This document shows positions 1 to 64,000 of a stretch of DNA of 64,000 nucleotides, piece after piece; the stretch's first letter is position 1, and the number at the start of each line of letters is the position of its first letter. The notes under the pieces were generated by a model that saw only the letters and a list, made by a program, of their open reading frames with translations, did not search any database and was not told where the DNA came from. The DNA is from an uncultured bacterium. GTDB lineage: Bacteria; Patescibacteriota; Minisyncoccia; Phycocordibacterales; Phycocordibacteraceae. The stretch is from contig CAIJZI010000008.1 in NCBI GenBank assembly GCA_903825105.1, forward strand, positions 8,401-72,400, read 5' to 3'. The position numbers were made by a program, and so were the translations under genes.

Positions 1-7
1 AACTATT

Positions 8-1984
8 TTGCGCTATAGTCTTATAGTGAAATACCTCGAAGGATTAAATGAAGCACAAAAACAAGCTGTCCTCGCTACCGACGGGCCTGTTTCTGTGCTC
101 GCGGGAGCCGGGAGCGGGAAAACGCGTGTCCTCACGACGCGCATTTATCACCTCATTCGACAAGGGGTACCGGCTGATCATATCTTGGCAGTGACATTCA
201 CCAATAAAGCTGCGCGCGAGATGCGCGGACGGGTGCGAAAGATGCTCGATTTAGGTGCAAGTGACAAGGTCCAAGGTGAAAGGAATTCTCATGACTTACC
301 CCTTACCCCTTACAACTCAAACCTACCTTTCATAGCCACCTTTCACGGCCTCGGCAGAGAATTGCTCGAGAGTTATGGAAGCGCTATAGGCATTTCACGA
401 TTTTTTAGCATTTATGATCGTGCTGATTCAGAAAAAACGGTCGCTGATGCATTAAAAGTTCTCGATGTTTCGTCAAAAGAGTTTTCGCCGAGGGCGATTA
501 TGGGCAGGATTTCGCATGCGAAAGGAGAAGGAGTGATGGTAAGTGAATTTTATGAAAAAAATGCTCACACCAGTTTCGGTAATCGCATAACTGCTGAAGT
601 GTGGCGCTCATATGAGAAAACTCTGAAAGCAGAAAAAGCGCTCGACTTCGATGATTTGATTTCTATACCCGTGCGCCTACTCGAAGAGCATAAGGATATT
701 CGTGAACAAGCACAAAATCGTTGGAAATATATTCATATTGACGAGTATCAGGATACCAACAGGTTGCAGGAGCAGTTGGCAGGAATTTTATCAGAGAAAC
801 ACAAAAATCTTTTTGTGGTAGGAGACGGCGACCAGGCGATTTATGGATGGCGAGGAGCAAAAATGGAAAATATTTTAGATTTTGAAAAAAGATACCCAGA
901 AGCGCAGACGATTATTCTTGAACAGAACTATCGTTCGACCAAGAATCTCGTTGAAGCGGCAAACGGAGTGATAGAAAAAAATAAAAATCGTAAAGAAAAA
1001 TATTCAACGACTGAAAGAGGGGAAGGGGAACCGATTGTGGTGCATCTCGCGATAAATGCTGAAGACGAGGCGCGCTGGATCGCGCTCAAGATACGCGAAT
1101 TGTCACAGCGTGGAGTGCCTTTTGAAAAAGTGGCGATACTTTTCCGTACCAACTTCCAATCGCGCGCACTTGAAGAAGGGCTGCTTCGTGCCGGTGTTCC
1201 GTATAAACTGCTCGGCACACGCTTCTTCGCGCGTAAAGAAATAAAAGATATGCTCGCGTGGATGCGGCTCGCGCTCGAGCCTTCTCGCGAGGTGGATATG
1301 TTGCGCGCGGTGGCGTCACCCGCGCGCGGAATCGGGAAGGTATTGCTCGGTAAAATCGCCGAAGGAGATCGAAGCAAACTCCGTGCGGGCGAATTGGCAA
1401 AGATAGAAGCATTCGAAAAAATCGTAAAAGAACTCTCTCTTGCGACAGAAACGCACGCGCCGTCAGAATTTGTAAAACTTGTTGTAGAAAAAAGTGGTAT
1501 GCGTCGTGCCCTTCTCGACGAGGGAAGTGAAGAAGATCGAGAGCGATTTGAAAATGTCGAAGAGCTTGCTACTGTTGCCGCGCGCTATGACGACACTCCG
1601 GGTAAAGTCGGCATATCAACCTTTCTCGCAGAATCTGCGCTCGCGAGCGATCAGGACGAGCTCGACCAAGGAGAAAAGACGGGGGTGACCTTGATGACTG
1701 TTCATGCGGCAAAAGGGCTCGAATTCAACACTGTTTTTGTGAGCGGAATGGAACAAGGCCTCTTCCCGCACGAAGGATTTGGAGAAAAAAATAGAGACGA
1801 AGAAGAAGAACGGCGGCTCTTTTATGTCGCGATGACGCGCGCAGAAGAGCGCCTTTTCCTCACACTCGCGCGGATTCGTAAGATCTACGGGAGCGATTTT
1901 ATTACCGAGCCGTCGTCATTTCTCGCCGATATCAATTCGGCGGTGATGGTTTATGATGAAACTGATGAATCAATCATCAATTAA
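8..1984 (+). CDS. uvrD: UvrD/PcrA-family ATP-dependent DNA helicase (658 aa)
   Basis: Walker A GAGSGKT, DEYQDTN (motif II), QNYRS and VHAAKGLEF motifs seen in the translation; starts on a TTG at position 8, so the true N-terminus may lie upstream of the window. Confidence 0.85.
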   Translation: MRYSLIVKYLEGLNEAQKQAVLATDGPVSVLAGAGSGKTRVLTTRIYHLIRQGVPADHILAVTFTNKAAREMRGRVRKMLDLGASDKVQGERNSHDLPLTPYNSNLPFIATFHGLGRELLESYGSAIGISRFFSIYDRADSEKTVADALKVLDVSSKEFSPRAIMGRISHAKGEGVMVSEFYEKNAHTSFGNRITAEVWRSYEKTLKAEKALDFDDLISIPVRLLEEHKDIREQAQNRWKYIHIDEYQDTNRLQEQLAGILSEKHKNLFVVGDGDQAIYGWRGAKMENILDFEKRYPEAQTIILEQNYRSTKNLVEAANGVIEKNKNRKEKYSTTERGEGEPIVVHLAINAEDEARWIALKIRELSQRGVPFEKVAILFRTNFQSRALEEGLLRAGVPYKLLGTRFFARKEIKDMLAWMRLALEPSREVDMLRAVASPARGIGKVLLGKIAEGDRSKLRAGELAKIEAFEKIVKELSLATETHAPSEFVKLVVEKSGMRRALLDEGSEEDRERFENVEELATVAARYDDTPGKVGISTFLAESALASDQDELDQGEKTGVTLMTVHAAKGLEFNTVFVSGMEQGLFPHEGFGEKNRDEEEERRLFYVAMTRAEERLFLTLARIRKIYGSDFITEPSSFLADINSAVMVYDETDESIIN

Positions 1985-2813
1985 TACTGGCGCTCGCTCG
2001 CAAACCAAAAAGAGAGCGCTCCGGCCGCTTGACCAATTCAACTCTCTTTTTGGCTTGCAAGCTTCGCGCCCAAAAAAGAGCTTGGGACAAAACTTTTTAA
2101 TGCACGCACGCATCGCGAATAGGATCGCCGGCGCGGCGGAGCTCGCGCCGGAGTCGGTGGTATTTGAAATTGGTCCTGGCACAGGAATGCTCACACACGA
2201 GCTTCTCAAAATGACAGGGAAAGTTATCGCTCTCGAAGCCGATCAAGAACTTTTTGAAAAATTAAAAATTGATTTTGATACTGAAATAAAAGAAGGGAAA
2301 CTCGAATTACTGCACGGCGACATTCGCACTTTTGAAATTTCGTCACTTCCAAAAAATTATAAACTGGTCGCGAATATTCCGTATTATCTGACCGGAGAAA
2401 TTTTTAGAATGTTTCTCGAGTCACAGAATCAACCAATCTCTATGACGCTTCTGGTACAAAAAGAAGTTGCAGAAAGAATCGCACGAAGCAAGAAGGAGTC
2501 CATTTTATCTATTTCAGTAAAAGCATTTGGAACGCCCAAATATGAATTCACCGTCCCGCGTGGCGCTTTCAGACCGGCGCCAAAAGTTGATTCAGCTGTG
2601 CTCACGATTTGTGACATCTCGCGTAAGAATTTTTCTTCAAAAAAAGATGAACAATTATTTTTTGAGCTCGTTCACGCAGGCTTCGCTCACAAAAGAAAAT
2701 TCGTATTAAAGAATTTAGTCGAGGCAGGATTCCAAATAGGGAATACGGGAGAAATAAAAGAAAAAGCTCGAGCTGAAGATCTCCAATTATCAGATTGGCT
2801 CGGGCTAATTTAA
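1953..2813 (+). CDS. rsmA: 16S rRNA (adenine1518/1519-N6)-dimethyltransferase KsgA/RsmA
   Basis: SLGQNFL...EIGPGTGMLT SAM-binding motifs and NIPY motif; N-terminal about 35 aa are atypical and overlap uvrD by 32 nt; an in-frame TTG at 2055 is an alternative start. Confidence 0.8.
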   Translation: MMKLMNQSSINTGARSQTKKRALRPLDQFNSLFGLQASRPKKSLGQNFLMHARIANRIAGAAELAPESVVFEIGPGTGMLTHELLKMTGKVIALEADQELFEKLKIDFDTEIKEGKLELLHGDIRTFEISSLPKNYKLVANIPYYLTGEIFRMFLESQNQPISMTLLVQKEVAERIARSKKESILSISVKAFGTPKYEFTVPRGAFRPAPKVDSAVLTICDISRKNFSSKKDEQLFFELVHAGFAHKRKFVLKNLVEAGFQIGNTGEIKEKARAEDLQLSDWLGLI

Positions 2814-3257
2814 AAAGACGATACGAAAGGCGTCATCAACCCATAAGAAGGTACCGGTGTACAAAAAGGCAACATAAGGCAAACGCCAAACACTGGGATT
2901 ATCCCCGGAATATATTTACCCATTATGTATGTTGCGGTCGGCACATTGTACATAGGGTAAAGTTGAGAATAGGGTCTGTATATTAATAACAAAGGCACGG
3001 ATGGCGGTATTGGCATTATGGTAAGTAACCAAGTCTGGCTACAAGTACAATATGTTGCGTTTGTTCTAATCCCTGAAAAAGGGATTCCTTTATCTAAATT
3101 TACAGCAAATGCTCTCGTGGGGAGTATTAGATTAGAAATTAAAAATATAATTAGTGTAAAAAACAGGAATCGAGTATGCATATTTATATAGTATCACCTG
3201 TTGGTGTAGATAACTGCCTCATTTACACTCATTACTGGTATACTTTATAGCGATACC

Positions 3258-4295
3258 ATGGGAAGAATTATAAAAAATTGGCCCATAACTATTGCAACGC
3301 TATTTTCGCTGTTTTTAATTGTCGGTGCCTTTATTCTCGCGCGCGACGCGATTTCGCCTTCAGTCGTTCAAGCATCGACAGAAACCGCTTTGTTGAAGGC
3401 AATAGCGACAAAAGATTCTACGGGTGACGGCTTGCCAGATTGGGAAAAGTCTTTGTATGGCATTCCGCTTAATGCGACAACTACCGATTATTTTAATCTT
3501 GGGATGACAGACGGCGAAGCTGTCGCGAGAGGGCTTATTGTCCCAAGGGCGATTGCTGATATTAAAGTCGCTGCCTCGCCAACAACCTCGTATGATTTAA
3601 ATGATGATTCTCTGCCACCAGCACCAGCTGATGATACGCTCACAGCCGCATTCGCGAAGAATTTTATGACGCTTTATCTTTCTGCAAAAGAACAGAATGG
3701 TGGAGCAGACCTTTCTGAAAGTGATATAGCCAATCTTTCAAAACAAGTGATGGATTCTCTCACTTCATCTATCTCTGTTGCCCCTGACTTTAAGTCAGCA
3801 AAAGATATAAAAGTTTCAGGGTCTGGTGCGGATGCGCTCAAAGCCTTTGCAGTAAGTGCAGAAGCTGTCTTCGCAGCTAATCAGAGTAGTGCCACGACAA
3901 GCGAATTATTCTATCTACAAAATGTGGTTCAAAATAACGATAATTCAGCCATTCCGTATCTCATTTCTCTCGCGAAATCTTATAGAAATAACGCAGTCGG
4001 GCTCTCGACACTGCTTGTGCCACAAGAGCTAGCTTCTGATGATCTCGCTATTGTGAATGCATTGATGCGAATAAGTGGAATCACGAGCGATTTTGCCCGC
4101 GTGAATGACGATCCTCTCGCGGCGATGCTCGCTCTTAATCAGTATCCAGGCGCAGTGTTAAATCTTAAAAATGCTTTTACAAATATAGGAAATATCTATA
4201 AAACAGCGGGTATTTCTCTTAAGGCGGGCACACCCGGCGCGTCATTTGTAAATGTGATTGGTAAAGTTAATGCAAAGCAGCAAGAAAAGATATGA
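3258..4295 (+). CDS. hypothetical signal-anchored extracytoplasmic protein (345 aa) with DSTGDGLPDWEK thrombospondin-type-3-like Ca-binding motif
   Basis: N-terminal TM helix WPITIATLFSLFLIVGAFILA, then Ala/Ser/Thr-rich extracellular region; first gene of an operon-like run with overlapping stop/start codons. Confidence 0.55.
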   Translation: MGRIIKNWPITIATLFSLFLIVGAFILARDAISPSVVQASTETALLKAIATKDSTGDGLPDWEKSLYGIPLNATTTDYFNLGMTDGEAVARGLIVPRAIADIKVAASPTTSYDLNDDSLPPAPADDTLTAAFAKNFMTLYLSAKEQNGGADLSESDIANLSKQVMDSLTSSISVAPDFKSAKDIKVSGSGADALKAFAVSAEAVFAANQSSATTSELFYLQNVVQNNDNSAIPYLISLAKSYRNNAVGLSTLLVPQELASDDLAIVNALMRISGITSDFARVNDDPLAAMLALNQYPGAVLNLKNAFTNIGNIYKTAGISLKAGTPGASFVNVIGKVNAKQQEKI

Positions 4296-6094
4296 AAAAA
4301 CAACTTAAAAGGGACATTTTGATAGCATCAACAGCGTTCACATTTTTTGTCGCGTCATCAGTATTTTTTATGTACCCACAAAAGGTTAGGGCGGGGGGAA
4401 TCCCTGTTTACGATCCTCTTAATCACATCGTAAATGTCATTACTTCTATCGCTGCGCCAATCACTTCAGCGTCTACACTGTTGTCCCAAATCAACTCCTA
4501 TGTTCTTCAGCCAATCGCGCTTACCTTGTCTGGGAATATATTGAAGTCGATGACGGCGAGCGCGACTTCATTTGTCAACGGGAAGAGTAATGGCACCGGT
4601 ATGCCGCAGTTTGTCACCAGTCTCCAAAACCAGTTACAGAAGACGGGAGATGTGCAGGCGCTTGCCTTCTTTTCGAATCTGAAAAATTCTAATTCACCAT
4701 TCGCGGCCTCAATCACCTCTTCTTTGAAAAATAAGTATCTCGAGAGTACCAGTCTTGCCGGGTTCTTCTCTGCGAATCAGTGCACGCTTTCTAAATCTTC
4801 TAAAAACATAAACTCTTTTCTCGCGGGTAATTGGTCTCAAGGAGGTGTCGGTGCGTGGCTCTCTCTCACGACACAAGATCAAAACAATCCCTACACGCTC
4901 TATGAAAAGGCACAGAACCAGCTCGCTTCTGTGGTAAACGCTGCACAAACAGAGAAGACCACACAGCTTAACTGGGGGCAGGGAATGCTCTCATGGTGTG
5001 GAAATGTATCGAGCTCGAGCTCTGGCTCTACGGGTGGTTCTGTGGATCCAACTTCAAGCACAGTAGACACACAAATAGACATGACTTGTTCTAATAACCA
5101 ACAGTGTCCAGGAGTTCTCGTGTGTATTTCTGGTAAATGTATAGACGATCCATTGACTACAACTTCAAGCACAATAGATACGCAAATAAACAATATAAGT
5201 ACAAAAAATCTAGATTTAAGCAATGTTAAAAACGACATCAATTCTGCTGCCTCCGCAAAATCCTTAAGCGCAGGGGACCCGTGTACCAAGAAAGATGGCT
5301 CCCCGGGCCAAATAAAAACGCCAGGCTCGGTTATTTCAGGCGCTCTTGGCAAAGCGCTCGGCGTCGAGCAGGATAAGCTCGCTCAACTAGGTAGTGCAGG
5401 CACAGAAATAAATAAACTTATGTCGAGTGTCGGGGATGTGCTGAAGTCGATGTCTATAATGACGAGTGTCGTCAACGGAGCTACTGGCGGGCTTCTTGGC
5501 GTTACCAATACCTCTGCTACCGACAGAACCTCTGAATTCTCGCAGTATGATTCAAGTGGATTCTTGGGCGCAACAGCCACCACATCAACAAAAAGTACTG
5601 ATAGCTTCGCTGTCTCTCCTTCTGTAATGACGAGTAACATCGCGCGGTATCAGGCGGCATGGAACACTATCAGCACAGCGGCGAACACTGCATCCACAAC
5701 AGTGGCGAGCCTTTTAAACACTTGTGCATCAAGCGCGAGCGAAGCACAGACCGCGCTCGATACAGAAATCGCTCCCGTTTTGAAACATGCTGCCCAAGCA
5801 ACGGTGAATATTTCACAAGCGAATGACCTACTACAGCAGATCCAAATTGATTTAGAAGACAATTCTTCTGGCACAGCATATACCAGTGATATGGTGACGC
5901 TTCAGACGACACCGCCGACGAGTGCGGATGTTTCGAATGCAGAACAAAATGCTCAAATTACAGAGTTCGCGACAACAGCAGACCCTAATTCGACCAATTC
6001 TCTCACTGTTTCTGGGGCGTCAATCCTCGACCAAATGATTCTTCTCACAACGAATGCCAACGCGCTCAAGGCCTCCTGCGGTTCTGGTATATGA
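4292..6094 (+). CDS. hypothetical secreted protein (600 aa); mature N-terminus GGIPVYDP (TrbJ/VirB5-like), two copies of a Cys-rich C-x6-C-x5-C-x3-C module, S/T-rich
   Basis: N-terminal TM/signal; IPVxD start followed by helical segments; TCSNNQQCPGVLVCISGKC module; start codon overlaps the upstream gene's stop. Confidence 0.6.
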   Translation: MKKQLKRDILIASTAFTFFVASSVFFMYPQKVRAGGIPVYDPLNHIVNVITSIAAPITSASTLLSQINSYVLQPIALTLSGNILKSMTASATSFVNGKSNGTGMPQFVTSLQNQLQKTGDVQALAFFSNLKNSNSPFAASITSSLKNKYLESTSLAGFFSANQCTLSKSSKNINSFLAGNWSQGGVGAWLSLTTQDQNNPYTLYEKAQNQLASVVNAAQTEKTTQLNWGQGMLSWCGNVSSSSSGSTGGSVDPTSSTVDTQIDMTCSNNQQCPGVLVCISGKCIDDPLTTTSSTIDTQINNISTKNLDLSNVKNDINSAASAKSLSAGDPCTKKDGSPGQIKTPGSVISGALGKALGVEQDKLAQLGSAGTEINKLMSSVGDVLKSMSIMTSVVNGATGGLLGVTNTSATDRTSEFSQYDSSGFLGATATTSTKSTDSFAVSPSVMTSNIARYQAAWNTISTAANTASTTVASLLNTCASSASEAQTALDTEIAPVLKHAAQATVNISQANDLLQQIQIDLEDNSSGTAYTSDMVTLQTTPPTSADVSNAEQNAQITEFATTADPNSTNSLTVSGASILDQMILLTTNANALKASCGSGI

Positions 6095-8829
6095 TTATGA
6101 AAAAAATTCTCACGCTTTCATTCTTCGCTCTCGCACTATCTATTTTTGTATTTACATCTGCTGGTCACGCTCCGAGCGTGCATGCGCAAGCTGTTTGCAA
6201 GATAAATGCAGATTGTGCTACAGACTTCGTCTGTGCTTCAGGTACTTGTGTCCCACTATCAACAACTTCATCAATAATAGATACACAAATAGATACAACT
6301 TGTGCGAATGACCAGCAGTGCCCCGCAGGTCTTGTTTGTACCTCAGGTAAATGTGTAGACTCTGGCACTGACTCTGGCACTGCCGCGGCTTCTGCGAAGC
6401 CTGCCAGCGATGCGGGCACGAAGAACCCGACAAGTAATTTGCCACAGCTGCAAGACACCAGCGGAGCTCTCGGCTCGGTGATGAAGTACATAATGACCAT
6501 ATTCGCGTGGCTTCTCGGTATCGCTGCGATCACGCTCGATAATGCGGTCTACTACACCGTCATCACGATGGGGAATTATGTAAGCAATTTAAATGCCATC
6601 GGAGTAACTTGGCGCATACTGCGAGACATTGGCAACATTGCCTTCATCTTTGGATTTTTGATGATCGGTATCAACATCATTTTAGGTACCAACTTATACG
6701 GATGGGGACAAAAATTGATCTCGACGCTTCTTATCTCAGCGATTTGTCTGAACTTCTCGCTCTTCGCGACAGAGGCGATTATCGATGTGGGGAACTTATT
6801 CGCGACACAATTTTATACACAAATAAACGGTGGAGTGCCGGCACAGTCGACAGATCTTTTAAGCGCGAGCAATATTAATAATGAAGTCATTTCGAATAAA
6901 ATATTGTCCCAATTAGGGCTCGCGACTATTTATGGCAGGGCACTCACCAATACTGATGGATTCTTAGCGAATTCCACCGCGACAACGCTTGTCAGCTTTA
7001 TGAGCATTATCTTATTCCTTATCGCGGCGTTCGTGATGTTCTCGCTCGCTTTTATCCTTATCGCGCGGTTCGTTATTCTTATTTTTGTCATTATAGTTTC
7101 TCCTATTGCTGTAGCAGGGTTCGCTATACCTCCACTCGCCAAGCTTAAAGACAGTTGGATGAGTGCTCTCCTTGGGGAGACAATGACTGCGCCAGTACTC
7201 CTATTATTGTTGTATGTCGCTCTGGCTATTATCACGGATGCAAAATTTCTCGCTTTTGGTTCAGACAAGGCGGATTGGCTAGGCTTTGTAGAAAGTAGCG
7301 GTGGGGCAATGAATCTGACCGGCATGGCGGGGCTTATTCTCTCATTTATTGTAGCGATGGGGCTCCTGCTCGCTGTGGTTATGTATTCTAAAAAGCTCGG
7401 CGCCTTCGGCGCGAGCTGGGCATCGAAAACAGCGGGGAAGTTAACCTTCGGCGCGACCGCCTGGGGGATGCGACAAACAGCCGGAAGAGCATCACAACGA
7501 TTGTCGAATTATACTCGTGCGAATTTTGGAGGCAGTGTTCTCGGGAGAATTACTGCTGGTGGTTTCGACAAGGTCGCGGCGGGGAGTTTCGATGTACGCG
7601 GGTCGAATGCGTGGATTTCTGGGACGAAGGCTCTTGGCGGCGTTGAGGCTGGGGAAGCACAGAAGGGTGGCTTTAAAGCAATGCGGGATAATACAGTTAA
7701 GGAACACGAAGCATATCTTAAGACGGTCACTTCAGCGATTGAAGATAAGAATCTTAAAAAGACAACGGCAGCTGCGCAGGCACGAGATGTTGCTGAGGCA
7801 GCAGCAGCAAAAGAATTCAAAGAAGTAGAAGAACCGATAAAAGATATTAATAAAAAGATTACCGCAAACAATGAAGAGATTGGGAAATTAGAGAAAGCAG
7901 AAAAAGGTCTAGCCCCTCTCGTCGAAACGCAAAAGAAGGCAAGTGAAAGTTTCCAAAAAGCTGACGCAAAATTTGTACAAGCAACAGCAGAAAAAGAACA
8001 AAAAGAAAAAGAACAAGCAACGGCGCAAGAACAAAAAGCTGCTATTGAGGCTGAGCAAAATACGGCAGAAACAGAAGTCGAGAAGAAAAAGGCAGAAGTC
8101 GCGAGCTTGTTAGAAGCCAAAGAACGAGAAGAAAAATTCTCTCCAAACGGCAGAATGACCGAAGAAACTGAAAAGAATCTCGCGATTGCCCAGCAGAATC
8201 TCGCGGCTTCTCAAGCAGCTCTCACTGAAGCGGATGGTCGCCTAGAAAAAGCAGCAAAAGAGCTTGATGAAAAGGAAAAGGCTACAACAATAGCGGCTGG
8301 TAATCATAAAACAGCAAGAGAAACCAGAGAATCCGCTGGAGAAAGCCTTCGTGGAGTCACGGAAAAAGTTTCGAAAGAAGAGGAAAAACATAAACTCGGG
8401 ACACTCGACCAAGTTACTGGAAAATTAGCTACTTCTAAGGAAGATCTCGAAGCAAATAAAGGCGAATTACAAAAGAAGTCGAAGACACTCAATGAATTAA
8501 AAGGAAAGCTCAAAGATGCTGTCGACGCAGAAAAGAAACTGAGCGGCGAAATATCGGAAAAGCAAAAAAAGGCACAAGAAGGATATGCCAGCAGTATTTC
8601 TGGAGTCATGGGTCTCGCGTATGGTCCTGGAGGCGGCATTGCTGCTAAGAAGATAATTAAAGGAGCGATTAAAAAAGATAATAGTCTTGATAAGATTAAG
8701 AAGTTATTGGGAGAAAAAAGCGAAGATGATATGCTCGCTGATGCATACAAAGCGCAGTTAAAAAAACAAGTTGAAGAAGAAGCTGAAAAGACAGCAAAAT
8801 CAGCAGAACCGGCCGCACCAACTGCTTAG
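6091..8829 (+). CDS. large polytopic membrane protein (912 aa) with N-terminal Cys-rich module, at least 6 TM helices and a 450-aa KEKE-rich cytoplasmic coiled-coil tail; VirB6/TrbL-like architecture
   Basis: Signal peptide; TCANDQQCPAGLVCTSGKC module homologous to the upstream gene's; hydrophobic block about aa 130-430; long E/K-rich coiled coil. Confidence 0.65.
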   Translation: MIMKKILTLSFFALALSIFVFTSAGHAPSVHAQAVCKINADCATDFVCASGTCVPLSTTSSIIDTQIDTTCANDQQCPAGLVCTSGKCVDSGTDSGTAAASAKPASDAGTKNPTSNLPQLQDTSGALGSVMKYIMTIFAWLLGIAAITLDNAVYYTVITMGNYVSNLNAIGVTWRILRDIGNIAFIFGFLMIGINIILGTNLYGWGQKLISTLLISAICLNFSLFATEAIIDVGNLFATQFYTQINGGVPAQSTDLLSASNINNEVISNKILSQLGLATIYGRALTNTDGFLANSTATTLVSFMSIILFLIAAFVMFSLAFILIARFVILIFVIIVSPIAVAGFAIPPLAKLKDSWMSALLGETMTAPVLLLLLYVALAIITDAKFLAFGSDKADWLGFVESSGGAMNLTGMAGLILSFIVAMGLLLAVVMYSKKLGAFGASWASKTAGKLTFGATAWGMRQTAGRASQRLSNYTRANFGGSVLGRITAGGFDKVAAGSFDVRGSNAWISGTKALGGVEAGEAQKGGFKAMRDNTVKEHEAYLKTVTSAIEDKNLKKTTAAAQARDVAEAAAAKEFKEVEEPIKDINKKITANNEEIGKLEKAEKGLAPLVETQKKASESFQKADAKFVQATAEKEQKEKEQATAQEQKAAIEAEQNTAETEVEKKKAEVASLLEAKEREEKFSPNGRMTEETEKNLAIAQQNLAASQAALTEADGRLEKAAKELDEKEKATTIAAGNHKTARETRESAGESLRGVTEKVSKEEEKHKLGTLDQVTGKLATSKEDLEANKGELQKKSKTLNELKGKLKDAVDAEKKLSGEISEKQKKAQEGYASSISGVMGLAYGPGGGIAAKKIIKGAIKKDNSLDKIKKLLGEKSEDDMLADAYKAQLKKQVEEEAEKTAKSAEPAAPTA

Positions 8830-8862
8830 GCGACGCCGCCAGCACCATAAAATTTAATCACT

Positions 8863-9624
8863 ATGGACACACAAGAACCAACACTCGATGAAAGTATCCA
8901 GCAGGTGATGCAGACCTTGCCGCCCGTGATTCGTGATTATCTTTCAGCAGGGAAGTACACAGAGGTTGCGAAAGGTTTAATCACGAAATATGGGCTCCAT
9001 GTCGATCAGGGAGGCATTCTCGAACGCGAGATAATGTTGCTTTTGATGGGTATCGAGAACCCAACAGAATTTATAAATGCGCTTATTGAAGAGGCGAAGC
9101 TCGATGCGAAGGTTGTAGAGAACATTGTGAAGGATGTGAATGACCAAATCTTCGCTCCACTTAAAGAAGCAGAGATGAAGAGCGACACTACCGAGCCAGA
9201 GCCAAGTCATTTTCATTTAGAAAATAAAATTCCTCATCCAGTTCCTGCGCCAGTGAGAAATGAGATTCACCACCCGCCACTCGGGCCCGCGGCAGCCGTC
9301 ACGGCGCCAGCTCCTGCCATTACTCCTGTTGAAGCGCCCAAACTCTTGGCGGAGGAGAAGCTGCTTGAAGACCATGAAGAGCCGCATCTAGATGTAAGGG
9401 ATAAGGTGCAAGCCCCGACGCAAGAAGTCGTGGCCCCGACCGGGAGCGTCGGGGGTATAAACTTAATACCCTTTCCGCCGAAAAAGATTGTGCCACCACC
9501 CCATCCTTTGCCAGAGGCTACGGAGGGCACAGCAGAAAAACCAATTTCTCCGACTCCACCTAAAGTCCCGCCACCTCCAGTCAAACCGTATTCAGTTGAT
9601 CCTTATCGCGAACCGATCGAATAA
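8863..9624 (+). CDS. hypothetical protein with globular N-domain and proline-rich C-terminal half
   Basis: ORF with in-phase codon usage; PxP-rich low-complexity C-terminus; last gene of the envelope cluster. Confidence 0.5.
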   Translation: MDTQEPTLDESIQQVMQTLPPVIRDYLSAGKYTEVAKGLITKYGLHVDQGGILEREIMLLLMGIENPTEFINALIEEAKLDAKVVENIVKDVNDQIFAPLKEAEMKSDTTEPEPSHFHLENKIPHPVPAPVRNEIHHPPLGPAAAVTAPAPAITPVEAPKLLAEEKLLEDHEEPHLDVRDKVQAPTQEVVAPTGSVGGINLIPFPPKKIVPPPHPLPEATEGTAEKPISPTPPKVPPPPVKPYSVDPYREPIE

Positions 9625-9649
9625 AACATCGCGGTGGCAAGTGCTGGGG

Positions 9650-9678
9650 TTGCATTTTCTCAGCAATTCCATTATATT
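9650..9678 (+). promoter_or_regulatory. sigma70-like promoter TTGCAT-N17-TATATT for the rpsL-rpsG unit
   Basis: Hexamers read directly from the sequence; a leader hairpin GACCCctgaGGGTC plus U-run (9685-9709) lies between the promoter and the rpsL ATG. Confidence 0.5.
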
Positions 9679-9711
9679 GTTCTTGACCCCCTGAGGGTCT
9701 TCTTTTTCTAA

Positions 9712-10119
9712 ATGTCCACCATCAATCAACTTTCTCGAAAGGGCCGAAAGAACAAAGCGTCTAAGACGAGCGTGCTCGCGCTTACCCGCGGTTTTAATAC
9801 ACTTAAGAATCGACCGACTTTTTATCCGTCTCCGTTTAAGAGAGGGGTCTGCACCAAGGTCACGACCAAGACGCCTCGTAAGCCGAACTCCGCTATTCGA
9901 AAGATCGCGCGCGTGCGCCTCACGAACGGTATGGAGGTCACAGCTTACATCCCAGGCATCGGGCACAACCTTCAGGAACACTCAGTCGTTCTGCTTCGCG
10001 GTGGCCGTGTTAAGGACATCGGCGTGCAGTACACGATCGTTCGCGGGAAGCTCGACACAACTGGCGTCGACAAACGCCGCAAAGCGCGCTCACGATACGG
10101 AGCGAAGAAGCCGAAATAA
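9712..10119 (+). CDS. rpsL: 30S ribosomal protein S12
   Basis: MSTINQL...PKKPNSA...RGGRVKD canonical S12 sequence. Confidence 0.97.
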
Positions 10120-10159
10120 TCTTTTATTTTTAAATATTTAAACATTTAAATATCTTTAT

Positions 10160-10624
10160 ATGCGCCGACCACTGAAACACAAGAGAACCTGGAGACCAGA
10201 TCTGAAGTATGGATCTGAAACTTTGTCGCGCTTTATAAACGCAGTGATGTGGAGCGGGAAGAAGGATACCGCGCGCGCAGTCGTCTATGATGCCTTCGCT
10301 GTGATAGAAAAGGATGGCGCGAATTCGCTCGAAACCTTTGAAGCAGCGCTCCGCAATGTCTCGCCTCTTATGGAGGTGCGTTCTCGACGTGTCGGTGGCG
10401 CGAACTATCAGGTGCCACGCGAAGTCCCACAGAATCGCCGCCTCGCACTCGCATTCCGTTGGCTTATCAACGCCGCCCGCTCTAAGAAGGGAAAGCCTAT
10501 GGCAGAAAAGCTCGCCGCCGAGCTCCTCCTCGCCGCAAAGAATGAAGGTGATGCGATTAAGAAGCGCGATGAGATGCATCGTATGGCAGAAGCGAACAAG
10601 GCTTTTGCTCACTTCGCTTGGTAA
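10160..10624 (+). CDS. rpsG: 30S ribosomal protein S7
   Basis: MRRPLKHKR... S7 signature; follows rpsL as in the str operon. Confidence 0.97.
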   Translation: MRRPLKHKRTWRPDLKYGSETLSRFINAVMWSGKKDTARAVVYDAFAVIEKDGANSLETFEAALRNVSPLMEVRSRRVGGANYQVPREVPQNRRLALAFRWLINAARSKKGKPMAEKLAAELLLAAKNEGDAIKKRDEMHRMAEANKAFAHFAW

Positions 10625-10685
10625 TTTGCGAAGCAAATTACCCTGAGCGTAGTCGAAAGGTTGGTTTTTGTGCTATATTTTTTAT

Positions 10686-10997
10686 ATGAAATATCGCAAC
10701 ACACTCCAGAAAGGTTCAGTACGCAACATAATCTTTCGCCAAGGGAAGGTGTGGTTTGGGGTGGCTCTAGAATTTAACATTGTTGAAACAGGGGATGACG
10801 CACAAGAAGTAATGATTCTTCTTGAAGAGGCGGTGCGCGGCTATCTCGCCTCAGCTCGTAAAGGTAAATTGAACGCAGCTGTTCTCAATCAGAAATCAGA
10901 ACCAGAATATGAAAATCTATGGCTTGGGAAAAATAATCCAAAGTTGATCCCGTCTCCCATTCAGATACACACTTTTAGCGAACGAACCTTTGCATAA
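10686..10997 (+). CDS. hicB: HicB-family antitoxin-like protein (N-terminal HicB fold only)
   Basis: About 100-aa protein immediately upstream of a clear HicA; AT-rich relative to flanks; HicB-like beta-alpha pattern (VALEFNIVETGDDAQEVMILLEEAVRGYL). Confidence 0.5.
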   Translation: MKYRNTLQKGSVRNIIFRQGKVWFGVALEFNIVETGDDAQEVMILLEEAVRGYLASARKGKLNAAVLNQKSEPEYENLWLGKNNPKLIPSPIQIHTFSERTFA

Positions 10998-11002
10998 TTT
11001 CT

Positions 11003-11239
11003 ATGCCGCGCGGGCTCAATAACTGGTCTTTTAGGGACATAAAACATTTTCTAGAACAACACAATTTTCATTTGAATCACATCGAAGGTAGTCATTATTT
11101 TTACACCGGTTCCTACAGAGGAGTCGTCCGCCAAGTTTCAATCCCATTTCACGGGTCAAAAACGATTCATCCTAAGACGATGAAAAGTATTGTGCGCCAG
11201 TCCGGCGTCCCGCAAGAAGAGTGGATGAAATATAAATAA
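11003..11239 (+). CDS. hicA: HicA-family mRNA interferase toxin (YcfA-like)
   Basis: 78 aa with GSH motif and HGSKTIHPKTMKSIVRQSGV C-terminus typical of HicA; 6 nt after the hicB stop. Confidence 0.7.
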   Translation: MPRGLNNWSFRDIKHFLEQHNFHLNHIEGSHYFYTGSYRGVVRQVSIPFHGSKTIHPKTMKSIVRQSGVPQEEWMKYK

Positions 11240-11311
11240 CAATAAACTGCGATTGACACTTTGTGTCAGGGGGGGGGGTAGGATTAAGGGTGTTATTAAT
11301 CCAAAAAATAT

Positions 11312-11854
11312 ATGAGCATAGAAAATCCCGAAAAATATACTCCAAGCGATGAAGAAATTAAAAAAGCAGGAGAAAATATGACAGATGCGCAAGCATATAT
11401 ATCAAACAAAAGAGAAGAGAGCGTCAAAAAATTAAAAGAAATTGGTGTAGATGGTTATTTAGAGAGACTCAGTGACGGGAAGATAAGCGGTAAAATTAAT
11501 GGTCATAAAATTGAGATTGTCCAAACTGGCGATAGCCATATGTTTCCTCATTATGAGGTTTTTGTTGATGATAATTTTAAATTAACAGAAGGCGAAGCTC
11601 ATCGCTTCGCACATAAATACCTTGGTTATAATTCTGAAAATGTCGCTGGCTACATAAAGTCTGAACGAAAGACCGTAATGATAAATTATAAAAAACTCGA
11701 TGGCACCTTAGGAAGGTATAGTGATACTACACATAAAAATATCGACATGCTCAAAGAAGCAGAGAAATTAACAAGAACAGAAGAGGGACAAAGACAAATT
11801 GAAGAACAAATTCAAGCAAAGGGAGAAAAAATGCTGAAAGAAATAGGTTTGTAA
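11312..11854 (+). CDS. hypothetical protein (180 aa), strongly AT-rich, horizontally acquired
   Basis: Long ORF with about 35% GC versus about 53% in flanking genes; preceded by a G10 tract and palindromes. Confidence 0.55.
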   Translation: MSIENPEKYTPSDEEIKKAGENMTDAQAYISNKREESVKKLKEIGVDGYLERLSDGKISGKINGHKIEIVQTGDSHMFPHYEVFVDDNFKLTEGEAHRFAHKYLGYNSENVAGYIKSERKTVMINYKKLDGTLGRYSDTTHKNIDMLKEAEKLTRTEEGQRQIEEQIQAKGEKMLKEIGL

Positions 11855-11925
11855 TTCAAAAGTTGACTCCTTTGCGCTTTAACCTTATATTTCTCTGCGG
11901 GTTGTACAAATTCAAAAACAAAAAA

Positions 11926-12126
11926 ATGAAAGGGGAAATAGAGTTGCCACCGTCTATTCAAGAAATAAACAGTGACGAAAAGTGTCGTTACTGTAATCTG
12001 CCAAGGGGATTGCACGGCATTTATGCCAGGCTTTTCAAGCGTCGGGGCGAGCTCGACCACCAAGGGCATCATGGCGACGACGAAGAGCCCGAATGCTCCG
12101 GCTTCGAGTCGGCGTCGATAACTTAA
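11926..12126 (+). CDS. possible small Cys/His-rich protein (66 aa from MKGEI...)
   Basis: CRYC...HQGHHG...C motif; followed by a plus-oriented terminator; competes with an antisense ORF, so low confidence. Confidence 0.25.
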   Translation: MKGEIELPPSIQEINSDEKCRYCNLPRGLHGIYARLFKRRGELDHQGHHGDDEEPECSGFESASIT

Positions 12127-12143
12127 ACCCAATCAACCCAACA

Positions 12144-12180
12144 GAGGTGGGACCCTACAGTCCCGCCTCTTTGCTTTTTC
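12144..12180 (+). terminator. intrinsic terminator (GAGGTGGGAC...GTCCCGCCTC + U-run)
   Basis: 10-bp stem with one G-U pair, followed by TTTGCTTTTT. Confidence 0.7.
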
Positions 12181-12240
12181 ACCATTTTCAGCTATTGTAC
12201 TTATAACGCCTCGGCGTCTTTTTATTTCCTACTATTATTT

Positions 12241-14388
12241 ATGAACCGCGACTATCCACTAGAAAAAGTGCGCAACTTCGGCATCATCGCTCACATCGAC
12301 GCGGGCAAGACGACTGTGTCTGAGCGCATCCTCTTTTATACCGGCAGTCAGCACAAGATCGGCGAGGTGCACGAGGGCGAGACCACGACCGACTGGATGG
12401 AACAGGAGCGCGAGCGCGGCATCACTATTACCTCGGCTGCTATCACTTGTTTCTGGAGCCGAACGAGCGAGAAAGATAAAAAGGATGTTTCGAAGAAAAC
12501 GCGTTTCAATATTATCGACACTCCGGGGCACATCGACTTTACCGCCGAGGTGCAGCGTTCTATGCGTGTGCTCGACGGCGCGATAGTCGTCTTCGACGGC
12601 GTGTCTGGGGTAGAACCACAGTCAGAGACCAACTGGCGCTATGCCGACGACGCGAGTGTCCCGCGCATCTGTTTCATCAATAAGCTTGATCGCATCGGCG
12701 CTTCGTTCGAGCGTTCCTATGCGAGCATTCTCGACCGGCTTTCACCAAAGGCGATTCGTATGCAGATTCCTATCGGAGAAGAATCTCTCCATGAAGGCTC
12801 GATCGATCTCCTCACGATGAAAGGGTACAATTTCGTCGGCAATATGGGCGAAGAAGTTGTTGAAATCCCTGTCCCAGAGAGCCTTCTCGAAGAGGCGAAG
12901 AAATATCGTTCAGAACTTATCGAGCGCATCGTTGAACAGGATGACGCGGCGATGAATGCATATCTCGAAGGGAAGGAACCGTCGCTTGAAGAATTAAAAG
13001 CAATTTTGCACAAGGCAGTTGTCGCGAATCAGATTTTCCCTGTCTACTGTGGCAGCGCGCTTCATAATAAAGGTGTTCAGCTCGTACTCGACGCCGTTGT
13101 CGATTATCTTCCTTCACCGAAGGAGTTGAAGCCAGTTACTGGCATTAATCCTAAGACTGGTGGACCTGTCGAGCGCCATGCCGCTGACGATGAGCCATTT
13201 TGTGCGCTCGCCTTTAAGCTTCAGACCGACCCGTTCGTTGGTGCATTAACCTTCTTCCGTGTGTATTCAGGAACGCTCTCTGCTGGCTCGTATGTCTATA
13301 ACTCGACCACAGGTTCAAAGGAGCGCGTGGGCCGTATCGTGCGTCTTCAGGCAGACAAAAGAGAAGAAGTGGCACAAGTTTTCACAGGAGAAATCGCTGC
13401 TGCTGTCGGTTTGAAAGATACGAAGACTTCGCACACGCTCTGTGACGAAGCGAATCCGATTATTCTCGAACAGATTAAATTCCCTGAACCAGTGGTGTCG
13501 CTTCGCATCGAACCGAAGACCAAGGCTGACCAAGAAAAAATGGGTGTCGCTCTGCGTAAGCTCTCTGACGAAGACCCGACCTTCCGCGTCTCGGGCGATG
13601 AAGAGACGGGCGAGACGATTATTTCTGGTATGGGTGAACTTCACCTCGAAATTCTCGTTGACCGAATGAAGCGTGAATTTAGCGTGATCGCTGATGTGGG
13701 GAAGCCGCAGGTGGCGTATCGCGAAACGATTCTCGGCGCTGCTGATGCTGAAGGGAAGTATATTAAGCAGACCGGTGGTCGCGGCCAGTATGGCCATGTG
13801 AAAATTAAATTGAAAAAGCTCGAACCGCTCGAAGAGGGTGCGAAGATCTCGAAGAATATCACGCGCGAAGACCACTTCGAATTCATCAACAACATCAAGG
13901 GGGGTGTCGTGCCACAAGAATATATCCCAGCGGTGGAGAAGGGCGTTCGCGAAGCGATGGCGAGAGGATTCCTCGCAGGCTTCCCGATGGTGGATGTGTC
14001 AGTCGACCTCTACGACGGTTCGTATCACGATGTCGACTCTTCAGAAATCGCTTTCAAAATCGCGGCATCAATGGCCTTTCAAGATGCAGCAGGGAAGGCG
14101 AAGGCAGTTATTCTCGAGCCGATTATGCGCGTGGAAGTCATTGTCCCAGATAAGTTTATGGGCGACATCACTGGCAACTTGTCAGGAAAGCGCGGGCAGA
14201 TCGAAGGCACCGAAGAGCGTGGAATGAATAAGGCGGTGCATGCGAAAGTGCCGCTCTCTGAAATGTTCGGTTATACCACAACGCTGCGCTCAATGACTGA
14301 AGGCCGCGGCAATATGACGATGGAGTTCGACCACTACGGCGTCGTGCCAAACAACATCGCGACGGACATTATTGCAAGTCGGAAGTAA
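12241..14388 (+). CDS. fusA: elongation factor G
   Basis: [17 protein letters not shown] and NKLDR GTPase motifs; 715 aa. Confidence 0.98.
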
Positions 14389-14509
14389 TAAACATCTTGC
14401 ATTTATATGTACCATTGCGTATAGTTGTTAGAACGCATTGAGGCGTAACTCGACTGGTGTTTTGTCGAGGATTTATTCGTGATTTTATTAATTTAAATTA
14501 CCAGATACT

Positions 14510-15709
14510 ATGGCAGAATTTAATCGTTCGAAGCCGCACATGAATGTCGGCACCATCGGTCACGTTGACCACGGGAAGACGACGCTTACCGCGTCTATTC
14601 TCCACATCCTCTCGATGATGACAGCGCAGGGCTACAGCGCACGCGTCGAAGGAGTTGACAATATCGACAGCGCCCCAGAAGAGAAGGCACGCGGGATCAC
14701 TATCGCTCTCCACCACTCGGAGTACGAGACCCCGAATCGTCACTACGCACACATCGACGCCCCAGGGCACGCTGACTACATCAAGAACATGATTACTGGT
14801 GCTGCCCAGATGGACGGCGCAGTACTCGTGGTCGCAGCGACTGACGGTGTGATGCCTCAGACACGCGAGCACATCCTTCTCGCGAAGCAGGTGGGTCTTA
14901 AGAAGCTCATCGTATTCATCAACAAGGTGGATATGGTCGCAGAAGCAGATCTTGTTGACCTCGTTGAAGAAGAAATTCGCGAATTGCTCACCAAACAGGG
15001 CTACGATGGTACAAACACGCCGATTATCCGCGGCTCAGGCCTCAAGGCCCTTGACGCTAAGAGCGTTGATGAAGAGTACGCAGTGAAGGTGAAGGAACTC
15101 GTCGACACAATGGACACCTACTTCGATCTCCCAGAGCGCGAAATCAGCAAGCCATTCCTTATGCCGATTGAAGACATCTTCTCGATCGAAGGTCGTGGCA
15201 CAGTGGTCACTGGCCGTATCGAGCGCGGTGTTATCAAGGTTGGTGAGGAAGTTGAAATTGTTGGTATCAAGCCAACAGCTAAGACGACCGTCACCGGTAT
15301 TGAAATGTTCAACAAGCAGCTCCAAGAGGGAACAGCAGGCGACAATGCCGGCATTCTTCTCCGCGGAACGAAGAAGGAGGATGTGCACCGTGGCCAGGTT
15401 CTCGCGAAGACTGGCTCGGTCACTCCACACACCGACTTCGAAGCAGAGGTGTATGTTCTTGGAAAGGATGAAGGAGGCCGTCACACGCCATTCTTCTCTG
15501 GCTACAAGCCACAGTTCTATATCCGAACCACAGATGTTACGGGCGAAGTAACGCTCGCAGATGGAAAGGAAATGGTGATGCCAGGCGATACAACAACCTT
15601 CAAGGTTAAACTTGTTGCCCCAGTCGCTCTCGAAGCAGAACAGCACTTCGCTATTCGCGAAGGAGGTAAGACCGTCGGCGCTGGCGTCGTGACGAAGATC
15701 ACTGCGTAG
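14510..15709 (+). CDS. tuf: elongation factor Tu
   Basis: [21 protein letters not shown]; 399 aa; own promoter TTGCAT-N17-TATAGT at about 14399-14428. Confidence 0.98.
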
Positions 15710-15793
15710 ATAAAAGATGTAAGGTTCAAGGTATAAGCAAAATTCAAAAAATAATTACTTAAACCTTAAATCTTATCCCTTACACCTACTCTC

Positions 15794-16201
15794 ATGCCTA
15801 CAGCTAAGACTACAAAGCCAATAGCGAAGAAAGCAAAAGCAGCTCCTAAAAAAGTTGCTGCGAAGAAAACCGCACCAGTAGCTGTCGCTCCAGCCGAGCA
15901 CAAGCTGCGCATCCGCGTCTGTGCCTACGAGCACAAGATTCTTGATCTCTCGGTGAAGCAGATTATGGACACCGCCGCCCGCTTTGATGCGGTCGTCGTT
16001 GGCCCAGTCCCGCTCCCGACTGAGATTAAGCGTTGGACAGTGAACCGTTCTACCTTCGTCCACAAGGACGCTCGCGAACAGTTCGAGATGCGCATCCACA
16101 AACGCCTCATAGATATTCTCAATCCTCTCCCGAAGGTGATCGAGGCCCTCACGAACCTCAATCTCCCAAGCGGAGTCACGATAGATGTGAAGATGGTTTA
16201 G
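15794..16201 (+). CDS. rpsJ: 30S ribosomal protein S10 with 30-aa Lys/Ala-rich N-terminal extension
   Basis: Core RIRVCAYEHKILD...THKDAREQFEMRIHKRLIDI matches S10; extra basic N-tail. Confidence 0.93.
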   Translation: MPTAKTTKPIAKKAKAAPKKVAAKKTAPVAVAPAEHKLRIRVCAYEHKILDLSVKQIMDTAARFDAVVVGPVPLPTEIKRWTVNRSTFVHKDAREQFEMRIHKRLIDILNPLPKVIEALTNLNLPSGVTIDVKMV

Positions 16202-16234
16202 CCTGAGCGAAGTCGAAGGCTTGCCAAAAACAAC

Positions 16235-16266
16235 AAAACCGGCTCACGCCGGTTTTGTTGTTTTTG
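16235..16266 (+). terminator. intrinsic terminator after rpsJ
   Basis: AAAACCGGCtcacGCCGGTTTTgttgttttt. Confidence 0.7.
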
Positions 16267-16319
16267 CTTGCATAAAATATTTTATATTATAGAATATTGA
16301 ACGGAGAAAGGAGTCTGGT

Positions 16320-16586
16320 ATGGGATATTTTGTCCCGTTTTTGGTTGAGTGCCGTGGCTGCTGGAACAGGAGTCGGCCTGACAGAAATGTGAAAGAATCA
16401 ATCCGCAAAGTTCTCGCTGGCGAATTCAAAGTCTGCAACAACTGCGGCCGTGATCTCATTGAGATTCAAGTGCCAAACAGAAAAGCGGTGCAGGAAGTTC
16501 TGAAATCGCTCGGAGGAGTTCTTCCGGAACATGTAATCATTGTTGATTACATCGGTGGGAAGTACCCAGCGAGAGGCATCGTCTAA
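16320..16586 (+). CDS. hypothetical zinc-ribbon protein (CxxC...CxxC), inserted between rpsJ and rplC
   Basis: ECRGC...VCNNCG pairs; flanked by terminators on both sides. Confidence 0.45.
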   Translation: MGYFVPFLVECRGCWNRSRPDRNVKESIRKVLAGEFKVCNNCGRDLIEIQVPNRKAVQEVLKSLGGVLPEHVIIVDYIGGKYPARGIV

Positions 16587-16590
16587 CTAG

Positions 16591-16633
16591 CGCACGCAGG
16601 GATCATTGATAATCCTTGCGTGCGTTTCTTTTT
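16591..16633 (+). terminator. intrinsic terminator
   Basis: CGCACGCAGGG...CCTTGCGTGCG stem then TTTCTTTTT. Confidence 0.65.
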
Positions 16634-16682
16634 AAGTAGTTGCATCTTTTTATACTATCGTGTAGAGTACTTGAAACGCTAT

Positions 16683-16749
16683 GTCCTTAGCAAAAGCGAA
16701 GGACCTATGGCAGAACGCGCGATGCGTCTCTGCATCGCGCGTTTTTCTT
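16683..16749 (+). promoter_or_regulatory. structured leader upstream of rplC: two hairpins, the second (GCGCGATGC..GCATCGCGC) followed by U-tract 5 nt before the ATG; attenuator-like
   Basis: Read directly from the sequence; position and shape resemble the L4-controlled S10-operon leader. Confidence 0.4.
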
Positions 16750-16754
16750 AAAAA

Positions 16755-17414
16755 ATGAAATTCATTCTCGCAAAAAAGGAAGGAATGACCCGAGTCTTCG
16801 GGGAAGATGGTCGCGCGCGAGCGGGGACTATTCTTCTTGCTGACCCTATTGTCGTGACGCAGGTGAAGACCAAAGAAGGGAAGGATAAATATTCTGCTAT
16901 TCAGGTCGGCATGGGCTCGCGAAAGGCGAAGAATGTCGGTAAGGCGGTCTTGGGTCACACCAAAGGTGTTGGCTATGAAAAGATTCGCGAATTCCGTCTC
17001 CCAACTTCATCGACTGAAGTTATGGCGGGCGAAGTCGGCGGAAAGATCGATGCTTCAATATTCGCTGTCGGCGAAGTGGTGCGCGTTTCTGGTATTACAA
17101 AAGGAAAAGGCTTCGCGGGCGGTGTGAAGCGTCACGGCTTCCACGGCGGCCCACGCACACACGGTCAGAAGCATTCTGAACGCGAGCCGGGAGCTATCGG
17201 CGGTTCGGGCGGTCGCGCAGGCGGTCGCGTCGCGAAGGGTATTCGTATGGCAGGAAGAATGGGCGGCGACAAGGTCACGGTCGAGAACCTTAAAGTGCTC
17301 GCGGTCGATGCTAAAAACGGAAAGATTATCGTCTCTGGCGCAGTCCCAGGGCCGCGCGGTACGATTCTCGAGATAACTTCAGTACCGGCTATGAAGCACG
17401 GTCGAACTGCATAA
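16755..17414 (+). CDS. rplC: 50S ribosomal protein L3
   Basis: 219 aa; GKGFAGGVKRHGF motif. Confidence 0.97.
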   Translation: MKFILAKKEGMTRVFGEDGRARAGTILLADPIVVTQVKTKEGKDKYSAIQVGMGSRKAKNVGKAVLGHTKGVGYEKIREFRLPTSSTEVMAGEVGGKIDASIFAVGEVVRVSGITKGKGFAGGVKRHGFHGGPRTHGQKHSEREPGAIGGSGGRAGGRVAKGIRMAGRMGGDKVTVENLKVLAVDAKNGKIIVSGAVPGPRGTILEITSVPAMKHGRTA

Positions 17415-17424
17415 TTTACATACC

Positions 17425-18135
17425 ATGGCTACAACAAATAAAATCGCGAAGAAGACAAAAGAGGCGCCAAACGAGCTCCCGATTTTCTCGATGACGGGAG
17501 AAAAGGTTGGTTCAATCGCATTGCCGAGTCAAATTTTTAACGCTCCGTGGCGTGCTGACCTCGTGCACCAAGTGACGACAGCGATGCAGGCGAATCTACG
17601 CCAGAATCGTGCACACACCAAAGATCGCGCAGAAGTCTCTGGCGGCGGCAAGAAACCGTGGAAGCAGAAGGGGACAGGTCAGGCGCGCGTCGGCTCGAGC
17701 CGCTCACCACTCTGGCGTCACGGCGGCGTAACCTTTGGTCCACGAAGCGAACGCGACTACAGCGAGAAGATTAATAAGAAGATGCGTGTCGGCGCGCTCC
17801 TCTCGGTTCTCTCCCAGAAGGCAAAGGACGGCGAAATCGTCTTGGTCGATCATTTCTCATTCGCGAAGCCATCGGCGAAGACGGCGAAGATCGCGATGCA
17901 GGCGCTCGCGAAAGGTACTGACGCACGATTCCTCTCAAAGAAGAAAAATGCTGCACTTCTCGCGCTCTCTTCATACGACACGAATTCCATTAAGAGTTTC
18001 AGCAACTTCGGCAATATGAAGACAGAAGAAGTGAGAAATATTAATCCACTCGAGATAATGACCCATAAGTATCTCATTATCGAGAACCCTGAAAAGGCAT
18101 TTGGAGAAATTCTTTCTCGCACCAATTTCAAATAA
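17425..18135 (+). CDS. rplD: 50S ribosomal protein L4
   Basis: 236 aa; KKPWKQKGTGQARVGS motif. Confidence 0.96.
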   Translation: MATTNKIAKKTKEAPNELPIFSMTGEKVGSIALPSQIFNAPWRADLVHQVTTAMQANLRQNRAHTKDRAEVSGGGKKPWKQKGTGQARVGSSRSPLWRHGGVTFGPRSERDYSEKINKKMRVGALLSVLSQKAKDGEIVLVDHFSFAKPSAKTAKIAMQALAKGTDARFLSKKKNAALLALSSYDTNSIKSFSNFGNMKTEEVRNINPLEIMTHKYLIIENPEKAFGEILSRTNFK

Positions 18136-18140
18136 ATTTT

Positions 18141-18515
18141 ATGGCACTATTTACTACCAAAAAGAAAGAAGTGAAATCAAAAAGCGATAAAGTCGCTCGT
18201 GTGTACCACGCTCGCGCGAATAAGCTCAAAGATGGTATCGCACACGAAGTGATTCTCGCGCCTTGGTTTTCTGAAAAGTCGCTTCTTATGACCGAGAAGG
18301 GAGTCTACACCTTCGCAGTGCCAAAGCGCGCGACGAAGGCAGACATCGCTGGCGCGATAAAAGAGATTTATAATGTCTCACCACGCGCCGTGCGCGTCGT
18401 GAACATTCCTGGTAAGCGAAAGCCGATGCGCACCAAGCGAGGGGAAGGCACGCGCGCCGAGAGACACAAGGCGTATGTCTACCTCAACGCAGGCGAGACG
18501 ATCTCCTTCACATAA
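18141..18515 (+). CDS. rplW: 50S ribosomal protein L23
   Basis: 124 aa; position and sequence. Confidence 0.93.
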   Translation: MALFTTKKKEVKSKSDKVARVYHARANKLKDGIAHEVILAPWFSEKSLLMTEKGVYTFAVPKRATKADIAGAIKEIYNVSPRAVRVVNIPGKRKPMRTKRGEGTRAERHKAYVYLNAGETISFT

Positions 18516-18520
18516 ATTTT

Positions 18521-19369
18521 ATGAAAACATACAAGCCAACATCAAAGAGCCGCCGAGCAATGACCACGCTCCCATACCGAGAACTTCTCTCGGGCGATGC
18601 TCCACACAAGCCACTCTTGAAAAAGAGCTCGAGCAAGGGTGGGCGTAACAACTTCGGCCGTATCACGGTTCGTCACCAGGGCGGCGGTCAGAAAAAGCGC
18701 TTCCGCGCCGTTGATTTCAAATATGATAAGAAAAATATCCCTGCGAAAATCGAGACCGTAGAATATGATCCGTTTCGCAGTGCCTTCATCGGTCTCGCCC
18801 TCTATCGCGACGGAGAGCGCCGCTATGTCGTCCTTCCAAAAGAGATGAAAGTGGGCAGCACCTTTGTTGTTGGCGAAGAAGTACCGATGACCATCGGTAA
18901 TCGTATGCCACTTGGTAAAATCCCCGTCGGTACCTTTGTTTATAATATCGAGCTCCAGCCAGGCTCAGGAGCTTCGCTCGTCAGAAGCGCGGGCAACTTC
19001 GCAGAAGTGGTCGCGCACGACGCGGGCTATGCACAGATTAAATTGCCATCGACAGAAATTCGTAAGATCTCCGACCTCTGCTACGCGTGTATCGGCGCGG
19101 TCGGCAATGAAGAATACAATCTCGTGGTTATCGGTAAGGCAGGTCGCTCACGATGGCTCGGTATCCGCCCAACAGTGCGCGGAACCGCGATGAACCCAGT
19201 CGATCACCCACACGGCGGTGGTGAAGGTAAGCAGGGAAGAGGCTCTCGTCGAGCGAAGACGATGTGGGGCAAGCCGTCGGGCAAGGGTCAGAAGACGCGC
19301 ACACCAAAGAAATACTCAAATGTGTTTATTGTCTCCCGCCGCAAGGTTGGAAAGAGAAAGAAAGGATAA
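18521..19369 (+). CDS. rplB: 50S ribosomal protein L2
   Basis: 282 aa; RNRMPLGKIPVG...HPHGGGEGK. Confidence 0.97.
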   Translation: MKTYKPTSKSRRAMTTLPYRELLSGDAPHKPLLKKSSSKGGRNNFGRITVRHQGGGQKKRFRAVDFKYDKKNIPAKIETVEYDPFRSAFIGLALYRDGERRYVVLPKEMKVGSTFVVGEEVPMTIGNRMPLGKIPVGTFVYNIELQPGSGASLVRSAGNFAEVVAHDAGYAQIKLPSTEIRKISDLCYACIGAVGNEEYNLVVIGKAGRSRWLGIRPTVRGTAMNPVDHPHGGGEGKQGRGSRRAKTMWGKPSGKGQKTRTPKKYSNVFIVSRRKVGKRKKG

Positions 19370-19388
19370 AAAAATAATAAAAACAAAA

Positions 19389-19416
19389 AGCCGTTCCGCA
19401 AGGAACGGCTTTTTGT
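19389..19416 (+). terminator. intrinsic terminator after rplB
   Basis: AGCCGTTCCgcaaGGAACGGCTTTTTG. Confidence 0.7.
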
Positions 19417-19472
19417 TGACTTTTGGATGGTTTAGGTAGAGATTGCTTGAGGAAGTAAAAAGTGGAGGCGTT

Positions 19473-19637
19473 ATGCCGTTTGTCATACTGCTCGTGGGAA
19501 TTCAAAGATTTTTTCGATTTCTTGGTGGTGCAAGCGATTACGACAAGATCGTGAAAGATCTCGCAGATGCGAAAGAAGAATCAGAACGTATAAAAGAAAA
19601 GTTCAGAAGATTTAGTGGGAATAATTGGATCATCTGA
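19473..19637 (+). CDS. small hypothetical membrane-anchored protein (54 aa)
   Basis: GGAGG SD 5 nt upstream of the ATG; hydrophobic N-terminus then charged helix; possible but unproven partner of the downstream MazF-like gene. Confidence 0.35.
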   Translation: MPFVILLVGIQRFFRFLGGASDYDKIVKDLADAKEESERIKEKFRRFSGNNWII

Positions 19638-19643
19638 ATCACA

Positions 19644-19672
19644 AAGCCGGCTTGCCAGAGCCGGCTTTTCAT
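19644..19672 (+). terminator. intrinsic terminator
   Basis: AAGCCGGCTtgccagAGCCGGCTT + TTTCAT. Confidence 0.6.
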
Positions 19673-19706
19673 ATTCTTGATTTATACGCATGTTAAAATA
19701 TTTTGG

Positions 19707-20093
19707 ATGAAAAAGTTTTTTGAGTGGATTGGGCTGAAGGAAAAACTTCACGAAACTGCTCATAAGCCGCCATTCGTGTCGGAGCGCGAAATTTGGTGGG
19801 TGAGCCTTGGAGAGAATGTCGGTTCAGAAATGAATGGCAAAAGCGATCGATTTACGAGACCTGCGCTCGTCTTAAAGAAGTTGGCGCACGGTTTCTTTCT
19901 TGTCGCGCCGACCACGACTCAGCATCACGAAGGAAGTTGGTATATCAGAGTCTCGCTCGAAGGAAAAGATGAATATGTGTGTCTCAACCAAATCAGAACG
20001 ATTGACCATCGGCGGTTGTATTCACGTCTCGGCAAGCTCGACGACGATGATTTTAGTAAAGTGAAGGAAGGATTTAAGAAACTGTATCTATAA
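19707..20093 (+). CDS. mazF: MazF/PemK-family endoribonuclease toxin
   Basis: REIWWVSLGENVGSE...RPALVL...LVAPTTTQ...CLNQIRTIDHRRL aligns with the MazF/PemK core; start could be 19677 or 19707. Confidence 0.7.
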   Translation: MKKFFEWIGLKEKLHETAHKPPFVSEREIWWVSLGENVGSEMNGKSDRFTRPALVLKKLAHGFFLVAPTTTQHHEGSWYIRVSLEGKDEYVCLNQIRTIDHRRLYSRLGKLDDDDFSKVKEGFKKLYL

Positions 20094-20357
20094 AATGTTC
20101 CACCGCCTTTTGGGCGGTGGTCGCGGCGAATGCCGAATGTGTTCGTAGTATAGAGCAGCTCTGTTTAAAAAGCAATGAAGTGGGGATAACTAAAAAATAA
20201 GGAAGGGACGGCTGAATAAATCGCGTTTAATTTCACATTTGTCAACGTTCTGGAATGGGCTAGGATTTATGAGGCTGTTTTGGAACAGTAGTTTGACTTT
20301 CAATACGGCTTCCTGTATCTTTCAGGTATCCCGTTAGCGCGGGCTTTTCATTGCTTT

Positions 20358-20702
20358 ATGTCACGCTCAATTAAAAAAGGACCCTTCGTGGATGCAAAGC
20401 TCCTGAAGAAGGTCTCGATTCTTAAGCCGTCAACAGCCGGTGTTATTAAGACATGGGCGCGCAGAAGCCAGATAAGCCCAGAAATGATCGGTTTTACCTT
20501 CGGTGTGCACAATGGTCGACAGCATGTTGAGGTCCTTGTTTCAGAAGAAATGATCGGACACCGACTCGGTGAATTCTCGCCGACGAAGAAGTTCCTTCGT
20601 CACGGAGGAAAGATGCAGAAGGAAATGGAGCAGAAGAAGCAGGAGGCCGAAATCGCTTCTGCGAAGGCTGCTAAGGCGCCGGCTCCAGCCGCTAAGAAAT
20701 AG
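20358..20702 (+). CDS. rpsS: 30S ribosomal protein S19 with Lys/Ala-rich C-terminal extension
   Basis: [12 protein letters not shown]...THNGRQHV core. Confidence 0.95.
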
Positions 20703-20717
20703 TTCGCTTTACATACT

Positions 20718-21038
20718 ATGGCAAATGCAACTTTAAAGACTCATAATCAGACACCGCGCAAGGTACGCCTCGTGACTGAACTCGTGAAGGGGAAGAAGAT
20801 CTCTGCTGCTCTTGCTGCACTCGAATTCCTCCCGAAGCGTGCGGCAGAGCCAGTGGCGAAGCTTATCAAGAGCGCTGCCGCGAATGCAAAAGAGCAGGGG
20901 AAGAATGTCGACGAACTCGTTATCAAAAACATCATTGTTGAGAGCGCTGGCATGATGAAGAAGTTTATGCCCCGCGCCTTTGGTCGAGCATCGACGATCC
21001 GCCGCCGTAAGAGTCGCGTTATCGTAACTCTCGCATAA
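20718..21038 (+). CDS. rplV: 50S ribosomal protein L22
   Basis: 106 aa; sequence and position. Confidence 0.94.
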   Translation: MANATLKTHNQTPRKVRLVTELVKGKKISAALAALEFLPKRAAEPVAKLIKSAAANAKEQGKNVDELVIKNIIVESAGMMKKFMPRAFGRASTIRRRKSRVIVTLA

Positions 21039-21044
21039 TTTAAT

Positions 21045-21725
21045 ATGACACACACTGTACATCCTTATGCACACCGACTCGGCATTATCCGAGACTGGAA
21101 GAGTCGTTGGTATGCCGCTGACCCGAAGAGTCGTCGCGAGAATATTAAAGTCGACGAGACGATTCGTCGTTTCCTCGAGAAGCGTCTCCGCGGTACCTAT
21201 ACGAGCGGTATCGAGATCGAGCGATCAGCGAGCACGCTTCGCATTATCCTCGCGACGGCGCGCCCAGGGCTCGTGATTGGCCGTTCTGGTGAGAACGCGA
21301 CAAAGCTCCGCAAAGAAGTAGAGACGGTGATTCGCAAGGTCGCACCGCTCGACAAGCGCGCTCTCAAGTTGGACATCGTCGAGATGCGCCAGCCAGAAAC
21401 AAATGCTGCTGTCGTCGCCTTTATGATCGCTGAAGGACTCGAGAAGAGAATGCCGTTTCGCCGCGTGCTGAAGCAGACGGTCGAGAAGGTGATCGCTGCT
21501 CGAGAAGTCGAAGGAGTCCGCATCGCGATCTCTGGGCGACTCGGTGGCGCAGAAATGAGCCGTAAGGAGGAATTAAAAAAAGGTCGAATTCCTCTTCAGA
21601 CCTTCCGTGCTGACATCGACTTCGCTGCAGAAGAGGCACACCTCCCGTACGGCGTGATTGGTATCAAGGTGTGGATCTTCAGAGGTAACGTTTTCCAAGA
21701 AAAAAAGGCTTATGCTATTTCCTAA
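21045..21725 (+). CDS. rpsC: 30S ribosomal protein S3
   Basis: MTHTVHPYAHRLGI KH-domain start; 226 aa. Confidence 0.96.
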   Translation: MTHTVHPYAHRLGIIRDWKSRWYAADPKSRRENIKVDETIRRFLEKRLRGTYTSGIEIERSASTLRIILATARPGLVIGRSGENATKLRKEVETVIRKVAPLDKRALKLDIVEMRQPETNAAVVAFMIAEGLEKRMPFRRVLKQTVEKVIAAREVEGVRIAISGRLGGAEMSRKEELKKGRIPLQTFRADIDFAAEEAHLPYGVIGIKVWIFRGNVFQEKKAYAIS

Positions 21726-22134
21726 AAAAGTAAAACATCGTAAGTGGCAGAACGGTCGCAAGAGTGCGAAGCGTCTTTCGCGTCCTGATACACGAGGAAC
21801 AGAAGTCGTCTTCGGATCGATTGGTCTGAAGGCGCTCTCGAGCTCGCGCGTCACCAGTAATCAGATCGAATCCGCGCGAAAGGTGCTCACGCGCGCCACT
21901 GCCAAGACCGGCAAGCTCTGGATTCGCATCTTCCCAGATCGACCAATTACCGAGAAGCCAGCTGGACTCAAAATGGGTAAGGGTAAGGGCGATCCGAAGC
22001 ACTATGTCTTCGAAGTCCGCCCCGGGCGCATCCTCTTCGAGTTCGACGGTGTCCCTGAAGATATCGCGCGCGCGCACTTACGCCAGGCAGGTATGAAGTT
22101 GCCAGTTAAGACGAGTATCGTCGTCAGCCATTAA
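21712..22134 (+). CDS. rplP: 50S ribosomal protein L16
   Basis: [17 protein letters not shown]16 N-terminus; overlaps rpsC by 14 nt. Confidence 0.93.
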
Positions 22135-22140
22135 ATTTTT

Positions 22141-22335
22141 ATGACTAAAAAAGAAATCATCTCGGATAAGGCAGATGCAGAGCTTCTTAAGATGCTCTCT
22201 GAAACACGCGCCGCGCTTCGCGGTGAGCGATTCGCTGCTGCTGGCGCTCGCCCGAAGGATTCGAACTCGCCGAAGAAGCTCCGAAAGACGATTGCGCGCA
22301 TATTAACAGAACAGGGTCGACGCAATACGAAATAA
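22141..22335 (+). CDS. rpmC: 50S ribosomal protein L29
   Basis: 64 aa; position and sequence. Confidence 0.9.
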   Translation: MTKKEIISDKADAELLKMLSETRAALRGERFAAAGARPKDSNSPKKLRKTIARILTEQGRRNTK

Positions 22336-22339
22336 TTTT

Positions 22340-22615
22340 ATGGAAACAAAAAACACAACACATTCGACAAGCTCAGTGCAGGCTCGTCCGCAGACATTCA
22401 CTGGCGTCGTTATAAAAACGGCGATGAAGGATACTGCTACTGTTCGTGTCGATCGCTTTGTTAAGAATGCGAAGTATAAAAAGTATTCAGTGCGATCGAA
22501 GAATTATCTCGCACACGATCCGGGCAATACGGTTGCGGTGGGGGACAAGGTCACGATTGTCGCGACGCGCCCGATCTCGAAGCTCAAGCATTTCAAGATC
22601 GCTACTAACGCATAA
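22340..22615 (+). CDS. rpsQ: 30S ribosomal protein S17
   Basis: 91 aa; FTGVVIKTAMKDTATVRVDR. Confidence 0.93.
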   Translation: METKNTTHSTSSVQARPQTFTGVVIKTAMKDTATVRVDRFVKNAKYKKYSVRSKNYLAHDPGNTVAVGDKVTIVATRPISKLKHFKIATNA

Positions 22616-22618
22616 TTT

Positions 22619-22996
22619 ATGTTGCAGACACAATCCATCGTAGCAGTAGCGGACAATTCAGGCGGCAAGGTCGCTAGAATCTTCAAAGTGCTCGGCGGTT
22701 CGCATCGCAGGTACGCGCGCATCGGCGACATTGTTGTTGTTTCTATTCAGACAGCCGAGCCACGCAAGGCGGTAAAGAAAAAAGATATTTTCCGCGCAGT
22801 CGTCGTTCGCCAGGTAAAGCCCTTTGGTCGCAAAGACGGCTCATCGATTCGCTTCGATGAAAACGCTGTGGTCCTTATCGAGAAGCAGGGTAAAGAAATG
22901 GGCCCTAAGGGGAATCGCATCTTCGGCCCCGTGCCACGCGAATTGTCAGAAAGAGGCTGGCACTCGATCGTGTCTCTCGCTCCAGAAGTCGTTTAG
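22619..22996 (+). CDS. rplN: 50S ribosomal protein L14
   Basis: MLQTQSIVAVADNSGGK. Confidence 0.96.
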   Translation: MLQTQSIVAVADNSGGKVARIFKVLGGSHRRYARIGDIVVVSIQTAEPRKAVKKKDIFRAVVVRQVKPFGRKDGSSIRFDENAVVLIEKQGKEMGPKGNRIFGPVPRELSERGWHSIVSLAPEVV

Positions 22997-23006
22997 CTAA
23001 ATTTAT

Positions 23007-23264
23007 ATGAAAATTAAAAAAGGAGACAAAGTAAAAGTGATTTCAGGTAAGGATAAAGGCGCGACTGGCGTGGTGCTCCAAGCATTGCCGAAAGAAAATA
23101 AGGTCGTTGTTGAAGGTGTCGCTATCTACAAGCGTCATTTGAAGGGTGGGGCAGGAAAGGTTGGTCACATCGCAGAAAAGCCGCGCGCGATTGATGTCTC
23201 GAATGTGAAAAAGGTTGATTCTGCAGAGACCAAGAAGAAAGAAGCTGTTTTTAGCGTAAAATAA
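23007..23264 (+). CDS. rplX: 50S ribosomal protein L24
   Basis: KOW motif [15 protein letters not shown]. Confidence 0.94.
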
Positions 23265-23269
23265 ATCAT

Positions 23270-23821
23270 ATGTCTATCACCAAACAAAAACAGCAGTCCA
23301 GTTATCTCGCTCTCGCCGAGCAATTTGGCTATACGAGCCCGATGCAGGGCGTGCGCATTGAGAAGGTCATCGTCTCTTCTGGCGTTGGTAAGAAGCGCGA
23401 CAAGAAGCAGATCGAGCTCATCGAGAATCGCCTCGCGAAAATAACGGGACAGAAGTCAGCAAAGCGCCCAGCGAAGACCTCTATCGCCGCCTTTAAGGTG
23501 CGCGAAGGCGACACGGTTGGCCTCCAGACAACGCTTCGCGGCGCGCGCATGTACGACTTCGTCGACAAGCTCATCCACATCGCTCTCCCGCGCACACGCG
23601 ACTTCCGTGGCCTCTCTCCAAAAGCGATTGACGATATGGGTAATATCACGGTCGGTATCCGCGAGCACACGATCTTCCCCGAGACTTCTGACGAAGATAT
23701 TAAAGATGTCTTCGGTCTCGCGATAACAATCGTCACGACTGCGAAGTCAAAGGCAGAAGCAGAGGCATTCTTCCGCCATATCGGCATGCCGCTGACCGAT
23801 GGGGCAGAAACAAAGAAATAA
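23270..23821 (+). CDS. rplE: 50S ribosomal protein L5
   Basis: 183 aa; sequence and position. Confidence 0.96.
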   Translation: MSITKQKQQSSYLALAEQFGYTSPMQGVRIEKVIVSSGVGKKRDKKQIELIENRLAKITGQKSAKRPAKTSIAAFKVREGDTVGLQTTLRGARMYDFVDKLIHIALPRTRDFRGLSPKAIDDMGNITVGIREHTIFPETSDEDIKDVFGLAITIVTTAKSKAEAEAFFRHIGMPLTDGAETKK

Positions 23822-23833
23822 TTTTGTAAACAA

Positions 23834-23871
23834 AACCCGCGGCGACCATTCGGTCGCCGCGGTTTTTGTTT
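23834..23871 (+). terminator. intrinsic terminator after rplE
   Basis: AACCCGCGGCGACCattCGGTCGCCGCGGTTTTTGTTTG. Confidence 0.75.
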
Positions 23872-23930
23872 GTGGTCTTGACAGAATAATTTGATTGAGT
23901 ATTGTAATAGCGGAAAAGAAGGAGGCAGAA

Positions 23931-24107
23931 ATGCCGACAATAGAAACCAATAAGCTCGTTCGGAGTAAGGACGATTGCCAAGTTCAACTTTTTCTTGAAT
24001 GGTGTGAGCGGGTTAACTCCACGCCGCCAGAACTGAATACTCCTGAATTTGAGCGTCAGTTTACTAACTGGCTCTCGTGGGGAATGTGCAGAGATGAAGT
24101 TGGTTAA
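23931..24107 (+). CDS. small hypothetical protein (58 aa) with own promoter and perfect SD
   Basis: TTGACA-N16/17-TATTGT at about 23877-23905; AAGGAGG 7 nt before the ATG. Confidence 0.45.
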   Translation: MPTIETNKLVRSKDDCQVQLFLEWCERVNSTPPELNTPEFERQFTNWLSWGMCRDEVG

Positions 24108-24223
24108 ACCGCTCAAGGAATCGCTTCTTTGGGCGGTTCCTCGTTTATATTTTGAGGATGTTTGACTCCTTAGAAGCTATTTGATACAGTGTCAGCACGC
24201 TCTTCGGAGCTATTACTTTTGAT

Positions 24224-24493
24224 ATGGCTAAAAAATCCCAGTTGGCGAGACTTGCTAAAAAGCAGAAGCTCGTGAAGAAGTACGCAGAGAAGCGTGCGGC
24301 TTTGAAGTTGGCTGGTGATTCTGAAGGCCTCCAGAAGCTCCCGCGTAATTCTTCGCCGGTACGGTTGAAGAACCGCTGTGCGATATCGGGTCGATCTCGT
24401 GGATATATGCGCGCTTTTGGGCTCTCGCGCATCCAGTTCCGCGAACTTGCGCTCGAAGGGAAGATCCCAGGTGTTAAAAAATCATCTTGGTAA
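24224..24493 (+). CDS. rpsN: 30S ribosomal protein S14 (long, non-zinc form)
   Basis: 89 aa; [27 protein letters not shown]; promoter TTGACT-N17-TACAGT upstream. Confidence 0.93.
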
Positions 24494-24497
24494 TTTT

Positions 24498-24899
24498 ATG
24501 GTAACTGACCGCATCGGAGATTTTATAATTCGACTTCAGAACGCTGCCATGATCGGCAAGCGTGAAGTGTCGGCCCCTTATTCAACACACCTTTTCACTA
24601 TTGCGAAAAAGTTGAGAGAACTCGGCTTTCTCGATAAGGTCGAGATGAAGACAAAAGAAGATGAAGTTAAAAAAGAATTTGTTGTGACACTTTCCTGCGA
24701 CGAGAGTGGCGCTCCGAAGCTCCACGGCGTGAAGCGTATCAGCAAGCCTGGGAGACGACTCTACGCTCCACATGATTCTATTCATAAGGTGAAGGGTGGC
24801 AGTGGCTCGCGAATCATTTCATCTTCGGCAGGCATTATTTCTGATGCTGAAGCGCGAAAGACGAAGGTCGGTGGTGAAGAACTTTTTGAAATTTGGTAA
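24498..24899 (+). CDS. rpsH: 30S ribosomal protein S8
   Basis: MVTDRIGDFIIRLQNA start. Confidence 0.95.
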   Translation: MVTDRIGDFIIRLQNAAMIGKREVSAPYSTHLFTIAKKLRELGFLDKVEMKTKEDEVKKEFVVTLSCDESGAPKLHGVKRISKPGRRLYAPHDSIHKVKGGSGSRIISSSAGIISDAEARKTKVGGEELFEIW

Positions 24900-24909
24900 T
24901 AAATAATTT

Positions 24910-25440
24910 ATGTCTCGACTCGCCAAAAAACCAATACTAGTAGGGAAGACAACCGTTTCAGTCGCGGGTGGCGAACTCTCTGTGAAGGGCTCGAAGGGAA
25001 CTTTGACGAAGCGCGTACATCCTTCGATCGACATCTCTGTTGGAGAAGAGGGTGTGATGGTCTCGCCAAAAAATAGCTCGCGTCTCGCGAAGATGCTCAC
25101 GGGCACATTCGCCTCGCATGTGAAGAATATGACGCGCGGTGTTGAAGAGCCGTTTCTTATCACGCTTATTCTCGAAGGCGTCGGCTATAAGGTAGAAGTG
25201 AAGGGGAATAAGGTCGTGCTCACGGTTGGATTCTCGCACACGGTCGAGCTCGAGATCCCCGCAGATGTCACGGTGGCAGTTACTAAAAATGTTATGAAGA
25301 TTGAGAGTATTAACAAAGAGTCGGTTGGGCAGTTCGCCGCGAACATTCGTCGCGTGAAGCCGCCAGAACCGTATCTCGGCAAGGGTATTCGCTACGATGG
25401 CGAGATTATCCGCCGCAAGCAGGGTAAGAAGGCTGTATAA
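24910..25440 (+). CDS. rplF: 50S ribosomal protein L6
   Basis: 176 aa; sequence and position. Confidence 0.95.
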   Translation: MSRLAKKPILVGKTTVSVAGGELSVKGSKGTLTKRVHPSIDISVGEEGVMVSPKNSSRLAKMLTGTFASHVKNMTRGVEEPFLITLILEGVGYKVEVKGNKVVLTVGFSHTVELEIPADVTVAVTKNVMKIESINKESVGQFAANIRRVKPPEPYLGKGIRYDGEIIRRKQGKKAV

Positions 25441-25445
25441 AAATT

Positions 25446-25796
25446 ATGAACCACAAACCGACTACAAACAGTGAACTTCGAGCACATCGCCACAAGCGCA
25501 TTCGCGCGCTTATTAAGGGTACCGCGGAACGCCCTCGCCTCGCAGTATTTCGAAGTAATCGTTTCGTATCAGCACAGCTGATCGACGATAACGCCGGTAA
25601 GACGCTCGCTGCTGCACACGGCCGAGAGTTTAAAGGTGCACAGTCTGAACAAGCGAAGGCTGTTGGTGCGGCGATTGGAAAGGCGGCGAAGGCTCTCGGT
25701 ATTACGACAGCCGTTTTTGATCGTGCGGGATACAAGTACGCTGGACAAATAAAATCGCTCGCAGATGCTGCGCGTGAAGAAGGACTTATTTTTTAA
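25446..25796 (+). CDS. rplR: 50S ribosomal protein L18
   Basis: 116 aa; sequence and position. Confidence 0.94.
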   Translation: MNHKPTTNSELRAHRHKRIRALIKGTAERPRLAVFRSNRFVSAQLIDDNAGKTLAAAHGREFKGAQSEQAKAVGAAIGKAAKALGITTAVFDRAGYKYAGQIKSLADAAREEGLIF

Positions 25797-25802
25797 ATAA
25801 TT

Positions 25803-26372
25803 ATGACAACAACAGAAAAAGAAGTAGTGAAGAGCGAAGAGGTAATAACTTCACCAGCGGGAAATGCTCCTGTTGCAGAAAACCGTGGTAGAACGATGCG
25901 TGGGCGTGCTCCTCGTAGTGGTAACAGAGAGCGCGCGCCTCGTGAACGCGGAGAATTCGATCAGGTGACGATTGATGCACGACGCGTGGCGCGTGTTATG
26001 GCAGGAGGTCGCCGATTTAACTTCAGTCTTGTCGTCGTTATTGGCGACAAGAAGGGGAGAGTCGGTGTTGGTCTCGGCAAAGGTGTCGACACGGCGCTTG
26101 CTATCGACAAGGCAGTTCGCGATGCGAAGAAGCATTTGATAACGGTCGCGAGAACGAAGTCTGGCTCGATCCCTCATCAGGTTATGGCGAAGTACGCATC
26201 TTCGACGGTTGAAATTATCCCGTCAAAGGGTCGCGGTCTTGTCGCTGGCTCTGCGGTACGCACAGTGCTCGATTCAGCAGGAATTAAAGATGTGATTACG
26301 AAGATTCACACACGCTCGAAGAATAAACTCACGATCGCGCGCGCGACCGTTGAAGCTTTGAAGAAGTTATAA
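25803..26372 (+). CDS. rpsE: 30S ribosomal protein S5
   Basis: 189 aa; S5 dsRBD-like core. Confidence 0.95.
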   Translation: MTTTEKEVVKSEEVITSPAGNAPVAENRGRTMRGRAPRSGNRERAPRERGEFDQVTIDARRVARVMAGGRRFNFSLVVVIGDKKGRVGVGLGKGVDTALAIDKAVRDAKKHLITVARTKSGSIPHQVMAKYASSTVEIIPSKGRGLVAGSAVRTVLDSAGIKDVITKIHTRSKNKLTIARATVEALKKL

Positions 26373-26379
26373 TATTTTT

Positions 26380-26832
26380 ATGCAACTCAATTCACTTTTA
26401 CCTCGAATAAAGAATAAAAAGAACGCGCCAGTAGGTCGCGGCGGTACACGCGGAAAAACTTCTGGCAGAGGAGGGAAGGGCCAGACTGCACGCGCCGGGC
26501 ACAAGATTCGCCCAGAGATGCGCGATATTATAAAGAAAATCCCGAAGCTTCGTGGTCAAGGGAAGAATCGTTCGCGCACGGTTCGTACCAATAAAATTCG
26601 AGTGACCGCAGTCAATGTCGCGCTTATCGAAGCAGAATACGCTGCAGGAGAGACGGTGACACCAGCATCACTCGTTTCAAAAGGTCTTGTACGCCGAGCA
26701 AAAGGTCGTGCACCTGTAGTAAAAATTCTTGGAACGGGGGAATTCACTAAGGCACTCGTTGTTCGAGGATGTATGATGTCAGAGACCGCCCTCAAAGCAC
26801 TTGTTGCTGCTGGCGGCACACACCATGCTTAA
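26380..26832 (+). CDS. rplO: 50S ribosomal protein L15 (directly follows S5; no L30 gene)
   Basis: 150 aa; GRGGTRGKTSGRGGKGQ. Confidence 0.95.
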   Translation: MQLNSLLPRIKNKKNAPVGRGGTRGKTSGRGGKGQTARAGHKIRPEMRDIIKKIPKLRGQGKNRSRTVRTNKIRVTAVNVALIEAEYAAGETVTPASLVSKGLVRRAKGRAPVVKILGTGEFTKALVVRGCMMSETALKALVAAGGTHHA

Positions 26833-28114
26833 TTCATTCATTCGTAAGATTAAACTTGCTTTCGGCGATAAAGAAATTCGTTTTCGCATTCTTTTCCTCG
26901 TTGGAGCACTCGCAGCGTTTCGCATTCTCGCATCGGTACCAATACCGGGTGTTGATCGCGCTGCACTCGCATCATTCTTTTCAAATAATCAGTTCTTCGG
27001 TCTTCTCAACATCTTTTCTGGTGGCGGACTCGCGCGTTTATCCGTCGTGATGCTCGGCGTCGGCCCCTATATCACTGCGTCAATTATTATGCAGCTCGGC
27101 ACGATAATCTTCCCGCAGTTGAAGCAGGCATACTTCGAAGAGGGAGAGGCAGGGCGGGCGAAGTTTGTTGAATGGAGCCGCCTTCTCACGATCCCGATCG
27201 CTGTTCTCCAGTCGATTGGATTTTTGGTTCTTCTCGAGAGTCAACATGTCATTATGAATCTCGGTATTCTCGCATTTGTATCCAATGTCATGATTGTCGC
27301 TGCAGGCTCGATGCTTCTTATGTGGATCGGCGAACTCGTGACTGAGTTTGGTATCGGCAACGGCGTTTCACTCATCATTCTCGCCGGTATTCTCGCACGC
27401 GTGCCAGCCAGCATCTCGCAGACAGTCTTCGCAGCTGGGGCCGCGACGAGTATCGCCGCGAATATTCCGACCTATGGCGCATTCCTCGTCCTCGCTCTCG
27501 CGATGATTTATGCAGTGGTCGTTGTCTCTGATGCAGAACGATCCATACCGATCGCCTACGCTCGCGCAGTGCGTGGCGCAGCCTTGTCACAGGGCGCGGC
27601 GACCTATCTCCCTATCCGCCTTCTTCAGGCGGGTGTTATCCCAATTATTTTTGCACTTTCACTCTTGCTTGTCCCACAGATGGCGCTCTCGATGCTCTCT
27701 GCGGCTCATATCTCCTTTGCTTCTGGTGTAGCAACCTGGTACACCGCATTTCTCTCGAACCCGTGGCAATATGGGTCACTCTACTTCGCGCTCGTTGTTC
27801 TCTTCACTTATTTCTATACCGCTGTCACCTTCGAGCCACACCGTGTCGCTGAAAATCTTCAGAAGACGGGTGCCTTCGTCCCTGGTGTTCGTCCGGGGGG
27901 AGAGACTGAGAGATACATCGGTAATGTGGTAAATCGCGTCACGCTCCCAGGAGCAGTCTTCCTCGGCTTTATCGCGGTCGCTCCTTCAATTATCCAAGGA
28001 TTGACCGGCATCACGACTCTTGTCCTCGGTGGCACAGCTCTTCTCATTGCCGTTCAGGTCGCTCTCGACCTCGCACAAAAAATCGAAGCTCAAGTCTCAC
28101 TTCGGGAGTATTAA
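26825..28114 (+). CDS. secY: preprotein translocase subunit SecY
   Basis: 10-TM profile; MLNSFIRKIKL start; overlaps rplO by 8 nt. Confidence 0.96.
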   Translation: MLNSFIRKIKLAFGDKEIRFRILFLVGALAAFRILASVPIPGVDRAALASFFSNNQFFGLLNIFSGGGLARLSVVMLGVGPYITASIIMQLGTIIFPQLKQAYFEEGEAGRAKFVEWSRLLTIPIAVLQSIGFLVLLESQHVIMNLGILAFVSNVMIVAAGSMLLMWIGELVTEFGIGNGVSLIILAGILARVPASISQTVFAAGAATSIAANIPTYGAFLVLALAMIYAVVVVSDAERSIPIAYARAVRGAALSQGAATYLPIRLLQAGVIPIIFALSLLLVPQMALSMLSAAHISFASGVATWYTAFLSNPWQYGSLYFALVVLFTYFYTAVTFEPHRVAENLQKTGAFVPGVRPGGETERYIGNVVNRVTLPGAVFLGFIAVAPSIIQGLTGITTLVLGGTALLIAVQVALDLAQKIEAQVSLREY

Positions 28115-28118
28115 AATT

Positions 28119-28147
28119 TGCATTTTGTAAAAAGTGCGGTATACTCT
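28119..28147 (+). promoter_or_regulatory. sigma70-like promoter TTGCAT-N16-TATACT for the receiver gene
   Basis: Read directly from the sequence. Confidence 0.55.
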
Positions 28148-28190
28148 TACGCGGATGAACGGCGTGATGAATCGCGCCAAAGGAGTAAAA

Positions 28191-28541
28191 ATGAGGAAAG
28201 TGTTGGTTGTTGACGACGATCAGAAGATGTTGAAACAGTTCCGTAACATCATTCTCAAATCAGGGTATCAAGTGATCGCTTGCGAAAGTGCAGAAGAAGC
28301 AATCCAGCATATCGAAGATGTCGATGCTGTTATCACTGATTTCTCTATGCCTAAAATGGATGGCAACGAATTCGCAAAAGTGGTCAAGCTCAAAAGGCAC
28401 GAAGTTCCGGTGATGATCGCAACAAGCAATCCGGACATTGTTCCAAAAGATCATCTCGCAAACAGCGTGATCTGCAAACTCGATGCTTTTTGGGGCGATG
28501 TCAATTGTGTCTCTTGGCTCAAGGAAGTGCTGGGCGAGTAG
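28191..28541 (+). CDS. standalone response-regulator receiver domain protein (CheY-like)
   Basis: VLVVDDD...D(F)SMPKMDG...IATSN receiver motifs; AAAGGAG SD; own promoter and terminator. Confidence 0.8.
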   Translation: MRKVLVVDDDQKMLKQFRNIILKSGYQVIACESAEEAIQHIEDVDAVITDFSMPKMDGNEFAKVVKLKRHEVPVMIATSNPDIVPKDHLANSVICKLDAFWGDVNCVSWLKEVLGE

Positions 28542-28547
28542 CGCCGG

Positions 28548-28603
28548 CCCTCCGAATTTTTGCACGCAGATGCGTTGCAGGAGTTCGGAGGGTTTTTATT
28601 TTA
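28548..28603 (+). terminator. intrinsic terminator (CCCTCCGAA...TTCGGAGGG + U-run)
   Basis: 9-bp stem, long loop, TTTTTATTTTATT. Confidence 0.65.
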
Positions 28604-28638
28604 TTGCGGAAGTGTCGTTTTTGATTTATAGTCAGCAG

Positions 28639-29217
28639 ATGGAAACACGCACGATACTTTTTATCGGGAAGCCGGGCTGTGGGAAAGGGGATCAAACGAA
28701 ACTGTTGTCAGAAAAAACGGGATGGAAGATTCTTTCTAGTGGAGACAACTTTCGTTCTATCTCTTCAGAAAATACGCCAATCGGGCGAAGGGTAAAAGAA
28801 GTAAATGACGCCGGGCTTCTTCAGCCATCGTGGCTCGCGGAATATCTTTTTATAAAATATCTCTCTCCGCTGCCAGAAAATGAAAGTGTCATCTTTGACG
28901 GCTTCGGCAGAAAGGCGCGAGAAGCAGAGTTCGTTATCGAATCACTCGCGTGGATTAATCGACCGCTCTCGGTCATTCACCTCGATGTCTCTGATGAAGA
29001 AATTATAAAGCGCGTCGCTTTACGCAAGGAGATCGAAGGGCGGGCAGACGACAAAGTCGTCGAAGAGCGACTGAAAGAATATTACGAATACACCGAGCCT
29101 GCGCTTAAAAAGTTTCGTGATGAAGCGCATGTGATTGAAATAAATGGTGAGCAGGCTCGTGAAAAAATTGCTGAAGATGTTCAAAAAGCGCTAAATTTAC
29201 CCTCGACAGGTTCTTGA
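28639..29217 (+). CDS. adk: adenylate kinase
   Basis: GKPGCGKGDQ P-loop; preceded by TTGCGG-N17-TATAGT. Confidence 0.93.
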   Translation: METRTILFIGKPGCGKGDQTKLLSEKTGWKILSSGDNFRSISSENTPIGRRVKEVNDAGLLQPSWLAEYLFIKYLSPLPENESVIFDGFGRKAREAEFVIESLAWINRPLSVIHLDVSDEEIIKRVALRKEIEGRADDKVVEERLKEYYEYTEPALKKFRDEAHVIEINGEQAREKIAEDVQKALNLPSTGS

Positions 29218-29990
29218 AACAAGACATGATAGTTACTACAGAAAAACAGCGTGGAGATCTTATCGAATCTGGGAAGCGCCTCGCGCGTATTCTGGGAGTT
29301 CTCGCTGGAAAGGTCGCTCCCGGCGTCTCGGCTAGTGAGCTCGACGACCTCGCCGAGAAGCTTATTCGCGATGGGGGCGACACGCCAGCTTTCCTTGGCT
29401 ATAAAGGAGAAGGCTCGCGACCGTACCCGGCGACTTTGTGCGTTTCTATAAATGATGAAATCGTGCATGGCATTCCAAATGAATCAGAAAAGATTTTTAA
29501 AGAAGGCGATATCGTGAGCCTCGACTTCGGGCTTATTCATAATGGTGTGGTGACGGACGCTGCTGTCACGGTGGCAGTGGGGAATATAGATGAACAGTCA
29601 AAAAAATTACTCAGAGCGACAGAGAACGCGCTCGCTGCAGGCATCGCTGAAGCGATTCCAGGGAATTATTTGGGCGATATTTCGCATGCGATTCAGGCAG
29701 AAATAGAAAAAGCGGGATTCGCAGTGGTAAAAGAGCTCGGCGGGCACGGCGTTGGTGATGAAGTCCACGAAGAGCCGTTTATTCCCAACTTCGGGAAGAA
29801 GGGCGAAGGAGAATTACTTGTCGAGGGAATGGTGCTCGCGCTCGAGCCGATCTCCTCAGCAGGGAAGTCGGCGATGACGCTCGCGCCAGATGGTTGGACC
29901 TATCGTACGAAAGATGGTTCCCGAAGCGCTCACTTCGAGCACACGATCTTGATAGAAAAGAGCGGAGCGCGTATTATTACAAAATTATGA
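29214..29990 (+). CDS. map: methionine aminopeptidase type I
   Basis: 258 aa; sequence and position after adk. Confidence 0.93.
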   Translation: MKQDMIVTTEKQRGDLIESGKRLARILGVLAGKVAPGVSASELDDLAEKLIRDGGDTPAFLGYKGEGSRPYPATLCVSINDEIVHGIPNESEKIFKEGDIVSLDFGLIHNGVVTDAAVTVAVGNIDEQSKKLLRATENALAAGIAEAIPGNYLGDISHAIQAEIEKAGFAVVKELGGHGVGDEVHEEPFIPNFGKKGEGELLVEGMVLALEPISSAGKSAMTLAPDGWTYRTKDGSRSAHFEHTILIEKSGARIITKL

Positions 29991-30463
29991 ACCATCCAAA
30001 AGAAGAACGCACTCTTGTTATTTTAAAACCAGACGCGGTACACCGCGGACTCATGGGAGAAATTATTGGTCGTATGGAACGCAAAGGGCTTAAGATCGTG
30101 GGAATGAAAATGATACAGCTCGAAGACGCAGTGCTTGAAGCACATTATGCGCACATTAAGGATAAACCGTTCTTTGGGAGTATTAAATCCTTTATGAAAT
30201 CAGCTCCTGTTGTGGTCATTGCCCTTTCAGGAATCAATGCTGTTTCAGCGACGCGTCTTATTGTCGGCCCGACCAAGTCTTATGAAGCTACAGCGGGGAC
30301 TATTCGTGGCGATCTCGCACTCTCTTCTCAATCGAATATGGTTCATGCCTCCGACAGTGTAGAAAATGGTGTGATAGAGGTGAGCCGCTTCTTTAACGAA
30401 GATGAGATTTTCTCATATGCGCGCAATGACTTTGGCTTTATAAACGCCGAAGAATCGTTCTAA
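29987..30463 (+). CDS. ndk: nucleoside diphosphate kinase
   Basis: ERTLVILKPDAV...NMVHASDS active-site region; ATGA overlap with the map stop. Confidence 0.92.
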   Translation: MNHPKEERTLVILKPDAVHRGLMGEIIGRMERKGLKIVGMKMIQLEDAVLEAHYAHIKDKPFFGSIKSFMKSAPVVVIALSGINAVSATRLIVGPTKSYEATAGTIRGDLALSSQSNMVHASDSVENGVIEVSRFFNEDEIFSYARNDFGFINAEESF

Positions 30464-30654
30464 AGTTTTGCACAGGCCTATTTGGCAGGGGATGTATACT
30501 AGTAAGTGGAGCCGTTCTTAAAAACGCAACTTGCCTCTATTAGGGGAGCAGAGCATTAAGGCAGTTTGGTGAATTTTGCGTAAGTAGAAATCCGATAGCT
30601 GTCGTTCTCGCACCCACCTGGCTGATAAAGTTGCCCGTTAAAGGACGGTTTCGC

Positions 30655-30688
30655 AAAAAAGTCGCTTTTTAAAAAGCGACTTTTTTGC
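30655..30688. terminator. bidirectional intrinsic terminator (palindrome AAAAAGTCGCTTTTTAAAAAGCGACTTTTTT)
   Basis: Perfect palindrome flanked by A-run and T-run. Confidence 0.65.
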
Positions 30689-30702
30689 GCTATAGTGGTG
30701 AA

Positions 30703-32121
30703 ATGAAACTCTCGTTTTATGGCGGAGCCGGGAAAGTGACGGGCTCAAATTTTTTAATAGAGAGCGGAGCATCTAAAATGCTAGTCGATTGCGGCATCGA
30801 ACAAGGTGCAGACTTTGTGGTTGAAGAGGTGTATGGAAAATTCCCCTATGAGGTAAAAAATATCGATGCACTTGTGGTCACGCACGCACATTTGGATCAT
30901 GTAGGCAGAATCCCCAAACTAATGAAAGAAGGTTTCAAGGGCAAAATTTTTATGACGCCGCCGACGAGAGATTTAGCAGAATTAATTCTGCGCGATTCGG
31001 CGAATATCTTACGACAAGACGCCGAACGACGCGGGCTACCGCCGCTTTATGAAGAAAAAGATGTCGACGAGGCGATGACGCTTGTAGAAACGCTCGAGTA
31101 TCATACTGAAAAACAAGTTACTCCCGATCTCTCTATTTATCTACGCAACACGGGGCACATTTTGGGCTCGGCGAGTGTGCGAATTAAAGATTCTGAAGGT
31201 AATTCTGTCGCGCTCACGGGCGATATCGGCAACTCGCCATCACCTCTTCTACCCAACTGGGAGCCAATTGAAGACGCGGACGCTCTCGTGATGGAAAGCA
31301 CATATGGAAATAGAGTGCACCCGAACCAGCAGGTTCGTGTCGAGCTCTTGGGCGAGACACTAAGGCGCGCAATTGCCCGCGGCGGCACGATTCTTATCCC
31401 CGCATTTTCGCTCGAGCGAACACAGCTAATGCTCTATGAGCTCTCAAATTTCTTTTCGTCTGGTGAATTGCCACAGATCCCAGTCTTCCTCGATTCGCCG
31501 CTCGCGATTCATGTGACCGAAGCGTATGAAAAATATGGCCCAACTTATTTTAAGCCAGAGGTTGAGGATGAGATAAAAAGAGAGAAGAGCATCTTTGAAT
31601 TCCCATTTCTTAAAAAGACGCTTTCGCGTGGCGAGTCAGAGGCGATAGAGCATATACCAAACCCGAAGATTATCATCGCTGGGGCAGGGATGAGCCATGG
31701 CGGCAGAATTGGGCACTGGGAGGCCAGATACCTGCCAGACAAGGCCACAACGCTTATAATCGTCGGTTATCAGGCCCCAGGGAGCCCTGGGAGGCGTATG
31801 GCTGAAGGGGCGCCAAGTGTGCGGCTAAACGGTAGCGAGGTGAAAATAAGGGCAAAAGTGGAGATTTTAGACGGTTGGTCGGCACACGCCGATCGCGATG
31901 AACTTCTTAAGTTTGCAGAAGCCGCGCTCGCGGGGAAGAGAATCAAAACTATTTTTACCGCGCTTGGCGAACCTGTGGCAGAACGATTTCTCGCCCAGCG
32001 CATTCATGATTATTTCCTGCCGCAGGACTCCCGAGTGGGAGTAAAGTGCCGCGCCATTGTTCCCGAACAAGGCGAGAGTTGGGAAGTCGCGAACGGTTCA
32101 GTGAAAAAGAGTATCAGGTGA
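30703..32121 (+). CDS. MBL-fold beta-CASP family metallo-hydrolase (RNA-processing type)
   Basis: HAHLDHVG motif, beta-CASP region; TATAGT -10 only 6 nt upstream, so possibly leaderless. Confidence 0.8.
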   Translation: MKLSFYGGAGKVTGSNFLIESGASKMLVDCGIEQGADFVVEEVYGKFPYEVKNIDALVVTHAHLDHVGRIPKLMKEGFKGKIFMTPPTRDLAELILRDSANILRQDAERRGLPPLYEEKDVDEAMTLVETLEYHTEKQVTPDLSIYLRNTGHILGSASVRIKDSEGNSVALTGDIGNSPSPLLPNWEPIEDADALVMESTYGNRVHPNQQVRVELLGETLRRAIARGGTILIPAFSLERTQLMLYELSNFFSSGELPQIPVFLDSPLAIHVTEAYEKYGPTYFKPEVEDEIKREKSIFEFPFLKKTLSRGESEAIEHIPNPKIIIAGAGMSHGGRIGHWEARYLPDKATTLIIVGYQAPGSPGRRMAEGAPSVRLNGSEVKIRAKVEILDGWSAHADRDELLKFAEAALAGKRIKTIFTALGEPVAERFLAQRIHDYFLPQDSRVGVKCRAIVPEQGESWEVANGSVKKSIR

Positions 32122-32192
32122 TTACTAGTTGATTAATTATTTACTAACTATCATTTATCCGTAATTACATACGACCGTGGTATATTGAGGAT

Positions 32193-32774
32193 ATGGCGAA
32201 TGTCGAAATTGGAGCACAAAAGAAGCGTAGAAAGGGGTATATCCAACAAGCAATTCTTGCAACCGTTGCGCTTTCCGGAGTTGCGCTTATAGCGGCGATA
32301 GCTCCCAATGCTCCTGCCGCACTCGCGAAATTGCCGAGCATAAAGCGAGCACAACTTAAAGCACGATACCGAACAGCTCTTGGACGGCTTGCTATTATAG
32401 GGCTCGTGACGTTTGAAAAGCGAAACGGAAAATCATATGCGCGGATTACGGATGCTGGGCGCAAGAAACTGGCGTTTGAGTTAGAGAAGGATAAATTGGA
32501 TCTTTCTAAAAAACGGCGCTGGAATGAACGGTGGCGTGTGGTAATTTTTGACGTGCCGGAACGTCGTCGAAAGACGCGTGACCGACTCAGAATCCTTATG
32601 CAAGAAATTGGTTTTGTTCGTCTACAGGATAGCGTATGGGTCTTCCCGTACGATTGCGAAGAATTCATAACATTACTGAAAGCTGAACTAAAAATTGGCG
32701 CAGCCGTTCTTTATATGGTAGTGGAGGAGATAGAAAACGATAAGCATTTGCGTGAACATTTTGGTTTGAAGTGA
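32193..32774 (+). CDS. PaaX-family-like transcriptional regulator (short form)
   Basis: wHTH-like RNGKSYARITDAGRKKL and W-x-E-R-W-R-V-V-I-F-D...GFVRLQDSVWVFP matching the PaaX C-domain pattern. Confidence 0.5.
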   Translation: MANVEIGAQKKRRKGYIQQAILATVALSGVALIAAIAPNAPAALAKLPSIKRAQLKARYRTALGRLAIIGLVTFEKRNGKSYARITDAGRKKLAFELEKDKLDLSKKRRWNERWRVVIFDVPERRRKTRDRLRILMQEIGFVRLQDSVWVFPYDCEEFITLLKAELKIGAAVLYMVVEEIENDKHLREHFGLK

Positions 32775-32848
32775 TATTTGTTATTATATACGACCGTGAT
32801 AAATAGCGGATAAGTTTATACACGCTACCGCCTGGTAGAATTGGCGCT

Positions 32849-33073
32849 ATGGATTTAAAACTCGGGATTTATGAGCATTCTAAAAGCGGGAAGCACTATC
32901 GCGTGATTGGTGTTGCGAAACACAGCGAAACGCTCGAAGATTTAGTGATTTATGAAGCTCTTTATGAAAACAAAATGTCGAAACTCTGGGCGCGCCCGCT
33001 CAAAATGTTTACTGAAGAAGTTGAAATCAATGGTAACAAAGTACCGAGATTTAAATATATTGGCGAAGAATAG
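32849..33073 (+). CDS. DUF1653-family small protein
   Basis: YEHSKSGKHYRVIGVAKHSETLEDLVIYEALYEN...WARPLKMF matches the DUF1653 signature. Confidence 0.7.
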   Translation: MDLKLGIYEHSKSGKHYRVIGVAKHSETLEDLVIYEALYENKMSKLWARPLKMFTEEVEINGNKVPRFKYIGEE

Positions 33074-33077
33074 AAAA

Positions 33078-33110
33078 CAAAAAACCGCCCTGGGGGGCGG
33101 TTTTTTGTTT
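33078..33110. terminator. bidirectional terminator between convergent genes
   Basis: AAAACCGCCCtggGGGGCGGTTTTTTG. Confidence 0.7.
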
Positions 33111-33456
33111 AGATGACCTGCTTCGAAATTCTTGCGAAGATTTCTGGCCGATCGGCGGCGAATTCGGCGAGGACCTTTCGGTCGAGCGCGAAGCCGTTTT
33201 TCTTCAACTTCGCGATAAAGGTGGAGTAGGACTTATGACCAGCGTCGCGAACGGCGGCGTTCAAACGAACGATCCAGAGCTGACGGAAGTCAGTCTTCTT
33301 ATCTTTACGATGTGCGAATGAATAGCGCCCCGCGCGCATAAGCGCTTCGTGTGCATAGCGTTCCTTTTTAGAACGGACACCACGAAAGCCTTTTGCTCGC
33401 TCGAGCACATTCTTTCTTCGCTTCTGCGCCATGACGCCCCCTTTAATACGAGTCAT
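33109..33456 (-). CDS. rplT: 50S ribosomal protein L20
   Basis: 115 aa; sequence and position. Confidence 0.95.
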   Translation of the reverse strand: MTRIKGGVMAQKRRKNVLERAKGFRGVRSKKERYAHEALMRAGRYSFAHRKDKKTDFRQLWIVRLNAAVRDAGHKSYSTFIAKLKKNGFALDRKVLAEFAADRPEIFARISKQVI

Positions 33457-33484
33457 AAGTAATAAGTAATAAGTTTAAGTAAAT

Positions 33485-33679
33485 CTACTTTGCGCCTGAC
33501 CCTGGGAGAAATCGTCTGCGATTTCGCACCGAGAGGGTAAGGGCGACTGCGCGGCGCTTACCGCTACGCTTCGAACCGCTCTGCTTCGCGTTGAAGTGGT
33601 CTTGACCAGGCTTTCGAGCCATCATCTTACCTTTACGCGTTACGCGGATTCTTTTTAAAAATGATTTGTTAGTTTTCAT
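33485..33679 (-). CDS. rpmI: 50S ribosomal protein L35
   Basis: 64 aa basic protein; position. Confidence 0.9.
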   Translation of the reverse strand: MKTNKSFLKRIRVTRKGKMMARKPGQDHFNAKQSGSKRSGKRRAVALTLSVRNRRRFLPGSGAK

Positions 33680-34218
33680 GATTTTGTTTGTTTACCCTGT
33701 GCTGACATATCTCGCTCGACGACGCAGGCGAAGCCTTTAGGGCTCTTCGCCATCGGTTCAGCGATCTTGTACGCATACGGGATGCGAATCAAGAATTTCT
33801 CGAGGCGCTCTTTAAGGAATGCCTCACCCATACCCTTATAGCGGCCTTTAAGGAAGAGCTCGGCACGAACGCGATGACCCTCGGCGAGCCATTCTGCGGC
33901 CTTTTTCGCCTTGAGGAGCATGTCGTTGTCTCCGGTGCCGACTTTGATCTGGACTTCTTTAGTCTCAGAGATCTTCACCTTCGCTTTTGCTACCTTTTCC
34001 TTCTTGCTACGCTCGTACTCAAATTTACCATAATCTGTGATCTTCGCAACCGGCGGGATAGCCGAGGGCGAGATCTCGATAAGGTCGAGCCCGACGCGAA
34101 GCGCTGCCGCCAAAGCCTCTTTAAGCGAGATAACGCCGAGGTTTTCACCCTCTGCGCCAATGACGCGCAATTCTTGCGCGCGGATTTCGTTATTGATGCG
34201 AAGTCGTTCTGTAGCCAC
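33676..34218 (-). CDS. infC: translation initiation factor IF-3 (probable GTG start, near-leaderless)
   Basis: RINNEIRAQELRVIG...DYGKFEYE IF3 signature; the upstream in-frame extension lacks homology and contains the TTGTGC-N18-TATAGT promoter. Confidence 0.8.
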   Translation of the reverse strand: MATERLRINNEIRAQELRVIGAEGENLGVISLKEALAAALRVGLDLIEISPSAIPPVAKITDYGKFEYERSKKEKVAKAKVKISETKEVQIKVGTGDNDMLLKAKKAAEWLAEGHRVRAELFLKGRYKGMGEAFLKERLEKFLIRIPYAYKIAEPMAKSPKGFACVVERDMSAQGKQTKS

Positions 34219-34331
34219 TGGAAGTAGATTTACTATAGCACGAGAAGGGGAGAATGCACAACCGTTCGACAGGAGGCAAGCTAAAAAAGAAAGCCGCCGC
34301 GCTTCAGAAGCGCGGCGGGGCAGGTACATAG

Positions 34332-34781
34332 TTACTTCTTTTTGCTCTTGTAAACGCAACACAAGAAGTTGTGGTCTATAAGAGCTGATGCACAACTGAT
34401 TCCATCACACGGCTCCCCATACACTGTGCATGGTATATATCTGATTTTCAGGCCTGATGGTTCAAGTGCGTGTTGCAGAATACCTCCGACATTATCGGGG
34501 CTAATTGCAAAAGCTGTGCAAGAGCTCGCGTCGGATGGCCCAACAGAACGAACCTTAGGCGGAGTTATCCTGCTGACGGCTGTCACAATCTCACTGTAAT
34601 CAGCCTTAGAGAAAGCTAGTATTGGCGACTCTGCATGAGCCCACACAAGCGTGTTCATGGCGCTCTCGATTTGCGAATACAAGTCCACCCCACTATCGGT
34701 TAGTGGCCAAAGTTTCAGCTCTCTCAATAAATGGTATTCAGTGGTCCCATTATCAAGAACGCAAGAAGAGTATATCTTCAT
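34332..34781 (-). CDS. hypothetical Cys-rich protein (149 aa, no signal peptide)
   Basis: C-terminal CTVYGEPCDGISC...LCC cluster; adjacent to the secreted PLD nuclease. Confidence 0.4.
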   Translation of the reverse strand: MKIYSSCVLDNGTTEYHLLRELKLWPLTDSGVDLYSQIESAMNTLVWAHAESPILAFSKADYSEIVTAVSRITPPKVRSVGPSDASSCTAFAISPDNVGGILQHALEPSGLKIRYIPCTVYGEPCDGISCASALIDHNFLCCVYKSKKK

Positions 34782-34842
34782 TTCTTCACCTCACTTTCAA
34801 ATTTCAAATCCACTAATAAAATACTACGAACTTGCGCGTGTG

Positions 34843-35757
34843 TCAATCAGCAATCTGGCTTTTATCAGAGACGATTATTTCTGCCTTTCCTTGATACGAA
34901 GAGATTTTTCCGGTCAGGGTAATTGTCTTCCCGTTATATTTTGAGAGATCGCCAATTTTCTTAGCATCATCGGCGAAGACGACGCCAGAGAACGGGCAGT
35001 TTTTATAACTTTTACAAAAATCTAAGAAAACGGTCCCGGTTGAAGTTGTGTGTGCGTCGACGAGCGTCCCACGAACAGAGGCGAGAGCGCCGATGTGAGC
35101 GGGCGCATCGGTGTAGTCAATGGTGCCGATAGAAACAGGCGCGGCCGCGCTAGCGGCCGCGTTGGTGCCTTTATAGGCTTGTAATAATTTCGTCAGAATA
35201 GTTTCATAAGTCTGACGAAGCGTCGGGTCAGTGCCTATTTCAAGAATCTCATCATTTTCTGTCGTCGCCGATCCCGTCCAGTTGTAGCTGCCAAGAGCAT
35301 ACGCCGAGTCGGTCACGATCATTTTAATATGCATAATCCCGTTGCCGTCTTTGTGCTTCTCGGTTTCTACCGGAATGCCGGCATCTACCAATTCAGAAAT
35401 AATCGGTGCGTCGTAGCTATTCGCGCTTTCGCCGGCATCAACAAGTCCTTTGACTTCAACTCCACGCTTTTTTGCTGCAACTAAAGCGTCGGCAACATCT
35501 TTGAGTGTGAATTCATACATCGCGAAATAAATTTTCGTTTTCGCCGCATCTATAAGCGCGATAATTTCTTTATCATTTTGTTTTTGGTCCAAGCTATAAA
35601 TAACACGGACAGAGCCGGGCGCTGGGGCAGTGATAGTTTCAGCGGGGATACTAGGCGCGACGCCTGTTGAAGTGTCGCCTTTAAGAGAATATCCAGTCGC
35701 TCCAGCGGCTATCGCCAAGGCGAGGGCGATTCCCGTGCGAATTATTTTTTGGTTCAT
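34843..35757 (-). CDS. secreted PLD-family (HKD) nuclease with C-terminal OB-fold-like domain
   Basis: Signal peptide MNQKIIRTGIALALAIAAG; HKD motif HIKMIVTD...GSYNWT; start chosen at the Met preceding the signal peptide. Confidence 0.7.
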   Translation of the reverse strand: MNQKIIRTGIALALAIAAGATGYSLKGDTSTGVAPSIPAETITAPAPGSVRVIYSLDQKQNDKEIIALIDAAKTKIYFAMYEFTLKDVADALVAAKKRGVEVKGLVDAGESANSYDAPIISELVDAGIPVETEKHKDGNGIMHIKMIVTDSAYALGSYNWTGSATTENDEILEIGTDPTLRQTYETILTKLLQAYKGTNAAASAAAPVSIGTIDYTDAPAHIGALASVRGTLVDAHTTSTGTVFLDFCKSYKNCPFSGVVFADDAKKIGDLSKYNGKTITLTGKISSYQGKAEIIVSDKSQIAD

Positions 35758-35818
35758 CTCTATAGTATACTTCGGCAACGAGAGAATAATAATTTTTATC
35801 CAGCATAGTAACACCCAT

Positions 35819-36355
35819 ATGAACATCCTCGCCATTTCAGGGAGCTTACGGAAAGATTCGTTTAATACGGCGCTTGTGAAAAGTCTCCAAGCGCTCGCGC
35901 CTGAAGGGATGCAGATCGATATCGTAGACATCACGCCAATCAAACTCTTTAATCAAGACGACGAAGCCGCTTTCCCTAGAGAAGTCCAGAATTTTAAAGA
36001 TAAAATAGTCGCCGCAGATGGCATTATTATCGCGACGCCAGAATACAATCATTCGATCCCTGGCGTTTTGAAAAATGTCATCGACTGGGCGAGTCGCCCT
36101 TATGGCCAGAACTCATTTGATAAAAAGAAAGTGCTTATTATGGGCGTTTCTATCGGGAAAAATGGTGCGATGCACGCGCAAGTTCAGTTGAAAGAATTGA
36201 TGACCTATCTCGGAGCAGAAGTTATTGAACAAGAGCTCCACATCGGCCCAGCGAGTGAAATCTTTGACGAGAAGGGAGCTATCACGAGTGCATTAACTAA
36301 AGCGCTGCTCACCAAAGCGCTCGGAGTATTCGCAGAAAAAGTGAAGATTAACTAA
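35819..36355 (+). CDS. NADPH-dependent FMN reductase family protein
   Basis: MNILAISGSLRKDSFN...TPEYNHSIPGVLKN. Confidence 0.8.
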   Translation: MNILAISGSLRKDSFNTALVKSLQALAPEGMQIDIVDITPIKLFNQDDEAAFPREVQNFKDKIVAADGIIIATPEYNHSIPGVLKNVIDWASRPYGQNSFDKKKVLIMGVSIGKNGAMHAQVQLKELMTYLGAEVIEQELHIGPASEIFDEKGAITSALTKALLTKALGVFAEKVKIN

Positions 36356-36938
36356 AAGAATCCTTTTTTCTCTTCACATACGCGTGGAAGTTGTGCCAGC
36401 CTGCGTAGGCGAGGATGAGCGAGAACACGCCAGCGATGCCCCAACGCGCGGGGCCGATCCATTCTGAAGTGACGGCGCCAAACCAATACGATACACAGAA
36501 GAGAAAGGTCATCCAAATCACTGCCGCGGCGATAACTGAAGAGATAAAGGTAGAAAATTTAGAATTAAAAAAACCACTCGCGGTATAAGTGAGGAATCGT
36601 GAGCCCGGTATGAAGGTTGCAGAAAAGACGGCGAGAGAATAACTGCGCTCGAGCCACGATTTAAACGGGGCAGTGAAGTCGTGCTCGACATACTGTGCGA
36701 GACGCGGATGAGTGCTCGCCAACTTGCCAACATAATATATACAAATGTCGCTCGCTATAACGCCAATAAAGAGAGAGAGGAGTGCGAAGGGCGCGTGAAT
36801 AATCTTGTCTGCTGCGAGAACACCGACAATAATCGCGGTTAAATCTTCGAGGAAAAAACAGCCGATAAGAATGGCGAAAAATAAAATAATATTACTCCCA
36901 ACGGCGCCATTAATCAGGTGTGAAATAAAAAAAAACAT
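36348..36938 (-). CDS. DedA/TVP38 family membrane protein
   Basis: Multi-TM; FIPGSRFLTYTASG motif. Confidence 0.7.
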   Translation of the reverse strand: MFFFISHLINGAVGSNIILFFAILIGCFFLEDLTAIIVGVLAADKIIHAPFALLSLFIGVIASDICIYYVGKLASTHPRLAQYVEHDFTAPFKSWLERSYSLAVFSATFIPGSRFLTYTASGFFNSKFSTFISSVIAAAVIWMTFLFCVSYWFGAVTSEWIGPARWGIAGVFSLILAYAGWHNFHAYVKRKKDSFS

Positions 36939-36956
36939 GCGTGTAGGGTAATTCTA

Positions 36957-37877
36957 TCAAATCTTAAACGCTGGCGCACCGCTCCTGCGCACAACCGCAT
37001 AGGCAAAAGACTCTTTCGACGGCAGGGTAATTTCTGAATCAGTTTTTCTTTCGATGGCACAATCAACCTTCTCTCCTTCGCGTAACCAATATCTTTTTAT
37101 AAATTCAACGCGTGCAGGGTCTATCGCTCCTGGATTTTTCATTGCTGCGACAAAGCTGTCAGAAATATCTTCTTGCGGATCAAGCGATGCATAAGAATTC
37201 GGTACCAATTCCGGGCGGGTATTTACATAAAATTGATGTGGTTGCCCAGATGCGCCTTCCTCGTTATTTATCTTCCATTCGAATTTTTCTCGCCACTCTT
37301 TTTGAAAATCTTGATCTTGTAGACAATGCGCCACTTCGTGGAGATAGGTTCCTTCAAAATTAGATACACCAAGAATCCGATGCTCTTTTTGTGAGAGTGA
37401 CCGCGGGTATAAAACAATAGCGTTTAATTTGGGTGGCGAGTTGCCGCTCAGATCTTCGCCCGTTTTTGTATTCGTGGCGCTTTCGTTATTGATCAAACAA
37501 TAAGGTGGGATATCCGCGATTTTATTTTCTGTAAGCGAGCCCTGCAAAAGAGTAAAAGCATCTTGTAACTCTTGAGTGCGTTCTGGACTCAAAACGTCGC
37601 CGAAGTTGTATACGACTAATTTTGCATCGCGAGACGCTATTTCAATTTGTTCTTTTGGTGGGCCTTTTTCTTGCCATTCTTTATTAAGCCACCAAAATCT
37701 TTTTTCCAACTCTCTTTTAATTCTCGTTTCTATTTCTGACGGTGGAGTATCGAGTCCGACACGCACCACATACTCGGCTGCATCTTCTTCAACTTCTTGA
37801 AGTCTGATGTCATCAATGCTCTGGTATGACTTTTCTTTGCTGGCAGGCGAACCTTCGTGGCTAGGCATAAAACGCAT
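36957..37877 (-). CDS. hypothetical protein with HExxH (HEVAH) putative zinc-metallopeptidase motif
   Basis: Single HEVAH motif; otherwise unassigned. Confidence 0.5.
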   Translation of the reverse strand: MRFMPSHEGSPASKEKSYQSIDDIRLQEVEEDAAEYVVRVGLDTPPSEIETRIKRELEKRFWWLNKEWQEKGPPKEQIEIASRDAKLVVYNFGDVLSPERTQELQDAFTLLQGSLTENKIADIPPYCLINNESATNTKTGEDLSGNSPPKLNAIVLYPRSLSQKEHRILGVSNFEGTYLHEVAHCLQDQDFQKEWREKFEWKINNEEGASGQPHQFYVNTRPELVPNSYASLDPQEDISDSFVAAMKNPGAIDPARVEFIKRYWLREGEKVDCAIERKTDSEITLPSKESFAYAVVRRSGAPAFKI

Positions 37878-37941
37878 TGTACCAAATTTGTCATTCGATT
37901 ATGAAATGTGCCAGGCAGGGAAGCGTAGTACTATAGGGGCG

Positions 37942-38529
37942 ATGCCCCAAACGCCCCAAATGACTGATGATGCATCGGACGAAGAGATTGTTCGCCGAAC
38001 GCTTATAAATAAAGACGCGTTCGCGCTTCTAATCAAACGCTACGAGGCGAAGCTCTCGCGGTACCTGACCCGCCTTGGCGTCGGGCTCGCCGAAGATCGC
38101 GAAGACATTCTCCAAAATGTGTTTATCAAAGCGTATAAAAACCTGAACAGCTTCGACCCCAGCCTCGCATTCTCTTCGTGGATCTATCGCATCGCGCACA
38201 ATGAGACGATGAGTTTCTTCCGCGCGAAGCACGCCCGCCCGCAGGTTATTCTAAATGAAGAGAGCGAGATGCTCATCACCGAACTCGAAGACGAAATGGC
38301 AGACACCTCACTGCTCGCAGAGGCGAGGTTGTCGAAGGAGGAGTTAACAAAAGCGCTCGAAACACTCCCACAGTCATATCGCGACGCTTTAACACTGCGC
38401 TTTTTTGAAGACCGATCGTATTCAGAAATGTCAGATATTCTTCAGGTGCCAGTCGGGACAGTCTCGACGCTTCTTTACCGAGCGAAACGCGCGTTAAAGG
38501 AATCACTTCCAAAAACATTTTTACCATGA
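37942..38529 (+). CDS. RNA polymerase sigma factor, ECF (sigma-70 family group 4)
   Basis: Region 2 (FSSWIYRIAHNETMSFFR) and region 4 (YRDALTLRFFEDRSYSEMSDILQVPVGTV) motifs. Confidence 0.8.
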   Translation: MPQTPQMTDDASDEEIVRRTLINKDAFALLIKRYEAKLSRYLTRLGVGLAEDREDILQNVFIKAYKNLNSFDPSLAFSSWIYRIAHNETMSFFRAKHARPQVILNEESEMLITELEDEMADTSLLAEARLSKEELTKALETLPQSYRDALTLRFFEDRSYSEMSDILQVPVGTVSTLLYRAKRALKESLPKTFLP

Positions 38530-39371
38530 ACACACAAAAAGATAATCTTATCGAACGCGTGCTTAAAAATATCGAGGAGAAACATCTCACCCCTCGTCCG
38601 CGCTACGAATTTATATTAAAAAATTATTTTTTCTGGACGCTTGGCGCGCTCGCAGTAGCCTTTGGCGCGCTCGCATTCTCGGCAACACTTTTTGAAATAC
38701 AAAATGTCGATTGGCGACTCTCTGTGGCGACGCACTCGAGCTTCTTTTCATTTTTCTTATCAGCCGCGCCATTCGTTTGGATTATCACTCTCGTCCTTTT
38801 TATCCTCATCGGTTATATCAATGTACGCAGGACGAATCACGGCTACCGCTACCCACTCTCGATTATCGCTATTGGCGCAGTGCTCACCTCGATCGCGCTC
38901 GGCACCGCGCTCTATGCGATTGGCTTTGGCGGCAGAATCGACGAAGCGATCGGCGATCACCCGCCCTTTTATCGCCCGATTCTCGCCACACAGCGCGAGT
39001 GGTGGCTCGCGCCAGAAAAGGGGCTTTTGGGTGGAGAAATAATTAAGGCCGCAGCCGATCTCTCTTCATTTTCTGTTAAAGATTTTTCAGGGCATGTTTG
39101 GAATGTCGACGGGAGTGATCTCCGTGGGCCTGATCTCGCGACGGTCGCGCGCGGTGGCATCGCGCGCATCGTCGGAGTTCCTGTGTCGGCGACGAGCACA
39201 CTCTTCCACGCCTGCTTCGTATTCCCTTGGGAGATGCGCGGCGATTTTAGAAATGCTCCTCCGCCACGCCCACTCGCCGCAGTCGCCTCAAGCACACAGG
39301 CTGCGACAACGCGTAGCGATGCGTGTAAAAACATCCGTCCCTACCAACAGCTTCACGACATTGATGATTGA
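38526..39371 (+). CDS. putative membrane anti-sigma factor
   Basis: ATGA overlap with the ECF sigma gene; several TM helices; assigned by context only. Confidence 0.4.
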   Translation: MNTQKDNLIERVLKNIEEKHLTPRPRYEFILKNYFFWTLGALAVAFGALAFSATLFEIQNVDWRLSVATHSSFFSFFLSAAPFVWIITLVLFILIGYINVRRTNHGYRYPLSIIAIGAVLTSIALGTALYAIGFGGRIDEAIGDHPPFYRPILATQREWWLAPEKGLLGGEIIKAAADLSSFSVKDFSGHVWNVDGSDLRGPDLATVARGGIARIVGVPVSATSTLFHACFVFPWEMRGDFRNAPPPRPLAAVASSTQAATTRSDACKNIRPYQQLHDIDD

Positions 39372-39402
39372 TTATCTGCCAGATTTGTGGTAAGGTAGAG
39401 CA

Positions 39403-40599
39403 ATGAAAAAATACATTGTGAGTGCAGTTTTGGCATTCGTTCTCGTCTTGCCAGCCTTTGTCCCACAGGTAAAAGCGGCAGAACTCTCTTCAGCACAAAT
39501 AAACGCTGTTATATCGCTTCTTCAGTCGTTCGGCGTTGATCAGGCGACCATAAATAGCGTGCAGTCTGCGCTTGGTGGCACTTCAACTGGCACAACGAAT
39601 TCCTGCTACAACTTTTCAACGAATCTCGGGATGGGGATGAATGGCTCTGCTGTCACAGCGCTTCAAAACGCGCTTAAAAATGATGGCGAGTCGGTCACGG
39701 TTACTGGCATTTATGATGAACAAACTGCCTCCGCAGTCACAGGCTTTCAACAGAAATACGCGAGCGACATTCTCACACCGAACGGTCTTCAATACGGCAC
39801 CGGCTATGTAGGTGTTTCTACACGAGCGAAATTGAATTCTCTTTGTACTGGTACGGTGGTTATAACTCCAACAGTTCCAACTCTCCCAACAAAAATTTGC
39901 CCAGTGTGGGGATGCACACCGCCAACTCCGACACCAATCCAGATGCCGGTAACTGCGGCTACAATTCCAACGATTACTTCGATTTCCCCAACATCAGGTC
40001 CAATGGGAACCGTAATAATTATTAACGGCTCTGGTTTTCTTAATAATGATGTTGTGAATTTCAACGGAATGGCAAATCAAGAAAGCAACATCGCTAATAT
40101 TCAGGGGACTATGTTGCACACGACTATTGGGAATTCAATAACGGCCGGGACATATAATGTGACCGTTACTTCGCCAAGTGGTCAGACGAGTAATGCTGGT
40201 ACATTTACTGTAACTGGTGTGCCAATCATTTCCTCAATTTCTCCTACAACCGGAACAGTTGGCACAACTGTTACTGTTTCAGGCTCAGGATTCGCTCCGA
40301 AAGGCAATGTTGTGGTGTTAAACGGATTGGAAGTCGTCGTTGCAAATTCATCTGATGGAAACACTCTAACATTTACGATCCCACAAAAATGGTTGAGTCA
40401 ATGCAACTTTACCGGGACTGGCGCTGGAACTCAAATGAATTGCTTTCCATTTACCAATCAGTCAACTTCTTGGGTATTGCCAGGTAATTATGGCCAGACA
40501 CAATATACGTATCCGCTTAATGTGTTCGTGCCAAACGCCGGTTTCAGTAATAGCATTCCGTTCACGGTCACAAATGGATCAGCCACAACTTTCGGTTAA
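39403..40599 (+). CDS. secreted protein with peptidoglycan-binding domain and IPT/TIG repeats
   Basis: Signal peptide; PG_binding_1-like GSAVTALQNALKNDG...TGIYDEQTASAVTGFQ; ISPTSGPMGTVIIINGSGF and ISPTTGTVGTTVTVSGSGF. Confidence 0.65.
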   Translation: MKKYIVSAVLAFVLVLPAFVPQVKAAELSSAQINAVISLLQSFGVDQATINSVQSALGGTSTGTTNSCYNFSTNLGMGMNGSAVTALQNALKNDGESVTVTGIYDEQTASAVTGFQQKYASDILTPNGLQYGTGYVGVSTRAKLNSLCTGTVVITPTVPTLPTKICPVWGCTPPTPTPIQMPVTAATIPTITSISPTSGPMGTVIIINGSGFLNNDVVNFNGMANQESNIANIQGTMLHTTIGNSITAGTYNVTVTSPSGQTSNAGTFTVTGVPIISSISPTTGTVGTTVTVSGSGFAPKGNVVVLNGLEVVVANSSDGNTLTFTIPQKWLSQCNFTGTGAGTQMNCFPFTNQSTSWVLPGNYGQTQYTYPLNVFVPNAGFSNSIPFTVTNGSATTFG

Positions 40600-40911
40600 A
40601 TGATTGATAAAATTTTTAAGCGAGATGTTGCAACTATAGTAATTCTTTTTCTTGTTGCTGTTGTTTTGTTTTTTGTTCCTACACTTTTGGCCCATTTTGT
40701 TCACTTCTTTGTAAGTGAATCAGAAGGTCGGAATTATGAATTTATTCTGTTAGGAGTTTCTGGTTTCATCGATGTTGTAGCATTTTTCTTATCCATTGTT
40801 CTTATATTTAGGAAAGGGTGGAAGCCTAAAATTACGGGGATTGTTTTTGCAATTCTCACGCTCATCTTTTTCATCTGCCTGGAAATTGTCGCTGTACTCT
40901 CATCACTCTAG
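40600..40911 (+). CDS. small hypothetical membrane protein (3 TM)
   Basis: Hydrophobic ORF contiguous with the upstream gene. Confidence 0.35.
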   Translation: MIDKIFKRDVATIVILFLVAVVLFFVPTLLAHFVHFFVSESEGRNYEFILLGVSGFIDVVAFFLSIVLIFRKGWKPKITGIVFAILTLIFFICLEIVAVLSSL

Positions 40912-40979
40912 TTATCTTGCTTTCTGATAGGCAAGGTCGGAGATTGCACCGATCCCTTAAAACGCGTATTCTGGAGGCT

Positions 40980-41408
40980 ATGAAACGCCTCGGAGTCGTG
41001 CTTATCGTCATCTTCGCTTTTTGCGGGCTGTCTGACTCGCTCTATCTCGCCCAGCATGAATCGAGCGGCACACCGCTTATCTGTAATGTCGCAAATCTTA
41101 CGGGCTGTAACACGGTCGCAGCGAGTCAATACACGCACCTTTTCGGCATCTCGATCGCCGATTATGGCGTTATGTTTTATGCATTTATTTTTGTTATCGC
41201 AGCCTTAGAGCTCGTCGTCTTCGATCGACTCTTGCGCCGTGTGCTTCAAACAGTTTCTGTTGTTGGGATACTCGCGTCTATTTATTTTACCTGCATCGAG
41301 ATATTTCTTTTAAAAACATTTTGTATTTATTGCCTCGCTTCTGCGCTTATTTCTCTCCTCGTCTTTATTCTTGCTTGCTTTATCGAATCGATTAAAAAAA
41401 GAGTATGA
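40980..41408 (+). CDS. vitamin K epoxide reductase (VKOR)-family membrane oxidoreductase
   Basis: Loop Cys pair (C..GC) and CIYC active-site CxxC in a TM helix. Confidence 0.65.
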   Translation: MKRLGVVLIVIFAFCGLSDSLYLAQHESSGTPLICNVANLTGCNTVAASQYTHLFGISIADYGVMFYAFIFVIAALELVVFDRLLRRVLQTVSVVGILASIYFTCIEIFLLKTFCIYCLASALISLLVFILACFIESIKKRV

Positions 41409-42571
41409 ACCGTTTTTTATTTGCTACCCTTGCCGCGCTCTTTCTTCTAGGAGGAGCGGGGAAGGTGATGGCTGCGCCAGCATCTTTTTCTGCTGCGAGG
41501 TCGCTCGTTACGGCGAGTTCTTCGCCAGGCAATTTATATGTTGCAGGGTTTTCGAACATAATCACTGCGCCAGTCTCGGGCGACTTATCTGCTGTCGGCG
41601 GGAATGTTATTTCAACCGCCTTAATAAAAGGTGATGCGCTTTTTCTTGGCGGGTCGGTTGATTCGCGTGAAGAAATAAAGGGAGACCTGCGCGCCATAGG
41701 CGGCAACATAACGGTAGAACAATCTGTCGGCGGAGATCTTGTCGCCTCCGGCTTGTCGGTAAATGATACTGGTCGTGCCGGTAAAAGCGTTTTTATTATC
41801 GCCTTGAATACCGTGTTAAGTAACGGCGCTTCCGGGCCAGTCACTATTTATGGGAACAATGTTTCGCTCGGAGGTGACTTCACTGGAGATGTGAATGTGG
41901 TCGCGAGCGGGCGAGTGACGATCCAGCCAGACACTATTATTCACGGGGCATTTTCATATGAGTCGCCAGAGACAATCTCAATGCCCGATTCCGCTGTAGT
42001 AAAAGGTGCGACAACATATACCAATATCTCTTATCTGCCTAATTCAGGCACATCGCGTGCGATTGAGATCGCGAGTGTGGGGTTCTTCTTATTGCTCCGC
42101 ATTCTTGGCGCGCTTATTATTGCGGGTCTGCTGGCAGGGCTCTTCCCGCGTCTAGGAGAATTGGTGGCGAAGCGTGCTTACACAACACGGTTGCGCAGTT
42201 TATTTCTAACTCTCTTGCTAGGTTTTGCGGTACTTGTCGCTACGCCAATCATGCTTCTCATTCTTTCTCTTACCTTCGTTGGCTTCGGTATCGCTTTGCT
42301 CCTTTTTATCATATATGCGCTTCTTGTTTTCTTAGCGGTTATCTATGCTGGCATTATTATCGGCGGAATTATTGCTCGAAGATTTAGACATCGACGAATG
42401 ATTCTTTGGCATGATGGAGTGCTCGGGATGTTGATTCTCTCAATCATTGCACTCATTCCTTATGTGGGAGTATTCATTGCGCTTATCCTCACGATTTTTT
42501 CTATCGGAGCACTGCTTCTTATATTCTTTCACTTTGCGTTTCCCCACGGAGAACAAATTGAGTTGTTATGA
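41405..42571 (+). CDS. hypothetical membrane protein with bactofilin-like (GDL..GGN) beta-helical repeats and C-terminal TM block
   Basis: Signal peptide; repeated GDLxAxGGNI motifs; hydrophobic C-terminus. Confidence 0.5.
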   Translation: MNRFLFATLAALFLLGGAGKVMAAPASFSAARSLVTASSSPGNLYVAGFSNIITAPVSGDLSAVGGNVISTALIKGDALFLGGSVDSREEIKGDLRAIGGNITVEQSVGGDLVASGLSVNDTGRAGKSVFIIALNTVLSNGASGPVTIYGNNVSLGGDFTGDVNVVASGRVTIQPDTIIHGAFSYESPETISMPDSAVVKGATTYTNISYLPNSGTSRAIEIASVGFFLLLRILGALIIAGLLAGLFPRLGELVAKRAYTTRLRSLFLTLLLGFAVLVATPIMLLILSLTFVGFGIALLLFIIYALLVFLAVIYAGIIIGGIIARRFRHRRMILWHDGVLGMLILSIIALIPYVGVFIALILTIFSIGALLLIFFHFAFPHGEQIELL

Positions 42572-43260
42572 AGAGTGAAAAAGAACGCAAAAAACGCCCT
42601 ACTTCGCTGAAGCTACGCAGGGCACGCGCGAAGAAAATCGTTGCGTATTTAAAGAAGACTTATCCCGAGCCAAAGAGTGAATTAGTGTACAAGACGCCAT
42701 TTCAATTTGTCGTGGCAGTAATGCTCTCGGCACAGTGTACGGATAAAAAGGTGAATGAGTGCACAGAAAAACTTTTTAAAAAATATAAAACGGTTAAAGA
42801 TTTTGCATCAGCTGACCAAAAAGTTTTTGTAAAAGAAATTTCCTCCATCCTGTTTTTCAGAAATAAAGCGAAGGCGATTATCGCTACAGCGAAACTGATT
42901 CAAACGCGGCACGGCTCCGCCGTGCCGCGAAGTGAGAGGGAGTTGGTCGCCTTGCCCGGTATTGGCTACAAAACTGCGCATGTCGTTCTTGGCGAGCTTT
43001 ACAGCCTTTATGAAGGTATCGCAACCGACACACATGTGAAGAGATTCGCGAAGCGCTTTGACTTAACTGATCAAAATGACCTCACCAAAATCTCAAAAGA
43101 TTTAGAAAAACTTATTCCAAAAAAAGATTGGAAGTTCGTCAACAATGGCCTCGTCTTGTACGGTAGATATGTTTGTAAAGCGCGTCCCCATGACTGCGTG
43201 AATCATCCTTTAACAAAGCTCTGGCCACCTGCGGCAAAAAGATGGCCGAAGACGAAATAA
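42568..43260 (+). CDS. nth: endonuclease III (HhH-GPD, Fe-S)
   Basis: HhH LPGIGYKTAHVVL; C-terminal Cys cluster. Confidence 0.85.
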   Translation: MKSEKERKKRPTSLKLRRARAKKIVAYLKKTYPEPKSELVYKTPFQFVVAVMLSAQCTDKKVNECTEKLFKKYKTVKDFASADQKVFVKEISSILFFRNKAKAIIATAKLIQTRHGSAVPRSERELVALPGIGYKTAHVVLGELYSLYEGIATDTHVKRFAKRFDLTDQNDLTKISKDLEKLIPKKDWKFVNNGLVLYGRYVCKARPHDCVNHPLTKLWPPAAKRWPKTK

Positions 43261-43267
43261 AACAGGA

Positions 43268-43834
43268 TTAATTACCGGACATAGTTCGCCAAATTTTTAA
43301 ATCCGCATCAGCCATTGAATATTTTGGAAACTTAGCACGAATAATATCTCGGGCAACAGTCTCAATTTCAGCGTACTGCTTCTTATTTGTTGGTGTAGAC
43401 CTCGGAATATTTTTCAAGTCGCACTCGTCTCGTAAATATCTCAAGATATGAGTATCTAATACAACATGCTCGCACCCCTTGCGGGTATGAAGAAGGAAGA
43501 AGCGGGCGGTTTTATTACCTACTCCAGGGATTTTCATAAAATTCTCCAGCGTGGATTTCTTTAAATCCAAATTAAGACTTTCTCTAAAAGCTTTTTCGAT
43601 TCTCTTATATTGTCCAATTTTGACGGACTTTAAGTGTTTCAAAAGTACACCTTTGTCTATCATTTTCTGGATTTTTTCGAATGGAGTATTGCCTGCTTGA
43701 ATTGCTAAGAATTGTTCAACTTTCGCGGCTTGAACGGGGCCTTTTTTACCAGCTACACATATTGCTACGAGCCAAAATTCTTCAAGCTCGGCTTGTGTAC
43801 GGTTGAAGTTTGTGACTTTAGTCAGGTCGACCAT
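43268..43834 (-). CDS. HhH-GPD superfamily DNA glycosylase (second, divergent)
   Basis: HhH motif MKIPGVGNKTARFFLL...D near the C-terminus. Confidence 0.6.
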   Translation of the reverse strand: MVDLTKVTNFNRTQAELEEFWLVAICVAGKKGPVQAAKVEQFLAIQAGNTPFEKIQKMIDKGVLLKHLKSVKIGQYKRIEKAFRESLNLDLKKSTLENFMKIPGVGNKTARFFLLHTRKGCEHVVLDTHILRYLRDECDLKNIPRSTPTNKKQYAEIETVARDIIRAKFPKYSMADADLKIWRTMSGN

Positions 43835-45727
43835 TTATATTCCTATAAGTACAGGAATTACCATCGGAGCTTTGTTGGTGCGGGAGAAGAGGTAACCCGC
43901 CATCACATCGGTCAGATTATTTTTCACATATTCGAGATCGATCGGGTTCATATTGTGTGTCGAGTCTTCGATGGTCTTCTTAATCAATATGCGTGCTTCG
44001 TTGAGCAGGTTTTGTGACTCGCGCAGATAGATAAAGCCACGGCTGATGATGTCCGGCGACTTGCGGAGTTTGCCGGTCTTAATATTCACGCTCGCGATAA
44101 TCACAAACATACCATCTTTGGCGAGTGACTGTCGGTCGCGCATCACTACTTCTTGTCGATCGCCGATATTGAACCCGTCGACGACGAGCGGGGCAGAAGG
44201 GACTTTTTGTTTATGCACATTCAGCTTCTCGCCATTTTCAATATCGATAACCATACCGTTGTCAGGAATAATAATTGACTCGCGTGGGCGACCTGCTTGT
44301 TCGTTGGCGCGCGCGTGGCACCAGAGCATCGAGTAGCAGCCGTAGCCCGGCATAAAGAACTTTGCGTTCACTTGCTTATTAAACCAGACGAGGTCGCCGG
44401 TGTTGCCGTGGCCAGTCGAGTGCACATCAGACGATTGGTAATTAATAATCTTCACGCGATTTCGGTAGAGATTATCCTTCAACTTCTGCACAGAGGTTTC
44501 ATTGCCTGGAATGACTGAAGAAGAGAGGACAACTGTGTCGCGTTCATTAAATTGGAGATATTTGTGTTGGCGTATCGCGACGCGCATAAGCGCACCGAAC
44601 TCTTCGCCCTGTGCTCCCGTACAAATCACGACAATTTTATCCGGCTGGTAATCTCCCATTTCTTGGGCAGGAACAATCGTGCCTTTTTGGACTTTGAGAA
44701 GCCCAGCTTTTTCAGCGATTTCGATGTTGGCGCGGATCGCGCGACCTTCGACGACAATCTTCTTACCATATTTCTCGGCACTTTCGATAATGCGGAGCAT
44801 GCGTTCAAACTGCGAAGAGAAGGTACCGATGATGAGACGACCAGTGACGGTCTTAATAATCTCATCGAGCGTTACTTGAACGCGCTTTTCAGGAATAGAG
44901 AAGCCGTCTTTTTCTGCATTCGTTGAATCAGCGATGAAAAGAAGATTGTTGTCCTTACTCAAGTCGCCCCAGGTCTTCGCCTCGCGCTCTGAAGGGATGC
45001 CATTCTCGTGGTCAAGCTTCAAGTCGCCGGTAATAACGACATTGCCGTTTGGCGTCTCGAGCGAGATACCCATCGAATCAGGGATCGAGTGCGTGACTGG
45101 GAAGAACTTCATTCGCGTATTGCTGATGGTTATTGTTTGTCCGACTTCAACAGTGATGATTTCTGGTTTTGGCACATCAGGGAATTCTTCTTGGCGTTTT
45201 AAAATCATCAAACGCGTGAGCGATTGTGTGTAGATCGGCGGATTGCCGAAGCGTGCCATAAGAAAAGGGATACCGCCGATGTGGTCGAGGTGGCCGTGCG
45301 TGATAATCACTGCGCGGACGCGGTCACGATTTTTTTCGAGAAATGCAGTATTCGGGAGTGTGTAGTCGGCGCCCGGGACATCGTCCTCTTCTTTAAAGGC
45401 GAAGCCAACATCGAAGACGAAGATGTCGCCGTTGACATCGATCGCGACCATATTGCGTCCCACTTCTTCTACTCCACCCAAGGGAACAACGCGTGCGGTA
45501 GAAAGGTCTGGAGTAGCAGGGAAGTAGTCTGCATTTCGCACGGTGCGCGTGGTGTTTGCCGACGGGCGACGAAGAATGCGCTGGATTCTGCGCGAGGCTG
45601 TGCCGGGGCGTGGTGCGCGTCTCTCGAAGTGTCTCGTCGCCGGTCGTGGTGAGTGATTCGGAGAGGAATGAGGTGTTGCTGATGGCGCTGAAGAAGGAAC
45701 GGGCGCTGGTGCTGGTGGTTGATTCAT
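43835..45727 (-). CDS. rnj: ribonuclease J (beta-CASP MBL) with about 80-aa P/S/A-rich N-terminal extension
   Basis: HGHLDHIGG, beta-CASP and C-terminal domain; 630 aa. Confidence 0.85.
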   Translation of the reverse strand: MNQPPAPAPVPSSAPSATPHSSPNHSPRPATRHFERRAPRPGTASRRIQRILRRPSANTTRTVRNADYFPATPDLSTARVVPLGGVEEVGRNMVAIDVNGDIFVFDVGFAFKEEDDVPGADYTLPNTAFLEKNRDRVRAVIITHGHLDHIGGIPFLMARFGNPPIYTQSLTRLMILKRQEEFPDVPKPEIITVEVGQTITISNTRMKFFPVTHSIPDSMGISLETPNGNVVITGDLKLDHENGIPSEREAKTWGDLSKDNNLLFIADSTNAEKDGFSIPEKRVQVTLDEIIKTVTGRLIIGTFSSQFERMLRIIESAEKYGKKIVVEGRAIRANIEIAEKAGLLKVQKGTIVPAQEMGDYQPDKIVVICTGAQGEEFGALMRVAIRQHKYLQFNERDTVVLSSSVIPGNETSVQKLKDNLYRNRVKIINYQSSDVHSTGHGNTGDLVWFNKQVNAKFFMPGYGCYSMLWCHARANEQAGRPRESIIIPDNGMVIDIENGEKLNVHKQKVPSAPLVVDGFNIGDRQEVVMRDRQSLAKDGMFVIIASVNIKTGKLRKSPDIISRGFIYLRESQNLLNEARILIKKTIEDSTHNMNPIDLEYVKNNLTDVMAGYLFSRTNKAPMVIPVLIGI

Positions 45728-45737
45728 AAAGGGTAAG

Positions 45738-47489
45738 TTATTTTTTATTATTTGCGAAAAATGGCCAAACAGTGTCAGTCACTCGATACCATGACGCGAC
45801 AGTCGCGAAACGATCTGATGGCGTAATAATCTGTGGCAATGAAATGCCGTGAAGATTTTTTGGAATCGTATAAACAAAGTCAGGCGCGTACAAAAATGCG
45901 GCAGGATAATCAGAAGCAATCGCGTTCTCAATTTTTTGGAGATCAGCAGTTCGCGTGCCTTGGTCTGTCGAGCTACGAGCGTCTTCAAGTAGGGTGTCTA
46001 CCGTCTTATTCGCATAAAGCGCAACATTCAGTCCAGGATCGTTCTGTTCTCGCGAATCCCAAAAAGCGTACAAATCTTGATCGCGTCCGATAACTTCTCC
46101 GTAGAGAAGAGCTTCGTATCTTCTCGATCTGATCACATTCTGCGAAAGGTCGCCAGATTCGTATAGCTCAATAGTAACCGGAATGCCCAATTTCTCCAAA
46201 TCGGTCTTTACCGCAGTGGCGACATTTTTTAATTCAGGAACATTCGAGGTTCGTAGCGTGATGCCCTCAAGGGTCTGTTTCGCTCCCGCGTTTTTCCAGA
46301 TGCGCGCAGAGCCGTCATATAACCAGCCCGATGTCTCGAGCACGGTGGCAGCAGCTTCTGTGTAATCTCCAAATTGAACAGGCACCTGCTTCACTAAACC
46401 ACCGGGAGGAACGGGACCCATAATCGCGGTCGCATGGTCGCTCAAAACATTTTCGACAATATTTTGGCGGTCGATCGCGAGCGACAACGCTTTTCGCACT
46501 TCGATTCGCGAGAAAACTTTGTTCTGACTCGGATTCCAAAACACGCCGAAGATACGGGCGTAGGGAGCAGTCAGTTCGGTGTCGGATGGGACATCGTATG
46601 CACTCTCGACAGCTCCACTCGAAACAGCGTTCGCGAGATCCTCACTATTTGAATAGAAATTAAAATTAATACCGTTCAAATATGGGCGGCCGAGCGCATA
46701 ATATTTATTTTGTGCGAAGGAAACGCCTTGGATAAGGCCAGAAGAGTTTCGCGAGACGCTGGTTACCTTAAATGGCCCGGCGCCAACAGGACTTGTTTCA
46801 AGTGTTGAAAATGAAAATTCTTCATCTGAAATATTTTGCCACAAGTGCGCCGGGAGAATACCAAGGGTTGTGAGCTCGAGGAAAGGCGCATAAGCCTTTT
46901 GAAGAGTGAACTCTACCGTGTGGGCATCAAGCGCTTCGACGCCAATGCCAGACCAGTCAGCATATTCAGGACTCTTTAATCCAGAATCCTGTGCCTTTTG
47001 AATCGTGAAGACAACATCGTTTGCTGTTACGCTCGTTCCGTCAGAGAACTTCGCATTTGGGCGTAGGGTGAAGGTGTAGGTCTTTCCGTCTGGTGACTCT
47101 GTGTAGCTTTCTGCGAGCACGGGCACCAGATCTCCCGATCCAGAAATGCCCATAAGCCCAGCATAAGCGAGTGCCGAGAGGTCGCGATCTGCATCGGTTA
47201 TAGCGAGAAGGGGATTAATAAACTGCGGACTGCCGACCTCTCCTTCGGTGAGCGTCCCGCCGTATGCCGGCACCTGAACAAGGAGAGATTTCTCGAGCGA
47301 ATAGAGTCCTGAAAGGGTGGCGATACAAACAAGCACGATAAGTGTATAAAAAATAATAGTATCGCCGGGAGAAAACGAGTTGACGCGGTCACCGAGCTTG
47401 TCGAAAATAGAAACGGTACGCACGCGAGTAAGACTCTCGCGCATTCGGGCGCGCCGCTCGTCAGAAATCAGATTTCTAACGGAGTTCAT
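45738..47489 (-). CDS. ABC transporter substrate-binding protein, family 5 (peptide/nickel), membrane-anchored
   Basis: N-terminal TM anchor; SBP_bac_5-like length and motifs. Confidence 0.75.
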   Translation of the reverse strand: MNSVRNLISDERRARMRESLTRVRTVSIFDKLGDRVNSFSPGDTIIFYTLIVLVCIATLSGLYSLEKSLLVQVPAYGGTLTEGEVGSPQFINPLLAITDADRDLSALAYAGLMGISGSGDLVPVLAESYTESPDGKTYTFTLRPNAKFSDGTSVTANDVVFTIQKAQDSGLKSPEYADWSGIGVEALDAHTVEFTLQKAYAPFLELTTLGILPAHLWQNISDEEFSFSTLETSPVGAGPFKVTSVSRNSSGLIQGVSFAQNKYYALGRPYLNGINFNFYSNSEDLANAVSSGAVESAYDVPSDTELTAPYARIFGVFWNPSQNKVFSRIEVRKALSLAIDRQNIVENVLSDHATAIMGPVPPGGLVKQVPVQFGDYTEAAATVLETSGWLYDGSARIWKNAGAKQTLEGITLRTSNVPELKNVATAVKTDLEKLGIPVTIELYESGDLSQNVIRSRRYEALLYGEVIGRDQDLYAFWDSREQNDPGLNVALYANKTVDTLLEDARSSTDQGTRTADLQKIENAIASDYPAAFLYAPDFVYTIPKNLHGISLPQIITPSDRFATVASWYRVTDTVWPFFANNKK

Positions 47490-47725
47490 GATCCTGCCAG
47501 AAGGAAGTTCGTTATTGCCGCGAGTACGAGAAGAACTGCTATGACGATTGTCGCGGTGAATATAAATTTCTCGGCGCCTCTGCGTTTATAAAAAGTTGAC
47601 GCGAAATTGTCGCCTCCGAATGCTCCGCCTAGTGTCGCGCCGCGCTGTTGGAGCACGATGCCGACGATGAGGAGGATCGAGAGAGCGATTTCTGCGTATG
47701 GTAGTGCCGATACGAGTGCCTTCAT
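47486..47725 (-). CDS. secG: preprotein translocase subunit SecG
   Basis: 79 aa; LLIVGIVLQQRGATLGGAFGG matches the SecG signature; ORF trimmed to MKALVS. Confidence 0.7.
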   Translation of the reverse strand: MKALVSALPYAEIALSILLIVGIVLQQRGATLGGAFGGDNFASTFYKRRGAEKFIFTATIVIAVLLVLAAITNFLLAGS

Positions 47726-47764
47726 CTGTACGGACAAGGATAGCATAAAGAGGGGAGTGAGCGC

Positions 47765-47801
47765 AACCCCGTAAAGTTGATTACAACCACGGGGCTGCGC
47801 G
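47765..47801. repeat. 35-bp direct repeat copy 1 (CCCCGTAAAGTTGATTACAACCACGGGGCTGCGCG), internal hairpin
   Basis: 31/35 identical to the copy at 48250-48285. Confidence 0.7.
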
Positions 47802-47844
47802 GCTGGTGTGTAAAGATGTAAATGTATAAAAATATAAAATGAAA

Positions 47845-47886
47845 AGCGCCGCCTGTCGCAACATCCGTAGATGTTGGCAGGCGGCG
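47845..47886 (-). terminator. strong intrinsic terminator for the minus-strand small peptide gene
   Basis: 18-bp imperfect inverted repeat GCGCCGCCTG.CAACATC / GATGTTGGCAGGCGGCGC followed, on the minus strand, by TTTTCATTTTATATTTTT. Confidence 0.7.
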
Positions 47887-47901
47887 CTGATTGATGGCGA
47901 A

Positions 47902-48078
47902 TCAGTGTGACGGCCAGATCGCCATCACGATGGCCGCAGCAGAGGCGGCGATGCAGAACCACCCTGTGAAACACTCCGAAACGGAACGATTTTTTGCAGT
48001 GATGTTTTCCAAACCGCACATCCCGAGTCTGAGAAACAAAAGCACCACGATAACCCGCACAGCAATTTCGATAATCAT
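47902..48078 (-). CDS. small hydrophobic peptide (58 aa, MIIEIAVRVIVVLLFLRLGM...)
   Basis: GGAGGAG SD 8 nt upstream; consensus promoter TTGACA-N17-TATGCT at about 48139-48166 (minus); dedicated terminator; two hydrophobic segments. Confidence 0.5.
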   Translation of the reverse strand: MIIEIAVRVIVVLLFLRLGMCGLENITAKNRSVSECFTGWFCIAASAAAIVMAIWPSH

Positions 48079-48214
48079 GATGTGTTCTCCTCCGGCGCAA
48101 GCAGCGCCAATTTCAAAATTCGTACATCCCGCATATAAGCATAGCAAATTGCAAGCCGTTTGTCAAGCTCTTGGGCGTGGTTCAGAAAAGGTAGTAAATA
48201 CCTCATAAAATTTA

Positions 48215-48233
48215 ACATAGGAAATTCCTATGT
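48215..48233. promoter_or_regulatory. perfect 19-bp palindrome ACATAGGAAATTCCTATGT (candidate operator)
   Basis: 9-bp perfect arms; lies upstream of the -35 of the small-peptide promoter. Confidence 0.45.
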
Positions 48234-48249
48234 ATTGAAATCGCGTAAA

Positions 48250-48285
48250 GCCCCGTAAAGTCGATTACGACCACGGGGCCACGCG
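48250..48285. repeat. 35-bp direct repeat copy 2
   Basis: See copy 1. Confidence 0.7.
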
Positions 48286-48361
48286 ACAAATCAAAACGCC
48301 GCGTTTCTGAAGAAACGCGGCGCTATTCTTAGCTGTCTCACGACGCTGGCTGATGAAAGTC

Positions 48362-48712
48362 TCAGTCTTTTAACTCCGGTTCGTCCAGAACCGGAACAAT
48401 GTCCCCGCTCATGTCCAGCATGAATCCTGCCGGGAGATCAACTCCTGTGACCGGAAGAGCGTAGATCCTCTTGCTGTGGTTACATTCCTGGATCATTGCT
48501 AATTTCACCATGACGGTCGAGTTTTCAAGCGTGACGGTTGCGCGAGAAAGTACCCGGTACTTTACTCCACGACTGAGTTTGTCCTCAAGGATTCCGAATG
48601 TGGCGACCTTGCCTTCGCCGCTGAGGTATCCTCGCCAATAGAAGAAAAGAACGACGATAACCAGAATCACATAAAACCACGGGTCATAAAGCATTTGATT
48701 GTTCACAAGCAC
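48362..48712 (-). CDS. hypothetical membrane-anchored protein (116 aa)
   Basis: N-terminal TM; dedicated terminator at 48296-48330 on the minus strand. Confidence 0.4.
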   Translation of the reverse strand: MLVNNQMLYDPWFYVILVIVVLFFYWRGYLSGEGKVATFGILEDKLSRGVKYRVLSRATVTLENSTVMVKLAMIQECNHSKRIYALPVTGVDLPAGFMLDMSGDIVPVLDEPELKD

Positions 48713-48850
48713 CTCCGTGCCATTTCAATTAAACTCACATCCAAAACTAGTCTAACGACCTAATTTTGATTTGTCAACTTGATTCAAGGCAGTAATTTCT
48801 CTATACTCATCTGCACTTGGGCGCGATTATTAGCTTTACATTCGATAAAT

Positions 48851-49159
48851 ATGGCAAAAAGATTTACCTTGAAGCCCTTGGGCGATCGGATTATCGTGAG
48901 ACCATCTGAAAAAGAAGGCGAGAAGAAGCTCGCTTCTGGAATTATTCTCCCCGAAGCGGCGAATAAAGAAAAACTTATAAAAGGTGAGGTCGTCGCTACC
49001 GGCCCGGGGCGGAAGAATGATGATGGGAAGCGCCTCGAGCTCGAAGTCGAGATCGGCGACACGGTATTTTTCAAAAAGCCGTGGGACGAGCCGATTAAAA
49101 TGGACGATGTCGAGTACTACATCCTCTCTGAATCAGACATTCTCGGCACTTTGGATTAA
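48851..49159 (+). CDS. groES: co-chaperonin GroES
   Basis: LKPLGDRIIV...GEVVATGPG; promoter TTGATT-N17-TATACT upstream; no CIRCE recognised. Confidence 0.95.
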   Translation: MAKRFTLKPLGDRIIVRPSEKEGEKKLASGIILPEAANKEKLIKGEVVATGPGRKNDDGKRLELEVEIGDTVFFKKPWDEPIKMDDVEYYILSESDILGTLD

Positions 49160-49211
49160 TTTTTTTATTTCTTAAACCTTAAACCTTAAACCTTATCCCT
49201 TAAACCTGTAA

Positions 49212-50849
<1,638 letters not shown>

Positions 50850-50956
50850 AATTGCGCTGATTTAGTTGTACACAGCTCATCATTAAATCGTTCTAAAAAG
50901 AGTCATACTTATAAACAGCGGACTTATTCGTCACGCTTTATTAACTATCTTTCTAC

Positions 50957-51184
50957 ATGAAAGCACTACACAAAATAGCGTTCTGGCTTCTTGTTATCGG
51001 CGGGCTCAACTGGGGCCTCGTCGCGCTCGGTACTTGGATGGGCAGTAATTGGAATGTCGTGAATCTTCTCCTTGGTTCGTGGGCTTGGCTTGAGAATCTT
51101 GTCTACTTGATTGTCGGTATCTCGGCGATTGTTGTCATCTTCAAAGGTGACTGCAAGTGCACATCTCCCTCACAGTCGATGTAA
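50957..51184 (+). CDS. DUF378-family small membrane protein
   Basis: IAFWLLVIGGLNWGLVAL signature. Confidence 0.7.
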   Translation: MKALHKIAFWLLVIGGLNWGLVALGTWMGSNWNVVNLLLGSWAWLENLVYLIVGISAIVVIFKGDCKCTSPSQSM

Positions 51185-51325
51185 TCAGCCAGTGTTCAGT
51201 ATAAAAAATTAAAACAGCCTGCGCTCCGCGCCGGCTATTTTAATTTGATGGACACTTCGTGTTGGTCAGAACAACCAAGTCTGAAACTTGATTGAATATA
51301 TTGGCTATGTAGTACAATAAATTGA

Positions 51326-52489
51326 ATGAATCGCGCGGTATTCGCCGTTATTTTTTTATCAACGCTTGTTTCGGCGTTTATTTTTAACATTCCAAAAGCG
51401 TGTGCAGCAACAACACCCTTTGAAATTTCTGGGTGGATACCCTATTGGCGGGAGGCGACTGGCACGATAGATGTATTGCCACATATGAAGAGCATGACTT
51501 CGGTGATGCCCTTCGGCTACATCGTTCAAAATGATGGTGCTCTCTATGATGCATTCGGATTTAGCGCCACCTCTTCGGCGACCTCGAGCGTGAGTATTTT
51601 GTCGAGCGTGGCAAAAATCCAAAAAGTAAAAATAATCCCAACCGTGATGTGGAGTAATAGTGAAGCGATGGACAGAATTTTAAAAAACGCGACCACACGC
51701 CAGAAGCTCGAAGACGATATAGCGAATCTGGTGAAGCAAAATAATTTTGCCGGCATCGATATCGACTTCGAAAATAAGTTAGCAGAGACGAAGTCCTATT
51801 TCTCACTCTTTTTAAAGGGACTGTATATGCGCATGGGGCAAAAGCTGGTCTATTGTGCCATCGAGCCGCGCACTCCGCCCTCGTCTGCATTCGCAGTGAT
51901 CCCGAATCCGCTTCAATACGCGAATGATTATTCTGCGATAAATAAATACTGCGATCGTGTCGAGATTATGGCGTATGACCAGGGTAGGGTGGATATTAAA
52001 TTGAATGCTAACGCGAGCCCGACTCCGTATATACCGATATCTGATACGGCGTGGGTTAAAAAAGTGGTCGAGCTCACCGCCCAGTCTATTTCTAAAAAGA
52101 AAATAATAATCGGCATCGCCACCTATGGCTATGAATATGATTTGGTTAAGCTCACACAAGGATATCGCTATGATCTCGCGTGGACATTTAACCAGGGCTA
52201 TGCGACCGCGCTCGCTTCTGATCTCGGCCTTATCCCCACGAGAAATAGTGCGGGCGAATTAAACTTTATCTATACACCAACGACAACGCCGATGACGAAT
52301 ATCGTCGCTGCGAGCGCTTCAGCCGGCCCGATACCGGCGACGACAACGCCACAGAGAATCGTCTGGTGGAGTGACGCGAGCTCGGTGAACGATAAAATTC
52401 AATTAGCCAAACAACTCGGCGTGCGTGGTGTCGCCTTTTTTAAATTTGACGGCGGCGAAGACCAGAATATTTGGAATATTTTGCCCTAA
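51326..52489 (+). CDS. secreted glycoside hydrolase family 18-like protein
   Basis: Signal peptide; GIDIDFE (DxDxDxE) catalytic motif. Confidence 0.75.
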   Translation: MNRAVFAVIFLSTLVSAFIFNIPKACAATTPFEISGWIPYWREATGTIDVLPHMKSMTSVMPFGYIVQNDGALYDAFGFSATSSATSSVSILSSVAKIQKVKIIPTVMWSNSEAMDRILKNATTRQKLEDDIANLVKQNNFAGIDIDFENKLAETKSYFSLFLKGLYMRMGQKLVYCAIEPRTPPSSAFAVIPNPLQYANDYSAINKYCDRVEIMAYDQGRVDIKLNANASPTPYIPISDTAWVKKVVELTAQSISKKKIIIGIATYGYEYDLVKLTQGYRYDLAWTFNQGYATALASDLGLIPTRNSAGELNFIYTPTTTPMTNIVAASASAGPIPATTTPQRIVWWSDASSVNDKIQLAKQLGVRGVAFFKFDGGEDQNIWNILP

Positions 52490-52639
52490 AACAGATTAAT
52501 TTAACAAGATATTGAATCATCGTGGCGCTATTGACATTTTTGATATAGGTATGCTATACTAGATTTGGGTTGTGGAGGCCTTTGCCATCGTGGCAATATG
52601 TTTATCCACTGAAAGTACCTTTAACTGAAGGAGAGGGAA

Positions 52640-53467
52640 ATGAAAAAAATTTTGGCAATTCTCGGTCTCGTTGTAGTACTCAGTTTGACCGGCTGTACCG
52701 TTGCTTCGCCCGACGCCGGGCACCAGATGGTGTGGATGGAAAAGCCAATGTTCTTCGGGCATGGGGGGGTGGATTCTAACCCCGTCACTGCTGGGCGATC
52801 CTACGGCGCTATTACCAGCAATGCTATCGATGTGTACATGCAGCCCTACCGGTATGACATGGAATTCGACGACATGATGACCAAGAGTGGCGTCCCTGTG
52901 TCTTTCCATGTCGTGGCTACCTGTCAGATCACCGACTCCGTAAAACTGGTACGAGACTTCGGCTCAGACTTTGACGAGAAAACAGGGTACGGATTCTGGA
53001 CACGAAACCTCGACCAGCCCATCCGGACTGCCGTTCGGGACTCCGTCAAGCGACGCGATATGCAGGAAATGGCAATCGACCAAAGTGCCGCAGATGCTGT
53101 CGGTCAAGAAGTCGCAGAGGCCACGGTGAAAATCATTCAGAAGACGGGGGTGCCTCTCACTTGTACGGCCATCAACGTAGGCCGAGTAAATCCTCCAGAC
53201 GCCATCAAGAACCAGCGCGTGGAGACAGCTGCTCAAGAACAGAGGGCTATTACCGAGCAGCAGCGCAAGCTAGCCGAAGATCAGCGCAAGGCGGCTGAAC
53301 AGAGTCGCGCGGCGGCTGACAACGCTTACCGTCAGGAGATGCAGCTTTCGCCGGACCAATTCTTGCAGCTGGAGCGGATCAAGATGCAACGCGATGTCTG
53401 TTCAAGCGGTGGCAACTGTACCTTCTTCATCGACGGGAAGCCGACGCCTGTTGTAAATATGAAATAA
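52640..53467 (+). CDS. SPFH/band-7 domain lipoprotein
   Basis: Lipobox LSLTGC; SPFH core plus QRKLAEDQRKAAEQSRAAAD coiled-coil. Confidence 0.7.
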   Translation: MKKILAILGLVVVLSLTGCTVASPDAGHQMVWMEKPMFFGHGGVDSNPVTAGRSYGAITSNAIDVYMQPYRYDMEFDDMMTKSGVPVSFHVVATCQITDSVKLVRDFGSDFDEKTGYGFWTRNLDQPIRTAVRDSVKRRDMQEMAIDQSAADAVGQEVAEATVKIIQKTGVPLTCTAINVGRVNPPDAIKNQRVETAAQEQRAITEQQRKLAEDQRKAAEQSRAAADNAYRQEMQLSPDQFLQLERIKMQRDVCSSGGNCTFFIDGKPTPVVNMK

Positions 53468-53689
53468 CAATTATGGCATGTGGGAGATCTTAACGATCGT
53501 TACTACCACATGCCATTTCCATTTTTAGATAAAACTCGGTGGCGAAGAGCAGAATCTCTGGAATATTTTGCCCTAATCTGTTATACTAACAAGCGATGAG
53601 GCGATAACGCCTTGAATCGATCGGCTCGCGCCGATACGCAGCTTCTCCCGCTCGGAAGAAGTTTCTTTATTTCTTAACCTCAATTAAAA

Positions 53690-54214
53690 ATGAGTTATCA
53701 TACTATTCCACTAGGAAAGAAGTCGCCTGAAGTAGTCAACGCTGTTATCGAGATACCGAAAGGCGCTTCGGCGAAGTTTGAATATGACGAAGATCTTGAT
53801 GTTATCAAGCTTGACCGCGTGCTTCACTCAACGATGCACTACCCATTTGATTATGGCTTTATCCCCGAGACGCGGAGCGAAGACGGCGACCATCTCGATG
53901 TGCTCGTGATCGTCTCCGCGCCATTATTCCCCGGATGCATGGTCTCGGTGCGACCCATCGGTGCTATCGATATGGAGGATGAAGCAGGGAAGGATTGGAA
54001 GATAATCGCTGTGGCGAAGAAGGATCCGCGCGTGAAGAATGTTAAAACTATTGAAGATCTCGGCGAACATTTTAAAAAAGAGGTTCAGCACTTCTTCGAA
54101 GAATATAAAAAGCTTGAGGATAAATGGACGAAGATAAATGGCTGGCTTGGCTTAGACGAAGCGCACAAGATAATTAAAGAAGGGGCAGAGCGATTTGCAA
54201 AGGAAAAATATTAA
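53690..54214 (+). CDS. ppa: inorganic pyrophosphatase (family I)
   Basis: EIPKGASAKFEYD...DGDHLDVLV motifs. Confidence 0.92.
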   Translation: MSYHTIPLGKKSPEVVNAVIEIPKGASAKFEYDEDLDVIKLDRVLHSTMHYPFDYGFIPETRSEDGDHLDVLVIVSAPLFPGCMVSVRPIGAIDMEDEAGKDWKIIAVAKKDPRVKNVKTIEDLGEHFKKEVQHFFEEYKKLEDKWTKINGWLGLDEAHKIIKEGAERFAKEKY

Positions 54215-54282
54215 AAGTTGCGCCGTTCATTCCTTGAGAGTATTGTGCGTGTCAGAGGTCAATTTGTACAAGGAGGCGCTCC

Positions 54283-54684
54283 ATGGAAGGGATCAGTCGA
54301 GGAATGTGTTTAGAGATTTTCACGAATCCCCACGATCTTGAAATCGTTGTTTCCAAAGCAAAAAATTTCGATAAATGGGTCTTCGTTCTTACTCGTGGGC
54401 CGAGAGACAGACACAAGGTACTGTTGGAAGGAGGTTTTTTCAGACAGTCCAATGACGCGGTGGATACGATCAAAAAGATTCTCGAGGGAATTCTGGAATT
54501 CACCACAAAAGAGCTTAAAGACCCGAAGAGTCTCCTGACTGAGCTCATCAATTCTGATCATGAAGAAGTGATGGATCCTTCGAAGATTCTGACGCTCGAC
54601 CTGATCACTAGAATCGTCGAAGAACTTCAACAACATCAGACAGCGAGTACATACAAGATGATGGCTGCTGTTCCTGCTGTGTAA
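54283..54684 (+). CDS. hypothetical protein (133 aa)
   Basis: ORF followed by a terminator at 54707-54737; no recognisable domain. Confidence 0.4.
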   Translation: MEGISRGMCLEIFTNPHDLEIVVSKAKNFDKWVFVLTRGPRDRHKVLLEGGFFRQSNDAVDTIKKILEGILEFTTKELKDPKSLLTELINSDHEEVMDPSKILTLDLITRIVEELQQHQTASTYKMMAAVPAV

Positions 54685-54706
54685 ACAACTTCATTCAAAC
54701 ATCAAA

Positions 54707-54737
54707 TCGGCGACACGTGCGTGTCGCCGATTTTTTA
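54707..54737 (+). terminator. intrinsic terminator
   Basis: TCGGCGACACgtgcGTGTCGCCGATTTTTT. Confidence 0.75.
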
Positions 54738-55111
54738 CTACAGGATTCTGTCACGCGCCCTCCTAATTTCGCGGGGGATTCGAACCCTTTCGAATGGATT
54801 TTGGAGGATTGGAAATCAAGCAAGCAAAACGCTAATGAAACGAGATAATTAAAGGACTTATTAAAAAACTAACAATTCTCAATCGTACTCACAAACTATC
54901 AATTTTGGGCAACTTCTATCACTTTTTGGGCAACCGGAAATGCAACATTATTAGCGGGGAACAGTGCAGGCGTGAGTGATGAAAATTTTAAAACGCGACG
55001 AGACGGTGGTTTTTGTGTGGGTATGTTTATTGGTGACACATCATCACTCCGCCTCCGTTTTACTGCTTATCGTGAAATATGACTTCTGCCGTGAAATGAT
55101 AGTATTAACAT

Positions 55112-56755
55112 ATGGATGAGAATAAGTTGAGAGAAATTATAAGGTGTGCTCGCGAGAATGAGAATGTCGAGTTTAAGTCTGCATCAGACAGTTTTTCTGT
55201 CCTCGGAGGCGAAAGAGAGAATAAGAAATCTTTGTATGGATATTGTACAGCTATTGGTAACGAGGGAGGTGGGCGTATTGTTTTTGGAGTGACTGATGAA
55301 CGAGAGATTGTCGGAACGAAAGCTTTTCAAAATATTGAAGAGATCAGGTCTCAGATATACGAAAAAATGGGTGTTAAAATCGGTATTCAAGAATTTTTAC
55401 TACCGCAACGAGTTGTGGTTATTGATGTACCGGGACGGCAAATTGGTAAAATATTTACATTCCATAATCGGTATCTCACACGAGTTGGCGAAGAACTTGT
55501 AGAAATGAAACAGGATGAGATAGCTAAGATTCTTGCGGAGACGCAAGAGGATTTTTCAGCAAAATATTTGGATTTTGGATTAGAAGTGTTGGATCCGCAA
55601 GCTATAAAGAAAATGCGCGAATTATATGAGAAGAAGGCGTTAAGCACCACGAATGCTTCTAAAGCATCACTGACAGATGTTCAGTTTCTTTCCGATCTCG
55701 GGCTACTAAAGAACAATAAGATTAACAACTCAGCTTTGTTATTGCTTGGGACCACCGAATCATTACGTGATTTGCTTCCCGATGCAGAGATAATTTTTGA
55801 ATACAGAGTAAATCAAAATGATACACATTATTCCGACAGGTTGAATCTTCGCCAATCCCTAGTGTTTTCTTTGGATATTTTATGGGACAAAATAAATTCC
55901 CGTAACTTCGTGTCTCAATTACGTGAGCGCCTAATGCGGCGAGACATTCAGGCGTTTAACGAAGATGTAGTTCGTGAAGCCATGAATAATGCTGTGGTGC
56001 ATAGAGATTACCAAGCGCATAAATCAATATTCGTGCGCCAAGATAATACAAAGATAGTCTTCGAAAACCCGGGAGGTTTTATGCCAGGAATTACGCCGGA
56101 AAATATCTACAATCAAACTGCCTATAGAAATAGGCGACTGGCTGAATCGTTTGAAAAAATTGGTCTAGTTGAACGGTCTGGGCAGGGTGCGAATCTTATC
56201 TTCGAGAAGAATATTCGTGAAGGTAAAGGCATCCCAAAATATGAGACCACACAATATGATGTGTCGCTGTCTTTGTCAGCCCTTATTAAAGATGAAGAAA
56301 TCATTACCTATTTGGACGAGATAATTCAAAGCAAACAACTGGCTTTAACTGTTGATGACTTGGTGATTCTTGAAAAGATAAAGGATAGAACGTCCAAAGG
56401 GATAATGAAGAGAGATGTACAGAAATTTATTGATGCAGGGGTTGTTGTGTCCGACGGTGTTGGTAGGGGAGTGAAGTATTTTCTATCGAAGCAGTATTAT
56501 AAAGATCATGACAGACTTGGTGAATACACGAAGATTAAGGGACTGAGTCGGGCCGGTATCAAAGAACTAATTCTTGAACACCTTAATGCCAATAAGAAAG
56601 TAACCGCAAAGGAATGTCAGCAAATATCGCCAAACTTGAGCCCGAAAGACGTCGATAATATTTTACAAGAATTACGCAGAGATGAAAAAATCAAATTCAT
56701 TACATTTTCAGGAAACAAGAAGAATGGGCATTGGATTCTAATAGGTGAAAACTAG
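55112..56755 (+). CDS. Schlafen/AlbA_2 domain + HATPase_c_4 (RecG-C-like) putative ATP-dependent DNA-binding regulator or defence-type protein
   Basis: N-terminal YGYCTAIGNEGGGRIVFGV (AlbA_2-like); central NAVVHRDYQAHKSIFVRQDNTKIVFENPGG (HATPase_c_4 hallmark); AT-rich versus neighbours. Confidence 0.7.
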   Translation: MDENKLREIIRCARENENVEFKSASDSFSVLGGERENKKSLYGYCTAIGNEGGGRIVFGVTDEREIVGTKAFQNIEEIRSQIYEKMGVKIGIQEFLLPQRVVVIDVPGRQIGKIFTFHNRYLTRVGEELVEMKQDEIAKILAETQEDFSAKYLDFGLEVLDPQAIKKMRELYEKKALSTTNASKASLTDVQFLSDLGLLKNNKINNSALLLLGTTESLRDLLPDAEIIFEYRVNQNDTHYSDRLNLRQSLVFSLDILWDKINSRNFVSQLRERLMRRDIQAFNEDVVREAMNNAVVHRDYQAHKSIFVRQDNTKIVFENPGGFMPGITPENIYNQTAYRNRRLAESFEKIGLVERSGQGANLIFEKNIREGKGIPKYETTQYDVSLSLSALIKDEEIITYLDEIIQSKQLALTVDDLVILEKIKDRTSKGIMKRDVQKFIDAGVVVSDGVGRGVKYFLSKQYYKDHDRLGEYTKIKGLSRAGIKELILEHLNANKKVTAKECQQISPNLSPKDVDNILQELRRDEKIKFITFSGNKKNGHWILIGEN

Positions 56756-56889
56756 GAAGAAAATAGGAGGAAATATGAAAATTAATACGAAAAATAAGGA
56801 TACTATTTAGATTCTAATAGGTGAAAAATAGGAAGAAAAGTTGAGCGGAAATTAAGTCGACAGACCTTTCGGATTCCGATTTTCAATTT

Positions 56890-56981
56890 TGGCGGAGGGG
56901 GAGGGATTCGAACCCTCGATACGGTATTACCCGTATAGCGAGTTAGCAACCCGCCGCACTAGGCCTCTATGCGACCCCTCC
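56890..56981 (-). tRNA. tRNA-Ser (anticodon GCU), class II long variable arm, CCA encoded
   Basis: Hand-folded from the sequence: acceptor GGAGGGG/CCCCTCC, anticodon stem GCGGG/CTCGC, loop TTGCTAA, variable arm ATACGG/CCGTAT, T-arm GAGGG-TTCGAAT-CCCTC, discriminator G + CCA. Confidence 0.85.
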
Positions 56982-57005
56982 ATGCTTGTTTGAATTTTAA
57001 CAAAT

Positions 57006-57701
57006 TCAGTGCGCTAAAGCGAGCGGGATTATATTTTGTGCTCCAGCTTTTTTAAGTGCGTCAATTGCAGCTTGGAGTGTTGCGCCGGTTGTGAGGACAT
57101 CGTCGAGGATTATGAAAGTGCTTTTAGAAATTTCGTCATGGCTTATCCGCCTTCGTTCAAAGAACTTCGGCGTGACGAGGAATGCGTCTTTCATATTCTT
57201 TTCTCTTTCGTGGCGCGGGAGCGAGACTTGGGAGGTTGTTTCGCGGGTGCGCTCGAGGACATTCTCGACCAGCGCGCAGCCAAGCTGCTTGGCTGCGCGG
57301 TTCGCCACTTCTTCTACTTGATTATACCCGCGCTCTTTTTGGCGTTTTTTACCAAGCGGTATCGGAACCAAAACAAGGTTCGACCTTGAGGATTCGGATT
57401 TAAGGTCGAACCTTGTTTTTGGGAGATCATCGGCATCGTGCAGATATTCTAAAACTGCGAGCGAGAGGAGTTCGAAGGCGCGTCCATTCCCATGATATTT
57501 TGCTTCGTGGATTGCGGCGCGTACACGCTCGTCGTGATAGGGCAGGAGCGCGACCGTGCCGGGCCGAGTTTCTGGCACGAGCCGAGGCGCGACAAGAGCG
57601 AGGAACTCATCTGTTGAAATATCCCTCGACACGAGTTCGTCTGCACGAGGAGGAAAAATGAAATCTAAACACCTGTGGTGAATGAAATTGAACCAGCGCA
57701 T
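57006..57701 (-). CDS. comF: ComF-family phosphoribosyltransferase-domain protein
   Basis: C-terminal PRTase motif IILDDVLTTGATL. Confidence 0.7.
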   Translation of the reverse strand: MRWFNFIHHRCLDFIFPPRADELVSRDISTDEFLALVAPRLVPETRPGTVALLPYHDERVRAAIHEAKYHGNGRAFELLSLAVLEYLHDADDLPKTRFDLKSESSRSNLVLVPIPLGKKRQKERGYNQVEEVANRAAKQLGCALVENVLERTRETTSQVSLPRHEREKNMKDAFLVTPKFFERRRISHDEISKSTFIILDDVLTTGATLQAAIDALKKAGAQNIIPLALAH

Positions 57702-57721
57702 CGTGGTATTATATATCTCAT

Positions 57722-58807
57722 ATGTCCTTCCTCGGAACTATCTTTGGCGACAAAAAAGAAAAGAGCGTTCTCGGTATCGATATAGGCTCCTCATCTTTGA
57801 AGGTTGTGCAGCTGCGTAAAGAGCATGGTCAGGCAGTTCTCGAGACTTATGGCGAATTGTCGCTCGGGCCCTATGGCGGAGAAGAAGTGGGGCAGGCGAC
57901 GAATCTTTCCCCAGAACAAATTTCAGAAACATTAAAAGATCTTTTGCGCGAAGCGAAGGTGACGACCAAGAGTTGTGGCGTCTCGATACCGTTTACCCGT
58001 TCTCTGCTTACCCTCGCCACACTGCCGTATCGTGAAGATAAAAAAGAACAAAAGACTATTATAGAACTTGAAGCTAGAAAATATATACCGGTACCCGTGA
58101 GTGAAGTCCAGCTCGATTGGTTTGTAGTGCCTGACACAACGCACGCTTCTCCCGAGGACAATTCTGGAAAAAATAAAAAGATAGAAGTGCTTCTGGTCGC
58201 GGTTCATAATGATGAGCTCGCCATACTTCAAAATATCGTCGCAGGGGCTGGCCTTCAGGCGAGCTTTTATGAGATTGAGATATTTAGCACCATACGCGCA
58301 GTCGATGACGAGCCGATGAAGCCGGTGATGATTCTCGATGTGGGCGCCGCATCGACCAAGACCTATGTTATCGAACACGGTGTTGTCGCTTTTTCACATT
58401 CGATAAGTATCGGAAGCCAAGAGATTACTCGTGCGATCGCGATTTCTGGGAATGTGCCGATCGCGCAGGCAGAAATGTTAAAGAAGGAAGCAGGGATCGA
58501 AGGCGACGGGGCGCTTGGCTCTCCAGAATTTGTTTTCTCGCGCATTTTTGCTGAAGCGCGTCGCGTGCTCGTTCAATATGAGACAGCACATAAGAAATCA
58601 ATCACGGCGATTATATTAACGGGCGGTGGCGGCGTTACCAAAGAGCTTGGCGCGTATGCAAAAAACATTTTCTCGATAGATGTGCATGTCGCGAATCCAT
58701 TTGCGAAGACAAAAGCGCCGGCATTTATGAAATCAGTTCTCGAAAGTATCGGCCCCGAATTCGCCGTCGCTGTCGGCCTCGCTCTGCGAAAACTTGATGA
58801 GATATAA
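57722..58807 (+). CDS. pilM: type IV pilus assembly protein PilM (actin-like ATPase)
   Basis: LGIDIGSSSLKVVQL; 361 aa. Confidence 0.85.
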   Translation: MSFLGTIFGDKKEKSVLGIDIGSSSLKVVQLRKEHGQAVLETYGELSLGPYGGEEVGQATNLSPEQISETLKDLLREAKVTTKSCGVSIPFTRSLLTLATLPYREDKKEQKTIIELEARKYIPVPVSEVQLDWFVVPDTTHASPEDNSGKNKKIEVLLVAVHNDELAILQNIVAGAGLQASFYEIEIFSTIRAVDDEPMKPVMILDVGAASTKTYVIEHGVVAFSHSISIGSQEITRAIAISGNVPIAQAEMLKKEAGIEGDGALGSPEFVFSRIFAEARRVLVQYETAHKKSITAIILTGGGGVTKELGAYAKNIFSIDVHVANPFAKTKAPAFMKSVLESIGPEFAVAVGLALRKLDEI

Positions 58808-58820
58808 AAGTGGATAAAGT

Positions 58821-59447
58821 TTGTATGCGAATAGGGCAGTGCTCGTTATACTAAATCAAATGGACCTTCCTCCGACAATCCCTACATCGTTTGTGCCCAA
58901 CCAAGGAACTGCTGTGTCGCGTGTGCAGGAACAGAAATCGACTATTTCTGGGGCTTTAAGCTTCATCGCATATATTATTTTTGTTGCTGTTTTTGCCGCC
59001 GCGGTAGGAGTATTTTTCTATGGGCAATTTCTCAACAATCAAAAAACTGCGAAAAATACAGAGCTGCAAAATGCTGAAGCAAAGATCGATTCTGCGACCG
59101 CTGATAGTTTTATAAGATTGCGAGATCGTATCGCTTCAAGTAGAACGCTACTTGCGAACCATATTGCTTTTTCTAAGTTCTTCTCGCTTCTCGGGTCTCT
59201 TATGCCGACCAGTGTCCACTTCACACAATTGCATCTTTCTGTTAACAACGACGGCACGGCAAGTGTAGATGGAATTGGCGTAGCAAAAAATTTCAACGCG
59301 CTTGCATTTACTTCAACAACATTTGCTAAAGACGGTCGCATAAAAGATGCCATTTTCTCAAATATCGCGGTGTCTCCAAGAGATGGCTCGGTATCTTTTT
59401 CTCTCTCAGCCAAACTGGATTCTAAGACGATCACCTTTTCACCATGA
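58821..59447 (+). CDS. putative PilN-like bitopic membrane protein
   Basis: Single TM after a short cytoplasmic N-terminus; position after pilM; weak similarity only. Confidence 0.45.
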   Translation: MYANRAVLVILNQMDLPPTIPTSFVPNQGTAVSRVQEQKSTISGALSFIAYIIFVAVFAAAVGVFFYGQFLNNQKTAKNTELQNAEAKIDSATADSFIRLRDRIASSRTLLANHIAFSKFFSLLGSLMPTSVHFTQLHLSVNNDGTASVDGIGVAKNFNALAFTSTTFAKDGRIKDAIFSNIAVSPRDGSVSFSLSAKLDSKTITFSP

Positions 59448-60001
59448 ACAGCAACAATATTCTTTCGACGCTCGCATTTTTAGTAGCCATAGGCATATTC
59501 TTTGCGTATGTTAATCCGACATGGTCTGGATCGATTGCAGAAGCTCGTGCCACAATTGATTCTGATAATCAGGCACTCACAGCAGCAGGCGAATATACTG
59601 CACAACAAAATGAGCTTACTTCTGCGCGCAATGCGATTGACCCAGCTAATCTAACAAGGCTCGCAACTTTTCTGCCAGATGCGGTTGATAATGTGGGACT
59701 CATTCTTGATTTGAATTCTCTCGCTGCACGCAGCGGGCTTTCGCTTTCGAATATTGATGTGGCCGCGAACGATTCTGCATCATCCGGTTCTTCGAATGGG
59801 TCTGTGCCGGCAATGGCAAATCCGGTGAGTTCTGCAGACTTATCGCTTTCTGCGGTCGGAACATATACAGCTCTGCAAAACTTCTTGGCAGGAGTTGAAA
59901 AGAGCGGTCGATTGCTCGATGCCAGAGATATAGTAATAACTGGCTCAGATACTGGGGTTTATACATATAAAATGAAATTACGCCTGTATTGGCTCCACTA
60001 A
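59444..60001 (+). CDS. putative PilO-like bitopic membrane protein
   Basis: TM + coiled-coil + C-terminal domain; gene order. Confidence 0.45.
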   Translation: MNSNNILSTLAFLVAIGIFFAYVNPTWSGSIAEARATIDSDNQALTAAGEYTAQQNELTSARNAIDPANLTRLATFLPDAVDNVGLILDLNSLAARSGLSLSNIDVAANDSASSGSSNGSVPAMANPVSSADLSLSAVGTYTALQNFLAGVEKSGRLLDARDIVITGSDTGVYTYKMKLRLYWLH

Positions 60002-60004
60002 CAT

Positions 60005-60367
60005 ATGAAATCTAATGCTGTCATTGTCATTATTGCGGTTCTCGCCATCTCTGCTGGCGCGTATTGGTATTTTTTCACTGGCACTGGCAATCAACAGCCA
60101 CTGACCGGGGTTGGTACATCTATAAATATCGCGCAAGCACAATTCCAAACACTTCTCGGCGAACTTCAGCCAATTTCTTTTGATCCAAGCATTTTTTCTG
60201 ATGCGCGATTTAATGTTCTAACAGATCTTACAACAACAGTTTCTCCAGAAACAACAGGTCGACTCGATCCTTTTTCAATCGCTTCTAATCCAAGTCAAGG
60301 TTCTTCCGGTTCTGTTTCTACCGCGAGCTCCACAGCGAGCTCAACCACAAAAGTAATTAAAAAGTAA
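60005..60367 (+). CDS. small membrane-anchored S/T-rich protein (PilP-like position)
   Basis: N-terminal TM; operon position only. Confidence 0.35.
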   Translation: MKSNAVIVIIAVLAISAGAYWYFFTGTGNQQPLTGVGTSINIAQAQFQTLLGELQPISFDPSIFSDARFNVLTDLTTTVSPETTGRLDPFSIASNPSQGSSGSVSTASSTASSTTKVIKK

Positions 60368-62154
60368 TGAATTTCTTAGGATTTATTGTTGACAAAGGCC
60401 TCATCACCGCAATTGACCGCGCGAAGGTTGAAGCTGAACTAGCGAAAAAGCGCCCTCTTTCTGAAGTGCTTGCTGAGCATGGCGTCTCGCTCGAGAGCGC
60501 GCTCAAACAAGCGGGGGAAGAATACAATATTCCCGTTCGTATTCTCGGAGATCCTCCTGCTGAACAAAATGTGTTTAATTATGTTCCGATTGATTCGGCA
60601 CAGCATTATGGATTCGTTCCGCTTAGTATGAAAGATGGCGCGCTCGAAGTCGGAATGACCGATCCTGATAACATCGAAGCTTTCGATGCACTCCAATTCA
60701 TCTCGGGGAAGATTGGCATACCGTATAAGATTTTTCTCATTACAAAACAAGATTTCGATAGAGTCATTGAGTCGTATAAAAATATTTCTGGCGAAGTTGG
60801 GGAAGCTCTTTCAGAATATGAAAACACATCAAAATCTCCCTCTGCCGCGCACGGTTCTATGCATAAAGAAGCTGCTCCCGAAGAGAATTCAAATCTTAAT
60901 GATGAAGCCATAACGCTTACGGGCGCGCGCGAATCGTTAAAAGAAGACGCACCCGTTACCAAGATTGTTTCGACTATATTGCGCTATGCCATCGAAGGTC
61001 ACTCGTCAGATATTCATATAGAATCTTCCTCGACGAGAACGCGCGTTCGTTTCCGTATGGACGGCGAGCTCCACACTTCACTTGAATTGCCAACGAAGGT
61101 GCATGACGCGGTTGTTGCGCGCGTTAAGATTCTAGCGAAACTTCGTCTCGACGAAAAGCGTAAGCCACAAGACGGTCGATTTTCTGCGACCATAGAAAAG
61201 CGTCGAATCGACTTCCGTGTCTCGACATTCCCAACTGAATATGGCGAAAAGGTGGTGATGCGTATTCTCGATCAGTCGGCGGCGACTGCGACGCTCGAGT
61301 CGATCGGATTTTCCGCAGAACAGCTCGTTGAGATCAGAGACATGATGAAAGTTCCGTACGGGATTATCCTCATCGCTGGGCCAACCGGTTCTGGAAAGTC
61401 GACAACTTTGTTCGGTATGCTTTCTGAAGTTGACCGCGAAACTGAAAATGTGGTGTCGCTTGAAGATCCTATCGAATATGAAATCCCCGGCGTTTCCCAG
61501 AGCCAGGTTCGTCCAGAAATCGGCTACACCTTCGCGAACGGTCTCCGTTCAATCCTGCGTCAAGACCCTGATGTCATTATGGTTGGAGAAATTCGTGATA
61601 ATGAAACTGCGGTGCTCGCGGTGCAGGCTGCGCTTACGGGGCACCTCGTCTTTTCAACGATTCACACCAACACCGCCACAGGCGCGATACCGCGTCTTGT
61701 TGATATGGGCGTTGACCCATTCCTTATTGCACCGACATTGACTGCAGTTATTGGGCAAAGACTCGTAAGAAAGCTTGGAGAAGGGGCGGGGAAGCCGTTC
61801 CCGATTACGGACAGCATCAAAGCTTTTCTCGATAGACAATTTGCGGATCTACCGAAGGAATTTCAGAAAAATTTTCCTCCATTCAATCAGTTTTATCATG
61901 CGACTCCGACAGCAGAATGTCCAAGTGGCACCCGTGGCCGCACGGGAGCTTTTGAAATCCTTAGGATGAACAAAAAAATCGAAGAAGTTATTTTGAAAGA
62001 GCCTGTTGAAGAGAAGATTTATACCGCAGCACGCGCCGGCGGGATGCTCACGATGCGTGAAGACGCGATTATGAAAGCACTCGCAGGCGTCATTTCTTTT
62101 GAAGAAATCAATACGCTTGGAGGAGAGCTCTTTGTAGAAGACGAAAAAGACTAA
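60367..62154 (+). CDS. pilB: type IV pilus assembly ATPase PilB/GspE family
   Basis: Walker A GPTGSGKST; Asp box; His box; N-terminal GSPII_E_N-like domain. Confidence 0.9.
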   Translation: MNFLGFIVDKGLITAIDRAKVEAELAKKRPLSEVLAEHGVSLESALKQAGEEYNIPVRILGDPPAEQNVFNYVPIDSAQHYGFVPLSMKDGALEVGMTDPDNIEAFDALQFISGKIGIPYKIFLITKQDFDRVIESYKNISGEVGEALSEYENTSKSPSAAHGSMHKEAAPEENSNLNDEAITLTGARESLKEDAPVTKIVSTILRYAIEGHSSDIHIESSSTRTRVRFRMDGELHTSLELPTKVHDAVVARVKILAKLRLDEKRKPQDGRFSATIEKRRIDFRVSTFPTEYGEKVVMRILDQSAATATLESIGFSAEQLVEIRDMMKVPYGIILIAGPTGSGKSTTLFGMLSEVDRETENVVSLEDPIEYEIPGVSQSQVRPEIGYTFANGLRSILRQDPDVIMVGEIRDNETAVLAVQAALTGHLVFSTIHTNTATGAIPRLVDMGVDPFLIAPTLTAVIGQRLVRKLGEGAGKPFPITDSIKAFLDRQFADLPKEFQKNFPPFNQFYHATPTAECPSGTRGRTGAFEILRMNKKIEEVILKEPVEEKIYTAARAGGMLTMREDAIMKALAGVISFEEINTLGGELFVEDEKD

Positions 62155-62176
62155 TTATTTATAGTATAATAAAACT

Positions 62177-62578
62177 ATGGCATACCGTATATATTTGATT
62201 GACGATGACAAGTTTCTTCTTGACCTTTATGCTGTTAAGTTTAAAAATGCAGGGCATGAAGTCACTGCCTTCGGTAGTGGTGAAGAGCTTTTGGCTACAC
62301 TGAGAAAGCCTGAGGTCGCTGCTCCAGACGCGATTCTTATAGATCTTATTATGCCGGGGATGGGCGGATTTGGAGCCCTTGAAGCAATACGAAAGGAAAA
62401 TCTAGCGAAGGGAACGAAAATAATCATTCTTTCAAATCAAGGTAAGGATGCGGATATTGAAAAAGCAAAACAATTTGCTGTTGATGGCTATATTATAAAA
62501 GCGTCGGCGATTCCTTCAGAAGTTTTAGCCGAGACATTAAATATTATTCATCCGGACTCAGCTGTGCCAAAAACATAA
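62177..62578 (+). CDS. standalone response-regulator receiver (PilH/PilG-like position)
   Basis: LIDDD...DLIMPGMGG...ILSN receiver motifs. Confidence 0.8.
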   Translation: MAYRIYLIDDDKFLLDLYAVKFKNAGHEVTAFGSGEELLATLRKPEVAAPDAILIDLIMPGMGGFGALEAIRKENLAKGTKIIILSNQGKDADIEKAKQFAVDGYIIKASAIPSEVLAETLNIIHPDSAVPKT

Positions 62579-62581
62579 TGT

Positions 62582-63640
62582 ATGGTTATAGATAAACGAC
62601 TCGAAGAACTTCTCGACCTGGTTATCGCTCAAGGCGGTTCGGATTTACATATTTGTGCAGGCGCGTCTCCTATGATCCGCATAGCGGGTACATTGATACC
62701 AATCACAAAATATTCAGCGCTCACGAGTGAAGAAACAGAAACGATGTTTAAAAGCATTGTGCCAGAAGATCGTTGGGATTTGTTTAGAGAACGGCAGAAC
62801 ATTGACCTTTCTTATGCGCATGGGAATTCACGGTTCAGAATAAATGGATTCCGCGTTCAAGGAACAACCGCTTTTGCTCTCCGTCTTGTTCCGCACGCTA
62901 TTAAAACATTTTCTGAACTTAATTTGCCATCCGTTCTTGAAGTCTTTACTCAGCGCAAGCAGGGTTTTTTCCTTGTCGTTGGTCCAGTTGGGCACGGCAA
63001 ATCAACTACGCTTGCCGCAATGATTGACTGTATTAATGATTCTCGTTCAGAACACATTCTCACCATCGAAGACCCTGTAGAATATGTTTTTACTCCAAAA
63101 AAATCGCTCATTCATCAACGCGAAGTTCATATAGATGTGCCCGATTTCCAAACCGCTCTCCAAGGAGCATTCCGAGAAGATGTTGATGTCATTATGGTCG
63201 GTGAGATGCGTGATTATGAGACTATTTCAAATGCAGTTACCGCGGCGGAGACAGGGCATCTGGTATTTTCAACACTGCACACCAACAACGCAGCGCAGAC
63301 GATCGATCGCATTATTGATATGTTCCCTGCGGAGCAACAAGCTCAGGTGCGCGTACAGCTCGCGGGTAGTCTCGCGGGCATCTTTTCGCAGCGCCTCGTT
63401 CCTCGTATTTCTGGCGGACTTATCCCTGCGTGTGAGCTTCTTATAAATAATAATGCGGTATCTACTCTTATCCGCGATGCACGCACGCACGAGATTGATA
63501 CGGTAATACAGACCTCTTCGCAAGAGGGGATGATTGATATGGATCGCTCGCTCGCTGATCTTATGAAGCGCGGGGAAGTGACGATCGAGCACGCGTATGA
63601 ACATGCGGTTAATCCAAAGACATTTGAACGCTACTTATAA
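62582..63640 (+). CDS. pilT: twitching-motility retraction ATPase PilT
   Basis: Walker A GPVGHGKST; 352 aa. Confidence 0.9.
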   Translation: MVIDKRLEELLDLVIAQGGSDLHICAGASPMIRIAGTLIPITKYSALTSEETETMFKSIVPEDRWDLFRERQNIDLSYAHGNSRFRINGFRVQGTTAFALRLVPHAIKTFSELNLPSVLEVFTQRKQGFFLVVGPVGHGKSTTLAAMIDCINDSRSEHILTIEDPVEYVFTPKKSLIHQREVHIDVPDFQTALQGAFREDVDVIMVGEMRDYETISNAVTAAETGHLVFSTLHTNNAAQTIDRIIDMFPAEQQAQVRVQLAGSLAGIFSQRLVPRISGGLIPACELLINNNAVSTLIRDARTHEIDTVIQTSSQEGMIDMDRSLADLMKRGEVTIEHAYEHAVNPKTFERYL

Positions 63641-63667
63641 AATGTTTAATTTTTTAAATATTTAAAT

Positions 63668-64000
63668 ATGTTGTTTACTTACCACGCGATTGATCAAGAC
63701 GGACACGAACGAGGCGGAACGATAGAGGCGCTTTCGAAAGATGCTGCGGTCTCCGCACTTCAGCGGCGCAATTTGATTGTGTCGATGATTGAATCGGCAG
63801 AGAAGCACTCAATCCTAGACATGAAGTTACCGTTCACAGGAAAAATAAGAGGGAAAGACATTGTTATTTTTTCCCGCCAAATAGCGACCTTGTTCGAGGC
63901 ACAAGTCTCTGCACTACGCATTTTCAGACTTCTCGCAGCAGAATCTGATAATAAAAATTTCGCAGTAATTCTTTCAGAAATAGGAGATGATATCCAAAGT
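63668..64000 (+). CDS. pilC: type IV pilus platform protein PilC (GspF family), 5' partial, runs off the window end
   Basis: MLFTYHAIDQDG...SRQIATLFEAQVS typical PilC N-domain. Confidence 0.75.
   Translation, partial: MLFTYHAIDQDGHERGGTIEALSKDAAVSALQRRNLIVSMIESAEKHSILDMKLPFTGKIRGKDIVIFSRQIATLFEAQVSALRIFRLLAAESDNKNFAVILSEIGDDIQS

Follow-up and report, generated by a model that had tools for sequence, protein, structure and literature searches.

A MazF-family toxin gene inserted between rplB and rpsS is paired with a predicted convergent small RNA gene, probably its cognate antitoxin or regulator

The MazF/PemK-family gene located between rplB and rpsS in the analyzed stretch of DNA (64 kb in full, referred to here as the window) was found to lie on a discrete insertion that also carries a putative gene for a small RNA of about 50 nt on the opposite strand. 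Judged from its sequence, this insertion is a compact, horizontally mobile two-gene unit of toxin-antitoxin type, and its small RNA is probably the cognate antitoxin or regulator of MazF. Antisense control resembling that of type I systems is the likeliest mode of action, and we assign this reading as a whole (a mobile MazF module with a convergent RNA as its antitoxin or regulator) a probability of roughly 45%. The features of the region are as follows, where L092 is a relative with the same junction but no toxin gene.

18521-19369, plus strand: rplB (ribosomal protein L2; PF00181 and PF03947), left edge of the variable junction
19382-19417: hairpin 3′ of rplB, a 16-bp perfect stem between an A-run and a T-run
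19473-19637, plus strand: 54-aa ORF with GGAGG 5 nt 5′ of its ATG and a hydrophobic N-terminus
19643-19668, plus strand: hairpin followed by a T-run, intrinsic terminator of the 54-aa gene, kept in L092
19676-20239: inserted module of mazF and small RNA (564 bp), delimited by a three-way junction alignment that included the empty site of L092
19691-19699, plus strand: predicted extended −10 promoter of mazF (TGTTAAAAT), ending 7 nt 5′ of the ATG
19707-20093, plus strand: MazF/PemK-family endoribonuclease gene, 128 aa (PF02452, PemK_toxin)
20140 to about 20089, minus strand: predicted small RNA of about 50 nt, start inferred at 20140 (5′-ACAUUCGG)
20124-20135, minus strand: hairpin A of the small RNA
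20100-20120, minus strand: hairpin B of the small RNA, terminator-like on the minus strand only
20089-20099, minus strand: U-rich tail of the small RNA, overlapping the mazF stop codon (20091-20093)
20147-20175, minus strand: sigma-70-type promoter of the small RNA, with a −10 of TATACT (20147-20152), a 17-nt spacer, and a −35 of TTGCTT (20170-20175)
20181-20189, minus strand: DnaA-box-like 9-mer TTATCCCCA, which differs from TTATNCACA at one position, close upstream of the −35 of the small RNA
20239-20321, plus strand: pair of promoter-like sites 5′ of rpsS (TTGTCA-16-TAGGAT and TTGACT-17-TATCTT)
20358-20702, plus strand: rpsS (ribosomal protein S19; PF00203), right edge of the junction

Covariance model R1 was used to locate the small RNA and matched the window once in 64 kb, at 20083-20140 on the minus strand (56 bits, E = 1e-10). 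The same model matched 81 of 82 related loci, always in convergent orientation and adjoining the mazF stop codon; the toxin that the original prediction had described as apparently unguarded thus has a conserved candidate guard at its 3′ end. The RNA was predicted to fold with an energy of −21.9 kcal/mol (z = −4.4), and analysis of covariation revealed 98.2% of cells to be paired and compensatory changes in 10 of 11 pairs, a result that none of 500 shuffles equaled. The core of hairpin B held 24 G-U compared with 1 A-C, which favors the minus strand as the source of the RNA. The single-stranded parts (ACAUUC and CGCGRCC) were at least 90% conserved, and when the window was compared with locus L007 the RNA was identical at 51 of 51 positions with proteins that were 88% identical. 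The RNA alignment was initially drawn from loci selected by protein, a bias that was partly offset by an RNA-first search. The promoter of the small RNA was similarly conserved among the 82 relatives, including (i) T-12, A-11, and T-7 in 81, 80, and 81 of the loci, respectively, as counted from RNA position 1; (ii) a TTGAC at −34 to −30, with neighboring positions that were random; (iii) a distance of 6 nt from the end of the −10 to RNA position 1 in 77 loci; and (iv) a pyrimidine at −1 followed by A at +1. By these sequence features the promoter appears to be strong. Overall, the minus-strand element has the features of an expressed RNA gene; both this transcript, with its two ends, and the extension of the mazF mRNA across it are predictions. 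The original prediction had not mentioned hairpin B or the conserved sequence beyond it, which correspond to this putative gene. The DnaA-box-like 9-mer was also detected in relatives: matches with one mismatch or fewer were found in 20 of 83 loci, clustered at about −50 (about 5 expected), and exact matches in 9 of 83 (0.45 expected). Rfam 15 includes the pemK RNA motif, which is likewise an RNA element tied to a PemK-family gene, but no Rfam model matched the element, whether in the window (E ≤ 10) or in ten relatives (E ≤ 0.1).

The partner gene was assigned to the PemK/MazF family, in agreement with the original prediction. PF02452 matched its product at E = 1.2e-16 and 61.3 bits (gathering score 23.1) over profile positions 3-108 of 109, and the RPALVL, PTTTQ, and IRTIDHRRL motifs noted earlier were all present in the translation. 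An AlphaFold2 model (pLDDT 87.3) was compared with the PDB by Foldseek, and the top 50 matches were all MazF, EndoA, or MoxT chains with a probability of 1.00 and target-normalized TM-scores of 0.62-0.77, the best being MazF of S. aureus, B. subtilis, and M. tuberculosis; as modeled, the 128-aa protein has the MazF/Kid SH3-like barrel fold. R51 and T70 were invariant in 26 relatives, and alignment with B. subtilis EndoA placed R51-P52 on its RP and PTTTQ on its AITAQ, such that R51 and T70 are the counterparts of what we take to be its catalytic residues, R25 and T48. In addition, the protein displayed a conserved N-terminal extension of 25 residues with a predicted helix at residues 2-16 and invariant F4, W7, K11, L14, and P22. 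Matches to MazF/ChpB models of NCBIfam were weak and sub-threshold, and the defense models of PADLOC matched neither this ORF nor the 54-aa ORF. Endoribonuclease activity and toxicity would be expected of a protein of this family.

A protein antitoxin was sought around the toxin gene, and here too the original prediction, which had seen no canonical MazE or PemI, was upheld: the ORFs near the toxin included no match to the MazE, AbrB, or RHH families, and the window held no adjacent AbrB/MazE, RHH, or PHD antitoxin gene of the kind that defines type II systems. When 80 related loci were examined, no flanking ORF family recurred: the flanking ORFs were spread over 73 and 88 different Pfam families, and MazE, AbrB, and RHH were not among these. 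Small ORFs that clustered near the toxin all corresponded to shadow frames, either of mazF or of the RNA element, and upstream of mazF none was conserved.

The module was found at more than 80 loci, mostly in Patescibacteria, with unrelated neighbors; in other genomes it lies between unrelated housekeeping genes. Its parts are a leaderless-type extended −10 promoter at 6-7 nt from the ATG, the N-extended 128-aa MazF, and the convergent RNA gene of about 50 nt. A profile search with MazF (E ≤ 1e-10) retrieved 1,431 representatives of 50%-identity clusters, again mostly from Patescibacteria. The RNA-first search was a DNA-pattern scan of metagenomes; it gave many chance matches, from which 36 true copies of the RNA were separated by their covariance-model scores (at least 42.8 bits for true copies compared with 20.8 bits or less). 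A full convergent MazF accompanied 26 of these copies and a partial one 6, while 2 lay at a contig end and 2 had none. At L112, L127, and L146 the RNA was kept and mazF was lost or truncated. Tandem paralogues of 31-39% identity each came with a separate convergent promoter and a hairpin RNA that differed in sequence, and the 5′ ACA was retained in the RNAs of divergent paralogues (ACAAAUGG and ACAUUAGG). The N-terminal extension was also informative: plasmid relatives that carry it had no annotated MazE and displayed the same convergent layout, whereas relatives that lack it overlapped an annotated AbrB/MazE gene. Campylobacterota plasmid relatives with this layout included those of Helicobacter and Nitratiruptor, whose RNAs were seen by eye only, with no significant match to R1 on Campylobacterota plasmids. 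No relative was found on viral contigs, and among annotated phages only distant copies in Campylobacter prophages were detected.

The expression signals of mazF differed in kind from those of the RNA. A TAnnnT hexamer ending 4-12 nt before the start was present in 47 of 68 loci (control 12%) and was extended by TGn in 24 of 68 (control 1.2%), while a Shine-Dalgarno-like sequence preceded mazF in 2 of 69 loci and was absent from the window copy. The closeness of the −10 to the ATG, together with the lack of a Shine-Dalgarno sequence, implies a leaderless mRNA, and the mazF promoter, consisting of an extended −10 only, is likely to be weak. The conserved start position lacked ATG, GTG, or TTG in 14 of 82 copies. 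No plus-strand terminator was identified downstream of mazF, and its transcript would thus be expected to continue across the RNA gene.

From this arrangement, a mechanism for antisense control can be proposed. The sigma-70 promoter would drive an RNA of about 50 nt that starts with 5′-ACAUUCGG and continues through hairpin A and hairpin B to the U-rich tail. The toxin mRNA would extend through the gene of this RNA, its 3′ end would be fully complementary to it, and the resulting RNA duplex, in combination with convergent transcription, would make the toxin mRNA less stable or less productive. The layout resembles that of the B. subtilis type I systems txpA/RatA, bsrG/SR4, and bsrE/SR5, which have convergent antisense RNAs that overlap the toxin at the 3′ ends. 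Shared with these are the convergent RNA, the overlap of 3′ ends, a strong RNA promoter, and weak toxin signals. At the DNA level, an opposite-strand RNA gene overlapping the toxin gene, by which type I is recognized, was found in the window and in 81 of 82 loci; the transcripts are inferred to overlap as well. The similarity has limits. In classical type I systems the toxin is a small hydrophobic peptide rather than an enzyme, a trait that is typical but not universal, and the toxin of the module is instead a 128-aa soluble RNase of the MazF fold and not a membrane peptide, with an RNA of only about 50 nt; the type I pairs with enzyme toxins, SymE/SymR and RalR/RalA, are grouped as comparable to it. 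Furthermore, a regulator acting purely by antisense pairing could do so without conservation of its primary sequence, whereas the single-stranded sequence of this RNA is conserved across phyla to a greater extent than antisense action alone needs. The enzyme toxin, the conserved unpaired RNA, and the noncanonical starts in some mazF copies were all counted against the antisense reading.

The conserved single-stranded nucleotides, and the greater identity of the RNA than of the protein, would be easier to reconcile with protein recognition than with antisense pairing. It is thus conceivable, though rather less probable than antisense control, that in the same module the RNA inhibits the MazF dimer directly as a pseudo-substrate, in a manner resembling type III and perhaps by way of the N-terminal extension. 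The MazF enzymes of B. subtilis and S. aureus, which are among the closest solved relatives of this protein, cleave at U^ACAU; an RNA that begins at the A of ACA(U) would present the recognition sequence without the preceding nucleotide that bears the cleaving 2′-OH. The retention of 5′ ACA by divergent paralogues, the coincidence of the N-terminal extension with the absence of MazE, and the relatedness of the fold of ToxN, a type III toxin, to that of MazF are consistent with this mode. Like ToxIN, CptIN, and TenpIN, the module combines an endoribonuclease with a structured RNA whose sequence is conserved as for protein recognition. However, its layout is opposite to that of known type III loci: the RNA gene is convergent and 3′ of the toxin gene rather than 5′ and codirectional, and tandem RNA repeats are lacking (no ToxI-like repeat but only an A-rich 8-mer was detected in 19300-20420). 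The toxin is likewise different, being MazF proper and not ToxN/AbiQ. The mazF coding sequences also argue against it, as synonymous shuffling revealed no marked avoidance of ACA (z = −0.6) or ACAUU (z = −0.1), and only a mild, not decisive depletion of UACAU (z = −2.9). Binding of the RNA to MazF is a candidate mode for which the conserved unpaired nucleotides are suggestive only. Less probable still is an elaboration of this idea, in which the single-copy RNA, with the ACA of the recognition motif as its very first nucleotides and hence not cleavable, would be an uncuttable 5′-terminal substrate mimic of MazF, the N-terminal extension would replace the MazE-binding surface, and spread of the module in Patescibacteria would leave duplications of 9-129 bp.

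It is improbable that the downstream element is not an antitoxin at all, but a 3′ stabilizer or terminator, or an outward promoter with another role such as insulation or mobility, next to a protein that is nontoxic, serves as a housekeeping or defense RNase, or is self-restrained by its N-terminal extension. The conserved residues of the extension could be autoinhibitory, several mazF copies are without a canonical start codon, and the conserved end might take part in an unusual form of mobility, given the long target duplications. The pattern is nonetheless that of an expressed RNA gene, with a sigma-70 promoter at fixed distance with random flanks, a pyrimidine/A start, two covarying hairpins, and a terminator on the minus strand only. 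Moreover, retention of the RNA where mazF has decayed is the pattern that an antitoxin outlasting its toxin should leave, and the paralogues bear their own matched RNAs. These observations favor the reading in which the small RNA is the antitoxin or regulator of MazF.

The toxin family, fold, and positions of the catalytic Arg and Thr are held in common with the type II systems mazEF, pemIK, and chpBIK; the module differs from these in having no MazE or PemI gene and in having the N-terminal extension, the implied leaderless mRNA, and the convergent RNA partner. A potential precedent was found in the pVir plasmid of C. jejuni, for which an RNA antitoxin, cjrA, and a protein toxin, cjpT, are reported (Shen et al. 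2016, Mol Microbiol 101:909, PMID 27291507; cited in PMC7826846 and PMC10470494). The plasmid carries one PemK/MazF gene (NC_005012, 30630-31034), a full-length distant homologue that aligns with the window protein from residue 3 and thus includes the N-terminal extension. It has no annotated antitoxin and displays a hairpin adjoining its stop codon; downstream lies a TGnTATAAT promoter in convergent orientation. The two proteins are only 31.6% identical, and the pVir RNA was not detected by R1. The pVir locus is a probable distant relative of the module, and the cjrA/cjpT pair would be its counterpart if CjpT is the product of the pVir PemK-like gene. Within the literature searched, no paper was found that describes, for Patescibacteria, a mazF gene and a small RNA convergent to it.

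The genomic setting was examined for its bearing on the role of the module. The spacing between rplB and rpsS is 988 nt compared with 5-15 nt at the remaining junctions of the cluster, and L092, whose L2 is 92% identical to that of the window, shares this junction except for the toxin gene; the originally predicted insertion between these two genes of the S10 cluster was thereby confirmed, and 19676-20239 can be delimited as a discrete insertion of 564 bp. It is bounded by an imperfect 9-bp direct repeat, TTTCATATT (19667-19675) and TTTCACATT (20231-20239), the left copy of which is the T-tail of the terminator of the 54-aa gene, and its G+C content is 0.40-0.47 compared with 0.50-0.60 in the flanks. 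Target duplications at module sites are long and variable in length (9-129 bp), which hints at an unusual mechanism of mobility. The empty site of L092 further indicates that the insertion came after both the 54-aa ORF and the promoter region of rpsS. Both promoter-like sites before rpsS are conserved in L092, as is a related hairpin at the position equivalent to 19382-19417, which resembles a bidirectional terminator in sequence; these are resident island sequences outside the MazF module. The parts of the gap outside the module (19370-19675 and 20240-20357) had no similarity to other MazF loci, and other relatives hold different small genes at the junction. The rplB-rpsS junction in this lineage is thus a variable island that contains small genes and terminators together with the promoter region of rpsS. 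The original prediction had proposed an unusual regulatory arrangement, and the position of mazF on the same strand between two ribosomal protein genes and the lack of a protein antitoxin might suggest a solitary, unguarded RNA interferase recruited to regulate the operon; this is very improbable, as the empty site of a close relative contradicts it, the module occupies unrelated sites in more than 80 genomes, a resident upstream terminator and rpsS promoter region are conserved without it, and the junction holds other small genes in relatives. Since a mobile insertion brought its own small RNA gene, its location among ribosomal genes is best regarded as incidental, and since that RNA is probably an antidote, the toxin would not be unguarded.

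The 54-aa ORF, which the original prediction had proposed to test for neutralization of the toxin, directly precedes the toxin gene in the same orientation and has a strong Shine-Dalgarno sequence. That it is separate from the toxin held true, as it ends in its own terminator (19643-19668), which lies between the two. It had no match in Pfam, NCBIfam, or PADLOC, and its only homologue, P0272 (79% identity over 63%), is found at the rplB-rpsS junction of L092, where MazF is absent; it was missing from all 80 other MazF loci. By sequence comparison, the 54-aa ORF is a resident small gene of the junction, and the extremely remote prospect that it acts as the antitoxin was rejected, with its sole homologue at an empty site.

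These results revise the idea of a toxin recruited to regulate a ribosomal operon. MazF is a textbook type II toxin, and genes annotated as type II PemK/MazF family toxins but lacking an adjacent antitoxin are usually dismissed as orphans; Patescibacteria are, moreover, largely without CRISPR. Our comparisons indicate that a large MazF subfamily is consistently accompanied by a structured small RNA with a promoter of its own, and not by MazE. Cultured plasmid relatives (Helicobacter suis, Nitratiruptor, and C. jejuni pVir) allow direct tests of this pairing. Should the RNA prove to be the antitoxin, many "orphan" MazF genes would be mis-typed, a new RNA family would be due in Rfam and in toxin-antitoxin finders, and one toxin fold would have switched between protein and RNA antidotes.

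The spacing between rplB and rpsS in the S10-type ribosomal protein cluster was found to be 988 nt, compared with 5-15 nt at most other cluster junctions, and the G+C content of this gap (0.40-0.47) was lower than that of its flanks (0.50-0.60).

Features of the S10 cluster, its rplB-rpsS gap and a second island (window positions)
15794-16201, + strand: rpsJ, followed by rplC, rplD and rplW
16225-16266: palindromic terminator of 42 nt (second island)
16320-16586: ORF of 88 aa, two CxxC pairs, strong ribosome-binding site, no Pfam match (second island)
18521-19369, + strand: rplB
19382-19417: 16-bp perfect hairpin with A- and T-runs on its flanks
19473-19637: 54-aa ORF with a GGAGG ribosome-binding site
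19643-19668: terminator
19707-20093, + strand: 128-aa ORF
20100-20120: G+C-rich hairpin, followed by an ORF-free stretch of 237 nt
20358-20702, + strand: rpsS, followed by rplV, rpsC and onward

The original prediction had placed a MazF/PemK-like gene in this gap, preceded by a terminator, a small ORF with a ribosome-binding site and a second terminator. These elements were observed in that order, the 128-aa ORF matched PF02452 (61.3 bits, E = 1.2e-16), and the RPALVL, PTTTQ and IRTIDHRRL motifs quoted for it were all found; when taken together with the drop in G+C content, the observation is therefore correct. The second island, at the rpsJ-rplC junction (16202-16754), was found to include another terminator and then a promoter-like stretch beyond its 88-aa ORF. 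Terminator-like hairpins were also noted directly ahead of the start codons of rpsS (20330-20357; CCCG..CGGG plus CTTTTC, kept in the close relative L092) and rplC (16716-16754; 10-bp stem at 16716-16741 plus TTTTT); these hairpins could be attenuators or leaders of restarted transcription units.

A word-indexed search identified 428 relatives of the MazF-like protein, nearly all of 128-129 aa and 60-89% identical, with the named members being Patescibacteria. By profile search of 1.84 billion cluster representatives, 1,431 matches were detected at E ≤ 1e-10, most of which spanned the whole profile, first 25 residues included. This N-terminal extension is absent from canonical MazF and strongly conserved (F4, W7, K11, L14, and P22 are invariant), with a helix predicted at residues 2-16. 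The AlphaFold2 model (pLDDT 87) was found to be closest to the MazF structures of S. aureus, B. subtilis, M. tuberculosis, and E. coli, and in alignment the invariant R51 and T70 corresponded to the catalytic motifs (RP and T-rich) of EndoA from B. subtilis; the protein is probably an active endoribonuclease. The mazF neighborhoods were compared in 80 loci from species-representative genomes and 2 from metagenome contigs. The nearest flanking ORFs represented 73 Pfam families upstream and 88 downstream, with neighbors including RNase Y, FtsZ, Mur ligases, PBPs, DNA polymerase I, TIM, and NDK; no MazE/AbrB/RHH family was detected among them by Pfam, and the sole recurring neighbor was another PemK. 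Nor was a conserved small ORF found: when ORFs of 25-120 aa within 400 nt of mazF were clustered, the only groups were shadow frames, either of mazF itself or of the element downstream. The proposed absence of a canonical MazE/PemI antitoxin was, thus, borne out for both the flanking and the clustered ORFs.

The DNA directly 3′ of the mazF stop codon was kept in every locus, although the flanks differ. On the minus strand its order is TTGACA, 16-17 nt, TAnnnT, 6 nt, 5′-ACAUUCGG, hairpin A (4 bp), CGCGRCC, hairpin B (7-9 bp, G+C-rich), and AAUAUUUAUUU, the latter an RNA tail complementary to the final mazF codons and stop codon. A covariance model of this small RNA (R1) matched 81 of the 82 loci at constant position and orientation, the exception (L045) being a variant with a longer hairpin A; within the 64 kb its single match was at 20083-20140 (minus strand, 56 bits, E = 1e-10). 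Pairing was maintained in 98.2% of cells of the model-fitted alignment, with compensatory changes at 10 of 11 pairs (99 cells); 0 of 500 shuffles were as good, and structures shifted by 1-3 columns scored far lower. In a separate MAFFT/RNAalifold run, hairpin A displayed GC to AU and CG to GC changes, all of them fully compensated, and zero broken pairs. The window RNA folded at -21.9 kcal/mol (z = -4.4), matching the predicted structure, and was not matched by any Rfam 15 family, pemK motif included. The RNA was assigned to the minus strand and its start placed based on (i) 24 G-U pairs versus one A-C in the core of hairpin B, which favors this strand; (ii) a promoter at fixed distance (6 nt from the -10 end to the A of ACAUUCGG in 77/82 loci) that was conserved column by column between random neighboring columns (T-12 81/82, A-11 80/82, and T-7 81/82); (iii) a pyrimidine at -1 in 81/82 loci, the usual start-site context; and (iv) a U-rich run after hairpin B on the minus strand only.

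Other features were noted around the RNA gene. A DnaA-box-like 9-mer, TTATNCACA, was found in either orientation 8-10 nt upstream of the -35 element (about -50 from the RNA start). Of 83 loci, 20 carry it with no more than one mismatch (~5 expected), and in 9 the match is exact (0.45 expected); copies occur in L018, L019, L025, L030, L033, L038, L043, L055, L067, and others, and in the window at 20181-20189 (TTATCCCCA). An 11-nt perfect inverted repeat, AAAGCAATGAA / TTCATTGCTTT, at 20169-20179 (-35 region) and 20347-20357 (just 5′ of the rpsS ATG) is near chance for the region size (~0.15 expected). In three loci (L016, L064, and L076) and protein P0096, the stop codon was lost and the mazF ORF continues across hairpin B into the RNA gene, giving C-terminal tails such as ...PPRGGGRG. 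Three short-read metagenome contigs of the same organism, identical to the window (L002, L003, and L087), end within or beside the RNA gene (window 20104-20145), as expected if the community holds repeated copies of the conserved ~50-nt element.

Metagenome contigs were also searched for a DNA pattern representing the 5′ portion of the RNA, and the first 100 stretches were scored by the covariance model. The scores set 36 true RNA copies (42.8-77 bits) apart from chance hits (≤20.8 bits). Of the 36, 26 had a complete MazF ORF in convergent orientation, its end 26-34 nt away from the pattern, six had a partial MazF (contig end or truncation), two had no contig room for MazF, and two had room but no MazF. 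The pairing of RNA and MazF therefore holds both ways. The RNA was found alone, with the toxin gene lost, on L112 and L127, and intact beside only the last 22-41 mazF codons on L146 and L191; this pattern of decay is expected if the RNA is the antitoxin.

The sole homolog of the 54-aa ORF, P0272, was located on contig L092, from an organism with a 92% identical L2. Here, the small-ORF terminator (...GGCTTTTCATATT) is joined straight to TGTCAAGGTTCTGGAATGG..., then the rpsS leader and rpsS. The window shares both flanks of this empty site, left through 19675 and right from 20240, so 19676-20239 (564 bp), bounded by TTTCATATT / TTTCACATT, is the inserted module. The 54-aa gene, both terminators left of the insertion, and two promoter-like sites before rpsS are resident, and the S10 cluster had been split at rplB-rpsS before the module arrived. 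In further relatives, whose L2 is 87-90% identical, the rplB-rpsS junction and the stretch upstream of rplC hold different small ORFs without annotation. The names attached to the best L2 matches place the organism among Paceibacterota/Kaiserbacteria-like Patescibacteria. An unguarded toxin regulating the ribosomal operon, as originally envisaged, is not supported in view of the conserved convergent RNA gene, the L092 empty site, and the prior split of the cluster. Direct repeats of host sequence were observed to flank the module in 26 of 78 loci (including L022, L083, L039, L043, L051, L040, L019, L012, L025, L053, and L028), at very variable lengths, for example 129 and 94 bp (100% identity), 100, 85, and 81 bp (~86%), and shorter ones down to 9 bp in the window (19667-19675/20231-20239), compared with 12 nt at most in mismatched left/right flank pairings. 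Some of the repeats contain a copy of the downstream gene's promoter and initial codons. Flanking repeats of such variable length are not a classical transposase signature.

Upstream of mazF, a TAnnnT hexamer ending 4-12 nt (mode 6-7) 5′ of the start codon was detected in 47 of 68 loci (12% in the control) and carried a TGn extension in 24 of the 68 (1.2% in the control), while only 2 of 69 loci had a Shine-Dalgarno-like sequence; the corresponding window sequence, TGTTAAAAT, stops 7 nt short of the ATG. From these signals, the toxin mRNA is predicted to be probably leaderless and weakly expressed. By contrast, the small RNA promoter is near-consensus, an asymmetry typical of toxin-antitoxin pairs. 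Of the 82 mazF copies, 14 (L011, L021, L023, L035, L038, L049, L055, L061, L065, L067, and others) have ATA, ATT, ATC, or another non-canonical codon in place of the conserved start, which could represent unusual starts on leaderless mRNA or silenced copies.

Tandem paralogs of 31-39% identity (L049, L059, and two in L061) each had their own convergent TTGACA-16-TAnnnT promoter leading into an RNA of the same design and different sequence, e.g., 5′-ACAAAUGGCUUCGGCC. Arrays of two or three divergent MazF paralogs with their own RNA genes were noted at L061 2475-3895, L049 2372-3387, L059 1662-2795, and L086 1507-3384, with L086 displaying a recent duplication of the entire module. Annotated plasmids revealed a clean split: relatives from Nitratiruptor, Helicobacter suis, Helicobacter sp., and C. 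jejuni pVir aligned from residue 3-4, and thus have the N-terminal extension, with no annotated antitoxin, whereas those from Bacteroides and Leptospira aligned only from residue 24 and overlap a gene annotated as AbrB/MazE. In the four plasmids inspected from Campylobacterota, an (extended) -10 promoter in convergent orientation leads into two or three hairpins, of which the final one abuts the stop codon, and stem changes between the two Helicobacter plasmids were compensated. A 62-aa ORF (KTIRVEDDLWDKFKKIA...) downstream of this region on the Nitratiruptor plasmid (L089 1955-2143) looks by sequence like a ribbon-helix-helix protein; it may represent either a copy-control gene of the plasmid or, in this relative, a protein antitoxin. 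According to Shen et al. 2016 (as cited in PMC7826846 and PMC10470494), pVir carries the protein toxin cjpT together with cjrA, an antitoxin RNA. The PemK-like gene, the sole recognizable toxin on pVir, resembles the window module in its N-terminal extension, convergent promoter, and hairpins, and may be cjpT; pVir may thus already provide one experimental example of a MazF-like toxin with an antisense RNA.

Overall, the module is established as a pair of genes, one for a MazF-family RNase and one for a small RNA convergent with it, and we infer that the RNA controls the toxin. Ranked first, at a probability of roughly 0.45, is an antisense, type I-like action, which is favored by the convergent genes, the overlap of the RNA with the 3′ end of the toxin gene, and the probable pVir precedent. 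With no plus-strand terminator, the mazF mRNA should read on and hold the full complement of the small RNA. Direct, type III-like inhibition of the protein by the RNA ranks second as the less likely mode and is favored by (i) unpaired RNA nucleotides that are at least 90% conserved across lineages; (ii) a 51-nt RNA identical between the window and relative L007 while the proteins differ by 12%; and (iii) the correlation of the N-terminal extension with MazE loss. A non-antitoxin role, which would have to accommodate the retention of the RNA in toxin-less copies, is improbable. RNA-antitoxin systems and MazF toxins were known before. Judging by the literature and Rfam, what is new comprises the RNA family, its strict association in Patescibacteria with a large MazF subfamily that bears the N-terminal extension, the predicted leaderless toxin mRNA, and the precise anatomy of the insertion.

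Follow-up and report, generated by a model that had tools for sequence, protein, structure and literature searches.

Small membrane-protein modules and two bulged hairpin repeats probably fill the groES–secG gap of a Kaiserbacteria-like genome independently of one another

The DNA between groES and secG (47726–48850) in the window, by which we mean the whole 64,000-nucleotide stretch analysed here, is probably a strain-specific mosaic filling of the gap between these genes, made up of small membrane-protein modules and two structured repeats that are mutually independent. The initial annotation had taken the direct repeats as the bounds of a peptide module, possibly a miniature integrative cassette, which the arrangements found in three relatives (L020, L003 and L018) contradict. 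CPR bacteria have tiny genomes, and their small proteins and repeats are little known. The locus offers a small membrane protein that is backed by a syntenic homologue and by purifying selection and that annotation has largely missed. What appears to be new is this lineage-restricted protein together with an uncatalogued, REP-like family of hairpins; no long-standing question is directly answered.

Table 1. Features of secG and of the DNA between secG and groES (positions in the window; strand as + or -, a dot for neither)
Feature	Position	Strand	Remarks
secG	47486..47725	-	Conserved anchor gene at one edge of the variable slot; Pfam SecG, E 7.7e-11
secG promoter (putative)	47737..47766	-	-35 TTGCGC 47766..47761, 18-nt spacer, extended -10 TGcTATCCT 47745..47737
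Hairpin repeat A	47767..47802	+	28-nt two-tier hairpin 47767-47794 plus tail CTGCGCGG; abuts the secG -35 hexamer
58-aa gene, intrinsic terminator	47835..47888	-	18-bp interrupted stem 47888..47845, then U-tract; -35.1 kcal/mol, z -7.9
58-aa two-helix membrane-protein gene	47902..48078	-	MIIEIAVRVIVVLLFLRLGM...GWFCIAASAAAIVMAIWPSH; ORF plus homologue P0123
58-aa gene, 5' UTR	48087..48131	-	Shine-Dalgarno GGAGGAG 48093..48087; stem GGCGC-loop-GCGCC 48108..48094
58-aa gene, promoter	48138..48166	-	TTGACA-N17-TATGCT plus TG extension; consensus match 10/12
Palindrome, operator-like	48215..48233	.	19 bp, ACATAGGAAATTCCTATGT; 9+1+9; unique in the window
Hairpin repeat B	48244..48285	+	28-nt hairpin 48251-48278 nested in a like-designed outer layer GCGTAAAG...CCACGC
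116-aa gene, intrinsic terminator	48295..48324	-	13-pair stem plus T-run; -22.6 kcal/mol, z -4.4
116-aa membrane-protein gene, orphan	48362..48712	-	First module of the island
116-aa gene, promoter	48749..48777	-	TTGACA-N17-TAGACT; divergent from groES

On the minus strand the 116-aa gene and its terminator are followed by hairpin B, the palindrome, the promoter, 5'-UTR stem, Shine-Dalgarno sequence, ORF and terminator of the 58-aa gene, hairpin A, the secG promoter and secG (Table 1). The surroundings consist of ordinary conserved genes (secG, a SBP_bac_5 gene, groES and groEL). SecG has 1558 homologues, the closest of which (∼ 90% identity) are named Kaiserbacteria, Paceibacterota or Parcubacteria, which places the organism among the CPR bacteria. 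Between the -10 element of secG and its ATG lie 11 nt only, with no Shine-Dalgarno sequence, so that the secG mRNA is probably near-leaderless; the same layout, TTGCRC-N17/18-TGcTAT(C/T)(C/G)T-...ACAGATG, recurs in L003, L012, L018, L019 and L020. The membrane-protein gene that the initial annotation placed beyond the repeats is the 116-aa orphan, but its context had to be corrected, the whole 1.1-kb block lying between secG and groES. The 116-aa protein belongs to no family in Pfam, PHROG, NCBIfam or PADLOC and matched only itself among 5.8 billion proteins.

The slot was compared among relatives without the contigs of P0003–P0005 (nearest in SecG protein identity), which are broken just upstream of secG or have no DNA, and in seven related loci (L012–L015, L025–L027) groES and secG proved to be divergent neighbours with starts 116–148 nt apart. 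The start-to-start distance is 1125 nt in the window; set against the seven relatives, the filling of the gap is therefore lineage-specific throughout, in the 116-aa gene, hairpins A and B, the palindrome and the peptide module alike. In L016 (a 993-kb genome) the distance is 4292 nt; between the two genes lies a 3.3-kb element that encodes a tyrosine integrase, a Y-family polymerase and an S24 peptidase and has a duplicated secG promoter and start at its flanks. The presence of this integrase element marks the region upstream of secG as a hotspot. Peptide modules, an IS30, the integrase element and hairpin repeats have all entered this DNA in close relatives, and the groES–secG slot is a mosaic hotspot.

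Three relatives separate the components of the filling. L020, whose secG is 92.9% identical in nucleotide sequence to that of the window, carries a homologous peptide module without a hairpin on either side; where the window reads ...ACACCAG-CCGCGCAG-[28-nt hairpin]-TTGCGC, L020 reads ...ACACCAG-GG-TTGCAC. L003 (secG 85.8% identical) has hairpin A, 28/28 identical and with identical flanks, as well as a terminator homologous to that of the 116-aa gene and the palindrome, which differs at one central position and is followed 7 nt downstream by a different promoter. Between that terminator and the conserved palindrome the ∼ 40 nt with hairpin B are missing, and the DNA from the palindrome to hairpin A holds another promoter (TTGGCA-N17-TATGTT) and another small ORF, broken by an IS30 with 14-bp inverted repeats. 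In L018 the slot contains an unrelated 48-aa two-helix peptide gene with its own promoter (TTGACA-N17-TATGTT, at the position homologous to the promoter of the 116-aa gene), GGAGGA and terminator; the hairpin is absent. BLASTP finds no relationship between the 48-aa and 58-aa peptides. From these three patterns it follows that hairpins and peptide modules vary independently. Hairpin copies come and go as clean indels, independently of the peptide gene, and the bracketing in the window strain is best read as two separate hairpin copies, each just after a terminator. The hairpins and the peptide module are not gained or lost as a unit (L020, L003). The identity of hairpin A in L003 amid diverged DNA could reflect sequence-level function or recombination instead of mobility.

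The two 35-bp direct repeats of the initial annotation (47767–47801 and 48251–48285) were found with 31/35 positions identical and with the expected CCCCGU/ACGGGG fold. Each forms a 6-bp foot, an AAA bulge and a 4-bp apical stem closed by the loop AUUA, with one extra C on the 3' side (on either strand the z-scores range from -3.8 to -5.6); the apical stems of copies A and B differ by a compensatory change, GUUG/CAAC versus GUCG/CGAC. The repeat unit is the 28-nt core with a 7–8 nt tail, about 36–45 nt when tail and outer stem are counted. The core pattern has exactly two matches in the window versus none in 100 shuffles, and a covariance model trained on 15 members of the family recovered, with filters off, these two copies only in the 64 kb. 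No hairpin occurs in about 60 kb of related Kaiserbacteria loci. The copies in the window, L003 and L002 are antisense to all of their neighbours, each 8–55 nt past an intrinsic terminator. The perfect 19-bp palindrome of the initial annotation is likewise present; folded as RNA it reaches -8.6 kcal/mol only. Four matches to it in viral contigs were taken as chance.

Further copies, for which the initial annotation had suggested searching, are lacking in the rest of the window and were found in L002, L003 and metagenome contigs. When 185,579 species genomes were scanned with CCCCGTAAAGNNNATTANNNCCACGGGG, a single locus was obtained, L002, in a different Kaiserbacteria MAG, with a third compensatory apical stem (GCUG/CAGC) and the tail CCACGCG as in the window. 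A slightly looser scan of a metagenome collection gave eight loci in which the inner positions, left unconstrained, pair in every case (apical stems among them are GCGA/UCGC, GCCG/CGGC, GCCC/GGGC, GUGC/GCAC and GAGC/GCUC), bringing the pattern scans together to nine distinct hairpin loci. With a loose regular expression, neighbouring copies were detected: L005 has three in the 180 nt that precede a 23S rRNA gene, L006 has four complete ones and a fifth cut at the contig end in its 2.4 kb, and L007 has a tandem of three separating a hydrolase gene from ndk. The consensus is CCCCGU-ARA-[covarying stem-loop]-N-ACGGGG, 28–31 nt long; all copies are intergenic and 15/15 fold alike. Constant among family copies are CCCCGU, the ARA bulge, a single unpaired 3'-side base and ACGGGG or GCGGGG, while apical stems (3–7 bp) and loops vary freely; the invariance of foot and bulge arises partly by construction, both being fixed in the search pattern, which does not force the apical covariation or the neighbouring copies. 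In an alignment of the 15 sequences 96.6% of cells pair, versus 40–50% when the partners are slid, and 22 double-sided changes are seen versus 8.3 ± 2.0 in shuffles. A U-G pair, of which there is one, is tolerated solely on the CCCCGUAAAG strand.

The contigs of the family range from 42 to 63% GC, and their gene content is CPR-typical in L005 and L008 and not CPR-typical in L004 and L007. The copies are sense-oriented in L005–L007, and all those in any one locus share their orientation; in L006 a 116-aa membrane-protein gene has hairpin pairs to its left and right. No copy was found in the viral contigs or plasmids searched. Against Rfam 15 the only gathering-level hit of the window is tRNA-Ser, with no family for the hairpin, and permissive scans of 47700–48360, L003, L006 and L007 yielded chance-level matches only. 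A literature search with the hairpin sequence met unrelated primer matches only. Pairing of the tail with a target, in a guide-like manner, was rejected as a general rule: the stem is extended in copies A, B and L004 but in none of the 12 others. Inspection of the sequence also led us to reject a k-turn, group II intron domain V, a CRISPR repeat, a dif/Xer site and CIRCE. The hairpin is, as judged from these scans, a wider, uncatalogued family without association to the 58-aa peptide. The initial annotation had named a genome-wide REP-type repeat unlinked to the peptide as the finding that would undo its cassette; the wider family and the missing link to the peptide agree with this, the abundance does not, at least within the 64-kb window.

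How the hairpin acts can be read in more than one way. Within the mosaic filling we infer a REP-type repeat that a trans-acting enzyme, reading the conserved foot and bulge, would copy in folded single-stranded form; once in place, a copy would be at most an extra stable stem-loop between transcription units. A bolder reading, which we think unlikely, is that the hairpin represents an undescribed class of miniature structured mobile element in CPR and unrelated phyla and that the groES–secG gap of Kaiserbacteria is a dedicated exchange site for small membrane-peptide modules. Clean units of 28–45 nt would then be inserted just after terminators and against promoters, again by an enzyme that reads foot and bulge.

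It is also conceivable, though in our view unlikely, that the hairpin is neither selfish nor mobile and acts in cis as an RNA or DNA site bound by a conserved host factor, such as one involved in processing or antitermination, or a transcription factor. A constant foot and bulge on contigs of very different GC content (42–63%) with unrelated genes, combined with a covarying apical stem, would suit such a site, as would the three sense copies before the 23S rRNA gene in L005, the three before ndk in L007 and the strand restriction of the U-G pair. Hairpin A is, moreover, perfectly kept in L003 amid about 30% divergence of the flanks. A binding site is harder to reconcile with the inconsistent orientation of the copies to genes (antisense in the window, L003 and L002, sense in L005–L007) and with their position after terminators and before promoters, where little transcription is expected; its presence also varies among close relatives whose flanking genes are unchanged, and no Rfam match appeared even at permissive thresholds.

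We return to the mosaic filling and its second component, the peptide gene. The signals described in the initial annotation (the minus-strand promoter TTGACA-N17-TATGCT, GGAGGAG and a terminator with an 18-bp stem) all lie where it had placed them or close by. The 58-aa ORF with its two hydrophobic segments is present too; its start, at 48078, is 2 nt away from the ATG implied there. An exhaustive phmmer search of 1.84 billion representatives identified one full-length homologue, P0123 (62 aa, 51% identity, E 3.9e-8), which a word-indexed search missed, returning the identical sequence only, on a 1.5-kb contig of the same strain. The gene for P0123 sits directly upstream of secG in L020. Both promoter hexamers are identical there to those of the window, and the TG extension, Shine-Dalgarno sequence and 5'-UTR stem are kept; the stem differs in loop length only and, when folded, leaves the Shine-Dalgarno sequence unpaired in both homologues.

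Conservation between the 58-aa and 62-aa proteins extends over an N-terminal helix (EIA[IV]R[IV]I.V..FL) and a C-terminal helix and tail (GWFCIAAS.A.IVMAIWPSH), while the loop is not conserved. By the Nei–Gojobori method dN/dS is 0.19 overall, 0.05 for the last 20 codons (the C-terminal helix) and 0.39 for the loop, an estimate that comes from one sequence pair, there being a single homologue. We regard the ORF as a genuine gene because a syntenic homologue shares its signals and dN/dS is low; it is autonomous and translated, and under purifying selection as estimated from this one pair. The tightly signalled small membrane peptide described in the initial annotation holds up as an independently transcribed two-helix gene. 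As judged from these searches, the gene is narrowly distributed and lineage-restricted. The 58-aa protein has no match in Pfam, NCBIfam, PHROGs or PADLOC, and the best profile for P0123, the CLC_0170 family, reaches 16.9 bits where the cut-off is 30. As to function, the synteny with secG is no more than a lead.

We suggest that the small membrane-protein modules are self-contained, each supplying promoter, Shine-Dalgarno sequence, ORF and intrinsic terminator itself. From its near-consensus sigma-70-type promoter the 58-aa gene would give a monocistronic mRNA, translated from the exposed GGAGGAG. Its product is predicted to enter the membrane as a helical hairpin in which the helices, the C-terminal one most of all, are selected and the connecting loop is free to change, and may act through specific helix–helix contacts with another membrane component.

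A different role, for which the initial annotation had offered comparisons, is that of a type I toxin or other membrane-damaging peptide (holin, bacteriocin) curbed by an antisense RNA. We consider this improbable. Like type I toxins, the peptide is small (< 60 aa) and very hydrophobic, has a narrow phylogenetic range and is made from a gene with a strong promoter, a structured 5' UTR and its own terminator; its location in a variable hotspot fits as well. However, it has two helices rather than the usual one, and its Shine-Dalgarno sequence is unpaired in both homologues, unlike that of the usual translation-blocked type I toxin mRNAs. A promoter scan of 47800–48250 found no consensus promoter on the plus strand from which an antisense RNA could start, no toxin, holin or defence family was matched, and the sequence contains neither a double-glycine nor a signal leader. 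With its dN/dS of 0.05, the C-terminal helix fits interaction with a specific partner better than it fits non-specific damage to membranes.

We think it very improbable that hairpins A and B serve as recombination ends for a mobile mini-cassette, integron-attC-like or of IS200/IS605 type, with the peptide gene as cargo: the repeats do share one orientation, each an imperfect hairpin with extrahelical bases, each gene on the minus strand is followed by one hairpin as in an ORF–attC array, hairpin pairs flank the 116-aa membrane-protein gene of L006 on both sides and L016 shows genuine integration at the 5' region of secG, but L020 carries the homologous module without the hairpin, L003 keeps hairpin A and the would-be internal palindrome with other cargo and without hairpin B, and the L018 slot has a module and no hairpin. 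Conserved ends and a variable centre add to the resemblance to integron cassettes, in which each gene is likewise followed by a folded imperfect palindrome with extrahelical bases. The hairpin nevertheless measures 28 nt versus 57–141 nt for attC, half of the minimum attC length, and has no R''/L''–L'/R' boxes (RYYYAAC...GTTRRRY), with no R''/R' core outside the variable stem; promoters and terminators belong to the individual modules, neither intI nor attI is present, and the peptide module occurs without hairpins. No integrase adjoins the array in the ORF list for 46500–49800 or in a Pfam scan of the flanking genes.

IS200/IS605 elements (IS608, PATEs) share with the locus near-identical imperfect hairpins on one strand that read as direct repeats, a GC foot and an extrahelical base on the 3' side; the foot of IS608 is CCCC...GGGG. 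They differ in that, among the relatives, hairpins A and B come and go one without the other and the intervening DNA does not behave as a unit; neither tnpA nor tnpB is present. Neither an integrase nor a Y1 transposase was seen at the locus, the Y1 probes being weak: tblastn of the window and the fetched loci for Y1/HUH (RAYT) genes gave nothing below E 0.2 with IS608 TnpA and E. coli RAYT queries.

In REP/RAYT systems the cognate tnpA-REP (Y1 HUH) gene is usually flanked by REPs. The hairpin resembles REPs (GTAG-3 or group 2, mobilised by TnpA-REP/RAYT) in its size of 20–50 nt, extragenic position (mostly just past genes), two-tier bulged fold, complementary stem changes and clustering. It also has an invariantly placed GTAR motif, GTAA or, in 2/15 copies, GTAG. 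In bulged enterobacterial REPs the lower stem is conserved, di- or trinucleotides are left unpaired and the upper part varies while staying self-complementary (PMC3733652, PMC8266576); their subfamilies differ by complementary stem changes, their sites are mostly downstream of genes and copies often cluster (PMC3733652, PMC8266576), although a head-to-tail arrangement is rare among them (PMC3733652). The hairpins cluster head-to-tail and never as inverted BIME- or REPIN-like pairs. Whereas REPs have an unpaired 5' tag, mostly GTAG, the GTAR of the hairpin lies inside the stem, where GU pairs with AC, and spans lower stem and bulge; the fourth base of the tetranucleotide is usually A and no tag is conserved outside the stem. 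Two copies in 64 kb, both at one locus, contrast with roughly at least 100 REPs per genome, and a single core is common to CPR and unrelated GC-rich contigs. If the hairpin is mobile, REP-like elements would extend to CPR, and the family would point to a mobilising enzyme not yet linked to it. Although we do not class it as a REP, the hairpin is, by analogy, closest in architecture to the bulged REPs and would work like one.

Part of the non-coding sequence around the small-gene modules is shared between the window and L003, a related locus at secG. A 3′-UTR block, CAGCGTCG.GAGAC.GCTAAGAATA, is common to both, and the terminator and palindrome are likewise kept; the coding sequence upstream of the block differs, and the differences between the terminator stems are compensatory changes. 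The terminator 3′ of the 58-aa gene in the window is similar to the one found 5′ of the homologous gene in L020 (another related secG locus), both carrying CGCCGCCTGCC...GACAGGCGGCG followed by TTTT.ATTTTT.TATAC. This resemblance of a post-gene to a pre-gene terminator suggests that the terminators are the points at which modules become reshuffled. Hairpin B, one of the two window copies of the 28-nt repeat, is nested: an outer unit laid out on the same plan (GCGU-AAA-G[...]C-C-ACGC) surrounds the 28-nt hairpin, which occupies the position of that unit's apical stem-loop. It is as though one copy had formed inside another.

Coordinates of the features in the window and in related contigs
Feature	Location	Strand
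secG extended -10 (TGcTATCCT)	within window 47726-47766; same region in L003, L012, L018, L019, L020	
Terminator 3′ of 58-aa gene	window 47835-47890	
Terminator 5′ of homologous gene	L020:140-215	
Nested hairpin B	window 48244-48285	
3′-UTR block and terminator	window 48290-48360; L003:60-170	
IS30-family insertion sequence	L003:270-1270	
~3.3-kb element inside groES-secG gap	L016:5825-10131	
Apparent split tRNA-fMet gene	L002:4075-4362	minus
Three hairpin copies	L005:900-1200	

In L003 the corresponding slot upstream of secG contains a small ORF split by an IS30-family insertion sequence, which encodes a 324-aa transposase and has inverted repeats AATTAGGACACTCG. The groES-secG gap in L016, from a related 993-kb genome, holds a larger element, with genes for a tyrosine integrase, a Y-family DNA polymerase and an S24 (LexA/UmuD-like) peptidase plus a 52-aa ORF. 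Bracketing the element is a 37-nt direct repeat, in which the -10 region of secG and its first codons are duplicated. It has the appearance of an integrative element aimed at the 5′ end of secG, which it restores. Several metagenome contigs from close relatives (L001, L011 and L020) terminate a few to about 170 nt from the hairpin or secG-upstream region, which fits assemblies broken there by strain heterogeneity.

The secG ATG lies just 11 nt from the extended -10 in the window and the tabulated relatives, all of which keep (C/T)ACAGATG at the start, and a Shine-Dalgarno sequence is absent before the gene in this same region. Judged from these signals, the secG mRNA is probably near-leaderless when translated.

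Hairpin copies also occur elsewhere. L006, a contig of 2.4 kb in its entirety, has five, and a TATCCTAAACCC motif recurs ahead of every cluster of them. A perfect palindrome of 30 bp (CCATTATAAAAGATTAATCTTTTATAATGG, also in a variant form) and a GAATTCAAGCC motif are repeated there too. The region is made up of small genes in a densely modular arrangement. The copy in L002, from another Kaiserbacteria MAG, is about 55 nt beyond the terminator of an apparent initiator tRNA-fMet gene, whose anticodon loop seems to be interrupted by a group I intron (GCGGGG...CU before it, CAUAACCUCG...CCCCCGCAACC after). The putative intron scored 44.2 bits against Rfam Intron_gpI (E 5e-10), slightly below the gathering score, and ARAGORN did not detect the split gene in L002. 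In L005 each of the three copies is followed by TAAAAT, and they lie a short way upstream of a 23S rRNA gene with insertions encoding LAGLIDADG-type proteins, a typical CPR trait.

Follow-up and report, generated by a model that had tools for sequence, protein, structure and literature searches.

Integrative elements whose target is a gene's or tRNA's 3′ end carry a replacement for that end, as at the att sites of phages and ICEs, and integrase-less forms are known as CIMEs and pseudo-SCC elements. Phage "morons" are genes that stand singly, each equipped with its own promoter and terminator and deviating in base composition. Patescibacteria, whose genomes are minimal, probably live on other bacteria; to our knowledge, gene gain in this group is known mostly from statistics and not from footprints at the level of junctions. 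C-terminal displacement has been described at Rhs, CDI and T6SS effector-immunity loci (Kirchberger et al., 2017, PMC5361080, with Jackson et al., 2009, as cited there). The locus described here, from a 64-kb stretch of DNA of a Paceibacteria-type patescibacterium, a stretch that we call the window, can be read as an acquisition scar resolved to the base pair, lacking mobile-element machinery and with a parallel scar in a distant relative.

The GH18 gene and its repeated end

The window encodes an intact GH18 glycoside hydrolase of 387 aa (51326..52489, + strand; PF00704, E=1e-22, 81.7 bits) with a signal-peptide-like N-terminus and the catalytic motif DIDFE (GIDIDFE, of the form DxDxE), and D145, D147 and E149 are among the invariant columns. 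Its homologues are 53-71% identical, the closest 71%, and every one comes from Patescibacteria/Paceibacteria.

Alignment within the window confirmed the claim of an earlier note that the 3′ end of this gene recurs after a downstream SPFH gene. The direct repeat is 40 nt long and joins 52450-52489 (copy A) to 53537-53576 (copy B), with 36/40 identical positions, a spacing of 1087 nt and a spacer of 1047 nt between the copies. A degenerate 36-mer covering both versions occurred at two places only in 64 kb and in none of 100 shuffled sequences, and no third copy of the repeat or of its 18-nt core was found elsewhere in the 64-kb window. That core, TGGAATATTTTGCCCTAA, is the perfect block common to both copies and sits inside imperfect arms. 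The first set of coordinates given earlier was displaced by about 5 nt (GGCGGCGAAG begins at 52451, TTTAACAAG ends at 52508), whereas the second set was essentially right.

Copy A consists of the last 13 codons and stop of the GH18 gene (52450..52489, + strand; ..D GGEDQNIWNILP, then stop); the repeat alignment and its fit to the family consensus FK[LIF]DGGED..[LI]W..LP mark it as the functional tail. Copy B (53537..53576, + strand) is recognized as an orphan, non-coding GH18 tail by the repeat alignment, the degenerate 36-mer and an nhmmer search with a profile of GH18 tails (E=9e-4). In the GH18 frame it reads LGGEEQNLWNILP and a stop, in the version GGT..GAG..CTC, and a TAG stands four codons upstream of that reading (HF, stop, IKL GGEE...). 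Its G at repeat position 13 changes Asp to Glu, which is seen in 0/81 related tails and alters a family-invariant residue. Because of this unique change and the in-frame upstream stop, copy B is, judged from sequence, a dead, non-functional duplicate of the GH18 tail, the GH18 gene itself being intact.

The bases that differ between copies A and B are C/T, C/G, A/C and T/C; three of the four lie at third codon positions and one gives an Ile/Leu exchange (the chance of at least 3/4 on third positions is ~0.11, n=4 being too few for statistics). Among 81 tails the two copies are each other's closest relatives (33/37). Past the stop codon the similarity is weak, with only the collinear islands TAACAAG and TTGAATC(G)ATCG (Smith-Waterman versus shuffles, p=0.02), and identity goes from 90% across 40 nt to ~50% with indels over the next 35 nt, copy B being non-coding throughout. 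An upstream extension of the repeat (CCTTTTTTAAAT versus CCATTTTTAGAT) was not significant against shuffles (p=0.16). A tRNA-targeting island, considered as a candidate, was rejected: a tRNA-Ser fragment would be expected beside the copies, and local alignments beside copy A or copy B were no better than those of shuffles.

The SPFH cassette

Between copies A and B lies a complete expression unit made up of promoter, ribosome-binding site, SPFH gene and terminator hairpin; the 1.05-kb segment that the earlier note had outlined, with its SPFH gene, lipobox and hairpin, is thus there in all its parts. The predicted promoter (52531..52560, + strand; TTGACA, 18 nt, TGcTATACT) agrees with the consensus at 11/12 positions and has an extended -10, a pattern (TGnTAnAnT) with only 4 occurrences in the window, each upstream of a gene. 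By direct reading, a Shine-Dalgarno sequence, GGAGAGGG (52630..52637, + strand), ends 2 nt (AA) before the ATG of the SPFH/Band-7 lipoprotein gene (52640..53467, + strand; 275 aa), which matches PF01145 (E=1e-11; 45.5 bits versus a Pfam gathering cut-off of 23.6) and PHROG 200 "lipoprotein" (E=5e-18). The N-terminus of the protein, MKKILAILGLVVVLSLTGC, contains a lipobox (L-x-[GA]-C) whose Cys is invariant in 24 homologues, and the product should be exported and lipid-anchored as a predicted lipoprotein. An intrinsic-terminator-like hairpin followed by UUUCCAUUUUU (53473..53528, + strand; arms 53473-53486 and 53503-53516) has a folding energy of -21 kcal/mol (z=-4.6), with 0/200 shuffles folding as well. 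As predicted from these elements, the cassette carries all the signals needed for independent transcription and translation.

Further signals follow copy B. A motif scan found an extended -10-like element, TGTTATACT (53579..53587, + strand), directly after it; this candidate may be the promoter of ppa, in which case copy B would supply the spacer and -35. The minimum-free-energy structure contains a second terminator-like hairpin with a U-tract between copy B and ppa (53640..53677, + strand), weakly backed at z=-1.8 for the whole 163-nt stretch. A search of 52300-57100 for known RNA families returned tRNA only. The insert has no terminal inverted repeats, and no integrase, recombinase, transposase or reverse transcriptase was found among the ~29 window ORFs scanned.

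The composition of the SPFH gene departs from its surroundings, with a GC of 0.546 versus 0.474 for the window and a GC3 of 0.634 versus 0.37-0.59 in neighbouring genes. Its protein is 75-80% identical to homologues from Terracidiphilus (Acidobacteriaceae) and to phage-like homologues, and at most 80% identical to any known protein; in the phylogeny it falls within a clade that also contains Terracidiphilus L008/L015 as well as P0123, P0124 and P0136. The genes of these last three are embedded in arrays of ORFs on one strand, most of them without a Pfam match, and the neighbours of P0136 (locus L143) have strong PHROG matches. The gene can be assigned, by sequence comparison, as foreign and related to Acidobacteriaceae/Terracidiphilus and phage-borne homologues. 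DNA similarity of the cassette to homologues is restricted to the coding region; no promoter or terminator DNA homology to Acidobacteria loci was detected, and the non-coding flanks of the insert are host-like and unique. Five Saccharibacteria-type loci showed no flanking repeats around their SPFH genes. Origin from a heat-shock locus (hsp20-SPFH-clpB) was dropped as a general claim, as that context is confined to one Terracidiphilus species.

The locus in related genomes

The SPFH gene is absent from 84/84 related GH18 loci, the reverse of the situation considered in the earlier note in which all relatives would have it without the duplicated tail. Composition, phylogeny and this absence together indicate that the SPFH segment is added foreign DNA, which bears out the suggestion of an insertion at the GH18 3′ end. 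The uninterrupted GH18-ppa arrangement proposed as ancestral fared differently: no relative among the 84 loci has ppa within 7 kb of GH18, and in the closest syntenic relatives (L004, L005 and L049) a convergent tRNA-Ser(GCT) lies 2-17 nt after the GH18 stop, followed by a phosphoribosyltransferase gene and then PilM. Type IV pilus genes (PilM, T2SSE) adjoin the locus. The 84 relatives have one GH18 match per locus and no tandem GH18 genes, and the gap from GH18 to tRNA-Ser varies in several lineages.

In the window, the tRNA-Ser(GCT) that abuts the GH18 stop in those syntenic relatives stands at 56890..56981 (- strand), as the right border of a variable segment, the rest of which (53690..56755) holds ppa (53690-54214, + strand), orf133 (54283-54684, + strand) and an AlbA_2/HATPase_c_4 gene of GC 0.39 (55112-56755, + strand). 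Given the GH18-tRNA-Ser order of the relatives, the 4.4 kb of 52490-56889 (SPFH, copy B, ppa, orf133 and AlbA_2) is extra or rearranged. Neither ppa, orf133 nor the AlbA_2 gene stands beside GH18 in any related locus (0/84). No gene of the segment received a name from NCBIfam, and PADLOC returned weak partial matches only, for the AlbA_2 protein. A second tail duplication lies in the same 4.4-kb segment: the AlbA_2 gene tail is present at 56714-56763 and 56790-56839, the copies being 80% identical and 76 nt apart with no inserted gene, so local tail duplications do occur in this genome.

Orphan GH18 tails were found in only 2/85 loci, the other being that of L072, a distant relative. Its GH18 tail ends in ..DGGEDQGIWGVLK and a stop, and a same-strand orphan, PDGVEDQNIWNALK and a stop (nhmmer E=4e-5), follows 620 nt further on, with one gene (NYN) between the two. 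The tails differ by two Gly-to-Asn exchanges, each of 2-3 base changes and landing on family-consensus residues. Tail 1 is followed by native sequence, common to the congeners L075/L076 and extending 68-110 nt, and tail 2 by a different terminator, the sequences behind the two tails being unrelated; the L072 orphan is therefore not a local target duplication. On sequence grounds we count L072 as a second case, independent of the window. The orphans of the window and of L072 share their starting point within the tail (positions 12-15 of the 48 in the profile, at the GC-rich GGCGGCG). A 16-nt match in L006/L007 that links the 3′ region of GH18 to a site lying 1.1 kb further downstream was set aside as probably due to chance, because the similarity ends at once.

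No empty-site or parental genome was found; the closest GH18 locus is only 71% identical, so the event cannot be reconstructed.

Integrity of the assembly

Several independent assemblies (L001, L002, L003, L131 and L142) yielded contigs that are 100% identical across the junctions, and the arrangement is therefore not an assembly artefact. Misassembly at a common k-mer, joining a gene of Acidobacteria or of a phage to a patescibacterial contig, is scarcely credible: the path GH18-SPFH-copy B-ppa was assembled identically across several samples and different pipelines, the SPFH gene reaches at most 80% identity to any known homologue, and the non-coding flanks are host-like and unique. Chimeras do exist in the data, as two short scaffolds of the same project, L129 and L142, have unrelated DNA of 25-27% GC fused to this genome at A/T-rich points. 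L129, with a break at 53515/53516, was considered as an alternative context for copy B and rejected; its ORF is unique and has no viral match. Since L142 has a like AT-rich fusion, in mid-GH18, we treat L129 as a chimera too; both are probably chimeric and are given no weight.

Origin of the second tail

The reading that we prefer, and to which we give an even chance, is displacement of the 3′ tail when two GH18 loci from related Patescibacteria, diverged in sequence (homeologous), recombined. The incoming DNA would probably have been acquired by natural transformation. One end would find a homologous partner in conserved flanking sequence (the GH18 body or, in a mirror version, tRNA-Ser and its neighbours), and the other would join illegitimately at a GC-rich CGGYGGCG stretch ~37 nt before the GH18 stop, so that one GH18 tail stays on the gene and the other is moved ~1.05 kb downstream as an orphan. 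Both polarities would be allowed, with A or B as the resident tail and the SPFH or the ppa block as the incoming part. [quoted passage not shown] Both the window and L072 have a same-strand orphan 3′ end downstream of an intact gene, with non-homologous DNA between, and the window shows neither a recombinase (~29 ORFs scanned) nor terminal inverted repeats. Third-position differences and the abrupt loss of similarity after the stop are what would be expected of two once-functional alleles. In L072 the multi-base Gly-to-Asn exchanges and the unrelated sequences behind the tails favour different alleles as the source of its two tails. Against displacement, the GH18-ppa adjacency that it requires in some close lineage was unseen in 84 loci, orphan tails occur in only 2/85, the uneven conservation of copy B could reflect selection if it is part of a ppa promoter, and the common start point of the two orphans could equally mean a sequence-specific process.

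Duplication in situ is a possible, less probable origin: illegitimate recombination or repair would have brought in the SPFH cassette and copied ~40 nt or more of the target in the process, or a tandem tail duplication would have come first and the cassette then entered between the copies, with copy B drifting afterwards. Copies A and B share a stop position and resemble no other tail as closely as one another, weak collinear matches go on past the stop, the AlbA_2 tail was duplicated nearby with no inserted gene, and the unique change at an invariant Asp is as in a decaying copy. Set against this are the drop from 90% identity to ~50% with indels although copy B is non-coding throughout, the three of four differences at third codon positions, and the unrelated sequences downstream of the two tails in L072; moreover, 40 nt far exceeds the target duplication of any transposase that we know of. 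Of the two origins that the earlier note had offered, gene-end capture thus fits better, on account of the third-position differences, the collapse of similarity after the stop and the differing flanks in L072, and target duplication, which may still apply to the window, fits less well. Site-specific integration appears unlikely. In it the GH18 tail would be an att site with core TGGAATATTTTGCCCTAA and the cassette a non-autonomous unit flanked by attL and attR, with a recombinase encoded elsewhere, a reading that likens it to CIMEs, pseudo-SCC elements and elements that rebuild the target gene's 3′ end. The identical core within imperfect arms, the preserved GH18 frame, the shared start of the L072 orphan and the variable GH18 to tRNA-Ser gap would suit it; the ~29 scanned ORFs include no integrase or recombinase, no third att copy exists although other cargo follows, the core has no dyad symmetry, only 2/85 loci are affected, the native sequence for 68-110 nt past tail 1 of L072 is unlike the result of a crossover inside the tail, and the Saccharibacteria SPFH loci lack flanking repeats. 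We are more doubtful still of a dedicated landing site in Paceibacteria, the conserved GH18 tail near tRNA-Ser, at which a trans-acting system, so far unrecognised, would act on the GGCGGCGAAGA motif by cutting or recombination, regenerate the gene end and slot in single-gene cargo (SPFH here, NYN in L072), including genes from the episymbiont's host or the host's phages; if true, this would make Terracidiphilus the candidate host of the lineage.

Very improbable, too, is that copy B is the remnant of a GH18 paralogue, with two ancestral genes flanking SPFH and the downstream one deleted to its last 40 nt. Deletions sparing only a 3′ end do occur in the group, as shown by an ABC-transporter gene that L072 has in full and of which L075/L076 retain nothing but the tail, yet no relative has tandem GH18 genes or more than one GH18 match per locus, SPFH is clearly a late foreign arrival, and the tails are nearly identical, unlike those of old paralogues. 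A TR/VR pair of a diversity-generating retroelement was rejected, since the mismatches are not at adenines and the scanned ORFs include no reverse transcriptase, as was an integron gene cassette, with no integrase and a RYYYAAC-like heptamer at copy A's flank only. Integron cassettes with their own promoter are atypical, and the present cassette carries one.

Comparison with known systems

Taken as a whole, the locus is a real, if rather commonplace, trace of gene transfer and not a new kind of system. The scar fits DNA uptake followed by homology-anchored illegitimate recombination, and the relatives of the cargo hint, testably, that the lineage shares DNA with Terracidiphilus-type Acidobacteria and their phages.

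An IS or transposon likewise leaves direct repeats around inserted DNA, but its target duplications are identical and 2-15 nt long; with a repeat of 40 nt that is 90% identical, no terminal inverted repeats and no transposase among the scanned ORFs, this origin was rejected. Phage morons resemble the cassette in being self-contained promoter-gene-terminator units of atypical GC, and its close homologues in phage-like arrays and its match to PHROG 200 agree with this; unlike a moron, it lies in a cellular chromosome between housekeeping genes with no prophage around it. With the integrative elements that target 3′ ends it shares direct repeats of a gene end bracketing added DNA, an intact target ORF and an identical core within imperfect repeats, and it differs from them in its 1-kb cargo, in showing no integrase or evidence of excision, and in the native sequence that follows the functional tail of L072. 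Displacement at Rhs, CDI and T6SS loci offers a conserved upstream gene body as anchor with new DNA downstream, a former 3′ end that is moved downstream and persists as a same-strand orphan, no recombinase and naturally transformable hosts, and on the preferred reading the GH18 locus would parallel it in these respects. The GH18 locus departs from these systems in that its gene encodes a hydrolase and not a polymorphic toxin, and no function is swapped, since old and new tail code for one and the same peptide; its orphan is only 13 codons long, its cargo is an unrelated lipoprotein gene in place of an immunity gene, and, where the Rhs, CDI and T6SS loci form arrays, it shows one step.

A GH18 gene tail is repeated beyond the SPFH gene

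The last 40 nt of the GH18 gene (52450-52489, plus strand, ending in TAA; copy A) recur on the same strand at 53537-53576 (copy B), downstream of the SPFH gene, with 36 of 40 positions identical in pairwise alignment. A degenerate 36-mer fitting both versions matched only these two sites in the 64 kb and had no match in shuffled sequence. The earlier note had reported this recurrence correctly, apart from a first set of coordinates about 5 nt off. The final 18 nt, TGGAATATTTTGCCCTAA, are perfect between the copies. Past the stop codon the likeness falls away to the collinear islands TAACAAG and TTGAATC(G)ATCG (p=0.02 against shuffles), and extension of the similarity upstream was not significant (p=0.16 against shuffles).

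Copy A is the functional end of an intact GH18 gene (PF00704), and its C-terminus, FKFDGGEDQNIWNILP, matches the family consensus. Copy B reads in the GH18 frame as LGGEEQNLWNILP and a stop, a TAG stands four codons before this reading, and the copy carries an Asp-to-Glu change (GAC to GAG) at a residue that is Asp in 81 of 81 related tails examined; it is a dead GH18 tail. The four differences between the copies are GGC/GGT (synonymous), GAC/GAG and ATT/CTC (Ile/Leu, both common in the family), three of them at third codon positions, and the copies are nearer to each other (33/37) than to any other tail. The numbers are small, but these differences, with the loss of similarity past the stop, look like those of two alleles that each evolved as a coding end, and do not look like a fresh duplicate undergoing uniform decay. 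Alternatively, the uneven conservation of copy B could reflect present use in a ppa promoter, to which it would contribute the -35 region and spacer; an extended -10-like element, TGTTATACT (53579-53587), lies directly 3' of it. This element and a terminator-like hairpin with U-tract (53640-53677), in the roughly 95-nt leader upstream of ppa, could form a promoter/attenuator arrangement for that gene.

The intervening SPFH cassette

The copies enclose 1047 nt that amount to a full expression unit, and the lipoprotein gene and hairpin terminator described in the earlier note are borne out. An extended -10 promoter, TTGACA-18-TGcTATACT (52531-52560, 11/12 to consensus), and a ribosome-binding site, GGAGAGGG (52630-52637), precede a gene (52640-53467, plus strand) for a 275-aa SPFH/Band-7 protein with a PF01145-type domain and a signal peptide ending in the lipobox LTGC, whose Cys is invariant among homologues. 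Downstream of the gene is a strong hairpin (-21 kcal/mol, z=-4.6) with a U-tract behind it. The cassette's own strong promoter is expected to drive its transcription; read-through from GH18 is also possible, since no terminator was found after copy A. Translation would start from the strong SD sequence, and the protein is predicted to be exported, to receive a lipid at Cys19 and to serve as an SPFH scaffold anchored on the membrane's outer face.

Origin of the SPFH gene

Hundreds of homologues share 70-81% identity with the SPFH protein. Those in reference genomes come nearly all from Terracidiphilus and other Acidobacteriaceae, with a separate clade in Saccharibacteria-type MAGs, and neighbour-joining trees nest the window protein among the acidobacterial sequences. 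It groups there with Terracidiphilus sp. SPRUCE 346 (loci L015/L008, 80%) and with three proteins (P0123, P0124 and P0136) encoded in phage-like, same-strand arrays of small, mostly Pfam-less ORFs. Neighbours of P0136 (contig L143, 1744-4852) match phrog_10079 and a PHROG for a phage topoisomerase, with E-values of 1e-95 and 1e-110. The GC content of that contig, 54%, matches that of the window's SPFH gene, and the SPFH protein has a match of its own to PHROG 200 'lipoprotein'. At the DNA level, homologues resemble the gene only within the coding region, at ≤76%. The gene's GC3 of 0.63 is acidobacterial or phage-like within a 47% GC genome, a compositional comparison that supports foreign origin. 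We conclude from these sequence comparisons that the gene reached this genome by horizontal transfer from Acidobacteriaceae or their phages, perhaps via intermediate hosts; its promoter region looks host-like, and the family may be spread by phages as a lipoprotein gene.

Saccharibacteria-type copies (L042-L046; about 4001-4837 in L042/L044) have GC3 of 0.63-0.73 in flanks of 36-46% GC and look like further unameliorated transfers. In two viral-catalogue contigs at 36% GC (L136/L137) the SPFH copy is fully ameliorated (GC3 0.28), with homology apparently split over two reading frames. An hsp20-SPFH-clpB context was found in one species only and was dropped as functional evidence.

Genomic neighbourhood

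The window is syntenic with Patescibacteria/Paceibacteria contigs across GroEL, DUF378, GH18, a phosphoribosyltransferase gene and PilM. In the closest syntenic relatives (L004, L005 and L049) a convergent tRNA-Ser(GCT) lies 2-17 nt past the GH18 stop, followed by the phosphoribosyltransferase gene and PilM. This tRNA gene lies at 56890-56981 in the window. Compared with those genomes, 52490-56889 is therefore additional or rearranged sequence; it contains SPFH, copy B, ppa, orf133 and an AlbA_2/HATPase_c_4 gene. The GH18 to tRNA-Ser gap varies in other lineages also. An uninterrupted GH18-ppa arrangement, sought in relatives at the earlier note's suggestion, did not appear: neither ppa nor SPFH was near GH18 in any of 84 related loci. 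The segment is a compositional mosaic (GC 0.55 for SPFH, 0.46 for ppa, 0.44 for orf133 and 0.39 for the AlbA_2 gene; window 0.47).

The AlbA_2/HATPase_c_4 gene (55112-56755), with GC well under the genome's, may be foreign and serve in defence or regulation; its protein has partial PADLOC matches to pAgo-associated SIR2-PNTD models (E=1e-11). L004 carries an extra segment of about 300 nt (6100-6360) between tRNA-Ser(GCT) and the phosphoribosyltransferase gene, ending in a partial second copy of the tRNA 5' half broken by a GC-rich hairpin. In L006 (6172-10852; also L007), small ORFs, DUF5320, DUF134, ParB_N and an N6/N4 methyltransferase replace tRNA-Ser after GH18, probably a mobile or plasmid-derived island in the same position. 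Two short scaffolds from the same metagenome project (L129, 1-168; L142, 1-165) fuse unrelated 25-27% GC DNA to this genome at 53515/53516 and 52090 (mid-GH18), where the sequence is A/T-rich in both cases. These scaffolds are probably chimeras; a less likely source is a mobile element of high AT content present in part of the population.

Other gene-tail scars

A GH18-tail profile search of 85 loci found an extra tail in only one other, L072, whose GH18 is 55% identical. Its functional tail (1868-1912) ends in DGGEDQGIWGVLK and a stop; the orphan, PDGVEDQNIWNALK and a stop (2528-2572), lies on the same strand 620 nt downstream of the intact GH18, with a single reverse-strand NYN-domain gene between. 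The sequence after the functional tail is native, common to the 85%-identical congeners L075/L076. Downstream of the orphan the sequence is unrelated to it, with a different terminator and then a helicase-like gene. The tails differ by two Gly-to-Asn changes of 2-3 bases each, on family-typical residues. With these multi-base differences and unlike flanks, the orphan is not a target-site duplication; a second GH18 allele is the best explanation for this tail. The window and L072 orphans share a start point, the GC-rich GGCGGCG (profile positions 12-15 of 48).

Directly after GH18, all three congeners (L072 1913-2025; L075 2881-3000; L076, aligned) conserve a promoter-like element, TTGACA..TATAaT, and about 40 nt beyond it a hairpin with compensatory base changes and a T-tract, which may be a small RNA gene or terminator module.

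The tail of the AlbA_2/HATPase_c_4 gene (56714-56763) is likewise repeated just before tRNA-Ser, at 56790-56839 (80% identical, 76 nt apart), as its last ~40 nt (..HWILIGEN and stop) and a few downstream bases. Since this duplication lies in the same 4.4-kb segment, gene-end junction scars recur here.

Competing explanations and proposed mechanism

Several independent assemblies contain contigs that match the window exactly over both junctions, so the GH18-SPFH-copy B arrangement is real and an assembly artefact is extremely improbable. A site-specific cassette mobilised in trans is improbable. The insert has no inverted ends, and a scan of about 29 ORFs of the window found no integrase, transposase or reverse transcriptase. 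Loss of a GH18 paralogue by deletion is more doubtful still. L075/L076 (L075 about 3060-3125, against L072 6500-6536) keep only the last ~30-60 nt of a gene from an ABC-transporter region, which L072 has in full, and this shows deletion as another route to orphan tails; at the window's locus, the copies are each other's nearest relatives. The same closeness would suit duplication in situ during insertion, the strongest rival, which we consider possible though unlikely given the pattern of differences between the copies. The insertion footprint proposed in the earlier note is partly supported: foreign DNA was inserted and left a gene-end scar, but target duplication is not the favoured route.

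We favour displacement of the 3' tail by recombination between diverged GH18 loci. A homologous anchor would form in a conserved flank and an illegitimate joint at GC-rich microhomology inside the tail, and one tail would be kept on the gene with the other orphaned downstream; the incoming DNA could be the SPFH side or the ppa side. Such displacement fits what is known of Patescibacteria: natural competence and homologous recombination have been demonstrated in Saccharibacteria (PMC10633639) and transfers come mostly from other Patescibacteria, with occasional donors from other phyla (PMC12455944). [quoted passage not shown]
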